Below, one piece after another: positions 1-64,000 of a DNA stretch of 64,000 nt. Origin of the DNA: a bacterium. Lineage in GTDB: Bacteria > UBA8248 > JACPRG01 > G963555815. The position numbers were made by a program, and so were the translations under genes. Every line of letters starts with the position of its first letter. Position 1 is the first letter of the stretch. The notes beneath the pieces are model-generated. The model was not told the DNA's origin and searched no databases. It saw only the letters and a list, made by a program, of their open reading frames with translations. The stretch lies in NCBI GenBank assembly GCA_965261595.1, contig CBDHDG010000005.1, forward strand, positions 704,452 to 768,451. The letters are read 5' to 3'.

Positions 1-242
1 AGCCAGCGCCGCGTCCACCATCTCATCGAATTTCCCGTAAAGCGGGTTCTGTGGCGGGGTTTCTTCGTCTTTGTCGTCGTGCTCGGGTTCTTTCTCGTTC
101 ACCCGATAAGCCCCTTGTAGGTCAACCTTTTCCCGAACATCCCGGAGGCGATTCGCCCCAAGCACTCCATGGTGTCGCCTTTCATGTTATGGCGGCCCGA
201 GAACTCGGTCAAGTCCAACATTAATCCAAATATATAAGTCCC
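1..242 (-). mobile_element. Internally deleted IS1595-family (ISNwi1-like) element, left part; continues off the window start
   Basis: Minus strand starts GGGACTTATATA at 242 (resembles ggnnaTTAT ISNwi1-group ends). After ~35 bp it reads EFSGRHN...GMFGKRLTYKGLIG* (stop 99-101), a typical IS1595 transposase C-terminus, followed by an overlapping small ORF (MNEKEPEHDD...). Confidence 0.6.
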
Positions 243-782
243 AAAGGGAATCGTCCCCAACGCGCCGAGGATCAGGATTCCCCCGCTGATCCCCAGACAC
301 CCCTTCCGGACCTTTTTCCCGTTCGCGCCCACCCCTTTCCAGATCGCCAGGAAGAGGAGGATGGCCGCGAGACCGAAAAGACCGTTCGCGAGGAGTCGCC
401 CCCATCCCGAGCCGGCCGGAACGATCAACGGGTGGATGTACCCGGCGATCAGGACCTGAGCCGACAGGACGGCCAGCAGACCCGGGACGGCCCTCCCGGT
501 ATGGCGTCGAGCCCCTGGAATCCACCCCATAACGGCTACGGTCAAGGCGGTGATCGCGCCGAATGCGAGGGTGTTCAGGACCAGGGACGTCAGGAGCAGG
601 TGAAGGACGCTCCACGCGGTAAACACCTGACCTGGGATCGCGGCCGCGAAGATGAGGACGTATGTCTCGATGACGCCGGTGAAACAGCCGGCCGCCGCAC
701 CGGCCGCAACCCATTGGATTGCCCTGTTCAAAGTTTTAACCTTTCCACCGTTGGCCGGGCCATTCAGCCCCCCCCCGCTCAA
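243..782 (-). pseudogene. Multi-TM membrane protein 5' part (sulfatase-anchor-like), truncated by the IS1595 remnant
   Basis: About 5 hydrophobic helices; the frame runs into IS-derived sequence at 242. Start codon uncertain. Confidence 0.5.
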
Positions 783-790
783 AGCCTCAC

Positions 791-819
791 ACTATCTTCA
801 GCCGCGGGCGGAACGTCAA
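791..819 (-). promoter_or_regulatory. Putative sigma70 promoter
   Basis: TTGACG-17 bp-GATAGT on the minus strand just upstream of the membrane-protein gene. Confidence 0.4.
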
Positions 820-950
820 GCCTCATTCCGGAATCTCCGCGGTGCTCGGCCTGGACGTTGGAATTTCCGTCCCCGGGTCGATTTGCTGATATCCTGGGCG
901 GGAAGGGCTTGGCGTGTTCACCCTCCCCCCCCCTCCTTCCCCTCAAGGGA

Positions 951-1757
951 ATGGCGAGAATGGGAATCCTGGATTCACGATGCGCTGTGGTCACCGGCGC
1001 CGGCCGGGGAATCGGCAGGGCCGTTGTGTTGCGTCTGGCGGCCGAAGGCGCCGCCGTGGTTGTCAATGACCTGGAAGCTTCACCCGCCGAGGAGGTGGCC
1101 ACGCGGATTCGGGAGGCCGGGGGGGCAGCCGTCCCCTGCGCGGGGGACGTCTCCGACCCGGAAGACGCCGGGCGAATCGTCCGGACGGCGGCCGAAGCGC
1201 ACGGGAGGCTGGACATCCTGGTCAACAACGCGGGAAACCTTCGTGACTCATTGATCCACCGGATGGATGAATCCGACTGGCGGGCGGTCCTGGATGTTCA
1301 CCTGAGCGGCGCCTTTCATATGATCCGCGCGGCGGCGCCCTGGATGCGCGACGCGGCCAAAGCGGAGCTCGAACAGGGGGAAACGCACCACCGGAAGATT
1401 GTCAACCTGACCTCCGTCGTCGCCCAAATGGGAAATCCCGGCCAGGCGAATTACGCCGCCGCCAAGGGCGGAATCATCGCCCTCACCAAAACCGTCGCGC
1501 GCGAATGGGCCCGTTTCCGGATCAACGTCAACTGCGTCGCGCCCGGCCTTATCCGGACGCGGATGACGGCGGAGAAGCAAAAAGGAGACACCCTGGGGAT
1601 TCCGGCCGAGATCCTCGAAAACCTCCTGGCCGCCGTCCCGGCGGGACGCCTGGGCGAGCCCGACGAGGTGGCGGGGGCCGTGGAGTATCTTTGCGCCCCG
1701 GCCTCGGACTACGTGACGGGGATCGTTCTGGGCGTCAACGGGGGCCTCTACATGTAA
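951..1757 (+). CDS. SDR family oxidoreductase (3-oxoacyl-ACP/CoA reductase-like)
   Basis: TGAGRGIG, NNAG and YAAAK motifs. Start ATG 951 or 960; the ORF-track extension to 432 is spurious. Confidence 0.9.
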   Translation: MARMGILDSRCAVVTGAGRGIGRAVVLRLAAEGAAVVVNDLEASPAEEVATRIREAGGAAVPCAGDVSDPEDAGRIVRTAAEAHGRLDILVNNAGNLRDSLIHRMDESDWRAVLDVHLSGAFHMIRAAAPWMRDAAKAELEQGETHHRKIVNLTSVVAQMGNPGQANYAAAKGGIIALTKTVAREWARFRINVNCVAPGLIRTRMTAEKQKGDTLGIPAEILENLLAAVPAGRLGEPDEVAGAVEYLCAPASDYVTGIVLGVNGGLYM

Positions 1758-1772
1758 TCGCCGGGAGGCAAG

Positions 1773-2564
1773 CTACAAGAGCCTCTTTCGCACCCGCCAG
1801 CTGACAAACTCGCCGACGAAGACCAAAACAATGATGGCCAGGCAAAGAACGCCGGATTTCTGCCACTGAAACTGCTTCACATATAAAAATACGTAGAACC
1901 CGATTCCGCCCGCTCCGACCAGACCCAATATTGTGGAATCCCTCAGGTTCATCTCGAACCGGACGGCCAGATGGGTGACCATCTGTGGCAGCACCTGGGG
2001 GATGAGTCCGTGCTGGATGACCTGGAACGAGGAAGCGCCGGTTCCCTGAAGGGCGAGGAGAGGCTTGGGGTCGGTGGATTCGATTTCTTCCGCGACAAAC
2101 CGCCCGAGCACGCCGATCGAGTGGACGGCGATGGCCAGGACGCCGGGAAACGGCCCCAACCCGACGGCGGAGACGAAGAGAAGCGCCAAAAGGAGAAGCG
2201 GAATGGAGCGGATGAGCGCCATGAAGGCCTTGATGGGGAGATGGACCCAGCCCGGTGTCCAGGTGGAAGCCGCGAGGACTCCCAGCGGGTAGGCCACAAC
2301 AGCGCCCAAGAAGGTTCCGGCGATGGTTGTTTGGAGGGTTTCGACAGATGCCCGGACCAGGACGTCCCAAACCGACCAGTTCGGCGGGGCCATCCGCCCG
2401 AAGAACTTGAAGATTTGGGGAACGCCTTCCCACAACAGGCGGCCGGAGAACTCCGAGCCCCGCAAAGACCAGAAAATCAGCACGCTAACCACCAGCCAGA
2501 GCGTAACCCTGAGCGTCGTCCGTCCATCCGGCGCCCATCCGGTCCGCGCGATCGAGTCGGCCAT
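1773..2564 (-). CDS. phnE: Phosphonate-type ABC transporter permease
   Basis: RSIPLLLLALLFV..VGLGP, FEMNLRDSTILGLVGAGGIG PhnE signature. ATG 2564 has a GGAGGG RBS. Confidence 0.85.
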   Translation of the reverse strand: MADSIARTGWAPDGRTTLRVTLWLVVSVLIFWSLRGSEFSGRLLWEGVPQIFKFFGRMAPPNWSVWDVLVRASVETLQTTIAGTFLGAVVAYPLGVLAASTWTPGWVHLPIKAFMALIRSIPLLLLALLFVSAVGLGPFPGVLAIAVHSIGVLGRFVAEEIESTDPKPLLALQGTGASSFQVIQHGLIPQVLPQMVTHLAVRFEMNLRDSTILGLVGAGGIGFYVFLYVKQFQWQKSGVLCLAIIVLVFVGEFVSWRVRKRLL

Positions 2565-3333
2565 TTCCCTCCCCCCGGGACCAACCCCGGCCATAGATCT
2601 CTTGTATTTTTTCCGTGGACAACTCGTTCGGCGGGCCGTCCCAGATCACCTTCCCCCCGTCCATCGCAATGATACGCCCGGCGAACCGTTTGGCCAATGC
2701 CGGATGGTGGAGGCTCATGAGGAGCGTCAATGGGTGCTGATCGTCGATGGACACCAAGAGCCTCAGGATGTCCTCCGCCAATGCCGGATCAAGGCTCGAC
2801 ACGGGCTCATCCGCCAACAGGATGGTCGGGTCCTGGGCCATGGCTCGGGCGATGGCCACCCGCTGTTGTTCTCCCCCGGACAGCGTCCGGGCCTGCCGGC
2901 CGTTCTTCCCCTCCAGATGGACTTCCTGGATGACGTGGTCGCAAATCCGGCGATCGCCGTCCGCCGGAACCCCGAACGCGCTTCGCAGGGGGGAGGTGTG
3001 CGCAAGCCGCCCATGATAAACGTTCTGCCAGACCGTCTCTCTTCCAATCAGATCAAACTGCTGGTGAATCATCCCAATCCGCCGGTGGAAAATCCGCTTC
3101 CTTTTCCGGTCGCGGATCGGCAGGGTCTCCCCCAGCACTTGAAGATCCCCCCGGGCTGGCGTGATGTAGCCTTTGATCATCCGAAGAAGGGTCGTTTTTC
3201 CCGCGCCGCTGTTTCCGATGAAAGCGACGCGTTCTCCCGCGTAGAGGTTCAGGCGGTCAATGGAGACGAGCGCCTTTCCGTCCGCGAGAAACTCCACCCC
3301 TTCCATTTGGATGATGGCATTGGTTTGGATCAT
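2485..3333 (-). CDS. phnC: Phosphonate-type ABC transporter ATP-binding protein
   Basis: Walker A GNSGAGKT, LSGGEQQRV, LADEPVSSLDP, SLH. Confidence 0.85.
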   Translation of the reverse strand: MIQTNAIIQMEGVEFLADGKALVSIDRLNLYAGERVAFIGNSGAGKTTLLRMIKGYITPARGDLQVLGETLPIRDRKRKRIFHRRIGMIHQQFDLIGRETVWQNVYHGRLAHTSPLRSAFGVPADGDRRICDHVIQEVHLEGKNGRQARTLSGGEQQRVAIARAMAQDPTILLADEPVSSLDPALAEDILRLLVSIDDQHPLTLLMSLHHPALAKRFAGRIIAMDGGKVIWDGPPNELSTEKIQEIYGRGWSRGEGNGRLDRADRMGAGWTDDAQGYALAGG

Positions 3334-4256
3334 TTCAGGAAGCCATATCTGCGCGCCATGTCCGCGACGGGCCTGAACGTGTCGTTGTTGACCTTGACGT
3401 AGCCGTCGGTTCCGTAGAGGGCCCGCACGATGAGGCGGTTCTCAGGGTTGTTGAGCTTGAGCATCGCCCGGATGAATAGGTCGCGAAGCTTGCGATTCAG
3501 GTCCCTGCGGACGACCACCACGTGGCTGGGAATGCGCTGAGATTGTCCGATGACCGCCATGGCGCCGCGTTCTTCGACCCGAAGAAGGTTGATGGCGAAC
3601 TCGCCGACGCCGGCCGCGTTGACGAAGCCGCCGAACACCGACCGGATGGCCTGCTCATCCCCCCCGGCGAAGTACACCCGCCTGAAGAATTCGCCCTCGG
3701 GTTTGTTGAGGCCCCCCTTCGCGAGGCCCGCCCGGATGAAGACGTCGTGCGGGTACATGAACCCGGAGCTGGAAATCGGATCCACGTACGCGATGGTCTT
3801 GCCCTTGAGATCGGCGAGTGTCTTGATGCCGCTGTCCTTCCGGACGAAGATTTTCGAGTGGTAATAGTCTTTGCCGTTATAAATCTCGCCGAGAATCGCT
3901 TCCGCCCCGGTTTGCGCGTTCGCGAGGACGTAGGGCAGGGGCGACATGAAGCTGATGTCCGCTTTGCCGGCATTCAGCGCCTCGACCGCGGAAGAGTAGC
4001 TGAGGGTGATGAAATACCGGATCTTTTTCTCCATCTCCTTCTCAAGAAACCTAATGGCCGGTTGGACGTTGTCCAAGAGCTGCTCTGGATTCTCGAACGG
4101 AATCAGGGCGATCCGAAGAGGCGCGCTCCCTTTCTCGGCCGCATCGGAGCGGGGGGCGGCTAAGGCCGCGATTCCCAGGCAGAGGAAGGTTACGGTCAAA
4201 ACCCTCGCGGCCGATATCACCGCGGCGTTTGTGAAACTGCGTTCCATTGCGCTCAT
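3330..4256 (-). CDS. phnD: PhnD/PtxB-like periplasmic substrate-binding protein
   Basis: Signal peptide, YSSAVEAL, YYHSKIFVRKDSGI, DPISSSGFMYP. The usual GGH motif reads GGDEQ. Confidence 0.8.
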   Translation of the reverse strand: MSAMERSFTNAAVISAARVLTVTFLCLGIAALAAPRSDAAEKGSAPLRIALIPFENPEQLLDNVQPAIRFLEKEMEKKIRYFITLSYSSAVEALNAGKADISFMSPLPYVLANAQTGAEAILGEIYNGKDYYHSKIFVRKDSGIKTLADLKGKTIAYVDPISSSGFMYPHDVFIRAGLAKGGLNKPEGEFFRRVYFAGGDEQAIRSVFGGFVNAAGVGEFAINLLRVEERGAMAVIGQSQRIPSHVVVVRRDLNRKLRDLFIRAMLKLNNPENRLIVRALYGTDGYVKVNNDTFRPVADMARRYGFLK

Positions 4257-4330
4257 TCTTTGTCTCACCTTCTCACCCGGCTCACGCGCTGCCCCGGGCG
4301 ATCGTGCGGATTGAAAGGACACTCCGCGTT

Positions 4331-6292
4331 TTACTCCAGCTTGCCGCTGTTTTTCTGATAAAGCGTCCGGTAGGCCGCAATCTTTGCGTCCGTCTCATCC
4401 GCTTTTCCCGCTTTGTGCGCGGCCAAGGCCTCGCGAAGCATGGACTCCATACGGTTCAGCGTCGGCAGAAGACCTTTGTCCCGCACATCCCATTTGTGGG
4501 CCTGGAGCTCGTCGATGACGGTTTCCAGGAGGACCGTGACGAGATGGGGCTTCTTTCGCTGTTTCAGAAACTCGTACGTCGAGAGGAAGAAGCTGAACTC
4601 CTCCAACTCGGGGGCCAATGTGTAGATGGAGGTTTCGTAAGACTCCACACCGTCGCCGACGGCCTCGACGTAGGCGGTCAGGTCGTCCATCTCCTTCGGC
4701 GTGAGGCCGAGATTGAACTTCCCGTTGAACCATTCGTTCACGGCCCGAAGGGTCGGCAGGCTTCCGTCATGAAAATACGGCTGTGTGAACCTGGCCGAAA
4801 GAAGGGTCGGCGTATCGAACGCGCCGTCGTGCGAGTATTTGTCGAATCCCCCTTTGGCGCTGCCGATGTTGTGCTGTTTGTGGTCGAGGAACAAGGCGGA
4901 GGGGATGTGGCAGCTCGCGCAGCTCTTGCCTCCCATCATCTGCGGAAACTTGCGATGAAAGATCTTCTTGCCCCGCATCGCCGCCGCCGAGACCCTTTTG
5001 CGGTTCAAGGTTCCATCCTGGTTCACCTTGGGATTGGGCAGGAATTCGAACTCATTCATGTAGGCCACGATGGCGTCCACAATCATGGGATCCGGTTCGG
5101 GGCCGTTGAACTCGTTGATGATGGCGTTTCGGGTGAATTCCCGCAACGATGGGAAACGCCCGTTCCGCGTGTAGGGCGCCGTAAAGCGGATGCCGCGCAG
5201 ATCGGGAATGTCGACCGGGTCAAACACGCCGTTGTTGGCGTGAGGGGCGAAGAAGGAACTCGAGACGTCAACGCCTCCTTTGCGGCTCGAAATTCCAGGA
5301 ATGAAGAAGTTCGGGTTTGTGATGCTCTTGTTGTGACAGGTGTTGCAGCTGATTCTCAGGCTTCGGGCGGGCTCCCCGAGGATCCGCGGGCTGTCGAAGG
5401 CCATGTCGCCCAGGGCAATCAGCAGTGTTTCGGATTCGTCAACCCCGCGTGCGGCCATCCCCAGAATCTGGCGGGGGCGGGGAAGCTGCTTGTTGATGTT
5501 TGCGCCGGGAGGAAGGCGCGCGGGCCGCTTCCCGGTCTTCACATACGTCGGACTGGAGACGGGCCTCGGGGCCAATCTTCGCTCCGCTCCGGCGGTGAAC
5601 TTTGAAAAATTCTCCTCGAAGTATGCGGCGATGAGGGAGAGGGACGCCCGGATGCCGCTCGCGTCCATGGATCTGGCCCCCACCTTGAGAACACCCGGCG
5701 TGCCCAACCTCGAGAATGCCTCCAGCCAAGACAGCTGCATGTCTTTCCAGGCGGCGGGATCGTAGTAGGGCAGGGTGTCGGCAAACGCCTTGAAGATCTT
5801 GCGGGCCTCTCGCAGCAGAGGGTCCACCTCCCGCCGACCGGCGGCCGGTCCAATTCTTCGGATCACACGGACGAGCAGGGAAGACATCGCCCGGGTGGAA
5901 AGGGTGAAGGTTATCCGGCGGCCCTTCTCGCGGGCGGCCACCCTATCGGGCTCTTCATCATCCTTGGCGGCGGGTTCCGCGATTTTTCGGGCGTCCTCGA
6001 TTTGAATACGAAATCGCTTCGCGGCGTCGGGGTCGAGCCTTTCGATGGATTTCGCAATGACCTGCATATCACCCCAAACCTGGGACCAGATGACAGGTCT
6101 CAGGTTCAAAAGAAAGGTGGAGCGGCGGTAGGCCGCAACCGCGGGAAGAAGTTTTTCCGGCGGGACGATATCGGCCCGGGCTGGCGCCGGCCTCTGGAGT
6201 TGAAGGCCCCAGATGAACAGGCAGAGTCCGACCGCCATCGCCGTTTTCAGGCCTCGGGCCTGTCCGCGGTCCCATTGATTTCCAGTCATCAT
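4331..6292 (-). CDS. Secreted di-haem cytochrome c peroxidase/MauG-family protein with helical N- and C-terminal extensions
   Basis: Two CxxCH motifs (CNTCH, CASCH), PDLRGIRFTAPY, TPTLL...PYFHDGS, signal peptide. Start ATG 6292 or 6289. Confidence 0.8.
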   Translation of the reverse strand: MMTGNQWDRGQARGLKTAMAVGLCLFIWGLQLQRPAPARADIVPPEKLLPAVAAYRRSTFLLNLRPVIWSQVWGDMQVIAKSIERLDPDAAKRFRIQIEDARKIAEPAAKDDEEPDRVAAREKGRRITFTLSTRAMSSLLVRVIRRIGPAAGRREVDPLLREARKIFKAFADTLPYYDPAAWKDMQLSWLEAFSRLGTPGVLKVGARSMDASGIRASLSLIAAYFEENFSKFTAGAERRLAPRPVSSPTYVKTGKRPARLPPGANINKQLPRPRQILGMAARGVDESETLLIALGDMAFDSPRILGEPARSLRISCNTCHNKSITNPNFFIPGISSRKGGVDVSSSFFAPHANNGVFDPVDIPDLRGIRFTAPYTRNGRFPSLREFTRNAIINEFNGPEPDPMIVDAIVAYMNEFEFLPNPKVNQDGTLNRKRVSAAAMRGKKIFHRKFPQMMGGKSCASCHIPSALFLDHKQHNIGSAKGGFDKYSHDGAFDTPTLLSARFTQPYFHDGSLPTLRAVNEWFNGKFNLGLTPKEMDDLTAYVEAVGDGVESYETSIYTLAPELEEFSFFLSTYEFLKQRKKPHLVTVLLETVIDELQAHKWDVRDKGLLPTLNRMESMLREALAAHKAGKADETDAKIAAYRTLYQKNSGKLE

Positions 6293-6305
6293 CCGTAGAC
6301 TCCAC

Positions 6306-6959
6306 TCAATCGGGCGTCGAGACGAAAATCTCCTCGGAGACCTCGCGGCCAAGGGTGTGCTCGCTCTTTCCGACCTGAATTCGTAAGGGTCCGTTGAAGG
6401 GCAGTCTTTCCAATACGGTGATTTCAACGCCGGGCAGTAGTCCCATGGCGGACAAATACCGCAAGATTTCCGGATTTCGGTCCCGGACACGAATCACCAG
6501 AAGACTTTCGCCGGGCGCCGCTTCGAGCAGGTTTGTCCCCTCGGTCACCATCTTCCCGTCCAGCGAGGGAATGGGATCTCCATGGGGGTCGCGCGTGGGC
6601 CGGCCGAGCTTTTCGAACAGGATGGCCTCCAGCTCTTCGGACAGGGCGTGCTCGAGCTCTTCGGCTTCCGCGTGAACCTGATCCCACGACATGCCGACGA
6701 CCTCCGAGAGGTAGAGCTCGAGCAGACGGTGATGACGCAGGACCTCCAGGGCGACCTTCTCCCCCCGCCCCGTCAATGTCGCTCCCTGATAAGGGGCGTA
6801 ATCCACGAGCTTCATGCCGTGGAGCTTTTTCAACATGCTGGTGACGGAGGCCGCCGAAACCTCCATGGCCTCGGCAATCAGATTGGTGGAGACCAGACCG
6901 TGCTCCTTCTGAAGGATCCAGATGGTTTTGAGATAGTTTTCCAGATATTTCGAAAGCAT
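6306..6959 (-). CDS. mntR: DtxR/MntR-family metal-dependent transcriptional regulator with FeoA-like C-terminal domain
   Basis: ENYLKTI, RHHRLLELYL, EAEELEH, DPHGDPIP, then an SH3/FeoA-like tail. Confidence 0.9.
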   Translation of the reverse strand: MLSKYLENYLKTIWILQKEHGLVSTNLIAEAMEVSAASVTSMLKKLHGMKLVDYAPYQGATLTGRGEKVALEVLRHHRLLELYLSEVVGMSWDQVHAEAEELEHALSEELEAILFEKLGRPTRDPHGDPIPSLDGKMVTEGTNLLEAAPGESLLVIRVRDRNPEILRYLSAMGLLPGVEITVLERLPFNGPLRIQVGKSEHTLGREVSEEIFVSTPD

Positions 6960-6982
6960 GGGTTTCCGTCTAAAAAATAAAT

Positions 6983-7032
6983 TCTTCGATGAGCCTAAAA
7001 AGTAGTTTACGCATCCTTTCTGATTTTGTCAA
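6983..7032 (-). promoter_or_regulatory. sigma70 promoter plus DtxR/MntR-box-like operator
   Basis: TTGACA (7032-7027)-17 bp-TAAACT (7009-7004), followed by the imperfect palindrome TTTAGGCTCATCGAAG, which resembles TTAGGnnnnCCTAA-type boxes. Confidence 0.65.
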
Positions 7033-7341
7033 GTGGCTCGAACCTTAATTTTTCACCTTTTTGAGATGGGGAAGCCGATTCCTCGGCGAATCCCATTGTG
7101 GAAAAACCGCTTGGGGGCGGAGAGGATTGCGACCCGGCCCAGTCAGGGTGTATACCAAAGAAACGATTGAGTCCGGCCCGTTGCGCTCGGGTTGCGAGTC
7201 CCCTCCGAGGAGGGGTCCGGCCCGAAGAATGGACCCGCGGGGAGGTTCCCGCCGGAGTTGGCTTGCGCGTGTTTTTCGGGGGGCCATGGCCCCCCCCCCG
7301 ACCCCACCGGGAGATCGGGCAATTCTTTTTGGAGAAGAGGC

Positions 7342-8097
7342 GTGATTTTGGACGGGAAAACCGCGATGATCACCGGACCCGCATCGGGGATCGGCGCGGC
7401 GACGGCCGTTCGATTTTCCCGCGAGGGGGCCAATCTGACGCTGATGGACCTCGATGAGGCCGGCCTCCGCCGGATAGAAGCCGAATGTCGCAAGAGCGGG
7501 GCCGGCGTCCTCTCCGTTTCAGGCGACGCCGCCGACCTCGCGGTCATGGACGAGGCCGTTCAAAGAACGGTCGAGACCTTCGGCGGGATCGACATCCTGG
7601 TCAACAATATGGTCCACCGGGTGTACAAACCCTTTTCCGATGTGGCGCCGGAGGAATTCCGGCGGAGTCTGGAGGTCAACGTCGCCGGTTACTTTTTCCT
7701 GACCCAGAAGGTTCTCCCTCAGATGTTGCGGCGGGGCGGGGGAAGCATTGTGAACCTGTCCTCCGTCTTCGGATACGTCGGCTGCCGGGACCTTGCGCCC
7801 TATTGCATCACCAAGGGGGCCGTCGTCAACATGACCCGCGCCCTCGCGTTGGAGCTGGCGGACAACAACGTCCGCGTCAATGCCGTCGCCCCGGGACCCA
7901 TCGAGACGAAGGGCTTGATGAGCGGCGCCATTTCCCGGGATCCCGCCCGGGTGGAGAAGCGCCTGGCGGAGATTCCCCTGCGCCGCATGGGGACGCCGGA
8001 AGAGGTCGCCGAGGTGTGCCTGTTCCTGGCCAGTGACGCCTCCGGCTACATGAACGGCCACAACCTGGTGGCCGACGGCGGGTTCATGACGCACTGA
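7342..8097 (+). CDS. SDR family NAD(P)-dependent oxidoreductase
   Basis: TGPASGIG, YCITK, VNAVAPG, DGG. GTG start follows a GGAGAAGAGG RBS. Confidence 0.9.
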   Translation: MILDGKTAMITGPASGIGAATAVRFSREGANLTLMDLDEAGLRRIEAECRKSGAGVLSVSGDAADLAVMDEAVQRTVETFGGIDILVNNMVHRVYKPFSDVAPEEFRRSLEVNVAGYFFLTQKVLPQMLRRGGGSIVNLSSVFGYVGCRDLAPYCITKGAVVNMTRALALELADNNVRVNAVAPGPIETKGLMSGAISRDPARVEKRLAEIPLRRMGTPEEVAEVCLFLASDASGYMNGHNLVADGGFMTH

Positions 8098-8290
8098 AGC
8101 CTTTCGGCCGGATCCGATGGCCGGGAAGGGCGCGACCCGGCGCTGATTTTGTGTTGATGGAATTCGGGCGCGAAAGCCGCCCCGCCCGGTTGGAAGGCCG
8201 GCATGTTTCGTAAGCCGTCGGGCGAAAGAAGACGGCGGCCTGTCCGGATGACCCGGATTCCCCGCTGAGATGCCGTATGGAGGAGAAGCC

Positions 8291-9889
8291 ATGGCTTCCT
8301 TTGAAGGTGTCATTGTAGGCGCCGGTCACAACAGCCTGACCTTTGGGGCTTATCTCGCCAAGGCGGGCGTGCGGATAGCCGTTGTGGAGCGAAACCCGGA
8401 GATCGGGGGTGGATGCACGACCGAGGAGGTGACGCTTCCGAAGTTTCGCCACAACCTCCACTCCAATTTCTACATCGGAATCGAGGACGCTCCCCTCCAC
8501 GAGGACCTTGAGCTCCACCGGTACGGGTTCCGTCACATCATCCCTCCGGTCCAGAACGCCGCGGTGTTCAGGGACGGGACCTCGGTCATCATTCACCGGG
8601 ACATCGAGAAGACCTGCGAGTCCTTCGCCCGCTTCTCGAAGAAGGACGCCGAGACCTTCCGGACCCTTCACGACCGGTACGCCGTGAGGATGAGGGGCGT
8701 CATCAACTCACTTCTCTATTCCCAGCCGATGCCGCCCGACGAGCTCCGGGACCGGATTCGGGGGGAAGAGGGGGCGGAATTTCTGGCCTACGCCGGTTTG
8801 TCCATGAACGAAGCGGTCGACCGGCATTTCGAAGAGGAGCGCATCCGCGTCCTCTTCAAGCTCTACCTCCACGCCATCACCGTGGAAAACGTGCCGGGGA
8901 CCGGTCTTTTTTTCCCGCTTGTGGTTTCGAACAGCACCCGGATCTCCCTGCCGGTCGGCGGCTCCCTCACCTTCCCCCTGGCGTTGGCCCGGATCATCGA
9001 GGAAAACGGCGGCAAGATCATCAAAGGCCGAACCGTCGAGCGGATTGTCGTCGAGGACGGCGAAGCCCGGGGGGTGGAGCTGGATGACGGGAGCGCCCTG
9101 GAGGCCACCCGCTTCGTGGCGAGCGGGATCGACGCCCCGCGGACGATCCGGATGGCCGGAGAGGAGCACTTCTCCGAGGACGTTGTCGGGAAGATCAGGA
9201 ATTGGAAATGGGGGAGCCACAGCCTGCTGACCCTCCACCTGGCGCTGAACGACGCCCCCCGGTATCTCTCCGAAGGGTTCGACCCGGACGTGAGCCGGGC
9301 CTACAACGTCTTTATCGGGGCGGAAAACAGCGGCGAGATCGATGTATGCATGGACGAGATGAAGGAGGGACGGTTTCCCTCCCAACCCATGGGCAACGGG
9401 TCGTGCAACACCCTGTTCGATCCCGGTTACGCACCCGAGGGTAAACACCTGGCCTTCTGGTGGCCCTTTGCCCCCTACCACTTGAAGGATGGAGAGGGGG
9501 GAGGGCCGGAGGACTGGGACGCCCGGAAAACGGAGTATGCCGCGAGGGTTCTCGATGCCTGGCGACAGTACGCGCCCAACCTGACTGAAAAGAACGTTCT
9601 GGCCACCTTCCTCTTCACCCCCCTGGACATTTCCCGGAGAAACCTCAACATGGTTCAGGGGAGTGTTCGCATGGGTGCCTATTATCCCGATCAACTTGGA
9701 TTCAACCGGCCTCACCCCGAGCTGTCTCATCACCGGACGCCGGTCAAGGGGCTGTTCCTGTGCGGCTCGAGCAATCACGGCGGCGGCGTGAACGGCGCCC
9801 CCGGGTACAATGCCGCCAACACCATCGCTCAGGATCTGGGGTTGAAGCGGTGGTGGACGCCGATGGCCCCCCCCGATTGGCGGGGTTGA
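8291..9889 (+). CDS. Phytoene dehydrogenase-like FAD-dependent oxidoreductase
   Basis: GAGHNSL...ERNPEIGG FAD motif, C-terminal RTPVKGLFLCGSSNHGGGVNG. AGGAG RBS before ATG 8291. Confidence 0.85.
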   Translation: MASFEGVIVGAGHNSLTFGAYLAKAGVRIAVVERNPEIGGGCTTEEVTLPKFRHNLHSNFYIGIEDAPLHEDLELHRYGFRHIIPPVQNAAVFRDGTSVIIHRDIEKTCESFARFSKKDAETFRTLHDRYAVRMRGVINSLLYSQPMPPDELRDRIRGEEGAEFLAYAGLSMNEAVDRHFEEERIRVLFKLYLHAITVENVPGTGLFFPLVVSNSTRISLPVGGSLTFPLALARIIEENGGKIIKGRTVERIVVEDGEARGVELDDGSALEATRFVASGIDAPRTIRMAGEEHFSEDVVGKIRNWKWGSHSLLTLHLALNDAPRYLSEGFDPDVSRAYNVFIGAENSGEIDVCMDEMKEGRFPSQPMGNGSCNTLFDPGYAPEGKHLAFWWPFAPYHLKDGEGGGPEDWDARKTEYAARVLDAWRQYAPNLTEKNVLATFLFTPLDISRRNLNMVQGSVRMGAYYPDQLGFNRPHPELSHHRTPVKGLFLCGSSNHGGGVNGAPGYNAANTIAQDLGLKRWWTPMAPPDWRG

Positions 9890-9927
9890 GGGGGCTTCTC
9901 TGAAAGGCGAATCCAAAGGAGGTCGAG

Positions 9928-12227
9928 ATGAGGATCGATGAGGCGGGCGCCTCCCTGATCGGGAAGTCTCCCCCCCGGGCCGACGCCGTGGAGAAGGCCG
10001 TAGGCATGACCCGGTTCGGCGACGATGTCTCGCTTCCCGGAATGCTGTGGGGCCGCGCGCTGCGCAGCCCGGTGGCCAACGCCCGGATCCGCGAGTTGGA
10101 TGTCCATGAGGCCAGAGGCCTCCCGGGCGTCCACGCCGTTCTCACGGCGGCGGACATCCCCGGCGTCAACCTGCGCGGGAACCTCCTGGGCGCCCGCGAC
10201 GACCAGCCGGTTCTCGCCGATGACCGCGTCCGCGCGGTGGGGGATCCGGTGGCCCTTGTCGCGGCGGAGTCGATGGGCCTCGCCGAGGAGGCCCTTTCCC
10301 GCATTCGTGTCGGATACGAGCCGCTCCCCCTGGTCGAGGATCCGCTGAAGGCGGCGGCCGCTGACGCGCCCCGTGTGGACGAGCGCGGCAACCTGGTGGC
10401 GCACTATGGTTTTCAGCGGGGGGATGCCGAGGCGGGTTTCGCCCGGGCCGCGGCCGTCGTGGAGGAGACCTACCGCACCCAGTGCGTGGACCACGCCTAC
10501 CTGGAGACGGCGGCGGGGACGGCGTGGCTCGATCCGGGCGGCGTGATCCACATCCGGTGCGGCACCCAGATGATCAAGAACTTTCGGTTCGTCGCGCGGA
10601 TCCTGGACCTGCCTCACAACCGGGTGCGTATCGAGTGCCCCGAGCTGGGCGGCGGGTTCGGCGGCAAAATCATGCTCACGATCGAGCCTTTTCTGGCCCT
10701 TCTCGTGAAGGCCACGGGCTTGCCGGTGCGGATGGCGCTCACGCGGGAGGAATCCATTCTCTCCTCCACGAAACGCCATCCCTATATCATGCGTTACAAA
10801 ATCGGGGCCGAGGCCGACGGGCGGCTGACCGCCCTGGCGGCGGACATCGTCGGAGACGCGGGGGCGTACACCGATCTCAGCGCCGTGATCTGCAAGTACT
10901 CCATGGTCCAGGCCTCGGGCCCCTACCGCTGCCCCAACGTGCGGGTGGATATGCGGATGGTTCACACCCACAACCCCACAGCCACCGCCATGCGCGGCGT
11001 GGGCTCCCCGCAGATCACATTCGCCCTGGAGGGTCTGATGGACACCCTGGCCGAGAGGCTGGGGCTGGACCCCATGGAGCTCCGCGCCCGGAATTACCTG
11101 TCCAAGGGCGAGGCCCTCGCCACGGGACAGCCGCTCAAGCGCGACGTCCGCCTGGCCCAGACCCTCGATGAGGCCCAACGGGCGCTCGAGAAGGCGGTGT
11201 CCGGTGACGGGGGGGCGCTCGAAGAGGGGGGTTCAAACGGCCTTCGTCGGGCAACGGGCTTCGCCTCGAACATGACCGGCTACGGGCGTCATGGGACCGT
11301 GGCGCAGGCCCACGTCGGCGTGCAGATGGACGGCAGCGCCGTTGTCTCGGCGGGGGCGCCCGACCTGGGAGCGGGGCAGGGAGGAAGCTACACGCAGCTT
11401 GCCGCCTCATTGCTCGGGCTCCCCATCGACCGGGTGACCGTGCTCCTGTCCGACTCGCACACCACCCCCCTGGTGGGAATGACGGCCGGCAGCCGGCAGT
11501 TTCTCAACACCGGCGGCGCAATCCAATGCGCGGCGGAGCCCATTGTCCGCGTCATGAAGGAGGCGGCGGCCGGCCTCCTCGAGGCCCGGGCGGAGGACAT
11601 CATTCTGTCAGATGGCAGGGCCTTCGTGCGCGGGGCGCCGGAGCAAGCCGTTTCCCATGCCCAGGTTGTTGCCGCGTGCGCCGCCGCGGGGGCCGCCCTC
11701 ACGAACCTGGGCACCTTCACCATCGGCACCGAGCCCTATCCGGGCTCCGACACGGCCCACGAGGCCGGCTGGGTGGATTACACCTTCGGCGGGGCGGCGG
11801 CCGAGGTTTCGGTCGATCCCGGAACCGGGAAGGTCACGCTTCACGGCCTCGGCGTCTCCCACGACGTTGGAACCGCGGTCAACCCGCAGACCGTCGCGGG
11901 CCAATTCGAGGGGGGGCCTCCTACGGGATGGGGCTTGCCCTGTTCGAGGACTGCTGCGTGCGGGACGGCAAGGCCGAGGCCCATGATTTCGCCGGGTACA
12001 TCCTTTCCACCCCCGTGGACGCCCCCGCGATCGGAACGGCCATCGTCGAGTCCGGCGAGGGCGCGGGACCTTTCGGGGCGCGGGGCATCGGTGAGGCGGC
12101 GAACAACACCTCCGCCGCCGCCATAGCAAATGCCGTCTCCCGCGCCATCGGGGTTCGCGTCACCTCGCTTCCCATCCTTCCTGAAAAAGTCCTCTCAGCC
12201 TTGAGGACGGGCCGTTGGCCGGGTTAG
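9928..12227 (+). CDS. Xanthine dehydrogenase/aldehyde oxidoreductase molybdopterin-binding subunit, frameshifted at a G-run near 11910-11916
   Basis: GGGFGGK, AMRGVG, HDVGTAVNP in one frame; GMGLALFE...RGIGEAA in another. One more G in the 7-G run restores EGGASYG. Confidence 0.85.
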
Positions 12228-12230
12228 CGC

Positions 12231-14171
12231 ATGACAGCGAGCGGAATCATCTGGGAGCCGACGGAAGACTTTCTCACGGCCAGCAATGTCGCGCGCCTCA
12301 TGAACCGCCTCGGCATCGACGACCCGAAGGAGCTGATCCGGCGCTCCGCCGAGGACAACGAGTGGTTCTGGGAGGCCATCCTCGAGGACATGGGAATCTC
12401 CTGGAGCCGCAAATACGACCGGCTCCTCGACCTGTCCGGCGGGTTTCCCTGGGCCAAGTGGTTTGTCGGGGGGGAGATCAACATTATCCACAATTGCATC
12501 GATCGTCACGCGCGGGGAGGCGGCCGGGACAGGACGGCTTTCATCTGGGAGGGCGACGACGGGGCCGTGCGGCGCTTGAGCTATGGAGAGGTCTCGGAGG
12601 AGGTCTCCCGACTGGCCAACGCCATGAAGGGCGCGGGCTTGGGTCCGGGGGACGCGGCGGGCATCTACATGCCCATGGTCCCGGAAACCGTCTTCGCCAT
12701 GTTCGCCTGTTTCAAGATCGGCGTGGCGGCCATTCCGATTTTCTCCGCCTTCGGCGCCGTCTCCCTGGCCGAGAGGTTGCGGGACTCCGGGGCCAAGCTG
12801 CTTTTTACGGCGGATTACGGAATCCGGCGCGGCAAGGCGGTTGAGATCAGGCCCCGGGCGGTCGAGGCCGTCGCCGAGGCCGGGTGCGTTGAGCACGTGG
12901 TGGTCTGGAGCCGGGAAGGAAAACCCTTCCATCCGATGCGCGACGGGGAGGTTTCCTGGGACACGTTCGTGGCGGGCCGGTCCGCGGAATGCGAGACCCT
13001 CCCCCTGCCGGCCGAATCCACGGCTCTCATCCTCTACACCTCCGGAACCACGGGCCGGCCCAAGGGAACCGTCCACACCCACGCCGGCTGCCTCGTTGAG
13101 ATGACCAACAACGTCTATTACGCGTGCGATCTGCGGGATTCGGACATCTTTTTCTGGTTCACCGACATCGGCTGGATGATGGGGCCTTGGGAGATGATCG
13201 GCGTTCAGTGCATGGGAGGGACCTACCTCATTTACGAAGGCGTCCCCAATCACCCCCGGCCGGACCGGCTGTGGGAGGTGGTGGTCCGGCACGGCGTGAC
13301 GACGCTGGGCATCTCGCCCACCGCCGTCCGTCTTCTGCGGAGCGCGGGGGATGCGTGGGTCGACAAGCACGACCTTTCGACGCTGCGGATCCTGGGCTCC
13401 ACCGGCGATCCCTGGGACCCGGAATCCTACATGTGGTTCTTCGAGAAGGTCGGCGGCGGAAGGTGTCCGGTCATCAATTGCTCGGGTGGGACGGAGCTGG
13501 TGGGCTGCCTTCTGTCGCCCTTGCCCGTTTTGCCCTCGAAGGCCTGCTCCCTGGGCGGCCCGGCGCTCGGCAAGGACGTGGACGTCTATGACGATGAAGG
13601 CCGCCCGGTGCGCGGGGGAATCGGCCACCTCGTCTGCAAAAAACCCTTCCCCTCGATGACCAAGGGTTTTCTGAACGACCCGGATCGATACCTGGAGACC
13701 TACTTCTCACGGTGGCCCGGCGTCTGGTATCACGGCGACTGGGCCATGGTGGACGACGACGGCTACTGGTATCTGTACGGGCGCTCGGACGATACGATCA
13801 TGGTGGCCGGAAAACGGGTCGGGCCGGCCGAGGTGGAATCCGCGCTTTTGCGGAACCCGGCGGTGATGGAGGCCGCGGCGATCGGGGTTCCCCACGACCT
13901 GAAGGGCGAGGCCGTCGTGGCCTTTGCGGTGCTGTCCCCCGACGTCGAGCCCGCCGAAGCGTTGCGCTCGGCGCTTGTTCAGGGGGTCATTGATGTGCTC
14001 GGCAAGGCGCTGGTCCCGGACGCCGTCCTGTTCGTGGACGCCATCCCGAAGACCCGATCGGCGAAGATCCTTCGCGGCTCCATTCGCCGGGCCTATCTGG
14101 GCGAATCGGTCGGAGATGTCTCCAGCGTGGAAAACCCCGAAGCCTTTGAAGCCATCGCCAACGCCCGCTGA
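12231..14171 (+). CDS. Acetate/acyl-CoA ligase (AMP-dependent synthetase)
   Basis: YTSGTTGRPKG, SGGTE, GRSDDTIMVAGKR, PKTRSAK. Confidence 0.9.
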   Translation: MTASGIIWEPTEDFLTASNVARLMNRLGIDDPKELIRRSAEDNEWFWEAILEDMGISWSRKYDRLLDLSGGFPWAKWFVGGEINIIHNCIDRHARGGGRDRTAFIWEGDDGAVRRLSYGEVSEEVSRLANAMKGAGLGPGDAAGIYMPMVPETVFAMFACFKIGVAAIPIFSAFGAVSLAERLRDSGAKLLFTADYGIRRGKAVEIRPRAVEAVAEAGCVEHVVVWSREGKPFHPMRDGEVSWDTFVAGRSAECETLPLPAESTALILYTSGTTGRPKGTVHTHAGCLVEMTNNVYYACDLRDSDIFFWFTDIGWMMGPWEMIGVQCMGGTYLIYEGVPNHPRPDRLWEVVVRHGVTTLGISPTAVRLLRSAGDAWVDKHDLSTLRILGSTGDPWDPESYMWFFEKVGGGRCPVINCSGGTELVGCLLSPLPVLPSKACSLGGPALGKDVDVYDDEGRPVRGGIGHLVCKKPFPSMTKGFLNDPDRYLETYFSRWPGVWYHGDWAMVDDDGYWYLYGRSDDTIMVAGKRVGPAEVESALLRNPAVMEAAAIGVPHDLKGEAVVAFAVLSPDVEPAEALRSALVQGVIDVLGKALVPDAVLFVDAIPKTRSAKILRGSIRRAYLGESVGDVSSVENPEAFEAIANAR

Positions 14172-14272
14172 TGAAGGACGGACCGGCTCTTTCGAGGGGC
14201 GAGGCCTCTGACTCGGGGGGGGCGGCGCGTCTCCGATTCGGTTCGCCGGCTCGGAAAGCCCTGAATCGGGCT

Positions 14273-14920
14273 TTACGCTGTTACGATGCCTTGGCGGATG
14301 GCGTACCGGACGAGCTGCTGAACATTGTGGAAGTTCAACTTTTTCATCAAATTGTACCGATGGGCGTTGACCGTCTTGACGCTGATGGCCAGCTCGGAAG
14401 CGGTTTGCAGGTTGCTTCGGCCCTCCGCGATCAGGCGGAGAACCTCCCTCTCCCGTTTTGTCAAGACATCGCTCTCTCTCTCCCGGGGGGGAGCGGAATC
14501 CTCCTCCAGGATTTCGAACACCGCCTGCTCCACCACCTCGGAGAGGTACCGGACGCCTTCGGCGACACGCCGAATGGCCTCCTTGAGGACGGTTTCCGAA
14601 TTGTCCTTGAGGACATAGCCGGACACACCCAACCGCATCGCCTTCTGGATGGTCTCTCGGTCCGAATACATCGTAAGCACCAGGATCTTGGCCTCGGGCA
14701 TCTGCTTGCGAATCTGCCGGATGGCCTCGAACCCGTCGACTTTCGGCATGACCAAGTCCATCAGGACAACATCGGGCTGAAGCCGTGTGGTTTCAGCCAA
14801 TGCTTCCGCGCCGTCGCTCGCCTCGCCCACAACCTGGATCTCAGGGTCGCGATTCAGGCAGACGGACATCGCCTGCCTGAACATGACATGGTCATCTACA
14901 ATTAACGTTTTGATTTCGAT
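14273..14920 (-). CDS. NarL/LuxR-family response regulator
   Basis: IVDDH, LMDLVMP, LTKREREVLRLIAEG..N..TA HTH. The receiver domain begins at an ATC codon (14920) 6 nt after GGAGG. Confidence 0.85.
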   Translation of the reverse strand: MEIKTLIVDDHVMFRQAMSVCLNRDPEIQVVGEASDGAEALAETTRLQPDVVLMDLVMPKVDGFEAIRQIRKQMPEAKILVLTMYSDRETIQKAMRLGVSGYVLKDNSETVLKEAIRRVAEGVRYLSEVVEQAVFEILEEDSAPPRERESDVLTKREREVLRLIAEGRSNLQTASELAISVKTVNAHRYNLMKKLNFHNVQQLVRYAIRQGIVTA

Positions 14921-15097
14921 GGCTCACCTCCGAATCACGATATCAGAATTTTCGAGTCAGTCCCTCACCATGATGCGGGGTTGCCATACCCAAAAAATAC
15001 CGAGCGGTTTCGCGGATAGCAAGTCCGGAATTGTAAAAACCGCCTTGACAAACAACCGCACGCATCCGGCGAGACGAAGACAATATTAAGGTGAATT

Positions 15098-16501
15098 TCC
15101 CCCGCTCTAGGGTTTTGTTGGACACTCGATTGATCCATGATTCATGGAGAAAGGGGTGTCGCGATGAACGAACAAAAGCAAGAGGGGGCTTTGGCGGAGG
15201 GCGCCCGCAGGGCGAACGGAGCCAAGGCCCCAGGGCATCGCAGTGAGCGGGGTCGGTTCTCCTGCCAGCGCAAGCGGGAGGCGGTCCTGCGTCTTTTGCG
15301 GGGCGAGAGCCTGGAGACGCTCTGCCGCGAGTTGGGCACGACAGCGGCTCGGCTTTCCGCCTGGCGCGAGGCGTTCCTTCGCGGGGGCGAGGCGGCGCTC
15401 AAAGCCCGCCCGGCGGATGAGCGGGACGAGGAGAACGCCCGGCTCAAGGCCAAGGTGGGCGAACTCACGATGGAGGGCGAGGTCCTGCGGGAGAAGATCG
15501 ACCGCCTGGAGGCCGGCCGCCCTTTAGCCGGCAGGAGGTGGAGGCGATGAGTCAGGCCCGCTTCACCTCCACGGGCAGAGCCTACGGCCTGAAGCGGGTG
15601 TGCGCCCTTTGGGGCTTGGCGCGCTCCACGGTCTACGCGCAACGGCGGCAAGAGGCGGTCCCCGTTCATGAACGCCCCACGCCCAATAAGCGCGGCCCTG
15701 TGGGCCCGTGCACCGATGCGGAACTCCTCGGCCACATCCGGCAGGTCCTGGAGGACTCTCCCTTCCATGGCGAGGGCTACCGCAAGGTGTGGGCGAGGCT
15801 GCGCTTCGCGGGCATCCGCACCAGCAAGGAGCGGGTGCGTCGCCTGATGCGGGAGGCGGGGCTTCAGGCCCCCCACCGGGTGGGCAAACCCCGAGGTCCC
15901 AAGGCCCACAACGGGACCATCCGCACCGAGCGGCCCGACCGAATGTGGGGCACGCACATGACGACGACGGTGACCACCGAGGAGGGGATGGCCTCGGTGT
16001 TCGTGGCGGTGGATCACTGCTCGGTGGACTGCGTGGGGATCCATGCGGCCAAGAGCGGCAACCGCTTCGAGGCCCTGGAGCCGATCCGGCAGGGGGTCGC
16101 CGAGCGCTTCGCCGGCTTGGAGGCGGACGTCGCCGAGGGGCTTAAAGTTCGTCATGACCACGGCCCCGCCTATCTGTCCGATGACTTTCAGCGGGAGATC
16201 GCCTACCTGGGCATGACCAGTTCGCCCAGCTTCGTGCGGGCGCCCGAGGGAAATGGCTACTGTGAGTGGTTCATCCGCATCTTGAAGGAGAATCTCCTGT
16301 GGGTGCGCTCTTTCGCCACCGTAGAGGAACTGCGGTGGGCGCTGCTTGAGTTCAAGAACCTGTATAACCATCATTGGATTCTCGAGGGCTACGGCTACCG
16401 AACGCCGGCCCAGGCAAGGCAGGAAAAACTCGCTCAAGTTGCGGAGGCCGCATGAGGTCGAATACCCTCACCCGAGTGTCCAATAACCCAGGCGCGGTCA
16501 A
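15098..16501 (+). mobile_element. IS3-family element copy 1 (1404 bp); orfA 15164-15550, orfB 15547-16455
   Basis: IRL TCCCCCGCTCTAGGGTTTTGTTGGACAC, IRR ...GTGTCCAATAACCCAGGCGCGGTCAA, 4-bp target duplication AATT (15094-97 and 16502-05). rve DDE domain with the first D changed to H. Confidence 0.9.
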
Positions 16502-16583
16502 AATTAATTATATCCCATCATTAATATACCACATGCATGCGCGTAATTCAACCAAATATACCCCAATTACCAGTAGACGTAAT

Positions 16584-17987
16584 TCCCCCGCTCTAGGGTT
16601 TTGTTGGACACTCGATTGATCCATGATTCATGGAGAAAGGGGTGTCGCGATGAACGAACAAAAGCAAGAGGGGGCTTTGGCGGAGGGCGCCCGCAGGGCG
16701 AACGGAGCCAAGGCCCCAGGGCATCGCAGTGAGCGGGGTCGGTTCTCCTGCCAGCGCAAGCGGGAGGCGGTCCTGCGTCTTTTGCGGGGCGAGAGCCTGG
16801 AGACGCTCTGCCGCGAGTTGGGCACGACAGCGGCTCGGCTTTCCGCCTGGCGCGAGGCGTTCCTTCGCGGGGGCGAGGCGGCGCTCAAAGCCCGCCCGGC
16901 GGATGAGCGGGACGAGGAGAACGCCCGGCTCAAGGCCAAGGTGGGCGAACTCACGATGGAGGGCGAGGTCCTGCGGGAGAAGATCGACCGCCTGGAGGCC
17001 GGCCGCCCTTTAGCCGGCAGGAGGTGGAGGCGATGAGTCAGGCCCGCTTCACCTCCACGGGCAGAGCCTACGGCCTGAAGCGGGTGTGCGCCCTTTGGGG
17101 CTTGGCGCGCTCCACGGTCTACGCGCAACGGCGGCGAGAGGCGGTCCCCGTTCATGAACGCCCCACGCCCAATAAGCGCGGCCCTGTGGGCCCGTGCACC
17201 GATGCGGAACTCCTCGGCCACATCCGGCAGGTCCTGGAGGACTCTCCCTTCCATGGCGAGGGCTACCGCAAGGTGTGGGCGAGGCTGCGCTTCGCGGGCA
17301 TCCGCACCAGCAAGGAGCGGATGCGTCGCCTGATGCGGGAGGCGGGGCTTCAGGCCCCCCACCGGGTGGGCAAACCCCGAGGTCCCAAGGCCCACAACGG
17401 GACCATCCGCACCGAGCGGCCCGACCGAATGTGGGGCACGGACATGACGACGACGGTGACCACCGAGGAGGGGATGGCCTCGGTGTTCGTGGCGGTGGAT
17501 CACTGCTCGGTGGACTGCGTGGGGATCCATGCGGCCAAGAGCGGCAACCGCTTCGAGGCCCTGGAGCCGATCCGGCAGGGGGTCGCCGAGCGCTTCGCCG
17601 GCTTGGAGGCGGACGTCGCCGAGGGGCTTAAAGTTCGTCACGACCACGGCCCCGCCTATCTGTCCGATGACTTTCAGCGGGAGATCGCCTACCTGGGCAT
17701 GACCAGTTCGCCCAGCTTCGTGCGGGCGCCCGAGGGAAATGGCTACTGTGAGTGGTTTATCCGCATCTTGAAGGAGAATCTCCTGTGGGTGCGCTCTTTC
17801 GCCACCGTAGAGGAACTGCGGTGGGCGCTGCTTGAGTTCAAGAACCTGTATAACCATCATTGGATTCTCGAGGGCTACGGCTACCGAACGCCGGCCCAGG
17901 CAAGGCAGGAAAAACTCGCTCAAGTTGCGGAGGCCGCATGAGGTCGAATACCCTCACCCGAGTGTCCAATAACCCAGGGGCGGTCCA
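16584..17987 (+). mobile_element. IS3-family element copy 2 (1404 bp); orfA 16650-17036, orfB 17033-17941
   Basis: Near-identical to copy 1 and retains the WGTD catalytic Asp. No target duplication (TAAT vs GATG). Confidence 0.9.
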
Positions 17988-19911
17988 GATGAGCGTGTGG
18001 TGCCAGCCGGTGGAGACGATGGTTTTGAGGTCGTAGCGGATCTGCTGCCACCAGTTGACGAAGACGCCGGCACTCTTGAACTCGTCGAGCACGCCCAACG
18101 GCACGAGCTTGGCCTTGAGGGTGGTGAGCAGCTCGTGGCGGACCTCGGGCATCTTCTTGCCGCCGTTGCCCGCATGCTGGAGCTGGGCGAAGTCGTCCCT
18201 GGCAACCGCCCACCAGGATTCGAGGGCGTCGTGGTGCCGGGTGAGAGTGCCCAGCAGCGCCGGGGCCGCTTCGAGCGTGGCCTTGATGGCGGGCCTGGCG
18301 TCGATGAACTCGCGAAAGGCGAGGTAGGCGGGACGCTCGGGCTCGAAGAGTGAATCCGGGTTAACGCCGAACTTGGCGAAGTCGTCCGTGAGCGCAGCGA
18401 CCTCCACCTCCGGGATTCCGCCGATGAGGTGCGCCTGGACATCCTCCGGCTCGGGGTTGGGCGTGTTGTCCACGTAGCGGCGGATGTTGAGGTTGTAGTC
18501 GTGGGTGTCCACGATCTCGGACTTAGGCACGAGGCGCGAGTGCTTGGGCAGCTCGCGCTTGTGGGTGAAGACGAAATCGATCTTCTCGATGTCCTCGGGG
18601 CGAAGCCGGTTCTGATTCTTGCCCTCTGCGTATTCGCGATCGGCGTTGATGAAGAGGACCTTGTCCTTGAGTGCGTCGGGCTTGCTCTTGTTGCAGACCA
18701 GCACGCAGGCGGGGATGCCCGTGCCGTAGAAGAGGCCGGGCGGCAGGCTGACGATGGCCTCGATGCAGTCGTCATTGATGAAGAGCTCGCGGATGAGCTT
18801 TTCCTTACCACCACGGAACAGGACCCCGTGCGGCATGATCGTCGCCATCCGGCCGTTGGACTTGAGGCTGGCGAGCATGTGCTGCACGAACATGAGGTCC
18901 GCCTTCTTGCCGGACTCCGGGCACCACTCGCGGAAGCGACTGGTGAACTTCATGCCGGCGCGGCTGTAGTTCTGCGAGAATGGCGGGTTGGCGAGCACCC
19001 GGTCGAACTTGCGGATCTGGCCGTTGTCGAGCATGAGCGGGTCCTCCAGCGTGTCACCGTTCTCGATCGTGGATCGGGTGATATTGTGGAGGATCATGTT
19101 CATGATGCAGATAGGACCAGACCGTTCCGTTGGAGTCCTGGCCGTAGAGGGCGAGGTCGTCGGCGTTCTGGCCCTGCTCTTCCGCGTACTGGTGGGACTG
19201 AATGAGGAAGCCGCCGGAGCCGACCGTAGGGTCGTAGATGGTGTTGCCGGCCTCCGGCTGGGTGAGCTGGACGAGCAGGCGGACGACCTCGCCCGGGGTA
19301 TAGAACTCACCGCCCTTCTTGCCGGCGCTGTCGGCGAAGAACTTGATGAGGTACTCGTAGGCGGCGCCGAGCAGGTCGGGGAACTCGAAGTTGTCGTTGA
19401 CGAGGACGAACCCGGGCTGGCTGAAGTGGTCGAGCAGATCTTTCCACTTTTGGTCCGGGATCTTGGTCCTGCCCTTCACCGCGTTGAAGTCGATGTTGTT
19501 CTTCAGCACACCGGCGAGTGCATCGTTCTCGTCTTCGATGGCAGCGATGGCCTTATTGAGCATGTTGCCGATGTCGTGCTTTAGGTCCTTCAGGGCTGGC
19601 ACGAGATCGCCGTTATCGTCCTTCCAGGGCTCGTGCCAGCGGGCTCTGACAGGGACAAAGAAAGTCTCGCCGTAGGATGTCTTGTCTTCGAGCAACTCGG
19701 CGACGAGATCCGGCTGGTCTTTGAAGTGTGCGAAGGTCTTCTTGTGGAGCTGCTCGCGTTTGCGGTCGAACTCGTCGGAAAGCCGCTTCAGGAACAGCAT
19801 GCCGAAGATGAACTCCTTGAATTCCGAGGCGTCCATCTTGCCGCGCAGGATGTCGGCGGCCTTCAGGAGGAAGGACTCGAGCTGGGCGAGGGTGATTTTC
19901 CCTTGTTTCAT
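17988..19911 (-). pseudogene. hsdM: Type I restriction-modification M subunit, frameshifted near 19113 and 3'-truncated by IS3 copy 2
   Basis: [38 protein letters not shown]. No hsdS or hsdR in the window. Confidence 0.9.
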
Positions 19912-20362
19912 CTTCTGCCCCCTCTCACGCTTCCGCCTCTGCCTTCCCATTTTGCTTCTCGTACGCCTGCCGGACCAAGCCCATCACATATGGCTCTCTT
20001 CTGCATCCTATAGGAAATTTCCAGCGGCGCTCAGCAATTCATTCCTTCGTAATATACTGTATTATAACGATTTTCTTTCCTCCATCGCACCATCGCACCA
20101 GCCCGCTTGATCGGCACTGCCAAATTGCGAAAGCACAGCGCAACCGGATTTGCGCACTATCTGAGCTCGGCATGCCAGCGATTGACGCCCACGCCCCGGA
20201 ACGCACGATTCCGGCCCCGGCCGGGTAGGAGGGGTCGTTGCGAGCCATCTTGTTCGGTCACGCAGTGACGGCGGTCTGGCAGCGAAACCCAGCCCCCGAC
20301 ACTCCGCTCCGCTGCCCTCCGGGGCGCTCGCCCGCCTCCCGCCGGTCCGCGTCGGCTGAACC

Positions 20363-20552
20363 CTAGCGCACCGCGTCGCGCAGCGTCTTGCCGGCCTTGA
20401 ACGCGGGAGACTTCGAGACGACGATCTCGATGCTCTCGCCGGTCCTCGGGTGCCGCCCGGCGCGCGCCGGGCGGCACCTGACGGAGAACGTGCCGAACCG
20501 CGCGAGCGCGACCGTATCCCCCTTCGCAAGCGCGTCCTGAATCGCATCCAAC
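20363..20552 (-). pseudogene. HU/IHF-family DNA-binding protein, 5'-truncated by IS3
   Basis: FGTFSV..RPARAGRHPRTGESIEI...PAFKAGKTLRDAV; the N-terminal helices are missing. Confidence 0.8.
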
Positions 20553-21054
20553 TGGAGTTACCCCGTTTCAGTGGACAGTTTAGGGCTGTCGTCCCCAGCC
20601 CTGAGGTGGGCGACAGCCGGTGGACGTAAAGTCTTCTCCCGATCCGATAGATAGGGTGCCCCCGGGGGGTATGTCTTGATCTTTGGCTCGCTGCTCCGGG
20701 AAGCACCGGGGCCGGCTCGAGCCGGACGATGAGCGTTGCGCACTGCACGTGGCGTTTCCTTCGCCGCGGACCGCTCGTAGTCGTTGGGGCTGAGGTAACC
20801 CAGGGCCGAATGACGACGGCGTGGGTTGTACCAGCCTTCGATGAATTGGAAGACCGCCATACGCGCCTCGGCCTGGGTACGGAACGAACGCCGGTTGATG
20901 AGTTCGCACTCCAGCGTGGCGAAGAAGCTCTCGGCCATGGCGTTGTCAAAGCAGTCGCCGGCCGACCCGGTCGAGGGAACCACCCCCATCTCTCGGCACC
21001 GCTTGCCGAAGGCGAGCGAAGTGTACTGCGATCCCACTGACGCTCTCATATTTG

Positions 21055-22117
21055 TCAAGTGTTCGTTGAGGCGGTAAGGACCCGGTAGATTTCGCGGGCC
21101 ACGTAGCGCTTCAGACAACGCATCACCTCTCGCTTGGACAGTCCTTCCTGGGTACGCCGCGCGACGTAGGCTTTGGTTCGCTGGTCGGTCCGCATCCGGC
21201 AGATGACGACCATGTGCAGGGCTGAGTTGGCTTGGCGGTTCCCGCCGCGGTTGAGGCGGTAGCGTTGAGTCTGTCCGCTCGAGGCTCGGATCGGACAGGC
21301 GCCACACATCATCGCGAAGCTCGCCTCGGAGCGCAGCCGGTCCCAATTCTCCCCCGCGGCGACCATCAGTTCGCCAGCGTTCTCGATTCCAACGCCTTCG
21401 AGCTCGAGCAGATTGGGCGCGAGTCCCTCGACCAGCGGACCGATGAACCGGTCCAGCTCGGCGATCTCGTCGTTCAGGTCCAGGACCCTGCGAGCCAGGT
21501 ACTTCAGCGAGAGCTTGGTGGCGACCACGGGGTCGCGTTATCCGACGGTGTCCGGTCTCCAGGCCGCGCAGGTGCGAAGGCGCTGCATGCGAGTGAGGTT
21601 GCGGACCTGGTCGCGCACCTCCTCGGGTGCAGCGACGATCGTGTTGTGGAGCTGCTGCAGGGCCGCACGACGGCACTTCATCGCCGTCTTTCGGGTCGTG
21701 CGCAGCACCCGTAGGGCTTCCACGGCACCGGAACGGTCTTTGGCCAACAACCTGGACCCGGATTTTCGTTCGAGCCGCCTCAGCCGCCGCGATCGAGTCC
21801 AGGGCATCGCTCTTGCCCTTGGCTCTTCGCCCGGCCCGGTCCGGACCGGGCACCTCGAGCACAGGCACGCCGGACAGCGCCAAGTGCCGGGTAATGCCGG
21901 CCCCGTATAAGTCCCCGTGGATTCGACCCCTACGCGAAGCAACTCCCCGCGAGACCGGAACCAGCGAAGCATCGCCCGGTAGCCGGTCCGGGTGGTGGAG
22001 AACGATTCGGTGCCGAGTACCGCTGCCATCGAGGTCCACGATGGCAGCGGTGTGCAGGTCCTGGTGGGTATCGACGCCCCCGATGATCTGGGCGCCCTCA
22101 GCGATCGTGTTCGCCAT
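21055..22117 (-). pseudogene. IS110 recombinase (DEDD RuvC-like + Tnp domain) with several frameshifts and a premature stop at 21538
   Basis: GVDTH, GVESTG.YG, KSDALD, ASSG, RLNRGGNRQANSALH, LKRYVARE. Confidence 0.85.
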
Positions 22118-22149
22118 CTCCGCCTCCTGTGTCTATGGTGAGTGAAGGG

Positions 22150-22400
22150 GATGGAACCGAACTCAGCCGATCTTGGACACGACAGGGAAGGGACGCCTTG
22201 GGCCAGGCTCTCATCAGGTCACGATGTCGGTCGAGGTCGGAACCTCAACCGGTTGCCCCCGGGTGGCCGACAAGTCAAGAGAATGACACCACGGTCAATC
22301 AGAGTGTGGGTCAAGCCACCCTGGGGCGGCCGGCCCTACAAGCCTAAATGCGTTACTCGCGGTACGGGTCAGACCACCTCAGGTAACCGGCCCTCACATA
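22150..22400 (-). ncRNA. Putative IS110 bridge RNA with target-binding and donor-binding loops
   Basis: Stem GGGTGGC/GCCACCC (22261-22321) encloses CACTCTGA and TTCTCTTG, which match the insertion-site flanks. A second stem (~22157-22240) encloses ATGAGAGC and TCCCTG, which match the element's own ends. Confidence 0.7.
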
Positions 22401-23178
22401 CTCACTGTCGGAGTGATGCACGACCCCGTCGGGGCGGCGCTGTCCCAACGCCATGTTCAGCGCCCCGAGCACCAGTTCGGTGCGAAGATGGTGGGTCATG
22501 GACCATCCCACCACCCGGCGGCTGAACACGTCGAGCACGATGGCCAGGTACACGAACCCCGTCCAGGTCGGCACGTAGGTCACGTCGGCCACCCAAAGCC
22601 GATCCGGCCCATCGGCCTGGAACTGGCGATCGACCCGGTCCGGGACCACACAATGGCTCTGGTCCACGCGCGTAGTGCGCGTGCCTCGTCGTGCTTCGCA
22701 CGATTGGAACGCCCACGGCTTCGCCACGTGCAGTACCCGCTGGAGGAGACAGACAGCACCCGGCACCGAGCCGGTCTCCCGTGCGAACCAGACCGCGGCT
22801 TTTTTAGGATCTCCCGCTCTTCGCGAAGCTGACGGACCTCTCGACGAAGCCGCCGTAGCTCCTCGAGGTCTGAGCTTGTCAGACCATCCTTACGACGGCC
22901 CTCGTCGCGGTCGGCCTGGCGCACCCAGTTGCGAATCGCCGAAGCGGAACACTCGGACTCACGGGCCAGCTCCCCGGGCGTACGGCCCGAGCGAACCAGC
23001 TCAACCATCTGGCGCCGGTATTCCGGCGCGTAGGGTGAATGAGTTTTCGGCATCTGAACACCTCCTCCGCACAGTCTCAAGGTGTCCACAAAAACGGGTC
23101 AACTCCATCCGAAAGCGTTGCCCGGCGAACCCCCGGAATCTCTCCCGCCTCCGCGCGGATGCGATCCCGCTCCATCCG

Positions 23179-25515
23179 TCAGGGCCGGGGTCCGTCCGCC
23201 GGAGCGGCCTGGTCTTGGACCCTGGCACCAAAAAGCAGGCGGGCGAGCGCCGGCAGCAGCAGAACCGCGCCGGCCAGGTTAGCGAGGAACATGAAGGTCA
23301 GCAGGATCCCCATGTCGGCCTGGAACTGCAGGTCGGAGAAAATCCAGGTCGAAACGCCCAAGGCCAGCGTCAGTCCGGTCACCAGCACCGCGCTGCCGGT
23401 CGTCGCCATGGCCTGCCGGAAGGCCTCGACGGTCTCCGCGCCGTCTTCCAGCGCCCGCTTCATACGGTTGAAGATGTAAATGCCGTAGTCGACCCCGATG
23501 CCGACGCCGAGCGCGGCCACCGGCAGCGTCGAGACCTTCAGCCCGATCTTCAGAAGCGCCATCAGCGCGAACGCCAGCACGGACACCAGCGCCAGCGGCA
23601 GCACCACGCAGAGCGTGCCCCGGAGTGACCGGAAGGCCAGCAGACACAACGCGATCACGGCGCAATAGACCCAGACCAGCATGTCGACTTGGGTGTCGCG
23701 GACGAGCGCGTTGGTCGCCGCCATGACGCCGAGATTACCGGCGGCCAGCCCGAAGCGAAGCCCCCCGCTCTCGTGACGGGCCGCGTAGGCCCTGACCACG
23801 GCGACCACCCGGTCGATGGTCTCGGCGCGGTGGTCGTCGGTGAAGATCAACACCGGCATCACCGAGCAGTCGGCGTTCAGCAGACCCGTGTCGGTCTGGA
23901 TCGGGGCGACCGACTGGACCAGCGTCTTCGTATTGCGCGGCAGGGTTCGCCATTTGGGGTGCCCTTCGTTGAAGCTGGCGTTGAGCCTGCGCGAGACCTG
24001 TGGCAGCGAGATCGTGGACCGCACACCGGGCACCTGGCTCATCCGAAAGGCGAAATCGTCCACCCGGTCCAGGAACGCGAAGTCGACGCAGGCGTTCGCC
24101 TTCGTCTCCACGATCACCGTCAGCAAGTCGACGCCGATCGCGAAGCGCTCCGTGATGACGGCGCTGTCGCGGTTGTAGCGGGAATCCGGGCGCAGCTCCG
24201 GCACGCCTGCGTGGACGTCGCCGATCACGTGGCCGCGGGCGACGAACAGCCCGCCGCCCGCGACGATGAGCGCCAGGAGGAGCATCGCCGCGGCCACCCG
24301 CCCGGACGCCAGCCGCGAGAGCCGGCGCCAGAGGGGCCGCCTTGCCTCGGCGGCCGCCCGGATGCGCCGCCGGTAATTCGCGGCGGGGGGCACGTAGGAC
24401 ATCAGCACCGGCAACAACACAAGATTGGTGAAGAGGATCGCGGCCACGCCCAGGCTCATGGTCACCGCCAGGTCCTGGATGATCTGCACGTCGATGAGCA
24501 GGATCATGAGAAAGCCGACGCAGTCGCTCGCCAGCGCCGCCGTCCCAGGCGTGGCGAGTTGAAGGAAGGCGTCGCGCGCCGCCTCCTCCTTCTTTTCCCC
24601 ATCCCGGATCGCGGCCCCCGAGGCGTTCACGACCTGCAACCCGTGGGAGACGCCAATCGCGAACACGAGAAAGGGCGCCAGGATCGACATGGGGTCGATG
24701 CCGAAACCGAGCAGTGCCAGCAGCCCCAGCGTCCAGACCACGGCCAGCGCCGAACACCACAGCAGCAGGACCGTGTACCGGACCGAATGGATGAAGACGT
24801 AAACCAGCAGCGCCGACAGCAGGAAGGCAACGGCGAAAAAAATGAGCACGTCCGTCGCGCCGTCGGCCACGTCGCCGATCGCCTTCGCAAAGCCGATGAT
24901 GTGGATCTCCACCGACTCGTTGGTGAAGGGCTCGCGCAGCCTGTCTTCCAGCAGGCGGGCAACCTTGAGATAGTCCAGCCGTTTCCCCGTCCGCGGATCG
25001 ATCTCGACCAGCTCCGCGCTCACCATCGCGGCTGACAGATCGTTGGCCACGAGTCTGCCCACAATCCCGGCCTTGAGCACGTTGGCGCGGACCCGGGCCA
25101 GGTCCGCGGCGCTGCCCCGGTAATCGGCCGGCACGACGTTTCCGCCGGCCAGCCCGCCCTCCACGATCTCGAGGAAGCGGACGTTGGGCGTAAACAGCGA
25201 GCGGACCGAGGCCCTGTTCACGCCGGGCAGGAAGAACACGGCGTCGGTCGCGGCCTTGAGCGTCTCCATGAAGGAGGTGGTGAAGATGTCGCCCGAACGC
25301 GCGCGAACCGCGATCAGTAGGCGATTGGCTCCGCCGAACTCGGCTTGATGTTTCCTGAAGATCTGCATGAAGGGGTGGCGCCGGGGCAGGTGCTTCCCGA
25401 AGCTGGTATCGACCCCGAGCCTGGTGGCCGACAGGCCCAGCGCCAGGCTCGCCAGCAGAAAAGCCGCGAGCACGAACCGCCGGTGGGCGAAGATCCAGTC
25501 ACCGAGCCGGTTCAT
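23179..25515 (-). CDS. RND/MMPL-family transporter
   Basis: Two MMPL repeats, AIGVSHG and GVGIGVDYGIY motifs; typical partner of DUF1302/DUF1329. Confidence 0.9.
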   Translation of the reverse strand: MNRLGDWIFAHRRFVLAAFLLASLALGLSATRLGVDTSFGKHLPRRHPFMQIFRKHQAEFGGANRLLIAVRARSGDIFTTSFMETLKAATDAVFFLPGVNRASVRSLFTPNVRFLEIVEGGLAGGNVVPADYRGSAADLARVRANVLKAGIVGRLVANDLSAAMVSAELVEIDPRTGKRLDYLKVARLLEDRLREPFTNESVEIHIIGFAKAIGDVADGATDVLIFFAVAFLLSALLVYVFIHSVRYTVLLLWCSALAVVWTLGLLALLGFGIDPMSILAPFLVFAIGVSHGLQVVNASGAAIRDGEKKEEAARDAFLQLATPGTAALASDCVGFLMILLIDVQIIQDLAVTMSLGVAAILFTNLVLLPVLMSYVPPAANYRRRIRAAAEARRPLWRRLSRLASGRVAAAMLLLALIVAGGGLFVARGHVIGDVHAGVPELRPDSRYNRDSAVITERFAIGVDLLTVIVETKANACVDFAFLDRVDDFAFRMSQVPGVRSTISLPQVSRRLNASFNEGHPKWRTLPRNTKTLVQSVAPIQTDTGLLNADCSVMPVLIFTDDHRAETIDRVVAVVRAYAARHESGGLRFGLAAGNLGVMAATNALVRDTQVDMLVWVYCAVIALCLLAFRSLRGTLCVVLPLALVSVLAFALMALLKIGLKVSTLPVAALGVGIGVDYGIYIFNRMKRALEDGAETVEAFRQAMATTGSAVLVTGLTLALGVSTWIFSDLQFQADMGILLTFMFLANLAGAVLLLPALARLLFGARVQDQAAPADGPRP

Positions 25516-26470
25516 CGCCCGCCTCCGCCGCGGCCGGCAGGATCAAGCGGTGGACGCCATCCTCGCCGAACAGGAGGACGGCGTCCGGCCCCGCCACCAG
25601 CACAGTGGTGATCGCGCCGCGGCGAGGGAGAGGCACGGCCCACATGGAGCCGCTTCCCGCCTCCTCCTCCATCAGCACCGTGCCGGCGTCGCCGACGACG
25701 ACCGCCCGCCCGTCGGGCAGGTAGACGGCGTCGTACAGAGCGGCGGTAACCCCGCTGTCCAGGCTGCGCCAGGTCTCGCCGCCGTCGTTGCTTTCGAAGA
25801 GTCGGCCCCTCAGCCCGTGGAGCAGCAGCCGCCCGTCCCGACCGGGCCGGAGCCCGAAGAAGGTGCCCTCGTAACCGGTGTGCAGTCGCTTCCAGGTCGC
25901 TCCGCCGTCACGGGAACGCAGGAACGTGCCGAACTCGCCGGCAATGAACAGCGTTCCGTCCGCGGCCTGCCGGATGGCGTAGAAGTGCGGTTCCTCCGGA
26001 TCGATTTCGCGGCGCGCCCACGTTCTCCCATGATCCTCCGTCGAGAACGCCAGCCCGTAGGCGCCGACCGTCAGGCCCCGTCCGTCCGCGCCGAGCCAGA
26101 GATCCAGAAGCGGCGCGTCGAAATCCGGGTCCGCTCGGACGACGCGCCAGGTAGCTCCGGCGTCCACACTTTCCAGCACCAGGGCGTCGTGACCGACGGC
26201 GACGAGACGGCCATCGGACCCCGCCGCGATCGCGGTCAGCGTCCGGCGAACCGGCATGGGCGCCTGCCGCCAGCCGTCGCCGTCGAGGCGGAGGATCAAG
26301 CCTCTCGCGCCAACGGCGACAATGCCGCCGTTGACGCGAACGGCGGCGGAGATCAGACCGCGCTCGGGACGAGTCAATTCCGCCGCCGGTTCGTTCAGTG
26401 GGTCCGCGCCCGAGGGAACCGCGGCGGCGCATATCAGCAACAGCGCGAAAAAAGATCGGAGACTCCGCAT
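25499..26470 (-). CDS. YCF48/BNR-repeat beta-propeller protein
   Basis: Repeated S.D.G.TW Asp-box motifs, VGARG, AGEFG, GLRG; signal peptide from ATG 26470. Confidence 0.85.
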   Translation of the reverse strand: MRSLRSFFALLLICAAAVPSGADPLNEPAAELTRPERGLISAAVRVNGGIVAVGARGLILRLDGDGWRQAPMPVRRTLTAIAAGSDGRLVAVGHDALVLESVDAGATWRVVRADPDFDAPLLDLWLGADGRGLTVGAYGLAFSTEDHGRTWARREIDPEEPHFYAIRQAADGTLFIAGEFGTFLRSRDGGATWKRLHTGYEGTFFGLRPGRDGRLLLHGLRGRLFESNDGGETWRSLDSGVTAALYDAVYLPDGRAVVVGDAGTVLMEEEAGSGSMWAVPLPRRGAITTVLVAGPDAVLLFGEDGVHRLILPAAAEAGDEPAR

Positions 26471-26484
26471 GACGGCGGTTCGCC

Positions 26485-27840
26485 CTAGCGGCGGCCCTTC
26501 CGTCGCAGCGCCGCCGGCGTGAACTGACTGCGGGTCATCGGCAGGTCGAAGCGGGTGATCTGGTAGCCGGGTTCGTTGTCGAGTCCGTTGGCCAGGTAAC
26601 GCCCGTTCTGCAAGTCGTATATCGTCATCATCGTGGTCCAGGTCAGCGGTATCTCGTAAAAATTGATGATGTGCGCCTCGCTGACCCGCCAAAGCTCTCC
26701 GCGACCGTCGTACTGGTCCACGCCGGCGATTTGCCAACTGTCCTCATCGAGATAGAAGGTGCGCCGGGCGTAAATGTGTCTCGTGCCCTCTTTCACCTTC
26801 GCCTCGACGACCCAGACGCGGTGCAGCTCGTAGCGCGTGAGGTCCGGGTTGATGTGGCCGGGCTTCAAGATGTCGTCGAAGCGGTTCCGGTCGCTGTGCA
26901 GGCGGTAGCTGTTGTAGGGGATGTAGAATTCCCGCCTGCCGACCAGCATCCAGTTGTAGCGGTCCGGCGCGCCGTTGAACATGTCGAACTGATCGTTGGT
27001 GCGTTGCCCGTCCGAGGCGGTGCCGGGATTGTCGTAGGCGACGTTGGGCGCGCGGCGCACCCGCCGTTGGCCGGGATTGTAGAGCCAGGCCTTGCGCGGT
27101 TCGACCGCTTGGTTGAGCGTTTCGTGCACCAGCGTGATGTTGCCGGCGAGCCTGGGCGGCGAGGTCACCTCCTGCAGGAAGTAGACGACCTTGTTGTCGA
27201 TGGTCTCGGTCGTGGCGCCGGGCTGCTGGTAGGCGAATAGAGCTTGCTCGGCGATCCGCACCATGGTGTAGCTGCCGTTGGCCGTCGGCACCGCTTGGCC
27301 GGACACCTTGGTCGTGGTCTTGCCTCGGTAGCGCAGCAGGTGGTTCCAGATCGCCTCCAGTCCGTTTCGCGGAATCGGGAAGGGAATGCCCTCGGCCGCG
27401 TTCAGCACCCCGTTGCCGTCCTCGGTCAGCTTCGCCATCTTCGCGTTGGCGATTGTCTTGTCGTATATCCGCTGCGGCAGGGCGGCGGTGCGGCGGGTCC
27501 GGTAGACCGGCATCCGGAAGGTCTTCGGATAGCGCCGGAAGAGCGCGATATGGCCGGGAGAGAGATGTGCCTTGTATTGCTCGACGTTGGCGGCGGTGAT
27601 GGTGAAAAGAGGCTTGTCGTCCGGGAAGGGATCGGGGTGCAGCTTCCCGGGCGCGTAGCCGGCTGGCGGCTTGGTGAGCCCGCCCTCCCAGGCCGGGATG
27701 TCGCCGGATGCGTTGCCGGCCTTGACCGCGCCCAGGGGCGTCAGCTCCCTGCCGAGCTTCTCCGCCGCCTCGGCCTCGGTCGCCACCCCCGCGGCTGACA
27801 GCGCCAGGACCAGGATCAGGCTCACCCATCGCGTTCTCAT
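26485..27840 (-). CDS. DUF1329 family periplasmic protein
   Basis: LTPLGA.KAGN..G.IPAW, AWLYNPGQRRVRRAP, YELHRVWVVEA, FYLDEDSW. Confidence 0.9.
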   Translation of the reverse strand: MRTRWVSLILVLALSAAGVATEAEAAEKLGRELTPLGAVKAGNASGDIPAWEGGLTKPPAGYAPGKLHPDPFPDDKPLFTITAANVEQYKAHLSPGHIALFRRYPKTFRMPVYRTRRTAALPQRIYDKTIANAKMAKLTEDGNGVLNAAEGIPFPIPRNGLEAIWNHLLRYRGKTTTKVSGQAVPTANGSYTMVRIAEQALFAYQQPGATTETIDNKVVYFLQEVTSPPRLAGNITLVHETLNQAVEPRKAWLYNPGQRRVRRAPNVAYDNPGTASDGQRTNDQFDMFNGAPDRYNWMLVGRREFYIPYNSYRLHSDRNRFDDILKPGHINPDLTRYELHRVWVVEAKVKEGTRHIYARRTFYLDEDSWQIAGVDQYDGRGELWRVSEAHIINFYEIPLTWTTMMTIYDLQNGRYLANGLDNEPGYQITRFDLPMTRSQFTPAALRRKGRR

Positions 27841-27864
27841 TGTATCCGCTCTCCCATCTCTGAC

Positions 27865-29757
27865 TCAGAAGGAATAGCTTGCCGCGAACTGCAGAAAGTC
27901 GCGATCGTTCACGAGATTGAAACGGCCGCCGTCGAAGGAGTTTGTGTAGGAAATACTGGCCCGCCAGGAGTTCAGATAGTTCGCTCCGATCGACAGTGTG
28001 ATCGTCTTTCGGTTCTCGACGAAATTGCCGATCGGCGCCGGCGCCGTGCCGTTCACGTCATGAGAGAACGAGATCTGCGGCGTCAGGTTCACGGGTCCGA
28101 TGGCGTTGTTGTAGGTCGCCCGCGCGATCGCCCGGTAGCCCCAGGAAAACGGATCGGCGAAGTCGCCGTCTTGGGTTGCCGGCTGAATGCCCGCCGCCGT
28201 GAAGAACGGATTGGCGCTGGTCGTCGTGCCCGGTCCGTCGTAGCGGAGCTCCGACTTGTCCTCCATGTCGCGCACATGGGTGAAGCCCACCTCGACCAGG
28301 AAGATAAACCCGTCGGCGCCGAGCCGGGGCCCCAGAATCTTGGAAACGGCCATCTGCGCCTGCACGACATCCTTGCGGCGGAAGCCGGTGATCTCCTCGT
28401 CGAAGCCCCGGCCCCCGAGCTGGCTCTGCCCGAAGGCCGCGCCCGTCTGGACGAGACGCTGGACACCGACGGCGGTGGGATAGGCGGGGTGGCCGGGAGG
28501 GGGGAAAGGGTCGGGAAGGGGGATACGGGCGAACGGTGACAGGGCGGAGAACAGAATCTCCACGTCGTCGATCTGCAGCGGCTGGTCGCGGCGGTAGGAA
28601 ACCTCTCCCTGCAAGGCGAAGCCCGTGGCTCCGATCTCCGTGTTGAAGCTCGCGCCGAAAATGTCGATGTCTTCCGGGAACTCCCGGAAATAGCGCATCG
28701 TGCCGGCGTAGTCGCCGGCCCCCACCCCCGCCAGCGTGCCCGTGCGGCCGGAGACCAGCGGGAGACGGCTGTGGATGCGGGCGTAATAGAGGCCGAACTC
28801 GGTGCCGTTCAGCGCCGGGGAGAAATAGCGTAGCGCAAGGCCGAACTGGCCCCCGTCGCCGGCCTCCCGGTCGTTGCCGCGAGGCACGTTCGCACAGATC
28901 GGCGGGGTGGCGCAGGAGCCTGGCGGATCATCGGTGGCGCGGCCCGGCAGGCCGAATCCGAGATGGGCGAAACGGCCGCCCGGGCTTACGTGGTCTCTGG
29001 TCGAGAAGAACGTGCCTTCCGGCTCGATCTCGGTGTTGACCCAGGCGAGTTGATAGAAAGCTTCGAAGGACAGATTCTCGCCAATGCCGGCCTTGACGTT
29101 GATCGCCGGAATCGGTACGAGCCCGTCCCGCAACTCGGCGCCGGCGATGCGGAATTTGGAGGCATCGACCGGATTGATCGAGTTGACGCCGTTGCGGATG
29201 AAGACGCTCTCGCCCCAGCTCATCACCTGGTTGCCGGCGCGCACCGACACCGGGGCTCCCGAGATGTCGAAATCGCCGGACACATAAGCATCCCGCAACA
29301 CGATGTCGCGGCCGACGAGTTCCTCCGCATCGTTTGACAGGGGCGTACGGTCGGTCTCCCGGTTCATGACGGCGTGGTCGTAGAAGTAGAAAGCCCGGCC
29401 GAAGAAGCCGAAGTTCTTCCACTCCAGTAACAGCTCATGCGTCACCTTTACGTTGGTGGAGACGAGATCGCCCTTGTCGTAGTTGAGGTTGCCGTTGTCG
29501 CCGTTGATCGAGTACGCGGAACCGCCGTTGGCGAGGCCGATCAGGCGGTCGTCCCGGTCCCCGGTCCGAACCGCGGCGCCGACCGAAAGGGTCGTGTCGA
29601 AAGAACCCGTGACACCGGCCTCGTTGCGCGGCAGATCGACCGCATTCGCCTGCCGGGAGATCATGGCGCCGGCCAGCATCAGCAGGACGAGAGTTCCCTT
29701 TCCCGCCCCCATTACGCACGCCGCGCGCCGCATGATTCTTTCTGTTCTCTCTTTCAT
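27865..29757 (-). CDS. DUF1302 family outer-membrane protein
   Basis: NGDNGNLNY, GNQVMSWGES, HSRLP, DRDF...SYSF C-terminus. Start ATG 29757; the ORF extension to 30009 lies inside IS1380. Confidence 0.9.
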   Translation of the reverse strand: MKERTERIMRRAACVMGAGKGTLVLLMLAGAMISRQANAVDLPRNEAGVTGSFDTTLSVGAAVRTGDRDDRLIGLANGGSAYSINGDNGNLNYDKGDLVSTNVKVTHELLLEWKNFGFFGRAFYFYDHAVMNRETDRTPLSNDAEELVGRDIVLRDAYVSGDFDISGAPVSVRAGNQVMSWGESVFIRNGVNSINPVDASKFRIAGAELRDGLVPIPAINVKAGIGENLSFEAFYQLAWVNTEIEPEGTFFSTRDHVSPGGRFAHLGFGLPGRATDDPPGSCATPPICANVPRGNDREAGDGGQFGLALRYFSPALNGTEFGLYYARIHSRLPLVSGRTGTLAGVGAGDYAGTMRYFREFPEDIDIFGASFNTEIGATGFALQGEVSYRRDQPLQIDDVEILFSALSPFARIPLPDPFPPPGHPAYPTAVGVQRLVQTGAAFGQSQLGGRGFDEEITGFRRKDVVQAQMAVSKILGPRLGADGFIFLVEVGFTHVRDMEDKSELRYDGPGTTTSANPFFTAAGIQPATQDGDFADPFSWGYRAIARATYNNAIGPVNLTPQISFSHDVNGTAPAPIGNFVENRKTITLSIGANYLNSWRASISYTNSFDGGRFNLVNDRDFLQFAASYSF

Positions 29758-29798
29758 GTCTCGTCCGCCATGAGTGGGTAATCCTCGAAGCTTCTGAA

Positions 29799-31479
29799 CC
29801 GGAATTTCCCATATCAAATCCGGACAGGCCTGTACCGACCCCTCGTTGCTGTTTAAGTCAATTAGACCTCTCTCTCCCGGACCTGTCAATCCCATTTCAG
29901 GTGCCTGAAACCCTAATCGGAGCGTTATCCACCATTGAAAATCATGCCACCCCTCCGGGTAGGCGAGCCTTCCCAGCAGGTCATCTGGAAGGGACAGAAC
30001 ATTCACCATTTTGTCCTCGGGTGGACTGCGCTGAGAGCGGTTAGACAGGTACGGGCCGCAATCGGTTGATTCGGTCCAGGATGATGGCGAACTCTTCCCT
30101 GGATACCGCTACTTCGGCCAATTGAAAGATGATCTGCCGGGCGTGCCGCACAATCCTCCCGCCCATTTTGATGAGCTTGACCTGGAGGCTTCGCAGCGAC
30201 CAGTGCTTGAGCCCCCTGGGCAAGGCTAGCCTGCGCAGGAAATTGCCCAGGTTGTACGCCAGGACGAAGAGAAGGAGCCGCACCTGGTTGCACACGAACC
30301 GGTGACAGGAAAGGCGTGTCCAGTTCAGGGCGTACTTGCCTTCCTTGATCCATTGCTCGGCTGTGCCTCGCTGGTTGTAGAAGTGCACGACCCCCTCGGG
30401 TCGAGCCGTCAGGTTCGTGACAATGAATCCGACGCGAGGGAAGAGTTCGCCTGAGTGCCATTCCACCTTCGCCACGACCCGCCGGGAACGGTCCCAGCTT
30501 CCAGCCTGATACCGGAAGTCGTAATAGAAGATGATGGGTCTCTTGGGCGGGCGACCGACCGGGCGGGTGAGGAGGAAGTCGATCTCTCGCTGCACCACGT
30601 CGTTGGCGGGAAGGCGGATGGCGTAATGGAAGCTGTGCGCTTCCAGGCACTCATAAACCTCCGGGCGCGCAAAGGCGGCATCGGCTCGGAAGTAACGGCG
30701 AACACCCGCCCGCTCATACCGGGCCGCGATGGGCGAAAGCAACTCGCGCCAGCCATCGGCGCTGTGCACGTTGCCGGGGCGCAACATCGCCCCTTCGCAG
30801 TCCCCGAACTGGTTAAAGCAAAAAAGAGGGTGATAACAGGTGCAACGAAAGTGGCCGTTGTAGGCCGTACCTTCCTGCTCCCCATGGACGGGGCTTTCCG
30901 AGCTGTCCATGTCCAGGATGATTCGCTGATGGGGTGAGTGTGCCATGGCCCGGTCCACCCACTCCCGGTTCAGCTCGCTCCGGCCCCTTGAGATTCTCCT
31001 CCCTGGTGAGAACCTCGGTCTCGAACCGGCTCAGGGTGTTGGCGCCCGCCGCCTGCTTCTCAAGCGCTCGGCGGCCGACCACGGCTTGCATCGCGGGGTC
31101 CTGGGCCAACCGCTCGGCATCGTTGGTGTCTTCATACCCTGCCAAGCGGCTATAGACCGACTGGCGCAATAGCGGCGCCAACTCATGCTGGATGTTCCGG
31201 CCATGACGGATCTCTTGCAATTGCACTGGCGCTCTCACCGTCAAACCCAGCGCATCATCCAGCTCCCGGCAGGCCAGCAATCCCGCATCCGAAGTGATTC
31301 TGGTTCCGTGAAACTCAAGCCTCAGCCGACGGTCAAAACGGATCTTCAAAGCCCCCTTCTTCGCTTCACCCATTGGGTCCCCTCGCAAGATGATGGCAGG
31401 GGGAGGCCAACACCTTGATCTTACACGAGAAAACGGCATTCGGTCCGACAAAACTTATGATCCATATGGGAAATGCGGG
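29799..31479 (-). mobile_element. IS1380-family element; transposase 30041-31373 with a frameshift near 30982
   Basis: IRs CCCGCATTTCCCATAT and [55 protein letters not shown]. No clear TSD. Confidence 0.9.
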
Positions 31480-31824
31480 TAGAGTGAAGGCCCAGAGCAG
31501 AAGTTGGACGATATTTGAGGCGGGCTGGGTAGTCCGCGTCCAAAGTGGCCTCAAAGGTGTCCCTGAGATAAGCGAAGAGTTCGACGCGGTTCATTCCCTC
31601 TACTGAACTTCCATGCTCCAAGCCACCGAGCGCGACCTCGACAAGGTCCTCGTGGCAATCCAGCGCAATAAGCGCCGCCTCATCGGTAATGTGGCAGGAT
31701 CACCGACCCCATGCCGCCCGGGGCGTGGGTTGTGGTATGTTGCCCCTCATGGGAACGGTTGATTTCGCCGGATCCGCGTCATCAATTCGTCATCATTTCC
31801 CAAATGAGAGAGGGGGTTCTTCAC

Positions 31825-33684
31825 ATGCTTCGTCATTTTCGTCTGCTCGGCGTTCTTCTCCTCGTCCTCGGCTTGGCCGGCAGCGCCTGGGCCCAGAGCT
31901 TCAGCAACTTCTTCGTGTTCGGCGCCAGCCTGAGCGACACCGGCAATATCGCCCAGAAGCTAGGGCTGCCGGCGGGCAGCAGCTTCACCACCAACCCCGA
32001 CCCGCTTGCCGCCGAGATCATCGCGCAGACCTTCGGCGCATCGGGCAGGCACTCCCTCGCCGGCGGACCGAACTACGCCTGGAGCGGCGCCTGTGTGCGC
32101 CCGGATGGCCCGTGCCTCAGTCCAGTGCCGACGATCACGCAGCAGGTCGACCAGCACCTCTCCTCGCGGGCGGGCGGGCGAGCCGACCCGGACGCGCTCT
32201 ACTTCCTGTGGGCCGGCCTGAACGATATCAATGACGCATTGAGCGTGGATCCAGCCAATGCGGAGACCCGCGCATTGGCCGCCGCCGCCGCTCATGCCGG
32301 GCAGGTCCGGCGTCTCCAGGAAGCCGGGGCCCGCTATATCGTGGTGCCCAACCTGCCCGATCTCAGCGTGATCCCATTCGCCGCCAACCTGCCTCCGGCT
32401 CTCCGGGGAGCGCTGACCGCACTGAGCGCCGCCTATAACGAGGTGGTCTATACCGGTCTGCGCGCGCGCGAGGATGGCATCATCCCCATTAATATCCTGG
32501 CCTTGACCGAGGAGTTACTCGAAAGCCCCCAGACGTACGGCTTCACCAACGTCCGGGAAACGGCCTGCCCCCTGAACGCGAATCCCCTGACGGACCGCAG
32601 CCCGGTCTCGCTCGTATGCGGTCCGGAGGGCTCGGGTTATCCCGAGACCTACGCCCCCGGCGCCAATCAGCGCTACCTGTTCGCGGACGACAAACATCCG
32701 AGCGGCGCGGCTCACGCGGTCATCGCCAGCGTGGTCACCTCCACCCTCGCCGCCCCGGTCCAGGTTTCACTGGCCGGCGAGGCGGGCGTCGATGTGGCGG
32801 GGGTTCACCGCGGCGCCGTGTCCACGGAGCGGATGACGGATTTCGCCCTTGACCGACCCGTCGGGAGCTGGCGCGGCTACGTAACGGGAGGCATCGGCAA
32901 GCATGAGCTTGACGTTCTGCCGCGCCTGGGCGAAACGCGGGCCAACACGCAGGTGCTCACGCTGGGGGCCAACCGCCGGGCGGGGGCCGACCTGCACTGG
33001 GGCGCCGCATTGAGCCTCGCTCGCCACGACAGCGACGTCACGGGCGCGAGCCTCGACAGCACCGTGGTGCTCGGCTCGCTGCACGGAACGTGGCGTACCG
33101 GTGGCCTCCACCTGAGCGGCGCCCTGAGCGGGGGCAGGACATCGGTGGACATCGAGCGCTCGATCCGCCTGGGACCGGCGCGGCGGCCCGAGCGCGGCTC
33201 CACCAGCGCCGCTCAGTTCGGGGCCGAACTCGACCTGGGCTGGCTCTTCGGTGAACCCGCGGCTCTCCGGCACGGTCCCTTCCTCGGTTTCGTCTGGATC
33301 GATCAGAAGGTCAAGGGCTACCGGGAGAGCGGGCGCTCCTCCACCTCGATGAACTTCTCCGACTTCGAGCGCGATTCCTTCATCGCGCGCGGTGGCTACC
33401 AGCTCACCTGGCGCCTCGGCGGCGGGGTCCGCCCCTACGCCCGCGTCACCTATGAGAGGGAACTCAAGGACGACCCCATCCTGGTCACCGCGGGTTCCAA
33501 CACCCTGCCCGGGCGCTTCACCCTCCCGGGCTTCGCGCCGCCGCGCCAGTCGGTGAGCGCCGACCTTGGCCTGAGCGCGAAACTGACCGAGCACGCGAGC
33601 GTCCTCGCGGGCTACGCCGGACGCTTCGGCGACGGGTCGCGTCAGGACCACCAGCTGTCTCTCGTTCTGCGCATTGCCTTCTGA
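31825..33684 (+). CDS. Autotransporter SGNH/GDSL esterase-lipase (EstA-like)
   Basis: Signal peptide, FGASLSD (block I), GLND (block III), DDKHP (block V), beta-barrel ending in F. Confidence 0.85.
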   Translation: MLRHFRLLGVLLLVLGLAGSAWAQSFSNFFVFGASLSDTGNIAQKLGLPAGSSFTTNPDPLAAEIIAQTFGASGRHSLAGGPNYAWSGACVRPDGPCLSPVPTITQQVDQHLSSRAGGRADPDALYFLWAGLNDINDALSVDPANAETRALAAAAAHAGQVRRLQEAGARYIVVPNLPDLSVIPFAANLPPALRGALTALSAAYNEVVYTGLRAREDGIIPINILALTEELLESPQTYGFTNVRETACPLNANPLTDRSPVSLVCGPEGSGYPETYAPGANQRYLFADDKHPSGAAHAVIASVVTSTLAAPVQVSLAGEAGVDVAGVHRGAVSTERMTDFALDRPVGSWRGYVTGGIGKHELDVLPRLGETRANTQVLTLGANRRAGADLHWGAALSLARHDSDVTGASLDSTVVLGSLHGTWRTGGLHLSGALSGGRTSVDIERSIRLGPARRPERGSTSAAQFGAELDLGWLFGEPAALRHGPFLGFVWIDQKVKGYRESGRSSTSMNFSDFERDSFIARGGYQLTWRLGGGVRPYARVTYERELKDDPILVTAGSNTLPGRFTLPGFAPPRQSVSADLGLSAKLTEHASVLAGYAGRFGDGSRQDHQLSLVLRIAF

Positions 33685-33734
33685 TTCGCCCTCTCGCCGG
33701 GCTTCGCCCGCCCTCTTGCCGCCCGGCGGCGATC

Positions 33735-33992
33735 CCGAAGAAGAGAAGGAACGGGCTCGGGGGTCATCATCGCCCCGGATGGATTCGTCCTGACAAACAA
33801 TCACGTGGTCGAAGGCGCTCGGGACGTCCGGGTCAGCTTGACGGACGGCCGTTCCCTCCCGGCGGCTATCGTGGGAACGGTTCCGGCTACGGATTTGGCC
33901 GTCGTCCGCCTGGGGACGAACGGTCTTCCGGCGGCAGAACCGGGTGATTCCGACGTAAACAAGCTGTTGCGAGTCGGACTTTGGAGGGCGGA
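33735..33992 (+). pseudogene. HtrA/DegP trypsin-like protease fragment cut by IS21
   Basis: G.IIAPDGFVLTNNHVV...TDLAVVR...GDSD; lacks a start and the catalytic Ser region. Confidence 0.7.
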
Positions 33993-34118
33993 TGTAAACG
34001 GCGGTGTAAAACTGTCCCACTGAGGCGGTCGGCTATTCTGGCCGCGGCGGTCTAAAAGTGGACCGCTCTTTGGTCTTCCTTCAGGTTTGCAGGATACGAC
34101 CTGAAGGGAGGCTGGAGG

Positions 34119-35618
34119 ATGTACTCAGTGGAACTGTACGCACGGGTTCGGCACACCTGCCACGTAGAAGGGATGAGCATCCGCGAAGCGGCGCGGGCGT
34201 TTGGTTTGCACCGGGACACGGTGCGCAAGATGCTGCGGTTTTCGATACCGCCCGGGTATCAGCGGAGTTATCCCCGGGCGAGGCCGAAGCTGGATCCGTT
34301 TACGGGTGTGATCGACCACATCGTGGAGGGGGACCGGAAGTGTGTGAGGAGACAGCGTCACACGGCCAAGCGGATCTTCGAGAGGCTGCGCGACGAGCAC
34401 GGTTTCACGGGCGGTTACAGCATCGTGAAGGACTACGTGCGGGAGCGGCGGTTGCGGTCCCAGGAGATGTTCGTTCCCCTGGTCCACCCACCCGGCCATG
34501 GCCAGGCGGATTTTGGCGAGGCCCTGGCGGAGATTGCCGGGGTGGAGGGGAAGGTATCGTTTTTCACCTTCGATTTGCCCCACAGCGACATGGGTTTCGT
34601 GAAGGCCTATCCTGCGGAGAGGACCGAAGCCTTCTGCGCCGGTCATAACGCGGCCTTCGCCTTCATCGGCGGTGTCTCCCACAGCATTCTCTACGACAAC
34701 ACCAAGCTTGCGGTGGCGCGCATCCTGGGCGCTGGGAAGCGTCAGCGCACCCGGGCCTTTAGTGAGTTGCAGTCCCACTACCTGTTCAAAGAACGTTTTG
34801 GCCGTCTGGGCAAGCCGAATGACAAGGGGAAGGTCGAGAACCTAGTGGGCTATGTCCGGCGGAACTTTTTCGTTCCCATCCCGCGCTTTGAGAGCTTCGA
34901 GGCCCTCAATGCCCACCTGGAGGAGCAGTGCCGGAAGCGGTGGGGAGCACGCCTGCGTGGGCACAGAGAGAGCATCGGCGAGCGCTTTGAGCGGGACCGG
35001 CATGTCCTTTTGCCGTTGCCGCCGGTGCCGTACGACGCCTGTGAGAAGAGCGGTACGCGGGTGAGCTCTCTGTCTTTGGTGCGCTACCGGGGCAACGACT
35101 ACTCGGTTCCCGTGGCTTACGGCCACCGTGAGGTGCTGGTTCGGGGCTACGTGCACGAGGTGGTCATCACCTGCGGGACGGAGGAGATTGCCCGTCACCG
35201 GCGCTCCTGCGAGCGGGAGGACCTGGTCTTCAACCCGCTGCATTACCTGGCGCTGATTGAGAAGAAGATCGGTGCACTGGATCAGGCGGCGCCCCTGGCC
35301 GGGTGGGAGTTGCCCGAGGCATTCGGCACGCTGCGCAGGCTGCTTGAAGCGCGCATGGGCAAGGCCGGCAAGCGGGAGTACGTCCAGGTCCTGCGGCTGC
35401 TCGAGACGTTCGGGTTGGAGGAAGTTGACGCCGGGGTCCGGGATGCCCTGCGGCTGGGAACCATCGGCTTCGATGCGCTCAAACACCTGATGCTGTGCCG
35501 CATCGAGCGCAGGCCTGCCCGGCTGAACCTGGAGGTCTATCCCTATCTGCCGCGCGCCCGGGTTGCGACAACCTCCGCCCGGGCGTACCTGGACCTGCTC
35601 ACGGGGGTGCGGCCGTGA
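34119..35618 (+). CDS. istA: IS21 transposase
   Basis: QADFG, LYDN, KGKVE DDE triad; N-terminal HTH. Confidence 0.9.
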   Translation: MYSVELYARVRHTCHVEGMSIREAARAFGLHRDTVRKMLRFSIPPGYQRSYPRARPKLDPFTGVIDHIVEGDRKCVRRQRHTAKRIFERLRDEHGFTGGYSIVKDYVRERRLRSQEMFVPLVHPPGHGQADFGEALAEIAGVEGKVSFFTFDLPHSDMGFVKAYPAERTEAFCAGHNAAFAFIGGVSHSILYDNTKLAVARILGAGKRQRTRAFSELQSHYLFKERFGRLGKPNDKGKVENLVGYVRRNFFVPIPRFESFEALNAHLEEQCRKRWGARLRGHRESIGERFERDRHVLLPLPPVPYDACEKSGTRVSSLSLVRYRGNDYSVPVAYGHREVLVRGYVHEVVITCGTEEIARHRRSCEREDLVFNPLHYLALIEKKIGALDQAAPLAGWELPEAFGTLRRLLEARMGKAGKREYVQVLRLLETFGLEEVDAGVRDALRLGTIGFDALKHLMLCRIERRPARLNLEVYPYLPRARVATTSARAYLDLLTGVRP

Positions 35619-37814
35619 AGGAGACTCCCCAGGTGCTCCTGGCCCATCACCTCAAGGCGCTCAAGCTGCCCACCTTCGGGAGGGAATACGACAAGGTCGC
35701 CCGGCAGTGCGCCGCCGAGGGGGTCGACCCCGTGCGTTTTTTGATGCGCCTGTCCGAGCTGGAGCTGATTGACCGGGAGCGCCGGATGGTGGAGCGGCGA
35801 ATCAAGGCGGCGCGCTTCCCGGCGGTCAAGAGCCTGGAGCGCTTCGACTTCCTGGCTCTGCCCTCCCTCAACAAGACGCTGGTTGTGGAACTGGCGAGGT
35901 GTGAGTACATCGAACGGCGCGAGAACGTGATTGCCCTGGGCAACAGCGGCACAGGCAAGACCCACTCCCCCGCTCTAGGGTTTTGTTGGACACTCGATTG
36001 ATCCATGATTCATGGAGAAAGAGGTGTCGCGATGAACGAACAAAAGCAAGAGGGGGCTTTGGCGGAGGGCGCCCGTAGGGCGAACGGAGCCAAGGCCCCA
36101 GGGCATCGCAGTGAGCGGGGTCGGTTCTCCTGCCAGCGCAAGCGGGAGGCGGTCCTGCGTCTTTTGCGGGGCGAGAGCCTGGAGACGCTCTGCCGCGAGT
36201 TGGGCACGACAGCGGCTCGGCTTTCCGCCTGGCGCGAGGCGTTCCTTCGCGGGGGCGAGGCGGCGCTCAAAGCCCGCCCGGCGGATGAGCGGGACGAGGA
36301 GAACGCCCGGCTCAAGGCCAAGGTGGGCGAACTCACGATGGAGGGCGAGGTCCTGCGGGAGAAGATCGACCGCCTGGAGGCCGGCCGCCCTTTAGCCGGC
36401 AGGAGGTGGAGGCGATGAGTCAGGCCCGCTTCACCTCCACGGGCAGAGCCTACGGCCTGAAGCGGGTGTGCGCCCTTTGGGGCTTGGCGCGCTCCACGGT
36501 CTACGCGCAACGGCGGCGAGAGGCGGTCCCCGTTCATGAACGCCCCACGCCCAATAAGCGCGGCCCTGTGGGCCCGTGCACCGATGCGGAACTCCTCGGC
36601 CACATCCGGCAGGTCCTGGAGGACTCTCCCTTCCATGGCGAGGGCTACCGCAAGGTGTGGGCGAGGCTGCGCTTCGCGGGCATCCGCACCAGCAAGGAGC
36701 GGGTGCGTCGCCTGATGCGGGAGGCGGGGCTTCAGGCCCCCCACCGGGTGGGCAAACCCCGAGGTCCCAAGGCCCACAACGGGACCATCCGCACCGAGCG
36801 GCCCGACCGAATGTGGGGCACGCACATGACGACGACGGTGACCACCGAGGAGGGGATGGCCTCGGTGTTCGTGGCGGTGGATCACTGCTCGGTGGACTGC
36901 GTGGGGATCCATGCGGCCAAGAGCGGCAACCGCTTCGAGGCCCTGGAGCCGATCCGGCATGGGGTCGTCGAGCGCTTCGCCGGCTTGGAGGCGGACGTCG
37001 CCGAGGGGCTTAAAGTTCGTCACGACCACGGCCCCGCCTATCTGTCCGATGACTTTCAGCGGGAGATCGCCTACCTGGGCATGACCAGTTCGCCCAGCTT
37101 CGTGCGGGCGCCCGAGGGAAATGGCTACTGTGAGTGGTTCATCCGCATCTTGAAGGAGAATCTCCTGTGGGTGCGCTCTTTCGCCACCGTAGAGGAACTG
37201 CGGTGGGCGCTGCTTGAGTTCAAGAACCTGTACAACCATCATTGGATTCTCGAGGGCTACGGCTACCGAACGCCGGCCCAGGCAAGGCAGGAAAAACTCG
37301 CTCAAGTTGCGGAGGCCGCATGAGGTCGAATACCCTCACCCGAGTGTCCAATAACCCAGGGGCGGTCCACCACATCGCTCTGGGTCTCGGGCTTACGGCG
37401 TGTCAGAAGGGGTTGTCCGTCGGCTTCACAACCGCCGCCGCGCTGGTCAACGGGTTGCTCGAAGCGCGTGACGAAAGGCGTCTGCTGCGCCTTCAGAAGC
37501 AACGGGCCGCCTACAAGCTTCTGATCATCGATGAACTGGGCTTCGTGCCCCTGTCCAAGACCGGCGCCGAACTGCTGTTTGAGGTCTTCAGCCAGCGCTA
37601 TGAGCGCGGCTCTATCCTGGGGACGAGCAACCTGCCGTTCGACGAGTGGACCGAGATCTTCGGCTCCGAGCGGCTGACCGGCGCCCTGCTCGACCGCCTG
37701 ACGCATCACGTCCACATCCTGGAGATGAACGGCGAAAGCTATCGGCTCAGGCAAAGTAGGAAACGGCGCTCAAACAAACAAGCAAAGCCTCAAGACTCCG
37801 TCCCAATGGAGTGA
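35615..37814 (+). pseudogene. istB: IS21 helper ATPase split by IS3 copy 3 (35615-35965 and 37374-37814)
   Basis: GNSGTGKTH|IALGLG rejoins after removing the IS and one CCAC; LIIDELG, TSN, LDRL. Confidence 0.9.
35966..37369 (+). mobile_element. IS3-family element copy 3 (1404 bp); orfA 36032-36418, orfB 36415-37323
   Basis: Same ends as copies 1 and 2, TSD CCAC (35962-65 and 37370-73), first catalytic D changed to H. Confidence 0.9.
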
Positions 37815-37827
37815 GGCCACAACCCAG

Positions 37828-37851
37828 GAAGGGGGCCCATGGGCCCCCTTC
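37828..37851 (+). terminator. Perfect 24-bp palindrome downstream of istB
   Basis: GAAGGGGGCCCATGGGCCCCCTTC lies 13 bp after the istB stop; weak U-tract. Confidence 0.45.
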
Positions 37852-37911
37852 TTCACACACCAGGTGGGACACTTGCCGCCACGCCGGTACACTTTTACTC
37901 CGCCCTTGACA

Positions 37912-38478
37912 GCCAGGATGACCCGCTGATGCGGCGTGCGGCTCATGGCCCGCTCTACCCATTCCGCGTTCAGTTGCCTCAGCCTGCTCAGGTTCTCCTC
38001 GCTGCAGAGAACTTCCGTCTCGAACCGGCTCCATGTGTTGGTACTGGCCGCCTGCTTCTCAAGTGCCCGCCGGCCAACTACGGCTTGCCTGGCAGGGTCT
38101 CTCGCCAATCGCTCGGCATCGTTGGTGTCCTCGTACCCGGCCAGGCGACTATAGAGTGACTGGCGCAATAGCGGCACCAACTCATGCTGGACGTTCCGGC
38201 CATGACGGATCTCTTGCAAGTGGGCTGGCGCTCTCACCGTCAAACCCAGCGCATCATCCAACTCCCGGCAGGCCAGCAATCCTGCATCTGAAGTGATTCT
38301 GGCTCCGTGAAAGTCAAGCCTCAGCCTACGGTTACAATGGACCCTCAATGCCGTCTTTTTCGCTTCACCCATAGGGTTCCCCCGCGAGAACGTGGCAGGG
38401 GGAAGACAACACGCTGATTTTACAAGAGAAAGCGCCTTTCGGTCTGTCGAATCTTATGATCCAAATGGGAAATGCGGG
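37912..38478 (-). mobile_element. Truncated IS1380 element (left end and 5' transposase 38372-37912), cut by IS21
   Basis: IRL CCCGCATTTCCCATTTGG at 38478; MGEAKK...TSDAGLL...QRVIL| abuts the IS21 right end. Confidence 0.85.
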
Positions 38479-38778
38479 TTAACCTGTCAGGTTGAAAATT
38501 GCGACCGATCACCGGTTTCAAATAATTTGTGCCGGGGGCATTACTTGCGGACGAGGCGAGGGTATCAACTGCGTCCGATCCTTCCCGCCCATCGGAAATG
38601 GACCCCGGAAGAGGATCGGAAACTGCTTGATTTGATCCGGCATACCCCTGGCGGCGTGGGCCATGCTCCGTATGGCGAGACGGCGGGGCTGGCCGATCAC
38701 CTTTGTCGAACGAGTAACGGATTGCGCGCAAGGCTTGTCGTATTGAGACGACGGAAGAAAGAGGCGCTTGGCCTTTGA
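38479..38778 (+). pseudogene. Phage-type small protein 3' part (C-x4-C...C-x2-H zinc finger + WTPEED helix-turn-helix), 5'-cut by IS1380
   Basis: CQVENCDRSPVSNNLCRGHY and KWTPEEDRKL motifs. Confidence 0.45.
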
Positions 38779-38838
38779 ACCCCCCTCTCCGTGGTGACTT
38801 ATTGGTGACTCTACATTTTATGATTCCCGCCAAATCCA

Positions 38839-38905
38839 TGTAACTTATTGAAAAGATGGAGCCGACGGGCGGATTTGAACCGCCGACCTACTGATTACGG
38901 ATCAG
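38839..38905 (-). repeat. att site: duplicated 3' half of tRNA-Thr plus 18 bp downstream
   Basis: 38839-38899 is identical to 62692-62752 (61 bp) and extends to 38905 with one mismatch in the anticodon loop. Confidence 0.95.
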
Positions 38906-38964
38906 ATTTTCCGCTGTTCTCCCGAGATTACGGTGTGTTAATGGAGTTTATTTTATAATAGTAA

Positions 38965-39051
38965 TATCAATGTGTTACAAGGTATTTATGTTTCGCTTGC
39001 GTTAATGCAGATTATTCTATATTCTGTCTCTGTGCTGACATAGTGCTGACA
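38965..39051 (+). promoter_or_regulatory. IHF site, integrase promoter and arm-type repeats
   Basis: TATCAATGTGTTA (38965-77) fits WATCAANNNNTTR; TTGCGT-17-TATTCT (38997-39025); TGCTGACA x2 (39033, 39044). Confidence 0.65.
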
Positions 39052-39064
39052 CGGAGACCCAAAT

Positions 39065-40288
39065 ATGACCACCGTTCGACCCACTGACAGAAAATCAGAC
39101 AACCTTACCGAGCGCCGGATCCGAGAAGCCAAACCGAGGCCAAAAACGTGGATTCTATGGGATGTTCAAGTCAGGGGCTTGGGCGTTCGGATCACGCCAG
39201 CGGGTGTAAAGTCGTACATCCTCAACTTCCGCGTGGGTGGCCGCGAACGGCGGGCGACGCTGGCGCGAGCATCCGAACTCTCGCTGAAGGCGGCGCGGGA
39301 GCGCGCCGGGCAGGAGCTCGCCGCAATCCGCGCGGGCGAAGCGGACCCGCTTGAGCGCCGCCGCAACGCGAAGGCCGCCCAAACCGTGGCGGACTTGATC
39401 CGCAAATTTCTCACAACTGAGGGACCGGCGCGGATTCAGCGCGGGCGCATGACGCAACGCACGCTTTCCGAATACCGCCGCCAGTGCGAACGATACATCC
39501 TGCCCGCAATCGGCAAGATGAATGTCGAAGCTGTAGGGCGCGGGCACATCGAGCGCATGGTGGCGGCGCTTGCGCCCGTTACGCGCAATCGCGTCCTGGC
39601 GCTTGCATCTCGCCTGTTCTCATTGGCGGAAGTTTGGGAGCTTCGAACATCCAATCCCGTTCGGGGAATCGAGCGCGCACGAGAAGAAGCCCGCGACCGG
39701 GTTCTATCGCCCGCCGAATTGGCGAAGCTGGCGGCAGTGCTGAATGATTTTGAAGATCGATATCCCGCTTCCGTTGCCGCGATCCGAACCGCCGCGCTGA
39801 CCGGATTACGGATCGGCGAAGTGTTGGCGATCCGATGGGAACACGTCGATTTCGAGACGGGCAGGCTGACGCTGCCCGAAACCAAGACTGGACGGCGGCA
39901 ACATGACCTGCCCACGGCGGCGCTCGAAATCCTGTCGGCTTTTCCCCGGATCAACGCATGGGCCTTCACGACCGGAAGCGACGCGCCCGTGACCTATCGC
40001 ACGGTGCGCAAGCACTTTGCCGATGCGGCGAAGGAAGCCGGGATCGATGATGTGCGGATTCATGATCTACGGAGAACCGTGATGACAAACGCCGCTATGG
40101 CGGGCGTCGGAACGCACGTCTTGAGAGACTTGCTCGGGCACAAGACGGCGATGATGGCCGATAGGTACATCCGCGCTGTCGGCAGTCCGGTGCGTGACGC
40201 GCGGGAACAGGTCGGCACAGCGATGGCTACGATGATGGCGGGCAAGGGCGGCAACGTCGTCCCGCTGCGAGGCCGGCGCCGTGGATGA
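39065..40288 (+). CDS. P4-like tyrosine integrase with arm-binding domain
   Basis: WD..VRGLGVRITPAGVKS, TGLRIGE, KT, HDLRR, LGH, RY. Confidence 0.95.
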   Translation: MTTVRPTDRKSDNLTERRIREAKPRPKTWILWDVQVRGLGVRITPAGVKSYILNFRVGGRERRATLARASELSLKAARERAGQELAAIRAGEADPLERRRNAKAAQTVADLIRKFLTTEGPARIQRGRMTQRTLSEYRRQCERYILPAIGKMNVEAVGRGHIERMVAALAPVTRNRVLALASRLFSLAEVWELRTSNPVRGIERAREEARDRVLSPAELAKLAAVLNDFEDRYPASVAAIRTAALTGLRIGEVLAIRWEHVDFETGRLTLPETKTGRRQHDLPTAALEILSAFPRINAWAFTTGSDAPVTYRTVRKHFADAAKEAGIDDVRIHDLRRTVMTNAAMAGVGTHVLRDLLGHKTAMMADRYIRAVGSPVRDAREQVGTAMATMMAGKGGNVVPLRGRRRG

Positions 40289-40799
40289 ACTCAGCGAAGG
40301 CGAACTCGACGACATTCGCGCCTTCATCGAAAACGAAGATGGCAGTTATCCCGAGTCGGCGGATCTGGTCGCCCGATGGGACAGCCTTTCGCCCGATGCG
40401 CGCGCGCCCGGTCGCCCCAACTACTTGACGCGCGATGTGTTGATCTGGAGTTACTCGCATTGGGCGTTCAAAAGGCGCTGGGCATGGGACGGCCTGAACC
40501 AGTTGCTGATTACCCTTGAAGACCGCCGCGAGCCTATCCCCAAGGCGCTGAAGGACTGGGCCTATAGCGTCGTTTCCAGACAAGCCCGAGGAACGTTTAA
40601 GGCACCCGACAAGATGCGCAATCCCGAATTCGGACCGAAAGACGACCGGGACATGCGCATCATGCGCGTTTACGACATTCTCCGTGAAGATGGATGGTCC
40701 GAGGAAAAAGCCGAAGATAACATCATGATCGCTCTCGGCGGCGACGATCTCCGACATGTGTTCAGGAAAATGCGGGACTTCCACCCATTCAAGCGGTGA
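40281..40799 (+). CDS. Hypothetical protein
   Basis: 172-aa ORF overlapping the integrase stop; no motif recognised. Confidence 0.55.
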   Translation: MDELSEGELDDIRAFIENEDGSYPESADLVARWDSLSPDARAPGRPNYLTRDVLIWSYSHWAFKRRWAWDGLNQLLITLEDRREPIPKALKDWAYSVVSRQARGTFKAPDKMRNPEFGPKDDRDMRIMRVYDILREDGWSEEKAEDNIMIALGGDDLRHVFRKMRDFHPFKR

Positions 40800-40903
40800 G
40801 ACTATACGCCGCGCATAGTCACCAGACAGAAGATTTCTTTTGGATTAATTTGCTCCCAACAGGGTGAAGTTTGGTTCCTTTGAACATGTTGGGAGCAAAC
40901 AAA

Positions 40904-41128
40904 ATGACGCGATTTGACCCCACTCGCTATTACCGGACGACGGATTCGGAACTCTCCATCATCGCCACACGCGGCACGATGTCTCAATGGCGCCATCGCG
41001 GCGAAGGACCACGCTACATCCGGCTTGGGCGCCGAGTGCTGTATTTCGGTGAAGATCTGAATCGCTTCATCGACCAGCATCTCGTCGACCCAGTGGCCGC
41101 GCCCGCCGGCAACGGCGAAACCACATGA
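40904..41128 (+). CDS. AlpA/HTH_17 excisionase-like DNA-binding protein
   Basis: TMSQWRHRGEGPRYIRLGRRVLY; GGAG RBS. Confidence 0.8.
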   Translation: MTRFDPTRYYRTTDSELSIIATRGTMSQWRHRGEGPRYIRLGRRVLYFGEDLNRFIDQHLVDPVAAPAGNGETT

Positions 41129-41220
41129 AAGCGAGGGAGCTTAACCATCCGGCTTCGCCAAATGCCTCCTTCGGAAATATTGGCAAGGCTGGCAAGGCTG
41201 GCGAAGCGTGAGGGAAACTT

Positions 41221-42354
41221 TTGGGGTTTAGGGATGTTCCGGTCCACGGTGTCTCGTGGCTTTGGCCTGGTTGGCTGCCGCGGGGCCGGACTACCATGCT
41301 TGGCGGATGCGGCGGGTCCGGAAAAGGCACGTTCGCCGGGCACGTTGCAGCTTGTACAACAGGCGGGCGGCCATGGCCTGATGACACGCGGACTGAGCCA
41401 GCATATGCGGTTATCGTCTCCCCCGACGACGCCCTTGCCGACACCCTTAAACCGCGACTGCTGCACTCCGGTGCGGACCTCGACCGATGCCTGCGCTTGT
41501 GTGCCGGCGACATCCAGGGCGGAATCGAGCGGATCGCAAACACTTTGCTCCGGTCCGACGTAGACATCGCGCTTGTCGTCGTCGATATGGTCGAGGCCGG
41601 AATGCGACACGGGATGGCCGGAAACGCTGCCGGCGATGTGGCCCGCCACTTGTCCGCCTTCAACCGCCTGGCCGAACGATTAGATGCGGCCGTGCTCGTT
41701 TGTCATCACCTGAATAAATGGGTCCGCGTGAAAGTTTCAGAAGGGACACTTTCAAATCTGGTGCGCGGGTCTGGGGCGTGGACGGACGCCGTCCGCATGT
41801 TGTGGCTGATGACAGCGGACGAGAATGATAACGAAGGATCGCGAATCCTCGTGCGGGCAAAGTGCAATATCGGCGGTGTGCCCTGGCATAAGGGGGGGTA
41901 CCGTATCACCGCCAAGGACGTTCCGTATGAGGGCCAAAACGGGCGGCCTGGGCGAACCACTGTGGTCGACCGTGTGACTCCGATTACCGGCAACGCGCAT
42001 GCCATTTTCGCCGCCGCCGTGACGCCTTCTAATCCCGCCGGCCCGGTGAAGGTGGGCAAACAACACGCCGCTCGGGATGCGATTATGAAATTTCTTAAGC
42101 CCGGAACTCCCGTGCTCAAGTCTCAGGTTATCGGCGTCCTATCCGAACGCGGGCATGCGCAGCGCACGCTTGAACGCGCAGCGGATGGACTCGATTTCAA
42201 AGGAAAAATGATCGCGCGCAAGAGGTTACGGGACGAGTTTCCCGAAGCGAACAACAATTCTGTCGTTTGGGAACGACCAGAACCGCCAGCTTCGCCAGAA
42301 AAAACGAGTGAGGAAATTGGCGAAGCCGAAGGCGACTCCGATATATGGAAATAG
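41221..42354 (+). CDS. AAA_25/RepA-type (SF4-like) helicase, no primase domain
   Basis: SWLWPGWLPRG, GCGGSGKGT, LVVVD, HHLNK, RGSGAW, KCN. An in-frame stop lies just upstream, so it may be 5'-truncated. Confidence 0.75.
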   Translation: MGFRDVPVHGVSWLWPGWLPRGRTTMLGGCGGSGKGTFAGHVAACTTGGRPWPDDTRTEPAYAVIVSPDDALADTLKPRLLHSGADLDRCLRLCAGDIQGGIERIANTLLRSDVDIALVVVDMVEAGMRHGMAGNAAGDVARHLSAFNRLAERLDAAVLVCHHLNKWVRVKVSEGTLSNLVRGSGAWTDAVRMLWLMTADENDNEGSRILVRAKCNIGGVPWHKGGYRITAKDVPYEGQNGRPGRTTVVDRVTPITGNAHAIFAAAVTPSNPAGPVKVGKQHAARDAIMKFLKPGTPVLKSQVIGVLSERGHAQRTLERAADGLDFKGKMIARKRLRDEFPEANNNSVVWERPEPPASPEKTSEEIGEAEGDSDIWK

Positions 42355-42384
42355 GGTGGCAGACGGTGGCACGGGAGTATTGAC

Positions 42385-42774
42385 ATGAGAGTCCGGTGTC
42401 TCATCCTGGGGGTGGTGTGTTGTGTTCTGATCCCATCCATCGGGGCGACCCAGCAGAAGAAAAAGGAAGACGATTACAACAGGGAATTTTGCGCCCGTGT
42501 GGGAGGGAGAACCGAGGTGCGGCACGAATACACCTATCCCAACGGCAAAGGATACGTGAGAGTGGACTGTGAAACCGATACCACAGTGTACGAAGGCGGC
42601 CTGGACAAGCGGAGCAGTCTGGACAGCGTGCAACAAGCCTTGTTCTTCGCTTGGCTGACCGGCAAGAAGCCTGCTGTGGTGATTTACGCCACAGACGGAA
42701 GGGTGGGGAAATACGAGCACCGCATCGAGGTGGCGTGCGAGGCGGCGGGCGTTGAATTTTTGAGGGGCCGATAG
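42385..42774 (+). CDS. Putative exported protein with a restriction-endonuclease-like fold
   Basis: Signal peptide; E...RVDC..D...E...QQALFF...TGKKPAVVI pattern. Confidence 0.6.
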   Translation: MRVRCLILGVVCCVLIPSIGATQQKKKEDDYNREFCARVGGRTEVRHEYTYPNGKGYVRVDCETDTTVYEGGLDKRSSLDSVQQALFFAWLTGKKPAVVIYATDGRVGKYEHRIEVACEAAGVEFLRGR

Positions 42775-42793
42775 GTCCGATGCACCGCCATGT

Positions 42794-43030
42794 TTGAAAG
42801 GAGGTAAGCACGTTACCATCCGAGACCTGCGCGCCATGCAAGGCGTTCTGGACAATGACGAAGCGCTTATGGCGGGTTTGATTATTATGGACTCTCTGGG
42901 GCCAACGAAGGACGGGAATTTTCACAGGGATATGGGCGCAGGAGGGGGACCTGGAAGTTGATGGGGTCAAATACAGTCCGGACGCAGATACTGATGGTGG
43001 GAGAGATACTGGAGGGGAAGAGGACAAAGG
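42794..43030 (+). pseudogene. C-terminal Mrr-like fragment of a DNA methyltransferase fusion
   Basis: KGGKHVTIRDLRAMQGVL...AGLII...GDLEV.GVKY...QIL..GEILEGKR across frameshifts. Confidence 0.4.
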
Positions 43031-43085
43031 GTAACCACCTAAAAGCCCATAACTCATAATTCCGATTCTCTTGAGTGAGATGCAC

Positions 43086-43685
43086 TTAAGAGATCCTCCT
43101 GCCGTCTGTAGATGTCAGACGATTCGGCGACACGTTGCTCTTTGTAGATTCCCCGCCCGTTTGCTCAAACGCCTCGGTCGTCCCGTCCGGGCTCACAAGC
43201 TTGATGGTGACCTTCCGCTTCGGGGGTGTCTCGATTCCAACCTTTCCGCCATGCGCAATCCTTCGGGCAAAGGGATCAGGAAAGCGGCGCTCAAGCCACC
43301 ACATTGCGCCCTTGATACCCGGGGGGCGCTCTTCTTTGGTGATCTCCTCCATCTTGGACCCGTCTTCGAGGCGTCGGACGTGCGTTTTCGTGATCGTGGT
43401 CGATTCCAGGATCGACCGCTTGATCGCATTCAGGTATTCAACGCCGGTTTCCTGTACGGCCCGCTCGATCCGCTCAAGTAATTCGGCATATGGGGATTCC
43501 GGCTCAAGCTCCCCACGGGACCGCCATTCGATAAGTGTTTGTTCCGAAACGCCTCCGGCTCGTGCGGCATCCTTGTACGAAAGTCCGAGAGACACGGCCT
43601 CAACGATACGGTCGGCAACCTCCGGCGTCAGTTTCGTTGGCCGGCCTGCGGAGCCTCGCTTTTCTCTTGCGTCCTTGGCGCTCAT
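43086..43685 (-). CDS. Terminase small subunit-like HTH protein
   Basis: GRPTKLTPE...AARAGGVS..TL..W and AMWWLERR.P..F motifs. Confidence 0.6.
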   Translation of the reverse strand: MSAKDAREKRGSAGRPTKLTPEVADRIVEAVSLGLSYKDAARAGGVSEQTLIEWRSRGELEPESPYAELLERIERAVQETGVEYLNAIKRSILESTTITKTHVRRLEDGSKMEEITKEERPPGIKGAMWWLERRFPDPFARRIAHGGKVGIETPPKRKVTIKLVSPDGTTEAFEQTGGESTKSNVSPNRLTSTDGRRIS

Positions 43686-43887
43686 TTTCGTTCTACCTTC
43701 TTCCCTGTTCGATCCCCTTACCGTTTCACAACTGACCTACTTCAGCCGGGCCTTCACAAGATTGTAATTGTGTTCGGTGCATTTTGCACACATTCGAAGG
43801 CCGGGAGCGAAATCGTTCACAAGAGAGGTCGCGCAAGGACCCGGCAGATCGAGATTTTTCGGAAGGCAGATTGTGAGGGGTTAACAT

Positions 43888-44056
43888 CGTCCCTACCGTC
43901 CGCATCGTCCGCCGAAGGCGTCAAGGGTGCGTCCCGAAAAGGCTCGGAGGGGGGATTGGGGGTGCGGACGCAAACGGCCATTCACCGCACAAGTCCTCCG
44001 TCCGCGGAAACCCCTATGATACCTAGCTTGCGGACGCTGCGGACGATACGGACGCA
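43888..44056. repeat. Cluster of CGTCCGC/GCGGACG iteron-like repeats
   Basis: About 9 copies in both orientations, including 9-bp-period runs near 43888-43912 and 44030-44055. Confidence 0.55.
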
Positions 44057-44236
44057 AATATCCCGGCTTAATCTGGCTGTTGGAAGTTGCGGATATGAGT
44101 GCGAGAGAGGCCCCTCACCTAGCGCATAAGAATGGTGTCCGGAGGATTGGCGGGAGTTTTTCGAGGAGCGGGCCAGCATTATCGAGTTCAGTAGCGTTCA
44201 GAACCGAGCGCAGGCGGAATTGGAGGCAAAAAGCGC

Positions 44237-44782
44237 ATGACTAGGGAAAAAGCTGCTGAGCAGAAGGAGCAAATGACCATCGTCGTCAACGACAAAGAGG
44301 ATCGCAAAGGCAAGTTAAAGAGCATCGGCGGCTCTCAGTCCGATAAGTGGAACCACACACTTGTCGAACAGGTGCTGGAGACGCTCTGGATTCCTCACGA
44401 GTCGAAACGCGAGGAGCTATATCGTGCCACAGTTGCGGCGCTGATGGGCATCGCTCCACGCGACGAACTCGAAGGCATGATGGCCACCCAACTGATAGCC
44501 GCCCACCACGCCACAATGGAGTGCTACCGACTCGCCATACTCAACGGACAGACTTTTGAGGTGTGGCGCGAGAGCCTGAACCAGGCCAACAAACTCTCCC
44601 GCACTTGGGCGACGCTTCTCGACGCACTCAACAAGCATCGCGGCAAGGGCCAGCAGAAGGTGACGGTCGAGCACGTCCACTTCCATGCCGGCGGGCAGGC
44701 CGTGGTCGGAAACGTCGAAAGGTCGGGGTGGTGGCAAATCGGAGGAACAACCCCACGCAAAGCAGTCTTCAGATGCACCTGA
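44237..44782 (+). CDS. Conserved island hypothetical protein (partner of HGGxSTG proteins)
   Basis: PRDELEGMMATQ...RGKGQQKVTVEHVH..AGGQAVVGNV. Confidence 0.65.
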   Translation: MTREKAAEQKEQMTIVVNDKEDRKGKLKSIGGSQSDKWNHTLVEQVLETLWIPHESKREELYRATVAALMGIAPRDELEGMMATQLIAAHHATMECYRLAILNGQTFEVWRESLNQANKLSRTWATLLDALNKHRGKGQQKVTVEHVHFHAGGQAVVGNVERSGWWQIGGTTPRKAVFRCT

Positions 44783-45006
44783 GCCCGCGCTGCGGTGCCC
44801 GGACACGGAGGGGGGCACTTTGCAAATCACCCGCGATGGCGAACGGCCGATGCCGGATGCACGGCGGAACTTCGCCCGGCGCGCCGAGAGGCAACATCAA
44901 CGCCTATAAGCACGGGCTCTACACCGCCGAGGCCATCGCGCGGCGGCGGGAATTGGCAGCGTTGGTGCGCTCAATGCGCAGGCTCGTTCGTGAGGTGAAC
45001 GGGTAA
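44773..45006 (+). CDS. HGGxSTG domain protein
   Basis: RCGARTR.G..C...AMANGRCRMHGGTSPG..GN.NA.KHG. Confidence 0.8.
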   Translation: MHLSPRCGARTRRGALCKSPAMANGRCRMHGGTSPGAPRGNINAYKHGLYTAEAIARRRELAALVRSMRRLVREVNG

Positions 45007-45205
45007 AATAGGCATCATGTCGGCATCACTGCGAGGCGCAGGTGCGAACCGCCGCCTGGAGCAAGGTTTTCTGTGAGTGGGGCTCAGTTCAATAGCGTAA
45101 TTGTGAAGCATGGGGAATTACGCCGAATCCAATCACAGCGCAGGTCCGCCATCACGCTCCGTGTCGTATTGGCGCTCGGATGGTTCCAGGTCTCGCCATC
45201 CGCAC

Positions 45206-48200
45206 TCACCTGATCGTCTTTTCGATAAAACCGAGCGTGTTCGCATTCTCGACCAGGGTGCGAACCTTTCCGCGGTCCAGACCGCTGGGAACCTCGGCAT
45301 CGATTTCAAGCTTCAGGGACACCTCGCTGCCGGGAAGGGTGGTGAGCTGCTCGACAACGGCTTCGATGATTTGATGGATATCGCGGGCTGGGCGCTCCGC
45401 GGAGATCATCACCGTGCCGATGAAGCGTGTCGGCTTCTCCTCGATCGGTTCGGGTGGATCGGGTTCGTCGGATTTCTCGTCAGGAACTGTCTTCTCCTGG
45501 AGATCTTTCGATGGTTCCGGGGGTTGAGGGCGGTTCGCCTCCGCAACCTCCGGAGCCACGATCAGGCTTTCGCTGTCAATCACAACCTGGACACCGGCGG
45601 CATTGTCTATCGCGAGGCCCCGATAGGTGCCAGCTGACTCGTCACCGCTTTCGGCATAGGCGAACGGCCCCGGCAGCATTCCGCCGATGGCCGACGCGAC
45701 GGACCTGACGAGCACGGACCGGTCTTTCAGCCGCGGCAGGTAGGTGTAGCGATTTACATACTCCCACAGATCCTTCAGCGGGAGATGATCCTTTCCGTTC
45801 CATATGTATCGTCGGAGCTCTCGGTCGAGCCGCACCGGGCCGAGGTCGGTCAAGAGCGCTTCCTCGTCCACGAGCCGCTTGCTCGCCCGTCTCAGTATGC
45901 CGTCCTGCACCGGCACCTTGCCCGAGATCCAGGAGACTTCGGCCTTGGCGCTGTCCTGCGCCGGGTAGAGAAGGTAACACCAAGTCTCCTGTAGGCGCGC
46001 GCGTAGCGTCTCTTTCGCTTCCGCGAGCTTCGCCTTCGCCAGCGCGCTGTCGCTCTGGGTGAGGTTGAGCCGCTCCGTGTCCCGAAAGATACCCTCCCAG
46101 GCCAGGGCTCTGCGCATGCCATCCTTGAGAATGTCGATCTGCCTTGCCTCGGCAGCGAGAAACACCAGCATGTTGCGGTAGACGCGGGGTGTAGGACCAC
46201 GATTCAGCAGGATGTCCTTGGCAGCCTCCAGGGCTTCCGATTTCTCACGGCCGTTATGCGGGTGGGCCACGCCGAGCACCACCGCGCGCACACCGCCCGC
46301 TTCGTCGGGCACGTCCCCTGAGCTCCCCGGGGCCACCTGCACGGCGTCGAAGTGTCCGCGGTCTCCAAGGCCGTTGATATAGGCCGTCAGCGCCTTGTCG
46401 ATCTCGACGGCCACCAGCGCCTCCTCGATTTGCTCGGCACGGTCGGCGGCCAGCCGGTTGAGACTCGCCGACATCGAATACCAGTACCGCCCGAGGTCGC
46501 CGTGCAGGAACCGCGCTTGGTTGCCAAGGCGCCTCAGTGCATCGCCGAAAATCGCCGGACGCTCACCCGGTTGCACCACCCCTAGGTTGATCTGCTTGTC
46601 GTCGAATCCCTTGTTCTCCTGGTTGTGAACCGGGGCCGTGCCCATGAAGATCGCCCGCGCGACCCGGCGCGTCGCCGAATAGCGGTTCAGGTTGGGCGCG
46701 GATTGGTCGATCCTGTAAGGAATGGAGCCGCCGCCATCCACATCGCCTGCGATGATCGATTGCCAACTGAGATCGAGATAGTGCAGCAACTCCGGCTCTA
46801 CCCGGTCCGAGCCGACCGCAATGCTTCCCGGCATGATCATCACCGATGGGTCGTTGGTCATCCACAGCTCGTGAATCGCCTGCGCCATCAGCCGCAACAC
46901 GCCGCGGGTGCGCTGGAACCGCTCCAGCGAGCCCCAGCTCGTATAAAGCTGGTCGAAGAGTTCCGGATGGATGGGGTAGGCCTTTTCCATCTTGCGGCGG
47001 TAGTCCTCATCGGCCGAGCCGCGCGGGAATTCGTTCGCATTGTCGCGGTAGAGCTTGGCGTACTGCTTCAGCGTGTTGTCGCGGTGGTGGTATCTGTCAC
47101 CGGGAATCTCCTTGAACAGGCGGCGGCGAACGATCTCGTAGCTTTCTTCCTGGGATGCAGGGCGCCAGGATGATTCGACGCGAGAGAAGGTCTGCTTCAG
47201 CCGGGTCAGTGCCTCGGCCCCGCCTTCTCCTCCCACCTCGATCTGCGAGGCTGGGAGAGCCGCCACGAGCACGGTTCCGGGACTGGCCTTGACCGCCTCG
47301 GTCAAGGACTGGACAAAACTCAGGTTGGCGTCGAACGAGCCGGCGGGGAGTCCATCCGTTCTGTAGATTTGACGGAGATAGGCCACCCATTCGTCGATCA
47401 GGATGAGGCAGGGCGCGCAGTCCCTGAAGATGGCCTCGAGAAGATGGGAGCCGGGCGCGATTCCCTTGGCGTCGTTTTCGGCTATCGCGTCGAAGGCCGC
47501 AGGTCCGCCCAATTGCCAGGCCATCTCGCCCCAGGTCGTGCGGATTTCCCTTCCTCCCTCGCACGAGAGCGTGTCCTGTGGACCGCGAGACGTACCGACC
47601 ATCACCGCGCGGTTGATCCCCGTTGGCAAGGACATGCTGTGCCCTGATAGAAGCTGGTCGAGTCCCGGCAGATCCTGCGTGGACGTTCCACCCGCCATGT
47701 GGTAGAGCGCCAGCATGGAATGGGTCTTGCCGCCGCCGAAGTTGGTCTGAAGCTCCATTACGGGGTCGCCGCCCGCCCCGGATAAACGCTTCGCCGCGCT
47801 CACCAGAAGCGCGGAGAGGCCGTCCGTCAGATAGGTTCGGCTGAAGAACTCTTGCGGATTCAAGTATTCAGACGGGGCGCTACCGGCGTGTACCTTGCCG
47901 AGATCGGCGGCGAACTCCGCTTGCTGGAACTCGCCCGTGGCGACGTCCTCGTGCGGCTCGACTACTTCCCTCCAAGGTAGCAGGCCGCCCGCTGCCTCGA
48001 CGGAGATCTGGTGCCCTTTTGTCCCACGGCGTTCTTCGTTCCGCCTAAGCTCCGCGAACTTCGTGCGCAGGATGGTCTCGCGCATTTTGCCGAGTCGCCC
48101 TGCGGCATCGCTGGCGCCGATCGCCTCCGTCAGACGGCGCATGGAATCCAGCGCGCGCTCGGCGTCGTCGTAGTTGAAGGTTTTGTTGTGCGAGAGCCTG

Positions 48201-48478
48201 TTGCGCACGTCGAGCAGTTCGTTGACGATTGCGCGCTCCGCCCGTCCCAGAACTGCACCGAAAGCATCTCCCCAGTGGCGGTTCATGGCGTGGAGCAGTC
48301 CCGATTGATCCCAGGCGATGTTGCCGCTGGCATCTGGCCGCAGGCGGGACTCCTCGGCCACCTGCACCTGCCAATGGCCCACCAAGGCGCTTTCCAGCCG
48401 CTTTTCAACAAATGGCGTCAATGCCTCGGGCAGAACCTCCATACCGTCGAAAACGATTTGGCGCGCGCTCTTGGCCAT
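45206..48478 (-). CDS. Swt1-like HEPN domain + DUF499 AAA+ ATPase
   Basis: N-terminal RNRLSH (Rx4H), PWREVVEPHEDV, EFAADL, TNFGGGKTH, ILIDE, AYPIHP, FQRTRGVLR. Confidence 0.9.
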   Translation of the reverse strand: MAKSARQIVFDGMEVLPEALTPFVEKRLESALVGHWQVQVAEESRLRPDASGNIAWDQSGLLHAMNRHWGDAFGAVLGRAERAIVNELLDVRNRLSHNKTFNYDDAERALDSMRRLTEAIGASDAAGRLGKMRETILRTKFAELRRNEERRGTKGHQISVEAAGGLLPWREVVEPHEDVATGEFQQAEFAADLGKVHAGSAPSEYLNPQEFFSRTYLTDGLSALLVSAAKRLSGAGGDPVMELQTNFGGGKTHSMLALYHMAGGTSTQDLPGLDQLLSGHSMSLPTGINRAVMVGTSRGPQDTLSCEGGREIRTTWGEMAWQLGGPAAFDAIAENDAKGIAPGSHLLEAIFRDCAPCLILIDEWVAYLRQIYRTDGLPAGSFDANLSFVQSLTEAVKASPGTVLVAALPASQIEVGGEGGAEALTRLKQTFSRVESSWRPASQEESYEIVRRRLFKEIPGDRYHHRDNTLKQYAKLYRDNANEFPRGSADEDYRRKMEKAYPIHPELFDQLYTSWGSLERFQRTRGVLRLMAQAIHELWMTNDPSVMIMPGSIAVGSDRVEPELLHYLDLSWQSIIAGDVDGGGSIPYRIDQSAPNLNRYSATRRVARAIFMGTAPVHNQENKGFDDKQINLGVVQPGERPAIFGDALRRLGNQARFLHGDLGRYWYSMSASLNRLAADRAEQIEEALVAVEIDKALTAYINGLGDRGHFDAVQVAPGSSGDVPDEAGGVRAVVLGVAHPHNGREKSEALEAAKDILLNRGPTPRVYRNMLVFLAAEARQIDILKDGMRRALAWEGIFRDTERLNLTQSDSALAKAKLAEAKETLRARLQETWCYLLYPAQDSAKAEVSWISGKVPVQDGILRRASKRLVDEEALLTDLGPVRLDRELRRYIWNGKDHLPLKDLWEYVNRYTYLPRLKDRSVLVRSVASAIGGMLPGPFAYAESGDESAGTYRGLAIDNAAGVQVVIDSESLIVAPEVAEANRPQPPEPSKDLQEKTVPDEKSDEPDPPEPIEEKPTRFIGTVMISAERPARDIHQIIEAVVEQLTTLPGSEVSLKLEIDAEVPSGLDRGKVRTLVENANTLGFIEKTIR

Positions 48479-49652
48479 CCCCTACCTCCCTTCTCAAATG
48501 TCCAATACGCCTTGCAGGTCGCCGCGTGTGTCGTGGATCGCCGCCGCCTGCCGGGTCAATTCCGACCAGACGGCAATCAAGCCGTTCCATGAGGCCGCCT
48601 CGGCCGCATCCTTGCGCTTGTTGGCCGCGATATCGTAGAGGCAATAGGCCAGATCCCGCGCCGCATCGGCATATCCAGGGCCTATCTTCTTCAAAAGCAT
48701 GGCGGACCCGCTCTCGCCATCATGTTCAAGCGTGCGGACCAGATGCTGGCTGCATTCCCAGACCGTGAGATGCGTATCCTCCGCCGGGTCCCAGTTCGGG
48801 TCGATCTCGTCACGCTTCAGGATGCGGACCTTTCCGCCGGAAGCCTTCACAATCCCGGCATGCTGCACGCTCTCCACCGAGATGCCCCGGGCCGTGGCAA
48901 TGCTGTTCGCCGCTCCGAAATCACTTTCCCCCGTGCCATGTTGCTCGAACCAGGTGAGGGCGAAGCGCGTCTCGGCATCGAACTCGCCCTGGATGCCGCC
49001 CAGATATTCATCTAGTTCGCGATTGATGAGCTGCAGCGCGGTCTTCACGGGCATGGGAGTGTCGGCGGCTTCGAGGACGGCCTGACAGCGGCTGAAAACG
49101 GCCATGCCTGGTCCGATAGCCGCTTGCGGCATGTCGGCGGGTGTAATGTTCGATTCTTTGAGCGTTTTAATAGCTGGCGGGAGTTCCAGCTTGAGCGCTC
49201 GGATGAATTCCGCGCGGCTGAGGGTTTCAGCGCTGTCGTCCCGTTTGCGGCAGACGAGGACTACTGAGTTGGCCAGGGCGTTCACATTCTTCTTGAGATT
49301 TCCGGTCAATTCACTTCGGATAGGCCATGTGCCGACGACGGCATAACCCGCATCAATGACGGCATGGAGAAAGGTCGCCCAGCCAGTTGAGCTAATACCA
49401 TCCTGTTTAACTTCACTCTGCTTGAAGGCATACCAGATAGTTGCGGGAAAATCGCCTGATGATTGCTGTATCATATTGGTGATGGCCATCGACATACCGT
49501 CCAAGAAAAATCTCTCGGCCTCCGCCTTGCTACCATGGCGATAAGGACTGGCAACAAGTTCTTCCGTTTTAGGTGTCGCCAGCATGTCAAAAAGGTCTGG
49601 GTAAACTAAGCGCAGAGGAGGTTTCAGCCAACAGAAGAAGAAATCCGAGAGA

Positions 49653-49693
<41 letters not shown>

Positions 49694-49961
49694 AATTACT
49701 ATATGCTCTGGATAAGAAGCGGTTTGTGCTTCCTGTTGACCTACCGACCCTTTGCATCCCAACCCTAACTTGACAATGACGTTCGTCAGGTAATCGAGTT
49801 GGCCCAGAAAATTACCGCTGGAGTTGCTGAATGGATTACCCTCACAAAAATCCCAGACCATGGGTAATGCCTGACGAGCAAATACTTGTTGGACATTCTG
49901 TCCGCCTGAGTCCCAAAAATTCAGCGATGACTGCCGATTGGCGAGCCGACCGACATTTAAT

Positions 49962-52604
49962 CCCGCATTTCCCATATGGATGATAATTTTTAACGCCCCG
50001 AAGGCCGTTTTCTCGTGTAAAATCAAGGTGTTGGCCTCTCCCTGCCATCATCTTGCGAGGGGACCCGATGGGTGAAGCGAAAAAGAGGCCGTTGAGGCTC
50101 CAATTCGACGGTCGGCTCATGCTGGAGTTTCACGGAGCAAAGGTTACGAGTGACGCCGGTTTGCTTGCCTATCGTGAACTGGATGAGGTGTTGGGGCTGA
50201 CGAAGGCGGCCGAGGGGTTTCTGTCCGATTCACGGACGGGCGGGAACACCCGGCACAGCCTCACCGCTTTGGTGCGCCAGTCGGTCTACAGCCGCCTGGC
50301 AGGATATAAAGACACCAATGATGCCGAGCGGCTCTGTGTCGATCCCGCCATGCGTCAGGTGGTTGGGGGGCGAGCGAAGTATCACACCGCTGCCTCCACC
50401 AGCCAGATGAGCCGATTCGAGACGCAGACCCTCACCCGGCCCCTTAACCCCTCAAGGCGCTGAGCGGTCTGCCCGGTGTGTTGGTGGATCGTGTCCGCAA
50501 ACGCAAGCCGATTCGCAAGCTGATCCTGGACATGGACAGTTCGGTCAGCCCGACCCACGGTGAGCAGGAAGGCTCTTCCTACAACGGCCACTTCGGCTGC
50601 ACCTGCTATCACCCACTGTTTTGCTTCAACCAGTTTGGCGATCTGGAGCGGGCGCTGTTGCGCAACGGCAAGGTCCACAGCGCTGATGACTGGTGGTCTG
50701 TATTGGAGCCGGTGGTAGCTCGCTACCGGGATGCGAAGGTCTGTCGGTTTTTTCGAGGCGACGCGGCATTTGCCAAGCCGGAGGTGTACCGATACCTTGA
50801 GGCGGAGGGCTACTCCTATGCGATTCGGCTTCCGGCCAACGCCATCTTGTACAGGGACATCGAATGCCTTCTGACCCGGCCGGTTGGCCGACCGCCCAAA
50901 AGGCCCATTATCCCGCATTTCCCATATGGATGATAATTTTTAACGCCCCGAAGGCCGTTTTCTCGTGTAAAATCAAGGTGTTGGCCTCTCCCTGCCATCA
51001 TCTTGCGAGGGGACCCGATGGGTGAAGCGAAAAAGAGGCCGTTGAGGCTCCAATTCGACGGTCGGCTCAGGCTGGAGTTTCACGGAGCAAAGGTTACGAG
51101 TGACGCCGGTTTGCTTGCCTATCGTGAACTGGATGAGGTGTTGGGGCTGACGAAGGCGGCCGAGGGGTTTCTGTCCGATTCACGGACGGGCGGGAACACC
51201 CGGCACAGCCTCACCGCTTTGGTGCGCCAGTCGGTCTACAGCCGCCTGGCAGGATATAAAGACACCAATGATGCCGAGCGGCTCTGTGTCGATCCCGCCA
51301 TGCGTCAGGTGGTTGGGGGGCGAGCGAAGTATCACACCGCTGCCTCCACCAGCCAGATGAGCCGATTCGAGACGCAGACCCTCACCCGGCCCCTTAACCT
51401 CAAGGCGCTGAGCGGTCTGCCCGGTGTGTTGGTGGATCGTGTCCGCAAACGCAAGCCGATTCGCAAGCTGATCCTGGACATGGACAGTTCGGTCAGCCCG
51501 ACCCACGGTGAGCAGGAAGGCTCTTCCTACAACGGCCACTTCGGCTGCACCTGCTATCACCCACTGTTTTGCTTCAACCAGTTTGGCGATCTGGAGCGGG
51601 CGCTGTTGCGCAACGGCAAGGTCCACAGCGCTGATGACTGGTGGTCTGTATTGGAGCCGGTGGTAGCTCGCTACCGGGATGCGAAGGTCTGTCGGTTTTT
51701 TCGAGGCGACGCGGCATTTGCCAAGCCGGAGGTGTACCGATACCTTGAGGCGGAGGGCTACTCCTATGCGATTTGGCTTCCGGCCAACGCCATCTTGTAC
51801 AGGGACATCGAATGCCTTCTGACCCGGCCGGTTGGCCGACCGCCCAAAAGGCCCATTATCTTCTACCACAGCGTCTCCTATCAGGCGGCTAGTTGGGAGA
51901 AGCCTCGCCGGGTGGTGGTGGCGGTCGAGTGGCACCAGGGCGAGTTGTTTCCAAGAGTCAGCTTCATCGTGACCAACCTGCACTGGCGGGAAGAGAACGT
52001 CGTGAGGTTCTACAACCAGCGTGGGACGGCGGAGCAGTGGATCAAGGAGGGCAAGTACGCCCTGAACTGGACGCGCCTGTCCTGCCACGGCTTTGAAGAG
52101 AACCAGGTCCGCTTGCAACTATTTGCCTTGGCGTACAACCTGGCAAACTTCCTGCGGCGGCTGGCGTTGCCCAGAGCGGTGAAGCACTGGTCGCTGACGA
52201 CGTTACGCGAGAAGCTGATTAAGATTGGGGCCAAGGTGGTCACCCACGCCCGGCACACCACCTTCCAGATGGCCGAGGTGGCCGTGCCGCGTCAACTGTT
52301 CAGGGCAATCCTTGAACGAATTCGACGGTTGTGGTTACCGCCTCCCGTACCAGATACCGGATGACGGAGCAGATGGCCCGGAAGCTTAGTGACGTGGTGG
52401 AGACGGGGGATCAGTCTGTGCCGAACTCCCCTGAGTGTGCCGGTAGAGCTGGGTTTTCAAGGGATTGCGGCTTTAGGACGGCCGTTGCCCCTCGATTGAG
52501 CAGAGGGTTCTGCAAAGAGACCCTGAATCTGTAGTAAAATGGGGTACTTTGATGACACAGGAGGACCGCAGGATGGCTAAGAGTGGTCATCTGGGAAATC
52601 CCGG
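49962..52604 (+). mobile_element. IS1380 composite: partial copy (49962-50911) fused to a complete copy (50912-52604)
   Basis: IRL CCCGCATTTCCCATAT at 49962 and 50912, IRR ATCTGGGAAATCCCGG ending 52604, 5-bp TSD TTAAT (49957-61 and 52605-09). Confidence 0.9.
51018..52364 (+). CDS. IS1380 transposase (intact ORF)
   Basis: MGEAKK..., [27 protein letters not shown]. Confidence 0.9.
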
Positions 52605-54027
52605 TTAATGCCAAATACACACTCACCGCCTCGGCATAGGCTTTCGCACCGGTTCCACTGTCGCGAAGAGGAGTCGGGTCGTCGGAAAAACCCGCCGACA
52701 GCGCGTCACGCTCAATTTCAGAGCGGGTCTCATGCACCAAATCGCTGAACGTGGTCAGCGCTACAAGCTGCCGGTCCGTGAACAGGTCTCCAAAGGTGCG
52801 TAGGCCATACGGCGGAGTCCAAAATGCACGCATATCTCCAGGAAGTGCCGTTTCGGGCTTCCATATCGGTTTTTCTGTGAAAGCAGTTTGCTCCTGCTCC
52901 CCTGATGGATCCAAATAAATGCGCCTGTTCTTACCCTCAGCGACTACGGCGATTAAGACCTGCTGCATCTTGCCATCCCTGCCGCTAGCTTTCACGTAAT
53001 CCGGTGGAATCGCGCTGCCGGACAACAGACAACGAAAATGTGCCCCGCGCCCCGCCTTCGTTCCCGCCCTAGCCACCGCAATATCGTCTTTGGTCCCGCC
53101 CTTGCGGATACGGTAGCGAATCGTCTTCGCCGACTTGTCCAGGATGGGCTCTATCCACGCTTCCTTCTCGGTTTTGGAACTCAACAGGAAGCTTGACGCG
53201 ATAGGCACCTGCACATCCGAGAAGGCCGGGTCCGGGCTCGGCACGGTGCGCGCCCATATCCAGGCGATCACCGTCGCCTTGCCGCCGCCATGCTCCTTGG
53301 GCAGGTCAACTTGCGGATACAGATGGCCGATGCGCTCGAATGCCCGCTCACGCATCCAGGCCCCGTAGTATTTGACATCCTCGGCCAGACCCTCGGCGTT
53401 GCGGTAGTGGTTGCGTTCTTTCGGGTCTGGATGGGTGGGTTCCCGGTCTTTGAATAGCGGCGGAATCTCGATCATCGCTTTGCCGATCACGACGGCCACG
53501 GGGTTGAGATCGCTGCCATGGGCAGAAAGGCCAAGGCGCTGCGCTTCCAGCGGGATCGATCCGCCGCCCGAGAACGGATCGTAAATCGGGGGCAACTCGC
53601 CATCGCAGCTTAGGGCGATTTCCGCGCGAGCGCGGGCCAGCACCTCTTCGTTGGTCGAGTTTTCCCATTTCACGAGGTCTTCGATGATGCCGAACAGCCG
53701 GCGGCGCTCCGCATCCACGGCCTCTTGCGTCGGGAACCTGTCGGGATGGCTGGAGGGATCGTCCACCAACTGTGCGAACAGCACCGCCCGGCAGGCTGCC
53801 AGTGGACGCCTCGCCCACCACAGATGGAGCGTGGACGGATGTCCATGGCGGATCGATTTCTCCCGCGCTGACGCGGCGTTGATTGCATCAAGCGGAAGGG
53901 CAACCTCGATGAGTTTTTTCTTAACGCCTGGGTCCATAAAACTAGCCTCGTGTCTGTTCTGTTTTGGCGTTGTGATTGCGTTTTTCTGTTTTCATAGGAG
54001 CGCCTTTCATGCTTACCACCAAAGCGC

Positions 54028-54141
54028 TCATGTTGGTTCCTCCGCGCGTTCCAGAAACCGCTTCAAATTGTACTGGATGGCATCCTGCTCGAAGCTTGGC
54101 TCGTGTTCATCCAAAGCGCCCCGAACATAGCGTGGCGCACC
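54028..54141 (-). repeat. Diverged duplicate of the last 114 bp of the helicase gene (56383-56496)
   Basis: 11 mismatches in 114 bp by manual alignment; encodes GAPRYVRGALDEHEPSFEQDAIQYNLKRFLERAEEPT*. Confidence 0.9.
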
Positions 54142-54161
54142 GCAGATTCGCCGCCTATTTC

Positions 54162-55181
54162 TCATGTGGTAGCTGCTAGTCCGGCTGCTTTAGAAATGTT
54201 CTTGGCCAGCTCTTTGTAATCGTCATAGGCATTGGTTACGGCCAATGAATGACTGCCGATGGCCCCATCGGCAGAAGTCAACTGAAAGATCGGTTTGCGC
54301 ATCTCCTGGGCCATTGGCACAAGGCTGCGGTAATGCCGAATGGTGGCCAGGCAATGTTTGTCTTTCGCCGGAGTAGTGCCTGGAGAAGATGATTCGTTCT
54401 CTTTTGCCATGAGCATTTTGGCGTATTCCACGGGTATTCTGTTGACCCACTTGTCATAGGCCTTGACTGGCCGATCGAGCCTGACCCCGTGCTGCTGGAT
54501 AATATACCCTACAGGTTGCATGTTGCCCTCCGGCAGTGGAAAACCTCGATTTTCCCAATTCTCCAATCGTTTTTTCCAATCCTGACGCCATTGGTGCAAC
54601 GTCGGACCAAGGTTGCGCAAACCTTGGAGTGAGAAGAGATCCGCCGCGAGAGGAACGATGACCTTGTCCGTCGCAATCAATGCAGATCGGTTGATGGCTC
54701 CGAGATTGGGGCCGACGTCGGAAATGATCACTGTTGCATCGCATTGTTTCGCCCCATCCTGCATTACAATCCAGAAGCTCGATAGGATACGAAATGCTCG
54801 ATAAAGGATCTCGGAGCCGAGGGCATTGGGCCACTGCTCCGAGAGTGTGCTTTCGAAACTAGACAGCGCCAAGTCACCCGGCAAAACCGAAAGAGACGAC
54901 GATATTCTTTTAGTGTCCGGCGACAGGAGATCGCCAACTTCCGTCAGCGGCTTGACGCACTGGAAGATAGTCGCCCCGCGATTTCCCTTTTGTTCCCTGT
55001 TCCAGATTTCTTCCAGAATATCTTCTTCGAGAAACGCGGCAGTCAGGTTGGCTTGTGGATCCAAATCGCATACGAGCACGGCATGGCCTATTTCAGACAG
55101 CATCCAAGCCAAATGATAGGAAAGCGAAGTCTTACCCACTCCGCCTTTGTTGTTAAAAAACGTGAGAACCGGAACGGTCAT
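54162..55181 (-). CDS. ParA-family ATPase
   Basis: NNKGGVGKT, DLDPQANLT, DVGPNLG. Confidence 0.9.
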   Translation of the reverse strand: MTVPVLTFFNNKGGVGKTSLSYHLAWMLSEIGHAVLVCDLDPQANLTAAFLEEDILEEIWNREQKGNRGATIFQCVKPLTEVGDLLSPDTKRISSSLSVLPGDLALSSFESTLSEQWPNALGSEILYRAFRILSSFWIVMQDGAKQCDATVIISDVGPNLGAINRSALIATDKVIVPLAADLFSLQGLRNLGPTLHQWRQDWKKRLENWENRGFPLPEGNMQPVGYIIQQHGVRLDRPVKAYDKWVNRIPVEYAKMLMAKENESSSPGTTPAKDKHCLATIRHYRSLVPMAQEMRKPIFQLTSADGAIGSHSLAVTNAYDDYKELAKNISKAAGLAATT

Positions 55182-56382
55182 TTATGCTTTCCTTCAATGA
55201 TTGCCAAGATGCAGTTGTCGTTCACTTCAAATCTAAGCTCGGGGTTTCCATTCTCGCCAAGCGCTTTACGCGTATTGGCAATGCCTACCCCGAAGCGTTG
55301 CACGAAACCAAGCACTTTAATGGCTTCCGACAGGTTCGGGTTGCGATAGTCGGTCATGCCAGGCTGCCCGAAATTCTCCCGCGTCACGATGCCGAACGGT
55401 CCTCCAGGATTCTGGAACTCGATGCGATCATTGAACCATGTAATCCGTACCGGCGCATTCGTGTTTTCATAAGTCCGGTGCATAATTGCATTCCGCGAAA
55501 TCTGCTGAAGGGCAACGAGTGGATAGGATGGTGATCGGAGTTCCGTATCCGATGTCGTCATATCGACTCGCGTATGGATATGCGCCTTCATCTTCTCGTC
55601 AATTCGCCTTACTACCAAGGCCAAGTCACCGCTGATTTCTTCCTCATCGATTACATCTTCCGACAATTCCGTTCCATCAATACGGAGAAACTGGACCCAC
55701 GCGTTGGGAATATAGTCACGCGGACTTGTGCCGAATGTTAAGAGACCAAGGACAGTCGGTATGGGCTCGTCGGCCGAGGCAACCATTTTCGTAGCTGCAA
55801 GACGCTCGTTCAGGCTTCGGTCATTTTCCTCGAGTGTTTCTGCACTGAAAGCCCTGGGAAGGTATTCATTTTCAAATTGATATCGATTTAAAGCCGAGAT
55901 ATCGGCGGTCGGCACGGGTTGGATATCAAAGGGCATATCCGAAGCGCGTCTTTTCTCGTTAAGAATTCGTTCATCTTGCACCGTCGCAATGCTGCGGCTT
56001 GGGCCAATCCGTACATGAATTCTCCCTCGATAACGTACTGGAGGGGAGTCCGACGGCATCACGGTTACAACGGCCATGTCGCTACCCATCATCTCTCTCT
56101 TCTCAACCAGCATAGTAGGCGGAGGCACAATTAGGCCGTCACTCTTCACGTCGACAAGCTGACGCAAAACCTCATCCGTAATTTGCAGGCCCGTTGGTCG
56201 CCCTTTATCGTCGACACCCACAAACAAAATGCCCGGCTGACCGGTGCCTGGCAAGTCGTTGGCAAAGGCGCAAACTGCTTCCCGAAGAGTATTCGAAGCA
56301 TTTCCGCTTAGTCCTTCTTTGAACTCGACGCAAAAAGCCTCCCCCTTTTTAAGAAGTCTCTCTAGTTCCTGATCATCCAATC

Positions 56383-56386
<4 letters not shown>
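55178..56386 (-). CDS. Schlafen/AlbA_2 domain + HATPase (RecG C-like) protein
   Basis: EAFCVEFK (ExxxxExK), CAFAN, GVDD, NAIMHR.Y, NPG, RNP, G.G. Confidence 0.85.
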
Positions 56387-59901
<3,515 letters not shown>

Positions 59902-60154
59902 TAAACCTCATGAGAGAAAACGACCTTCCCACGCGCCGCCTTCCATGACGCGGGAGTCGAGCAACTCATGGGTGTTCAGGGAAAGAATATATCATAGAGG
60001 GATCCTGATAATGCATGCGTTGACGAAGGCATTTCGGCTTTGCCAGGGCTTGCCAGCGTTATCCTTTCTAGTCGCCACAAGAACATAGAGGCCATGATTC
60101 ATTAGGGCAGATTAGTCCATTCAAGAAGGCTACTTGCGAATGCGCGAAAGTTGG

Positions 60155-60304
60155 TGACCTGCCCCCACCAACGAGACCACCTGTTACGTTAGACACGGGA
60201 CCATTTGAAGTCCACTCCGGCCAGGGCTTGGTTGCTCTTGGGAATCTGGCCTCTGGCGCAGGCGGCTGGTAGGCCAAGGCGCTGTGAGGCCGTCGCTGGT
60301 TGTA
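60155..60304 (-). mobile_element. IS3-family right-end remnant
   Basis: YNQRRPHSALAYQPPAPE followed by ...TGGGGGCAGGTCA terminus. Confidence 0.65.
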
Positions 60305-60439
60305 CGCCCGCCTCCTGTTTCAAATTGGCCAAATTGGCCAATTTCATGAGACGGTTTCAAATACGACAATTTGTCGTTTTTCAATGGTTTCAAATGGGAA
60401 ATTTACCATTGCCGAACATACAGTGCGTGCCGGACCCGC

Positions 60440-60642
60440 CCTTTCCTCCTTCGACGCCGCCGGCAAACGATTCGCATTTCTTCGCACGGCTGCAGGCCGA
60501 AGACGATCCGAGCGTCTATGCGCAGGTGCACCCGGCGGGACCGGACGGTCCGCCCTTCGCGGTCCGGACGTGGCGCAAGGCGAATCCGGCGCTCGCCTAC
60601 GGTTTGCCGGCCATCGAGGCGTTGCGGGCGGCCCACGATTGA
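60440..60642 (+). pseudogene. Terminase large subunit fragment
   Basis: ST...NDSHFF...YAQVH...PF...TWRKANPAL pattern. Confidence 0.4.
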
Positions 60643-61429
60643 ACGTAGAGCACCTCAAAGGGGGGCCTCCACCAAAAGCGGGTCGGAACGAAGAAGGAGG
60701 ATCCCGTTCTGTCGAAGGCCACTCCCTGCCCGGTGACAGGGTTTCGAAGCCCGCCGTGAGTTATGGACCACCTTACCCGGTCCGCCCCCCGGATGATACG
60801 GTGTACCGATACGCCTCCCACGCCCGTTTCAGTCTGTCAAACCGTTTCCCCATGTCAGCCCAGCGCGCCGTTATCCTTCAAGCCTTGCTGGACCCGCTCC
60901 AAAACCTGCCTCTGGACCTCTTCGGCCTCTTCGGACGGGGCCGGGGCGCTCGGGGGCAGGTCAAGGATCTGACCGTCCGGGCCACGAATCACCATCACGA
61001 TCGGGCCGTTTATCCTTTCCAGGTCCCCGAGGACGAGTTTTTGGATCGTCTTATCGCTCCCTCATCCCGAAGCGTCCGATTTTACCATACGGCGGACCTC
61101 ACGAATCCGCAGACGGTATCCGGGAGGGATGATCATCTCCGCTTCGTCCGCGTTCGTGACGATTGCGAGCGTTCCCTTCGGGAGATTCCCCATTGAAACA
61201 TAACCCGGCAGTTTCACATGCTTTTCGAACATCCCCTCGATCGATTTCCAGACCTTTTCCCCCATTTCCTTGGCGGTCGCGTTCGCGTCTGGGAAGGCAT
61301 CAATGCCCCACACCTCGTCCCCTTCAGCGATGGGCTTCGACTTGGGTGGGCTCTTCGGTTTCGAGAATTTCGTCGGCTTCGGGGCCTTCGGAGGCTTCGG
61401 CGGCGGGGCGAAGGAAAGGCTTCCGCACC

Positions 61430-61763
61430 TCAAAGGGACTGGCAGGCTTCCCGCCTGGGGCCGATGCCGCCCGAATCAATGGCTACGATCCGTAAGGACG
61501 CATTCGAGGCGGTCCTGGCCGCATGCAGAACCCCTCCGAGCCTGTTTGTCGATAGCGATGGAACATCACAACACGAGGCCGTGAGACGGTGGCATTTGGG
61601 AGCGGTGTTGCCGCTCGCAAAGTTGCTCGAACATGAATTGACAATGAAGCTGGAAACGCCGGTTGAACTCAAATTCGATTCCTATGCTTTGGACATGGTG
61701 TTCGCGGGAAACCGTGGTCGCCAAGCTCGCGCAGGCGGGCGTTCCAATGGCGACCGCGCTTGA
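61430..61763 (+). pseudogene. Phage portal protein C-terminal fragment
   Basis: RLGP.PP...VLAAC.TPPSLF...EAVRRW....LPLAKLLEHEL..KL. Confidence 0.5.
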
Positions 61764-61843
61764 CGCCGTGGGTTTGGGGTCGGGAGCGTAGGAACCGTGC
61801 CCCCCCCCTTACGATGGGTGTTGCGCGAGGCACATCTGGACGG

Positions 61844-62350
61844 CTAAGTCCCACCCGAAGCCCTCGGTTGTGCGTTCGCCGGGATACTGAACTTCGAGTT
61901 ACAACGGGGACAACTCCAACTATCTTCGCCACACCCACCGCGCCCTCGCATCTCTCCGAAACCAAGGAACGATTTTTGATTATTGCCATAGCAAAGTGAG
62001 CAAATCCAATGCGGTGGCTCGGAATTCACAACATCCGGCTTAAGGGCATATACCATCGTTCTCCCTATTGCCTTCATTTCGTATTTCTCTTTCTCCGCGC
62101 TCCAATCCTCCATCTTAGCCAATTTCGCTTTGAGCTCGGCTACATGATCGGTCAGTCTAGAGTTCTCGGATTGCAGATCAATAGCCGTAGTCCCTACGCT
62201 CAACAGATGTGTCTGTAGTTGCGCGACTTGCTCATTGATCTCGTCGAGCATTGGCCCGGTATTGGCGCCGTCTTCTTTCAACGCGTTCCTGAAATCGACG
62301 AGGGATTTGCCGATGGTCACGATGCTATTTATGGTGTCAGGATCAAACAA
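61844..62350 (-). CDS. Coiled-coil + zinc-ribbon hypothetical protein (phage/island type)
   Basis: TTG start with GGAGAG RBS; EPPHWICSLC...CPRC. Confidence 0.65.
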   Translation of the reverse strand: MFDPDTINSIVTIGKSLVDFRNALKEDGANTGPMLDEINEQVAQLQTHLLSVGTTAIDLQSENSRLTDHVAELKAKLAKMEDWSAEKEKYEMKAIGRTMVYALKPDVVNSEPPHWICSLCYGNNQKSFLGFGEMRGRGGCGEDSWSCPRCNSKFSIPANAQPRASGGT

Positions 62351-62644
62351 AATATTCTCTCCCAAGTGGAGGAGTTGGGAACACTCGCAAGGCGAACTCG
62401 AGGATCTGGCCGCCGTACTTGAAACGCACGATTGGGGCCTGTAAGACCCGATTGCACAAATTGCGACGCTGCCGGATGGAAGCGCTTGGCCTTTAAATCC
62501 CAGCGGCCAAGACACTCCTAAGGGTTTTCACTCTTTCCTTCAAGTCGTCGATTTTTTTTCATCATACCGCCGACATCGATCTTCAGGCATGCGATCCGCG
62601 ACTTCGCCGGGCCAGTGTTGACTCCCCAATTATCTAATTCAATC

Positions 62645-62709
62645 TGCTGACACATTGCTGATACGACGCTTTATCCGTTTCAGTGAATCGTTGTAACTTA
62701 TTGAAAAGA
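62645..62709 (+). promoter_or_regulatory. Arm-type repeats and IHF-like site beside the tRNA att
   Basis: TGCTGACA (62645) and TGCTGATA (62656); TAACTTATTGAAA is close to the reverse-complement IHF consensus. Confidence 0.6.
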
Positions 62710-62784
<75 letters not shown>

Positions 62785-62878
62785 CTGAGATTCGGTGGGT
62801 GGTGAATCGACAAAGAGTCCTTTCGCCGGGGCGCGCGCCTTCCAGCCGCACACTCGCGGACAATGCAAATCGACGGTT

Positions 62879-62907
62879 AATTTAGTCCAGCGTCCAATCC
62901 CCGTCAA
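62879..62907 (-). promoter_or_regulatory. Putative tRNA promoter
   Basis: TTGACG-17 bp-TAAATT. Confidence 0.5.
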
Positions 62908-63123
62908 CAAGGGTTGCGCCTCCGGCTGGGCTGACGCGGACCGCTCCCCCGCCCGGTTCCTTGTCAACCCGGCCTCGAAGCGTAGATCATGTTACAAAGG
63001 GTTGCCATGGAGAAACCCAACCGCCGCTGAACCGGCCGGTGGGCATGGGTGCATCTTTCAAGTCCGCCCGCCGCGGCGCCGGGACGCTCACCGCCAACCC
63101 GCCATCGAGGGGAATCCGGACCG

Positions 63124-64000
63124 TTGAAATCGCCCATCCACGAGAAGCATGTGAAGCGGGGCGCTGTCATGAGCGCCTGGGACGGGTGGGAGCTTCCCGC
63201 GCATTACGGCGATCCCCGGGCGGAGTATTGGGCGGCCCGCGACGGCGTCGTCCGAATGGACCGCTCTCACCGGACCCAGCTCCGTCTCGTCGGCGAAGAC
63301 CGGCTGAAATTCCTCCAGAACATCCTCTCCAACGAAGTCGCCTCCCTTCCGCCCGGCCGGGGCGCGTATGCCGCGCTCTTGACGGCGACGGGGAAGATGG
63401 TCGCCGACTTTCGGGTGGCCGTCCTTTCGGAGTCGGTCCTCCTCGACGCGGAGGCCCGGTGCCGGGAGTCGGGCTTTCCTCATCTCGACATGTTCAACCT
63501 CGGCTATGACTGCGAGATCACGGATGAAACGGACGACTTCGGGATGGTGACACTGGCCGGCCCCAAGAGCCGGGAAGCGGTTCGTGAAGTTTTGGGTGCG
63601 GCGCCGGACTTCGACAGGCGTTATGAATGCATGGCATTCGACTGGGGAGGCGCGGGAATGATCGCGGCCGCGACGGATCGCCTGGGTCCGCCCGCGATTG
63701 ACCTCATCGTCCCGACCGGGAATCTGTCGCTGCTTTGGGACGCCTTCGAGGCCGTGCCGGCTTCGGGGTTTTCGGCCCTGGAGGCGCTCAGGATCGAGGC
63801 CGGCGCGCCCAGGTTCGGCGCGGACATGGACGAAACGGTCAACCCCATGGAGGCCGGTCTTCTGAACGCCCTCGACTTTGACAAGGGCTGCTACATCGGT
63901 CAGGAGGTGGTCGCCAAAATCGAATCGCTGGGCCACGTGAACCGGCGCCTTGTGGCCCTTCACATTGAAGGCGATACGCCGCCCGAAGCCGGCGCCGCGA
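63124..64000 (+). CDS. ygfZ: YgfZ/GcvT-family folate-binding aminomethyltransferase-like protein (runs off the window end)
   Basis: ELPAHYG, GEDRLKFLQ, LRIEAG, KGCYIGQEV signature; TTG start at 63124. Confidence 0.85.
   Translation, partial: MKSPIHEKHVKRGAVMSAWDGWELPAHYGDPRAEYWAARDGVVRMDRSHRTQLRLVGEDRLKFLQNILSNEVASLPPGRGAYAALLTATGKMVADFRVAVLSESVLLDAEARCRESGFPHLDMFNLGYDCEITDETDDFGMVTLAGPKSREAVREVLGAAPDFDRRYECMAFDWGGAGMIAAATDRLGPPAIDLIVPTGNLSLLWDAFEAVPASGFSALEALRIEAGAPRFGADMDETVNPMEAGLLNALDFDKGCYIGQEVVAKIESLGHVNRRLVALHIEGDTPPEAGAA

Follow-up and report, generated by a model that had tools for sequence, protein, structure and literature searches.

An IS110-family element in the window, the 64,000-nt stretch of bacterial DNA analysed here, is very probably a decayed RNA-guided insertion sequence belonging to a clade that is sister to ISEc21 and ISMch6. 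The target of this clade is the coding stretch for His-Ser-Asp | x-Gly of rve-type transposases, which has been entered by many independent insertions across hosts. The window copy (1368 bp, 22406 to 21039, minus strand) interrupts the orfB gene of an IS3-family element directly 3′ of the Asp codon of H-H-S-D. On the minus strand, the left flank reads CAT CAC TCC GAC with its final base at 22407, the element opens with AGTGAGTATG and closes with ATGAGAGCGTC, and the right flank begins AGTGGGATCGCAGTAC from 21038 on. One metatranscriptome contig links 21035 directly to 22405, which is the empty-site form. The first-pass annotation had set the element between CAC TCC GA and GGA TCG CAG TAC; insertion within HSD-x-GSQY was correct, but the crossover follows GAC, so that the frame is cut between D and x. 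Coordinates of all features are given in Table 1.

Table 1. Features of the nested IS3::IS110 insertion, in window coordinates
Feature	Coordinates	Strand	Basis
IS110-family element, decayed copy, 1368 bp	21039..22406	-	junctions; 91% identity to intact G006 copy
Host IS3-family element, 5′ part: IRL, orfA, orfB to second catalytic Asp	22407..23107	-	Pfam HTH_Tnp_1 + rve
Host IS3, 3′ part: rest of orfB + IRR	20553..21038	-	Pfam rve_3 / rve_2; BLAST to other copies
Left-end non-coding region, encoding a putative bridge/seek RNA	22118..22406	-	alignment A2, consensus structure, covariation
GAGTAT, -10-like hexamer, candidate circle-junction promoter	22398..22403	-	sequence only; inferred
Module 1 remnant, TCTGACCC G TACCGCGAG	22356..22373	-	aligned with intact CACAGCGAT modules of relatives
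Target-binding loop basal stem, 5′ strand	22314..22334	-	pairs with 22249-22271
Target-binding loop basal stem, 3′ strand	22249..22271	-	pairs with 22314-22334; structure covariation
Left target guide (LTG) CACTCTGAT	22298..22306	-	same sense as left target CACTCCGAC
Right target guide (RTG) TTCTCTTG	22276..22283	-	7/8 with CAGGGGAT or CAGTGGGA
Left donor guide (LDG) ATGAGAGCC	22206..22214	-	8-mer = right end 21049-21042
Right donor guide (RDG) CTTCCCTG	22183..22190	-	pairs with C+AGTGAGT, 6/8
Right end: TTGACA, -35-like, 21058-21053; ATGAGAGC 21049-21042; GTC 21041-21039	21039..21058	-	sequence
IS110 transposase pseudogene	21055..22117	-	tblastn + blastn vs intact G006 copy, ORFs, Pfam

Both flanks matched Pfam profiles of IS3 orfB (rve and rve_3), and the 5′ flank also matched positions 183-281 of NCBIfam transpos_IS3; the spacing of the BLAST matches suggests that this 5′ part has an internal deletion of its own, of ~225 nt. 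The insert scored 54.7 bits on Transposase_20 (PF02371) and 24.1 bits on DEDD_Tnp_IS110 (PF01548), the latter below the cut-off of 29 because the reading frame is broken. The intact ortholog L045 reached 172.1 bits on NF033542, ‘IS110 family RNA-guided transposase’ (cut-off 140). As described in PMC11187229, the IS110 type is told from the IS1111 type by a long non-coding region upstream of the gene and by the lack of terminal inverted repeats and target duplication. Here, a non-coding left end of 289 nt compares with 16 nt after the stop at the right end, and duplication of target bases was absent at the junctions of relatives.

The rebuilt empty site had been reported to be 1 nt too long, and this excess is real: there is one extra T relative to AGG-type copies. 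Uninterrupted copies of the host IS3 in the same genome (n = 16) read GAC AGG GGA TCG, GAC CAG GGC TCG or GAC CGG GGA ACG, and a single pattern covering both IS3 families found the T form at none of the 46 uninterrupted HHxD-x-G-x-QY sites of the genome. Five other genomic matches to TC[CG]GACAGTGG all lay in unrelated sequence. A truncated G006 right junction likewise reads GTC|AGTGG, and it yielded no explanation for this base. It is unlikely that the extra base and the frameshifts described below are assembly errors in a copy that is actually intact and precisely inserted: the genome is in 7 contigs and repeat-rich, like long-read assemblies, and the right junction sits at a G run, but the extra base is a T and not the lengthening of a homopolymer, and the lesions of the ORF (+2, AC; +4, TTGT; TAC to TAA) are not homopolymer length errors either. 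Half or more of the sampled words occurred in none of the sequencing runs compared, which were contigs from samples other than the source.

The window copy is decayed. Its pseudogene carries frameshifting insertions of +1 nt near 22025, +2 nt near 21907 and +4 nt near 21749, and a TAA stop at 21540-21538 where the intact G006 copy has TAC. With three frameshifts, a stop and one mismatch between RDG and left end, this copy is dead and unable to act alone. It is very unlikely that the copy still moves as a non-autonomous element with the help, in trans, of an intact transposase from elsewhere in the cell. The copy has kept its two ends and the four guide segments, but no intact gene was found in the genome (assembly 96.7% complete, not closed), where the only other traces of the element are a stump of 218 nt and a fragment of 114 nt with 82% identity; moreover, one position is mismatched between RDG and left end, and the RTG departs by an extra change from that of the C6 and G006 copies. 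Inactivation of IS3 by the element, as proposed in the first-pass annotation, is marginal here, since the insert is a pseudogene and 46 target sites in the genome remain uninterrupted. The same IS110 junction recurs in a further, diverged IS3 copy of this genome and in three IS3 copies of G006.

The left end had been described as a bridge RNA of IS621-like architecture with four loop segments, all of which we recovered on the minus strand: CACTCTGA (22306-22299), TTCTCTTG (22283-22276), ATGAGAGC (22214-22207) and TCCCTG (22188-22183). The order agrees as well: at the left end, a loop binding the target is followed by one binding the donor, and each loop has top-strand sense on its 5′ side and the complement of the top strand on its 3′ side, as reported for IS621 (PMC11208160). 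The consensus structure was 95.3% paired, compared to 33-46% in slid controls, and 13 pairs were changed on both sides versus 6.0 ± 1.5 in shuffles (0/500); in helix 1, the basal stem of the target-binding loop, 8/13 pairs were changed on both sides. The left end thus encodes a structured RNA with two internal loops that is backed by covariation. Single-sequence folds were unexceptional (z = -1.48 and -2.21 for two left ends) and, taken by themselves, uninformative. An Rfam scan of 20000-23500 at E <= 1 returned no family and one chance miRNA match (E = 0.49). Among contigs of metatranscriptome runs, the loop region of a relative was present in one RNA library, which is not evidence of transcription. 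One such contig (X19, 153 nt) covers 22206-22321 of the loop region and is looped back on itself, resembling an assembly cycle.

The LTG agrees with the left target at 7/9 positions exactly and at 9/9 when two U:G pairs are counted, which reproduces the match reported for CACTCTGA. The reported 7/8 pairing of the RTG with CAGTGGGA was also reproduced, and the empty-site sequence CAGGGGAT is matched equally well (7/8, contiguous). The LDG segment is identical to the right-end 8-mer, as claimed, but this 8-mer lies 3 nt inside the end and the right end continues GTC; the right-end 20-mer as a whole is kept in 41 related loci. The RDG, which includes the TCCCTG segment, pairs with CAGTGAGT of the left end at 6/8 with one internal mismatch, and at 7/8 in the intact G006 copy. 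The suggested tolerance to wobble fits the position of guide U opposite the third positions of TCY and GAY codons.

The pairing was then compared across relatives, with guides located by regular expressions rather than by a covariance model. LTGs matched their own left target at 7.08 of 9 positions and the targets of other members at 5.86 (0/20000 permutations; 36 clusters, 44 loci, conservatively including L116, mis-called by the left-end pattern). RDGs matched their own left end at 6.14 of 8 positions and others at 5.14 (0/20000 permutations), with 14 distinct guide/end combinations showing compensatory changes, and LDG and right end change jointly in four clades (ATGAGAGC, ATAGGAGC, AGAAGGGC and AGGAGAGC). 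For the RTG, own and other right targets scored 4.50 and 4.26 of 8 (677/20000 by Watson-Crick pairing, 1099/20000 with wobble; 24 combinations, 32 loci, without L085, L106 and L119, where the RTG pattern matched elsewhere or the left end is truncated), right-target matches being typically just 4-7 of 8. The predicted covariation of loops with target and donor is consequently found for LTG, RDG and LDG and is weak across the family for RTG. The near invariance of the RTG while right targets vary, together with a main LTG that is identical in most members, so that its match is largely conservation and not covariation, could mean that target recognition is due to the recombinase protein alone, the loop matches being by-products of common ancestry. 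We consider this highly improbable: retargeted members change LTG and flank together (AATACTGAC with AAT ACC GAC, CACACTGAT with CAC ACC GAT and, in an IS30 gene, ACGTGTGAT with ACG TGG GAT), LTG and target match at 9/9 at three sister-clade loci, RDG and left end show the compensatory changes just described, and a reprogrammed ISEc21 RNA redirected insertion (PMC11187229).

Guide-directed choice of the target agrees with the flanks of relatives, which are enriched for HSDxGSQ-coding DNA, a point that the first-pass annotation had proposed to check. Right flanks begin x-G-x-Q-Y/F in 25/31 clusters (41 loci), compared to 0/26 clusters (28 loci) of the sister clade; the six clusters without the motif comprise the window itself (shifted by the extra nucleotide), a truncated copy and two rearranged or other sites, and the last two lie in a tyrosine-recombinase gene and an IS30-family gene. 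Left flanks end in [H/N]-[S/T]-D at 39/44 loci (28/31 clusters), and 6/7 of those tested against Pfam were rve, ending at profile position 73/102. The H-S-D left junction was found in 5/5 further copies examined on Rhodococcus and Pandoraea plasmids and also in single copies on Klebsiella and Pseudarthrobacter plasmids. Because of the family-wide permutation tests and the sister-clade control, guide matches and insertion site are beyond chance. The chance that IS3::IS110 is a single fortuitous insertion without target specificity, copied thereafter as a composite, is negligible: two G000 copies do share an identical left junction and numerous IS3 copies could spread a nested insert, but the two nested copies differ more in their IS3 part (36/636 mismatches) than in their IS110 part (3/218; Fisher p = 0.0076), the relatives counted above occupy one and the same codon in rve-type transposases that clearly differ from one another and belong to different hosts, and ISEc21 was experimentally shown to move into the same target (PMC11187229).

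Members of the clade occur in metagenome contigs, on Klebsiella, Pandoraea and Rhodococcus plasmids, and in MAGs and isolates, most of which, where a label is given, are Actinomycetota. The target of the clade reads GA[C/T]|NNN and its donor GTC|AGT; the donor's AGT or TGT is present at every left junction, and the codon at right junctions is that of the target. No core dinucleotide common to target and donor was present in all copies when the registers AG, CA, TG, [A/T]C and C[C/A] were tried by hand, in agreement with the lack of duplication reported for ISEc21 in PMC11187229.

Many members of the clade, as well as ISMch6, carry two tandem ‘CTGACCC-guide-CGAC’ modules in the left-end RNA, and L074 carries three; the window copy is without this arrangement, the guide-like 9-mer of its module 1 remnant being degenerate. 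The upstream module (1) spells CAC AGC GAU and the main module (2) CAC UCU GAU, so that the same His-Ser-Asp motif is written with serine codons from two unrelated families, and the strand 5′ of either module can pair with the same 3′ strand. We suggest, tentatively and without expecting it as the likelier outcome, that one RNA could form two alternative target-binding loops with a common right guide, which would cover codon degeneracy beyond wobble. Insertions at AGY-serine sites fit module 1 better in 3/3 cases and those at TCN sites fit module 2 better in 13/13, and two elements with 3 differences in their first 300 nt lie one at a TCC site and one at an AGT site. The alternative helix was 94.5% paired, compared to 24-59% in slid controls, and its duplex energies were -29.7 kcal/mol for own pairs, -26.2 for others and -15 for shuffled sequences. 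Against this reading, the AGY cases number just three, module 2 still fits those sites at 6-7 of 9, 32/500 shuffles reach the observed count of pairs changed on both sides, and the likeness of the modules may be inherited because they are paralogues. A search for more AGY-serine targets among plasmid copies gave 5/5 single-module elements at TCN sites. A description of such an additional LTG-like module upstream was not found in the literature consulted, and this feature may be new.

A mechanism that would account for the anatomy, for insertion at the same codon and for the covariation of guides with DNA and of the structure itself can be outlined from the published experiments on ISEc21 and IS621, on whose analogy RNA expression, formation of an RNA-protein complex and catalysis are assumed. 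Elements of the clade would excise as a circle in which the right end (TTGACA) joins the left end (GAGTAT) with a 17-nt spacing, creating a promoter that may transcribe the left-end RNA and the transposase gene. This RNA would fold into its two internal loops, AUGAGAGC and UUCNCUG of the second loop recognising the element's own right and left ends, while a guide U opposite third codon positions could take either pyrimidine. The DEDD/serine recombinase would then exchange strands just 3′ of the Asp codon, without target duplication, splitting the IS3 orfB.

The clade illustrates how an RNA-guided insertion sequence can live on other transposons by way of a catalytic motif under codon constraint, a ‘safe harbour’ that is multi-copy, mobile and dispensable, and it adds breadth: use of this site extends past ISEc21 to a large further clade. 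Through natural retargeting, members have also entered an IS30-family transposase at the corresponding Asp and a tyrosine recombinase at its R-G-K-G-G-K box. More than 30 natural junctions indicate exchange at one fixed bond with no common core, and such junctions bear on the current debate between Holliday-junction and top-strand-only exchange, as set out in two preprints. If functional, the tandem guide modules would be a natural route for one bridge RNA to recognise two synonymous targets.

RNA-guided parasitism of IS3 through a codon-constrained target, the central proposal of the first-pass annotation, is upheld by flanks and covariation, but it is not a new principle: it is already published with experiments for ISEc21, whose target in IS3 transposases is the second D (Siddiquee et al. 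2024, Nat Commun, PMC11187229). In the transposase tree, the focal clade is sister to ISEc21-like elements and ISMch6 with support of 99/95. The window element should be regarded as a different IS because amino acid identity to these transposases is 55-57%; the isoform rule is 95% (PMC2516522). Common to them and the window clade are a guide RNA from the non-coding region upstream of the gene, a promoter from abutted ends, predicted in the window clade, and the lack of target duplication (both described for ISEc21 in PMC11187229), and a bottom-strand match 5′ of the top-strand match. The insertion point of the window element, after GAC (22407) and before the following codon, is the site of the ISEc21 group. 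The layout of the focal clade recurs in an E. coli plasmid element, taken as ISEc21-like, and in the annotated ISMch6: the 9-mer of the LTG reaches up to the crossover, GTC follows the LDG 8-mer at the right end, and the flank is IS3. The window element differs from ISEc21/ISMch6 in its donor guide and right end (ATGAGAGC versus AGAAGGGC), in the hosts of its close labelled relatives, mostly Actinomycetota MAGs and isolates, and in being a pseudogene.

The bridge RNA of IS621 is likewise encoded in the left end, has two internal loops with the target-binding one first, and pairs by its 3′ side with the top strand over 4-7 nt (PMC11208160). IS621 targets REP elements and requires a CT core that is common to target and donor and contributes to each of the four pairings (Durrant et al. 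2024, Nature, PMC11208160); the window clade, unlike IS621, has no dinucleotide common to both, and its LDG match stops 3 nt short of the crossover. The term ‘IS3’ has 0 occurrences in the main text of that paper. IS1111-type elements with a DEDD transposase resemble the window clade in their habitual target inside another mobile element, but their guide region is reported to lie downstream of the gene (PMC11187229) and what they target is a non-coding inverted repeat instead of a catalytic motif under codon constraint.

The window contains an IS3-family element whose orfB is split by an IS110-family insert (table). In the host element, orfA matched HTH_Tnp_1 and orfB matched rve and rve_3 (Pfam), with a further match to transpos_IS3 (NCBIfam). 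The left flank of the insert ends in CAT CAC TCC GAC (H-H-S-D), the insert opens with AGTGAGTATG and closes with ATGAGAGCGTC, and the right flank reads AGTGGGATCGCAGTAC. The insert codes for an IS110-type transposase (Pfam Transposase_20, 54.7 bits), whose DEDD_Tnp_IS110 match (Pfam, 24.1 bits) fell under the cut-off because the frame is broken in this copy. Comparison with an intact copy from a related genome (G006, 91% nucleotide identity) revealed three frame-disrupting insertions and a TAA stop at a codon that is TAC in the intact gene. The gene is a pseudogene and the copy is dead. Compared with other copies, the host IS3 is missing ∼225 nt at the orfA/orfB overlap, and was already defective, or became so, irrespective of the IS110 insertion. 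Abutting its right end, a 62-aa ORF resembles by eye the C terminus of a DNA-binding protein of the HU/IHF type, so the IS3 may have inserted into such a gene. Nearby, two overlapping ORFs with an NPPF motif and an apparent frameshift split resemble a type I restriction-modification methyltransferase.

Features of the interrupted IS3 element and its surroundings in the window
Feature	Position	Strand	Basis
Host IS3-family element	∼23107 to 20553	minus	orfA and orfB domains (Pfam, NCBIfam)
Place of the ∼225-nt gap in host IS3	∼22700-22790		other IS3 copies
IS110 insert splitting orfB	22406 to 21039 (1368 bp)	minus	junction sequences
Remnant of upstream guide module	22356-22373		
Insertions of +1, +2 and +4 nt in transposase gene	near 22025, 21907 and 21749		intact G006 copy
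TAA stop	21540-21538		intact G006 copy
Right junction with extra T	21036-21038		AGG-type empty site
62-aa HU/IHF-like ORF	20363-20551	minus	by eye
Methyltransferase-like ORF pair	17838-19950	minus	by eye, ORF list
Apparent frameshift split of the pair	near 19054-19310		by eye

A first-pass annotation had read this insert as an RNA-guided IS110 programmed against the catalytic-motif region of IS3 transposases. All four guide segments that it proposed were found in place in the minus-strand sequence, and their order and strand sense agree with the IS621-like arrangement as described by Durrant et al. The consensus from 20 left ends (alignment A2) contained target-binding and donor-binding loops as well as a hairpin, with 95.3% of cells paired and 13 pairs changed on both sides versus 6.0 ± 1.5 in shuffles (0/500), and pairing dropped to 33-46% with slid partners. 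No Rfam family matched this left-end RNA.

The left target guide (LTG) is a 9-mer whose end coincides exactly with the crossover, and it matched its own left target better than those of other elements (7.08 versus 5.86 of 9; 0/20000 permutations; 36 clusters, 44 loci). In retargeted members, LTG and flank were altered jointly, as in AATACTGAC with AAT ACC GAC, CACACTGAT with CAC ACC GAT, CACTCAGAT with CAT TCA GAC and ACGTGTGAT with ACG TGG GAT, and three matches in the sister clade reached 9/9. The right donor guide (RDG) paired with the opening bases of the element in 14/14 distinct combinations, with compensatory changes (0/20000 permutations); an internal mismatch was confined to the window copy and a single copy from G006. 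The left donor guide (LDG) was identical to the right-end 8-mer in four clades (ATGAGAGC, ATAGGAGC, AGAAGGGC and AGGAGAGC). Covariation was weak for the right target guide (RTG), which is nearly invariant (4.50 versus 4.26 of 8 for own and others' right targets; 677/20000 permutations). As to the wobble-tolerant recognition also proposed, the window LTG CACUCUGAU forms two U:G pairs with CAC TCC GAC, both at third codon positions, and most relatives keep U at both; we infer that the enzyme accepts such pairs. The LDG match stops 3 nt short of the crossover, and no core dinucleotide common to target and donor was present at the junctions of the relatives examined: the left junction always carries donor AGT or TGT and the right one the target's own codon. 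This one-sided pattern would be consistent with strand exchange at one bond only; for IS110 elements, copy-out and top-strand-only insertion have been proposed in two preprints.

Insertion at this codon has recurred. Matches were present in 3 of 61 genomes searched (60 relatives and the window's own genome, itself counted). In the latter, contig C6 (L002, 1-1500) carries a second copy, inserted in a diverged IS3 with the left junction unchanged; it ends after 218 nt, cut by another element, and the neighbouring gene resembles by eye an IstB-type ATPase of the IS21 family. Mismatches between the two copies numbered 3/218 in the IS110 part and 36/636 in the IS3 part (Fisher p = 0.0076), and this greater divergence of the IS3 parts speaks for separate insertions. 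G006 holds one intact and several broken copies, and three left junctions in that genome fall at this codon. A one-genome-per-species scan gave 13 related loci and a metagenome scan 145, the best 80 of which were kept. The predicted enrichment of HSD-x-GSQ coding flanks was evident: among the matches listed, [H/N]-[S/T]-D ended the left flank in 39/44 loci (28/31 clusters), and x-G-x-Q-Y/F, in frame after GTC, opened the right flank in 25/31 clusters of the clade with right end TTGACAAACATGAGAGCGTC (41 loci with at least 15 nt of flank), versus 0/26 clusters (28 loci) of the sister clade with right end ATAGGAGCATC. The six right-flank clusters of the TTGACAAACATGAGAGCGTC clade without the motif were the window itself (out of register by one additional base), a copy truncated in G006, L047, L060 (an AcrB-family gene), L075 (R-G-K-G-G-K) and L078/L079 (Q-G-H-E). 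Pfam rve was found in 6/7 left flanks tested, stopping each time at profile position 73 of 102; the seventh was an IS30-family transposase.

The site was also occupied in plasmid copies from Klebsiella, Pseudarthrobacter, Rhodococcus and Pandoraea. In a Klebsiella pneumoniae IncFII plasmid (L140), an ISEc21-group relative lies at I-H-H-S-D/Q-G-S-Q-Y of an IS3-type gene; protein matches were obtained in 1082 Klebsiella plasmid records, and such elements therefore appear common on enterobacterial plasmids.

The genome of the window is very IS-rich, with two IS3 families, one of ∼18 copies and the other of at least 31. IS110 occupies only two sites beyond the 46 uninterrupted HHxD-x-G-x-QY sites found by pattern search (31 of them in the second family). 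The 16 uninterrupted close copies of the host IS3 read GAC AGG GGA TCG (7), GAC CAG GGC TCG (7) or GAC CGG GGA ACG (2). The caveat that the rebuilt empty site is 1 nt too long proved real: the occupied site equals an AGG-type site plus the element and one extra T, a form seen in 0/46 empty sites of this genome. A metatranscriptome contig from another sample, in which 21035 is fused straight to 22405, has the same empty form. The right junction of the truncated G006 copy (L011, minus strand) likewise reads GTC/AGTGG.

Some relatives have moved to other genes. In metagenome loci L078 and L079 (LTG ACGTGTGAT), an IS30-family transposase is split at L-T-W-D/Q-G-H-E; the cut falls between positions 196 and 197 of the NCBIfam profile, at the equivalent catalytic Asp of another transposase family. 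Metagenome locus L075 lies inside a tyrosine-recombinase gene at F-Y-A-Y/R-G-K-G-G-K; CGG GGC, its right target, is similar to the Arg-Gly usually found at IS3 sites, so that the difference is confined to the left guide. In L047 and L048, the left flank (locus ∼2190-2213) is an IS3 orfA-like frame end instead of the HSD site; within it, CATGAGAGCG repeats 10 nt of the right end of the element itself. This may be an insertion at a donor-like half-site; L048 retains an IS3 right flank, so that a rearrangement between copies could also account for it.

Many relatives (L049, L050, L058, L059, L063-L072, L076, L077, L082-L084, L087-L089, L099, L106 and L139) carry a second LTG-like module (module 1) upstream of the main one (module 2), and L074 has three (AACACTGAT, AACAGCGAT and AACTCTGAT), each framed as CTGACCC-N-(9 nt)-CGAC. 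The upstream module of the window is degenerate. In the upstream module the 9-mer is mostly CACAGCGAT, in the main module mostly CACTCTGAT; both encode His-Ser-Asp, the former with an AGY serine (AGC) and the latter with a TCN serine. Module 1 was the better fit in 3/3 insertions at AGY serines (L050, L070 and L071) and module 2 in 13/13 TCN sites of two-module elements. L069 and L070, which differ at 3 positions in their first 300 nt, occupy TCC and AGT sites, respectively. The strand lying 5′ of module 1 can pair with the 3′ partner strand of its module 2 counterpart (94.5% of cells paired; 24-59% in slid controls). Seven cells of this helix were changed on both sides (0/500 shuffles), but the count of pairs so changed was reached by 32/500 shuffles. 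Duplex energies were -29.7 kcal/mol for own pairs, -26.2 with other elements' strands and -15 with shuffled strands. The modules could form a dual guide covering both serine codon families, a tentative reading that we consider somewhat improbable because they are paralogues and the AGY cases are just three. Tandem guide modules are possibly a new feature; we found no description of them in the literature searched, and the supplementary figures of PMC11187229, depicting the long RNA fold and the ISMch6 region, may bear on this.

The value of these observations is modest and comes from the breadth of the clade and from members that were naturally retargeted to further recombinase genes; the core-less junctions and the possible dual guide add to it. 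For ISEc21, Siddiquee et al. (PMC11187229) describe insertion without duplication, formation of a junction promoter and the requirement for a reprogrammable RNA from the non-coding region; in ISMch6, a relative that was redirected naturally, three bases are altered. We compared annotated ISMch6 and an E. coli plasmid element, unnamed in its record, that we take to be ISEc21-like. Both share the layout of the window's clade at 55-57% protein identity; ISMch6 has both modules, and the E. coli element has CACAGCGAT at the main position. In a tree of 42 transposases, they grouped with the window's clade (support 99/95), and the ATAGGAGC clade fell outside. The proposal of an RNA-guided IS110 aimed at the IS3 catalytic motif is therefore right and already published for ISEc21; what the window adds is a decayed member of a clade sister to ISEc21/ISMch6.
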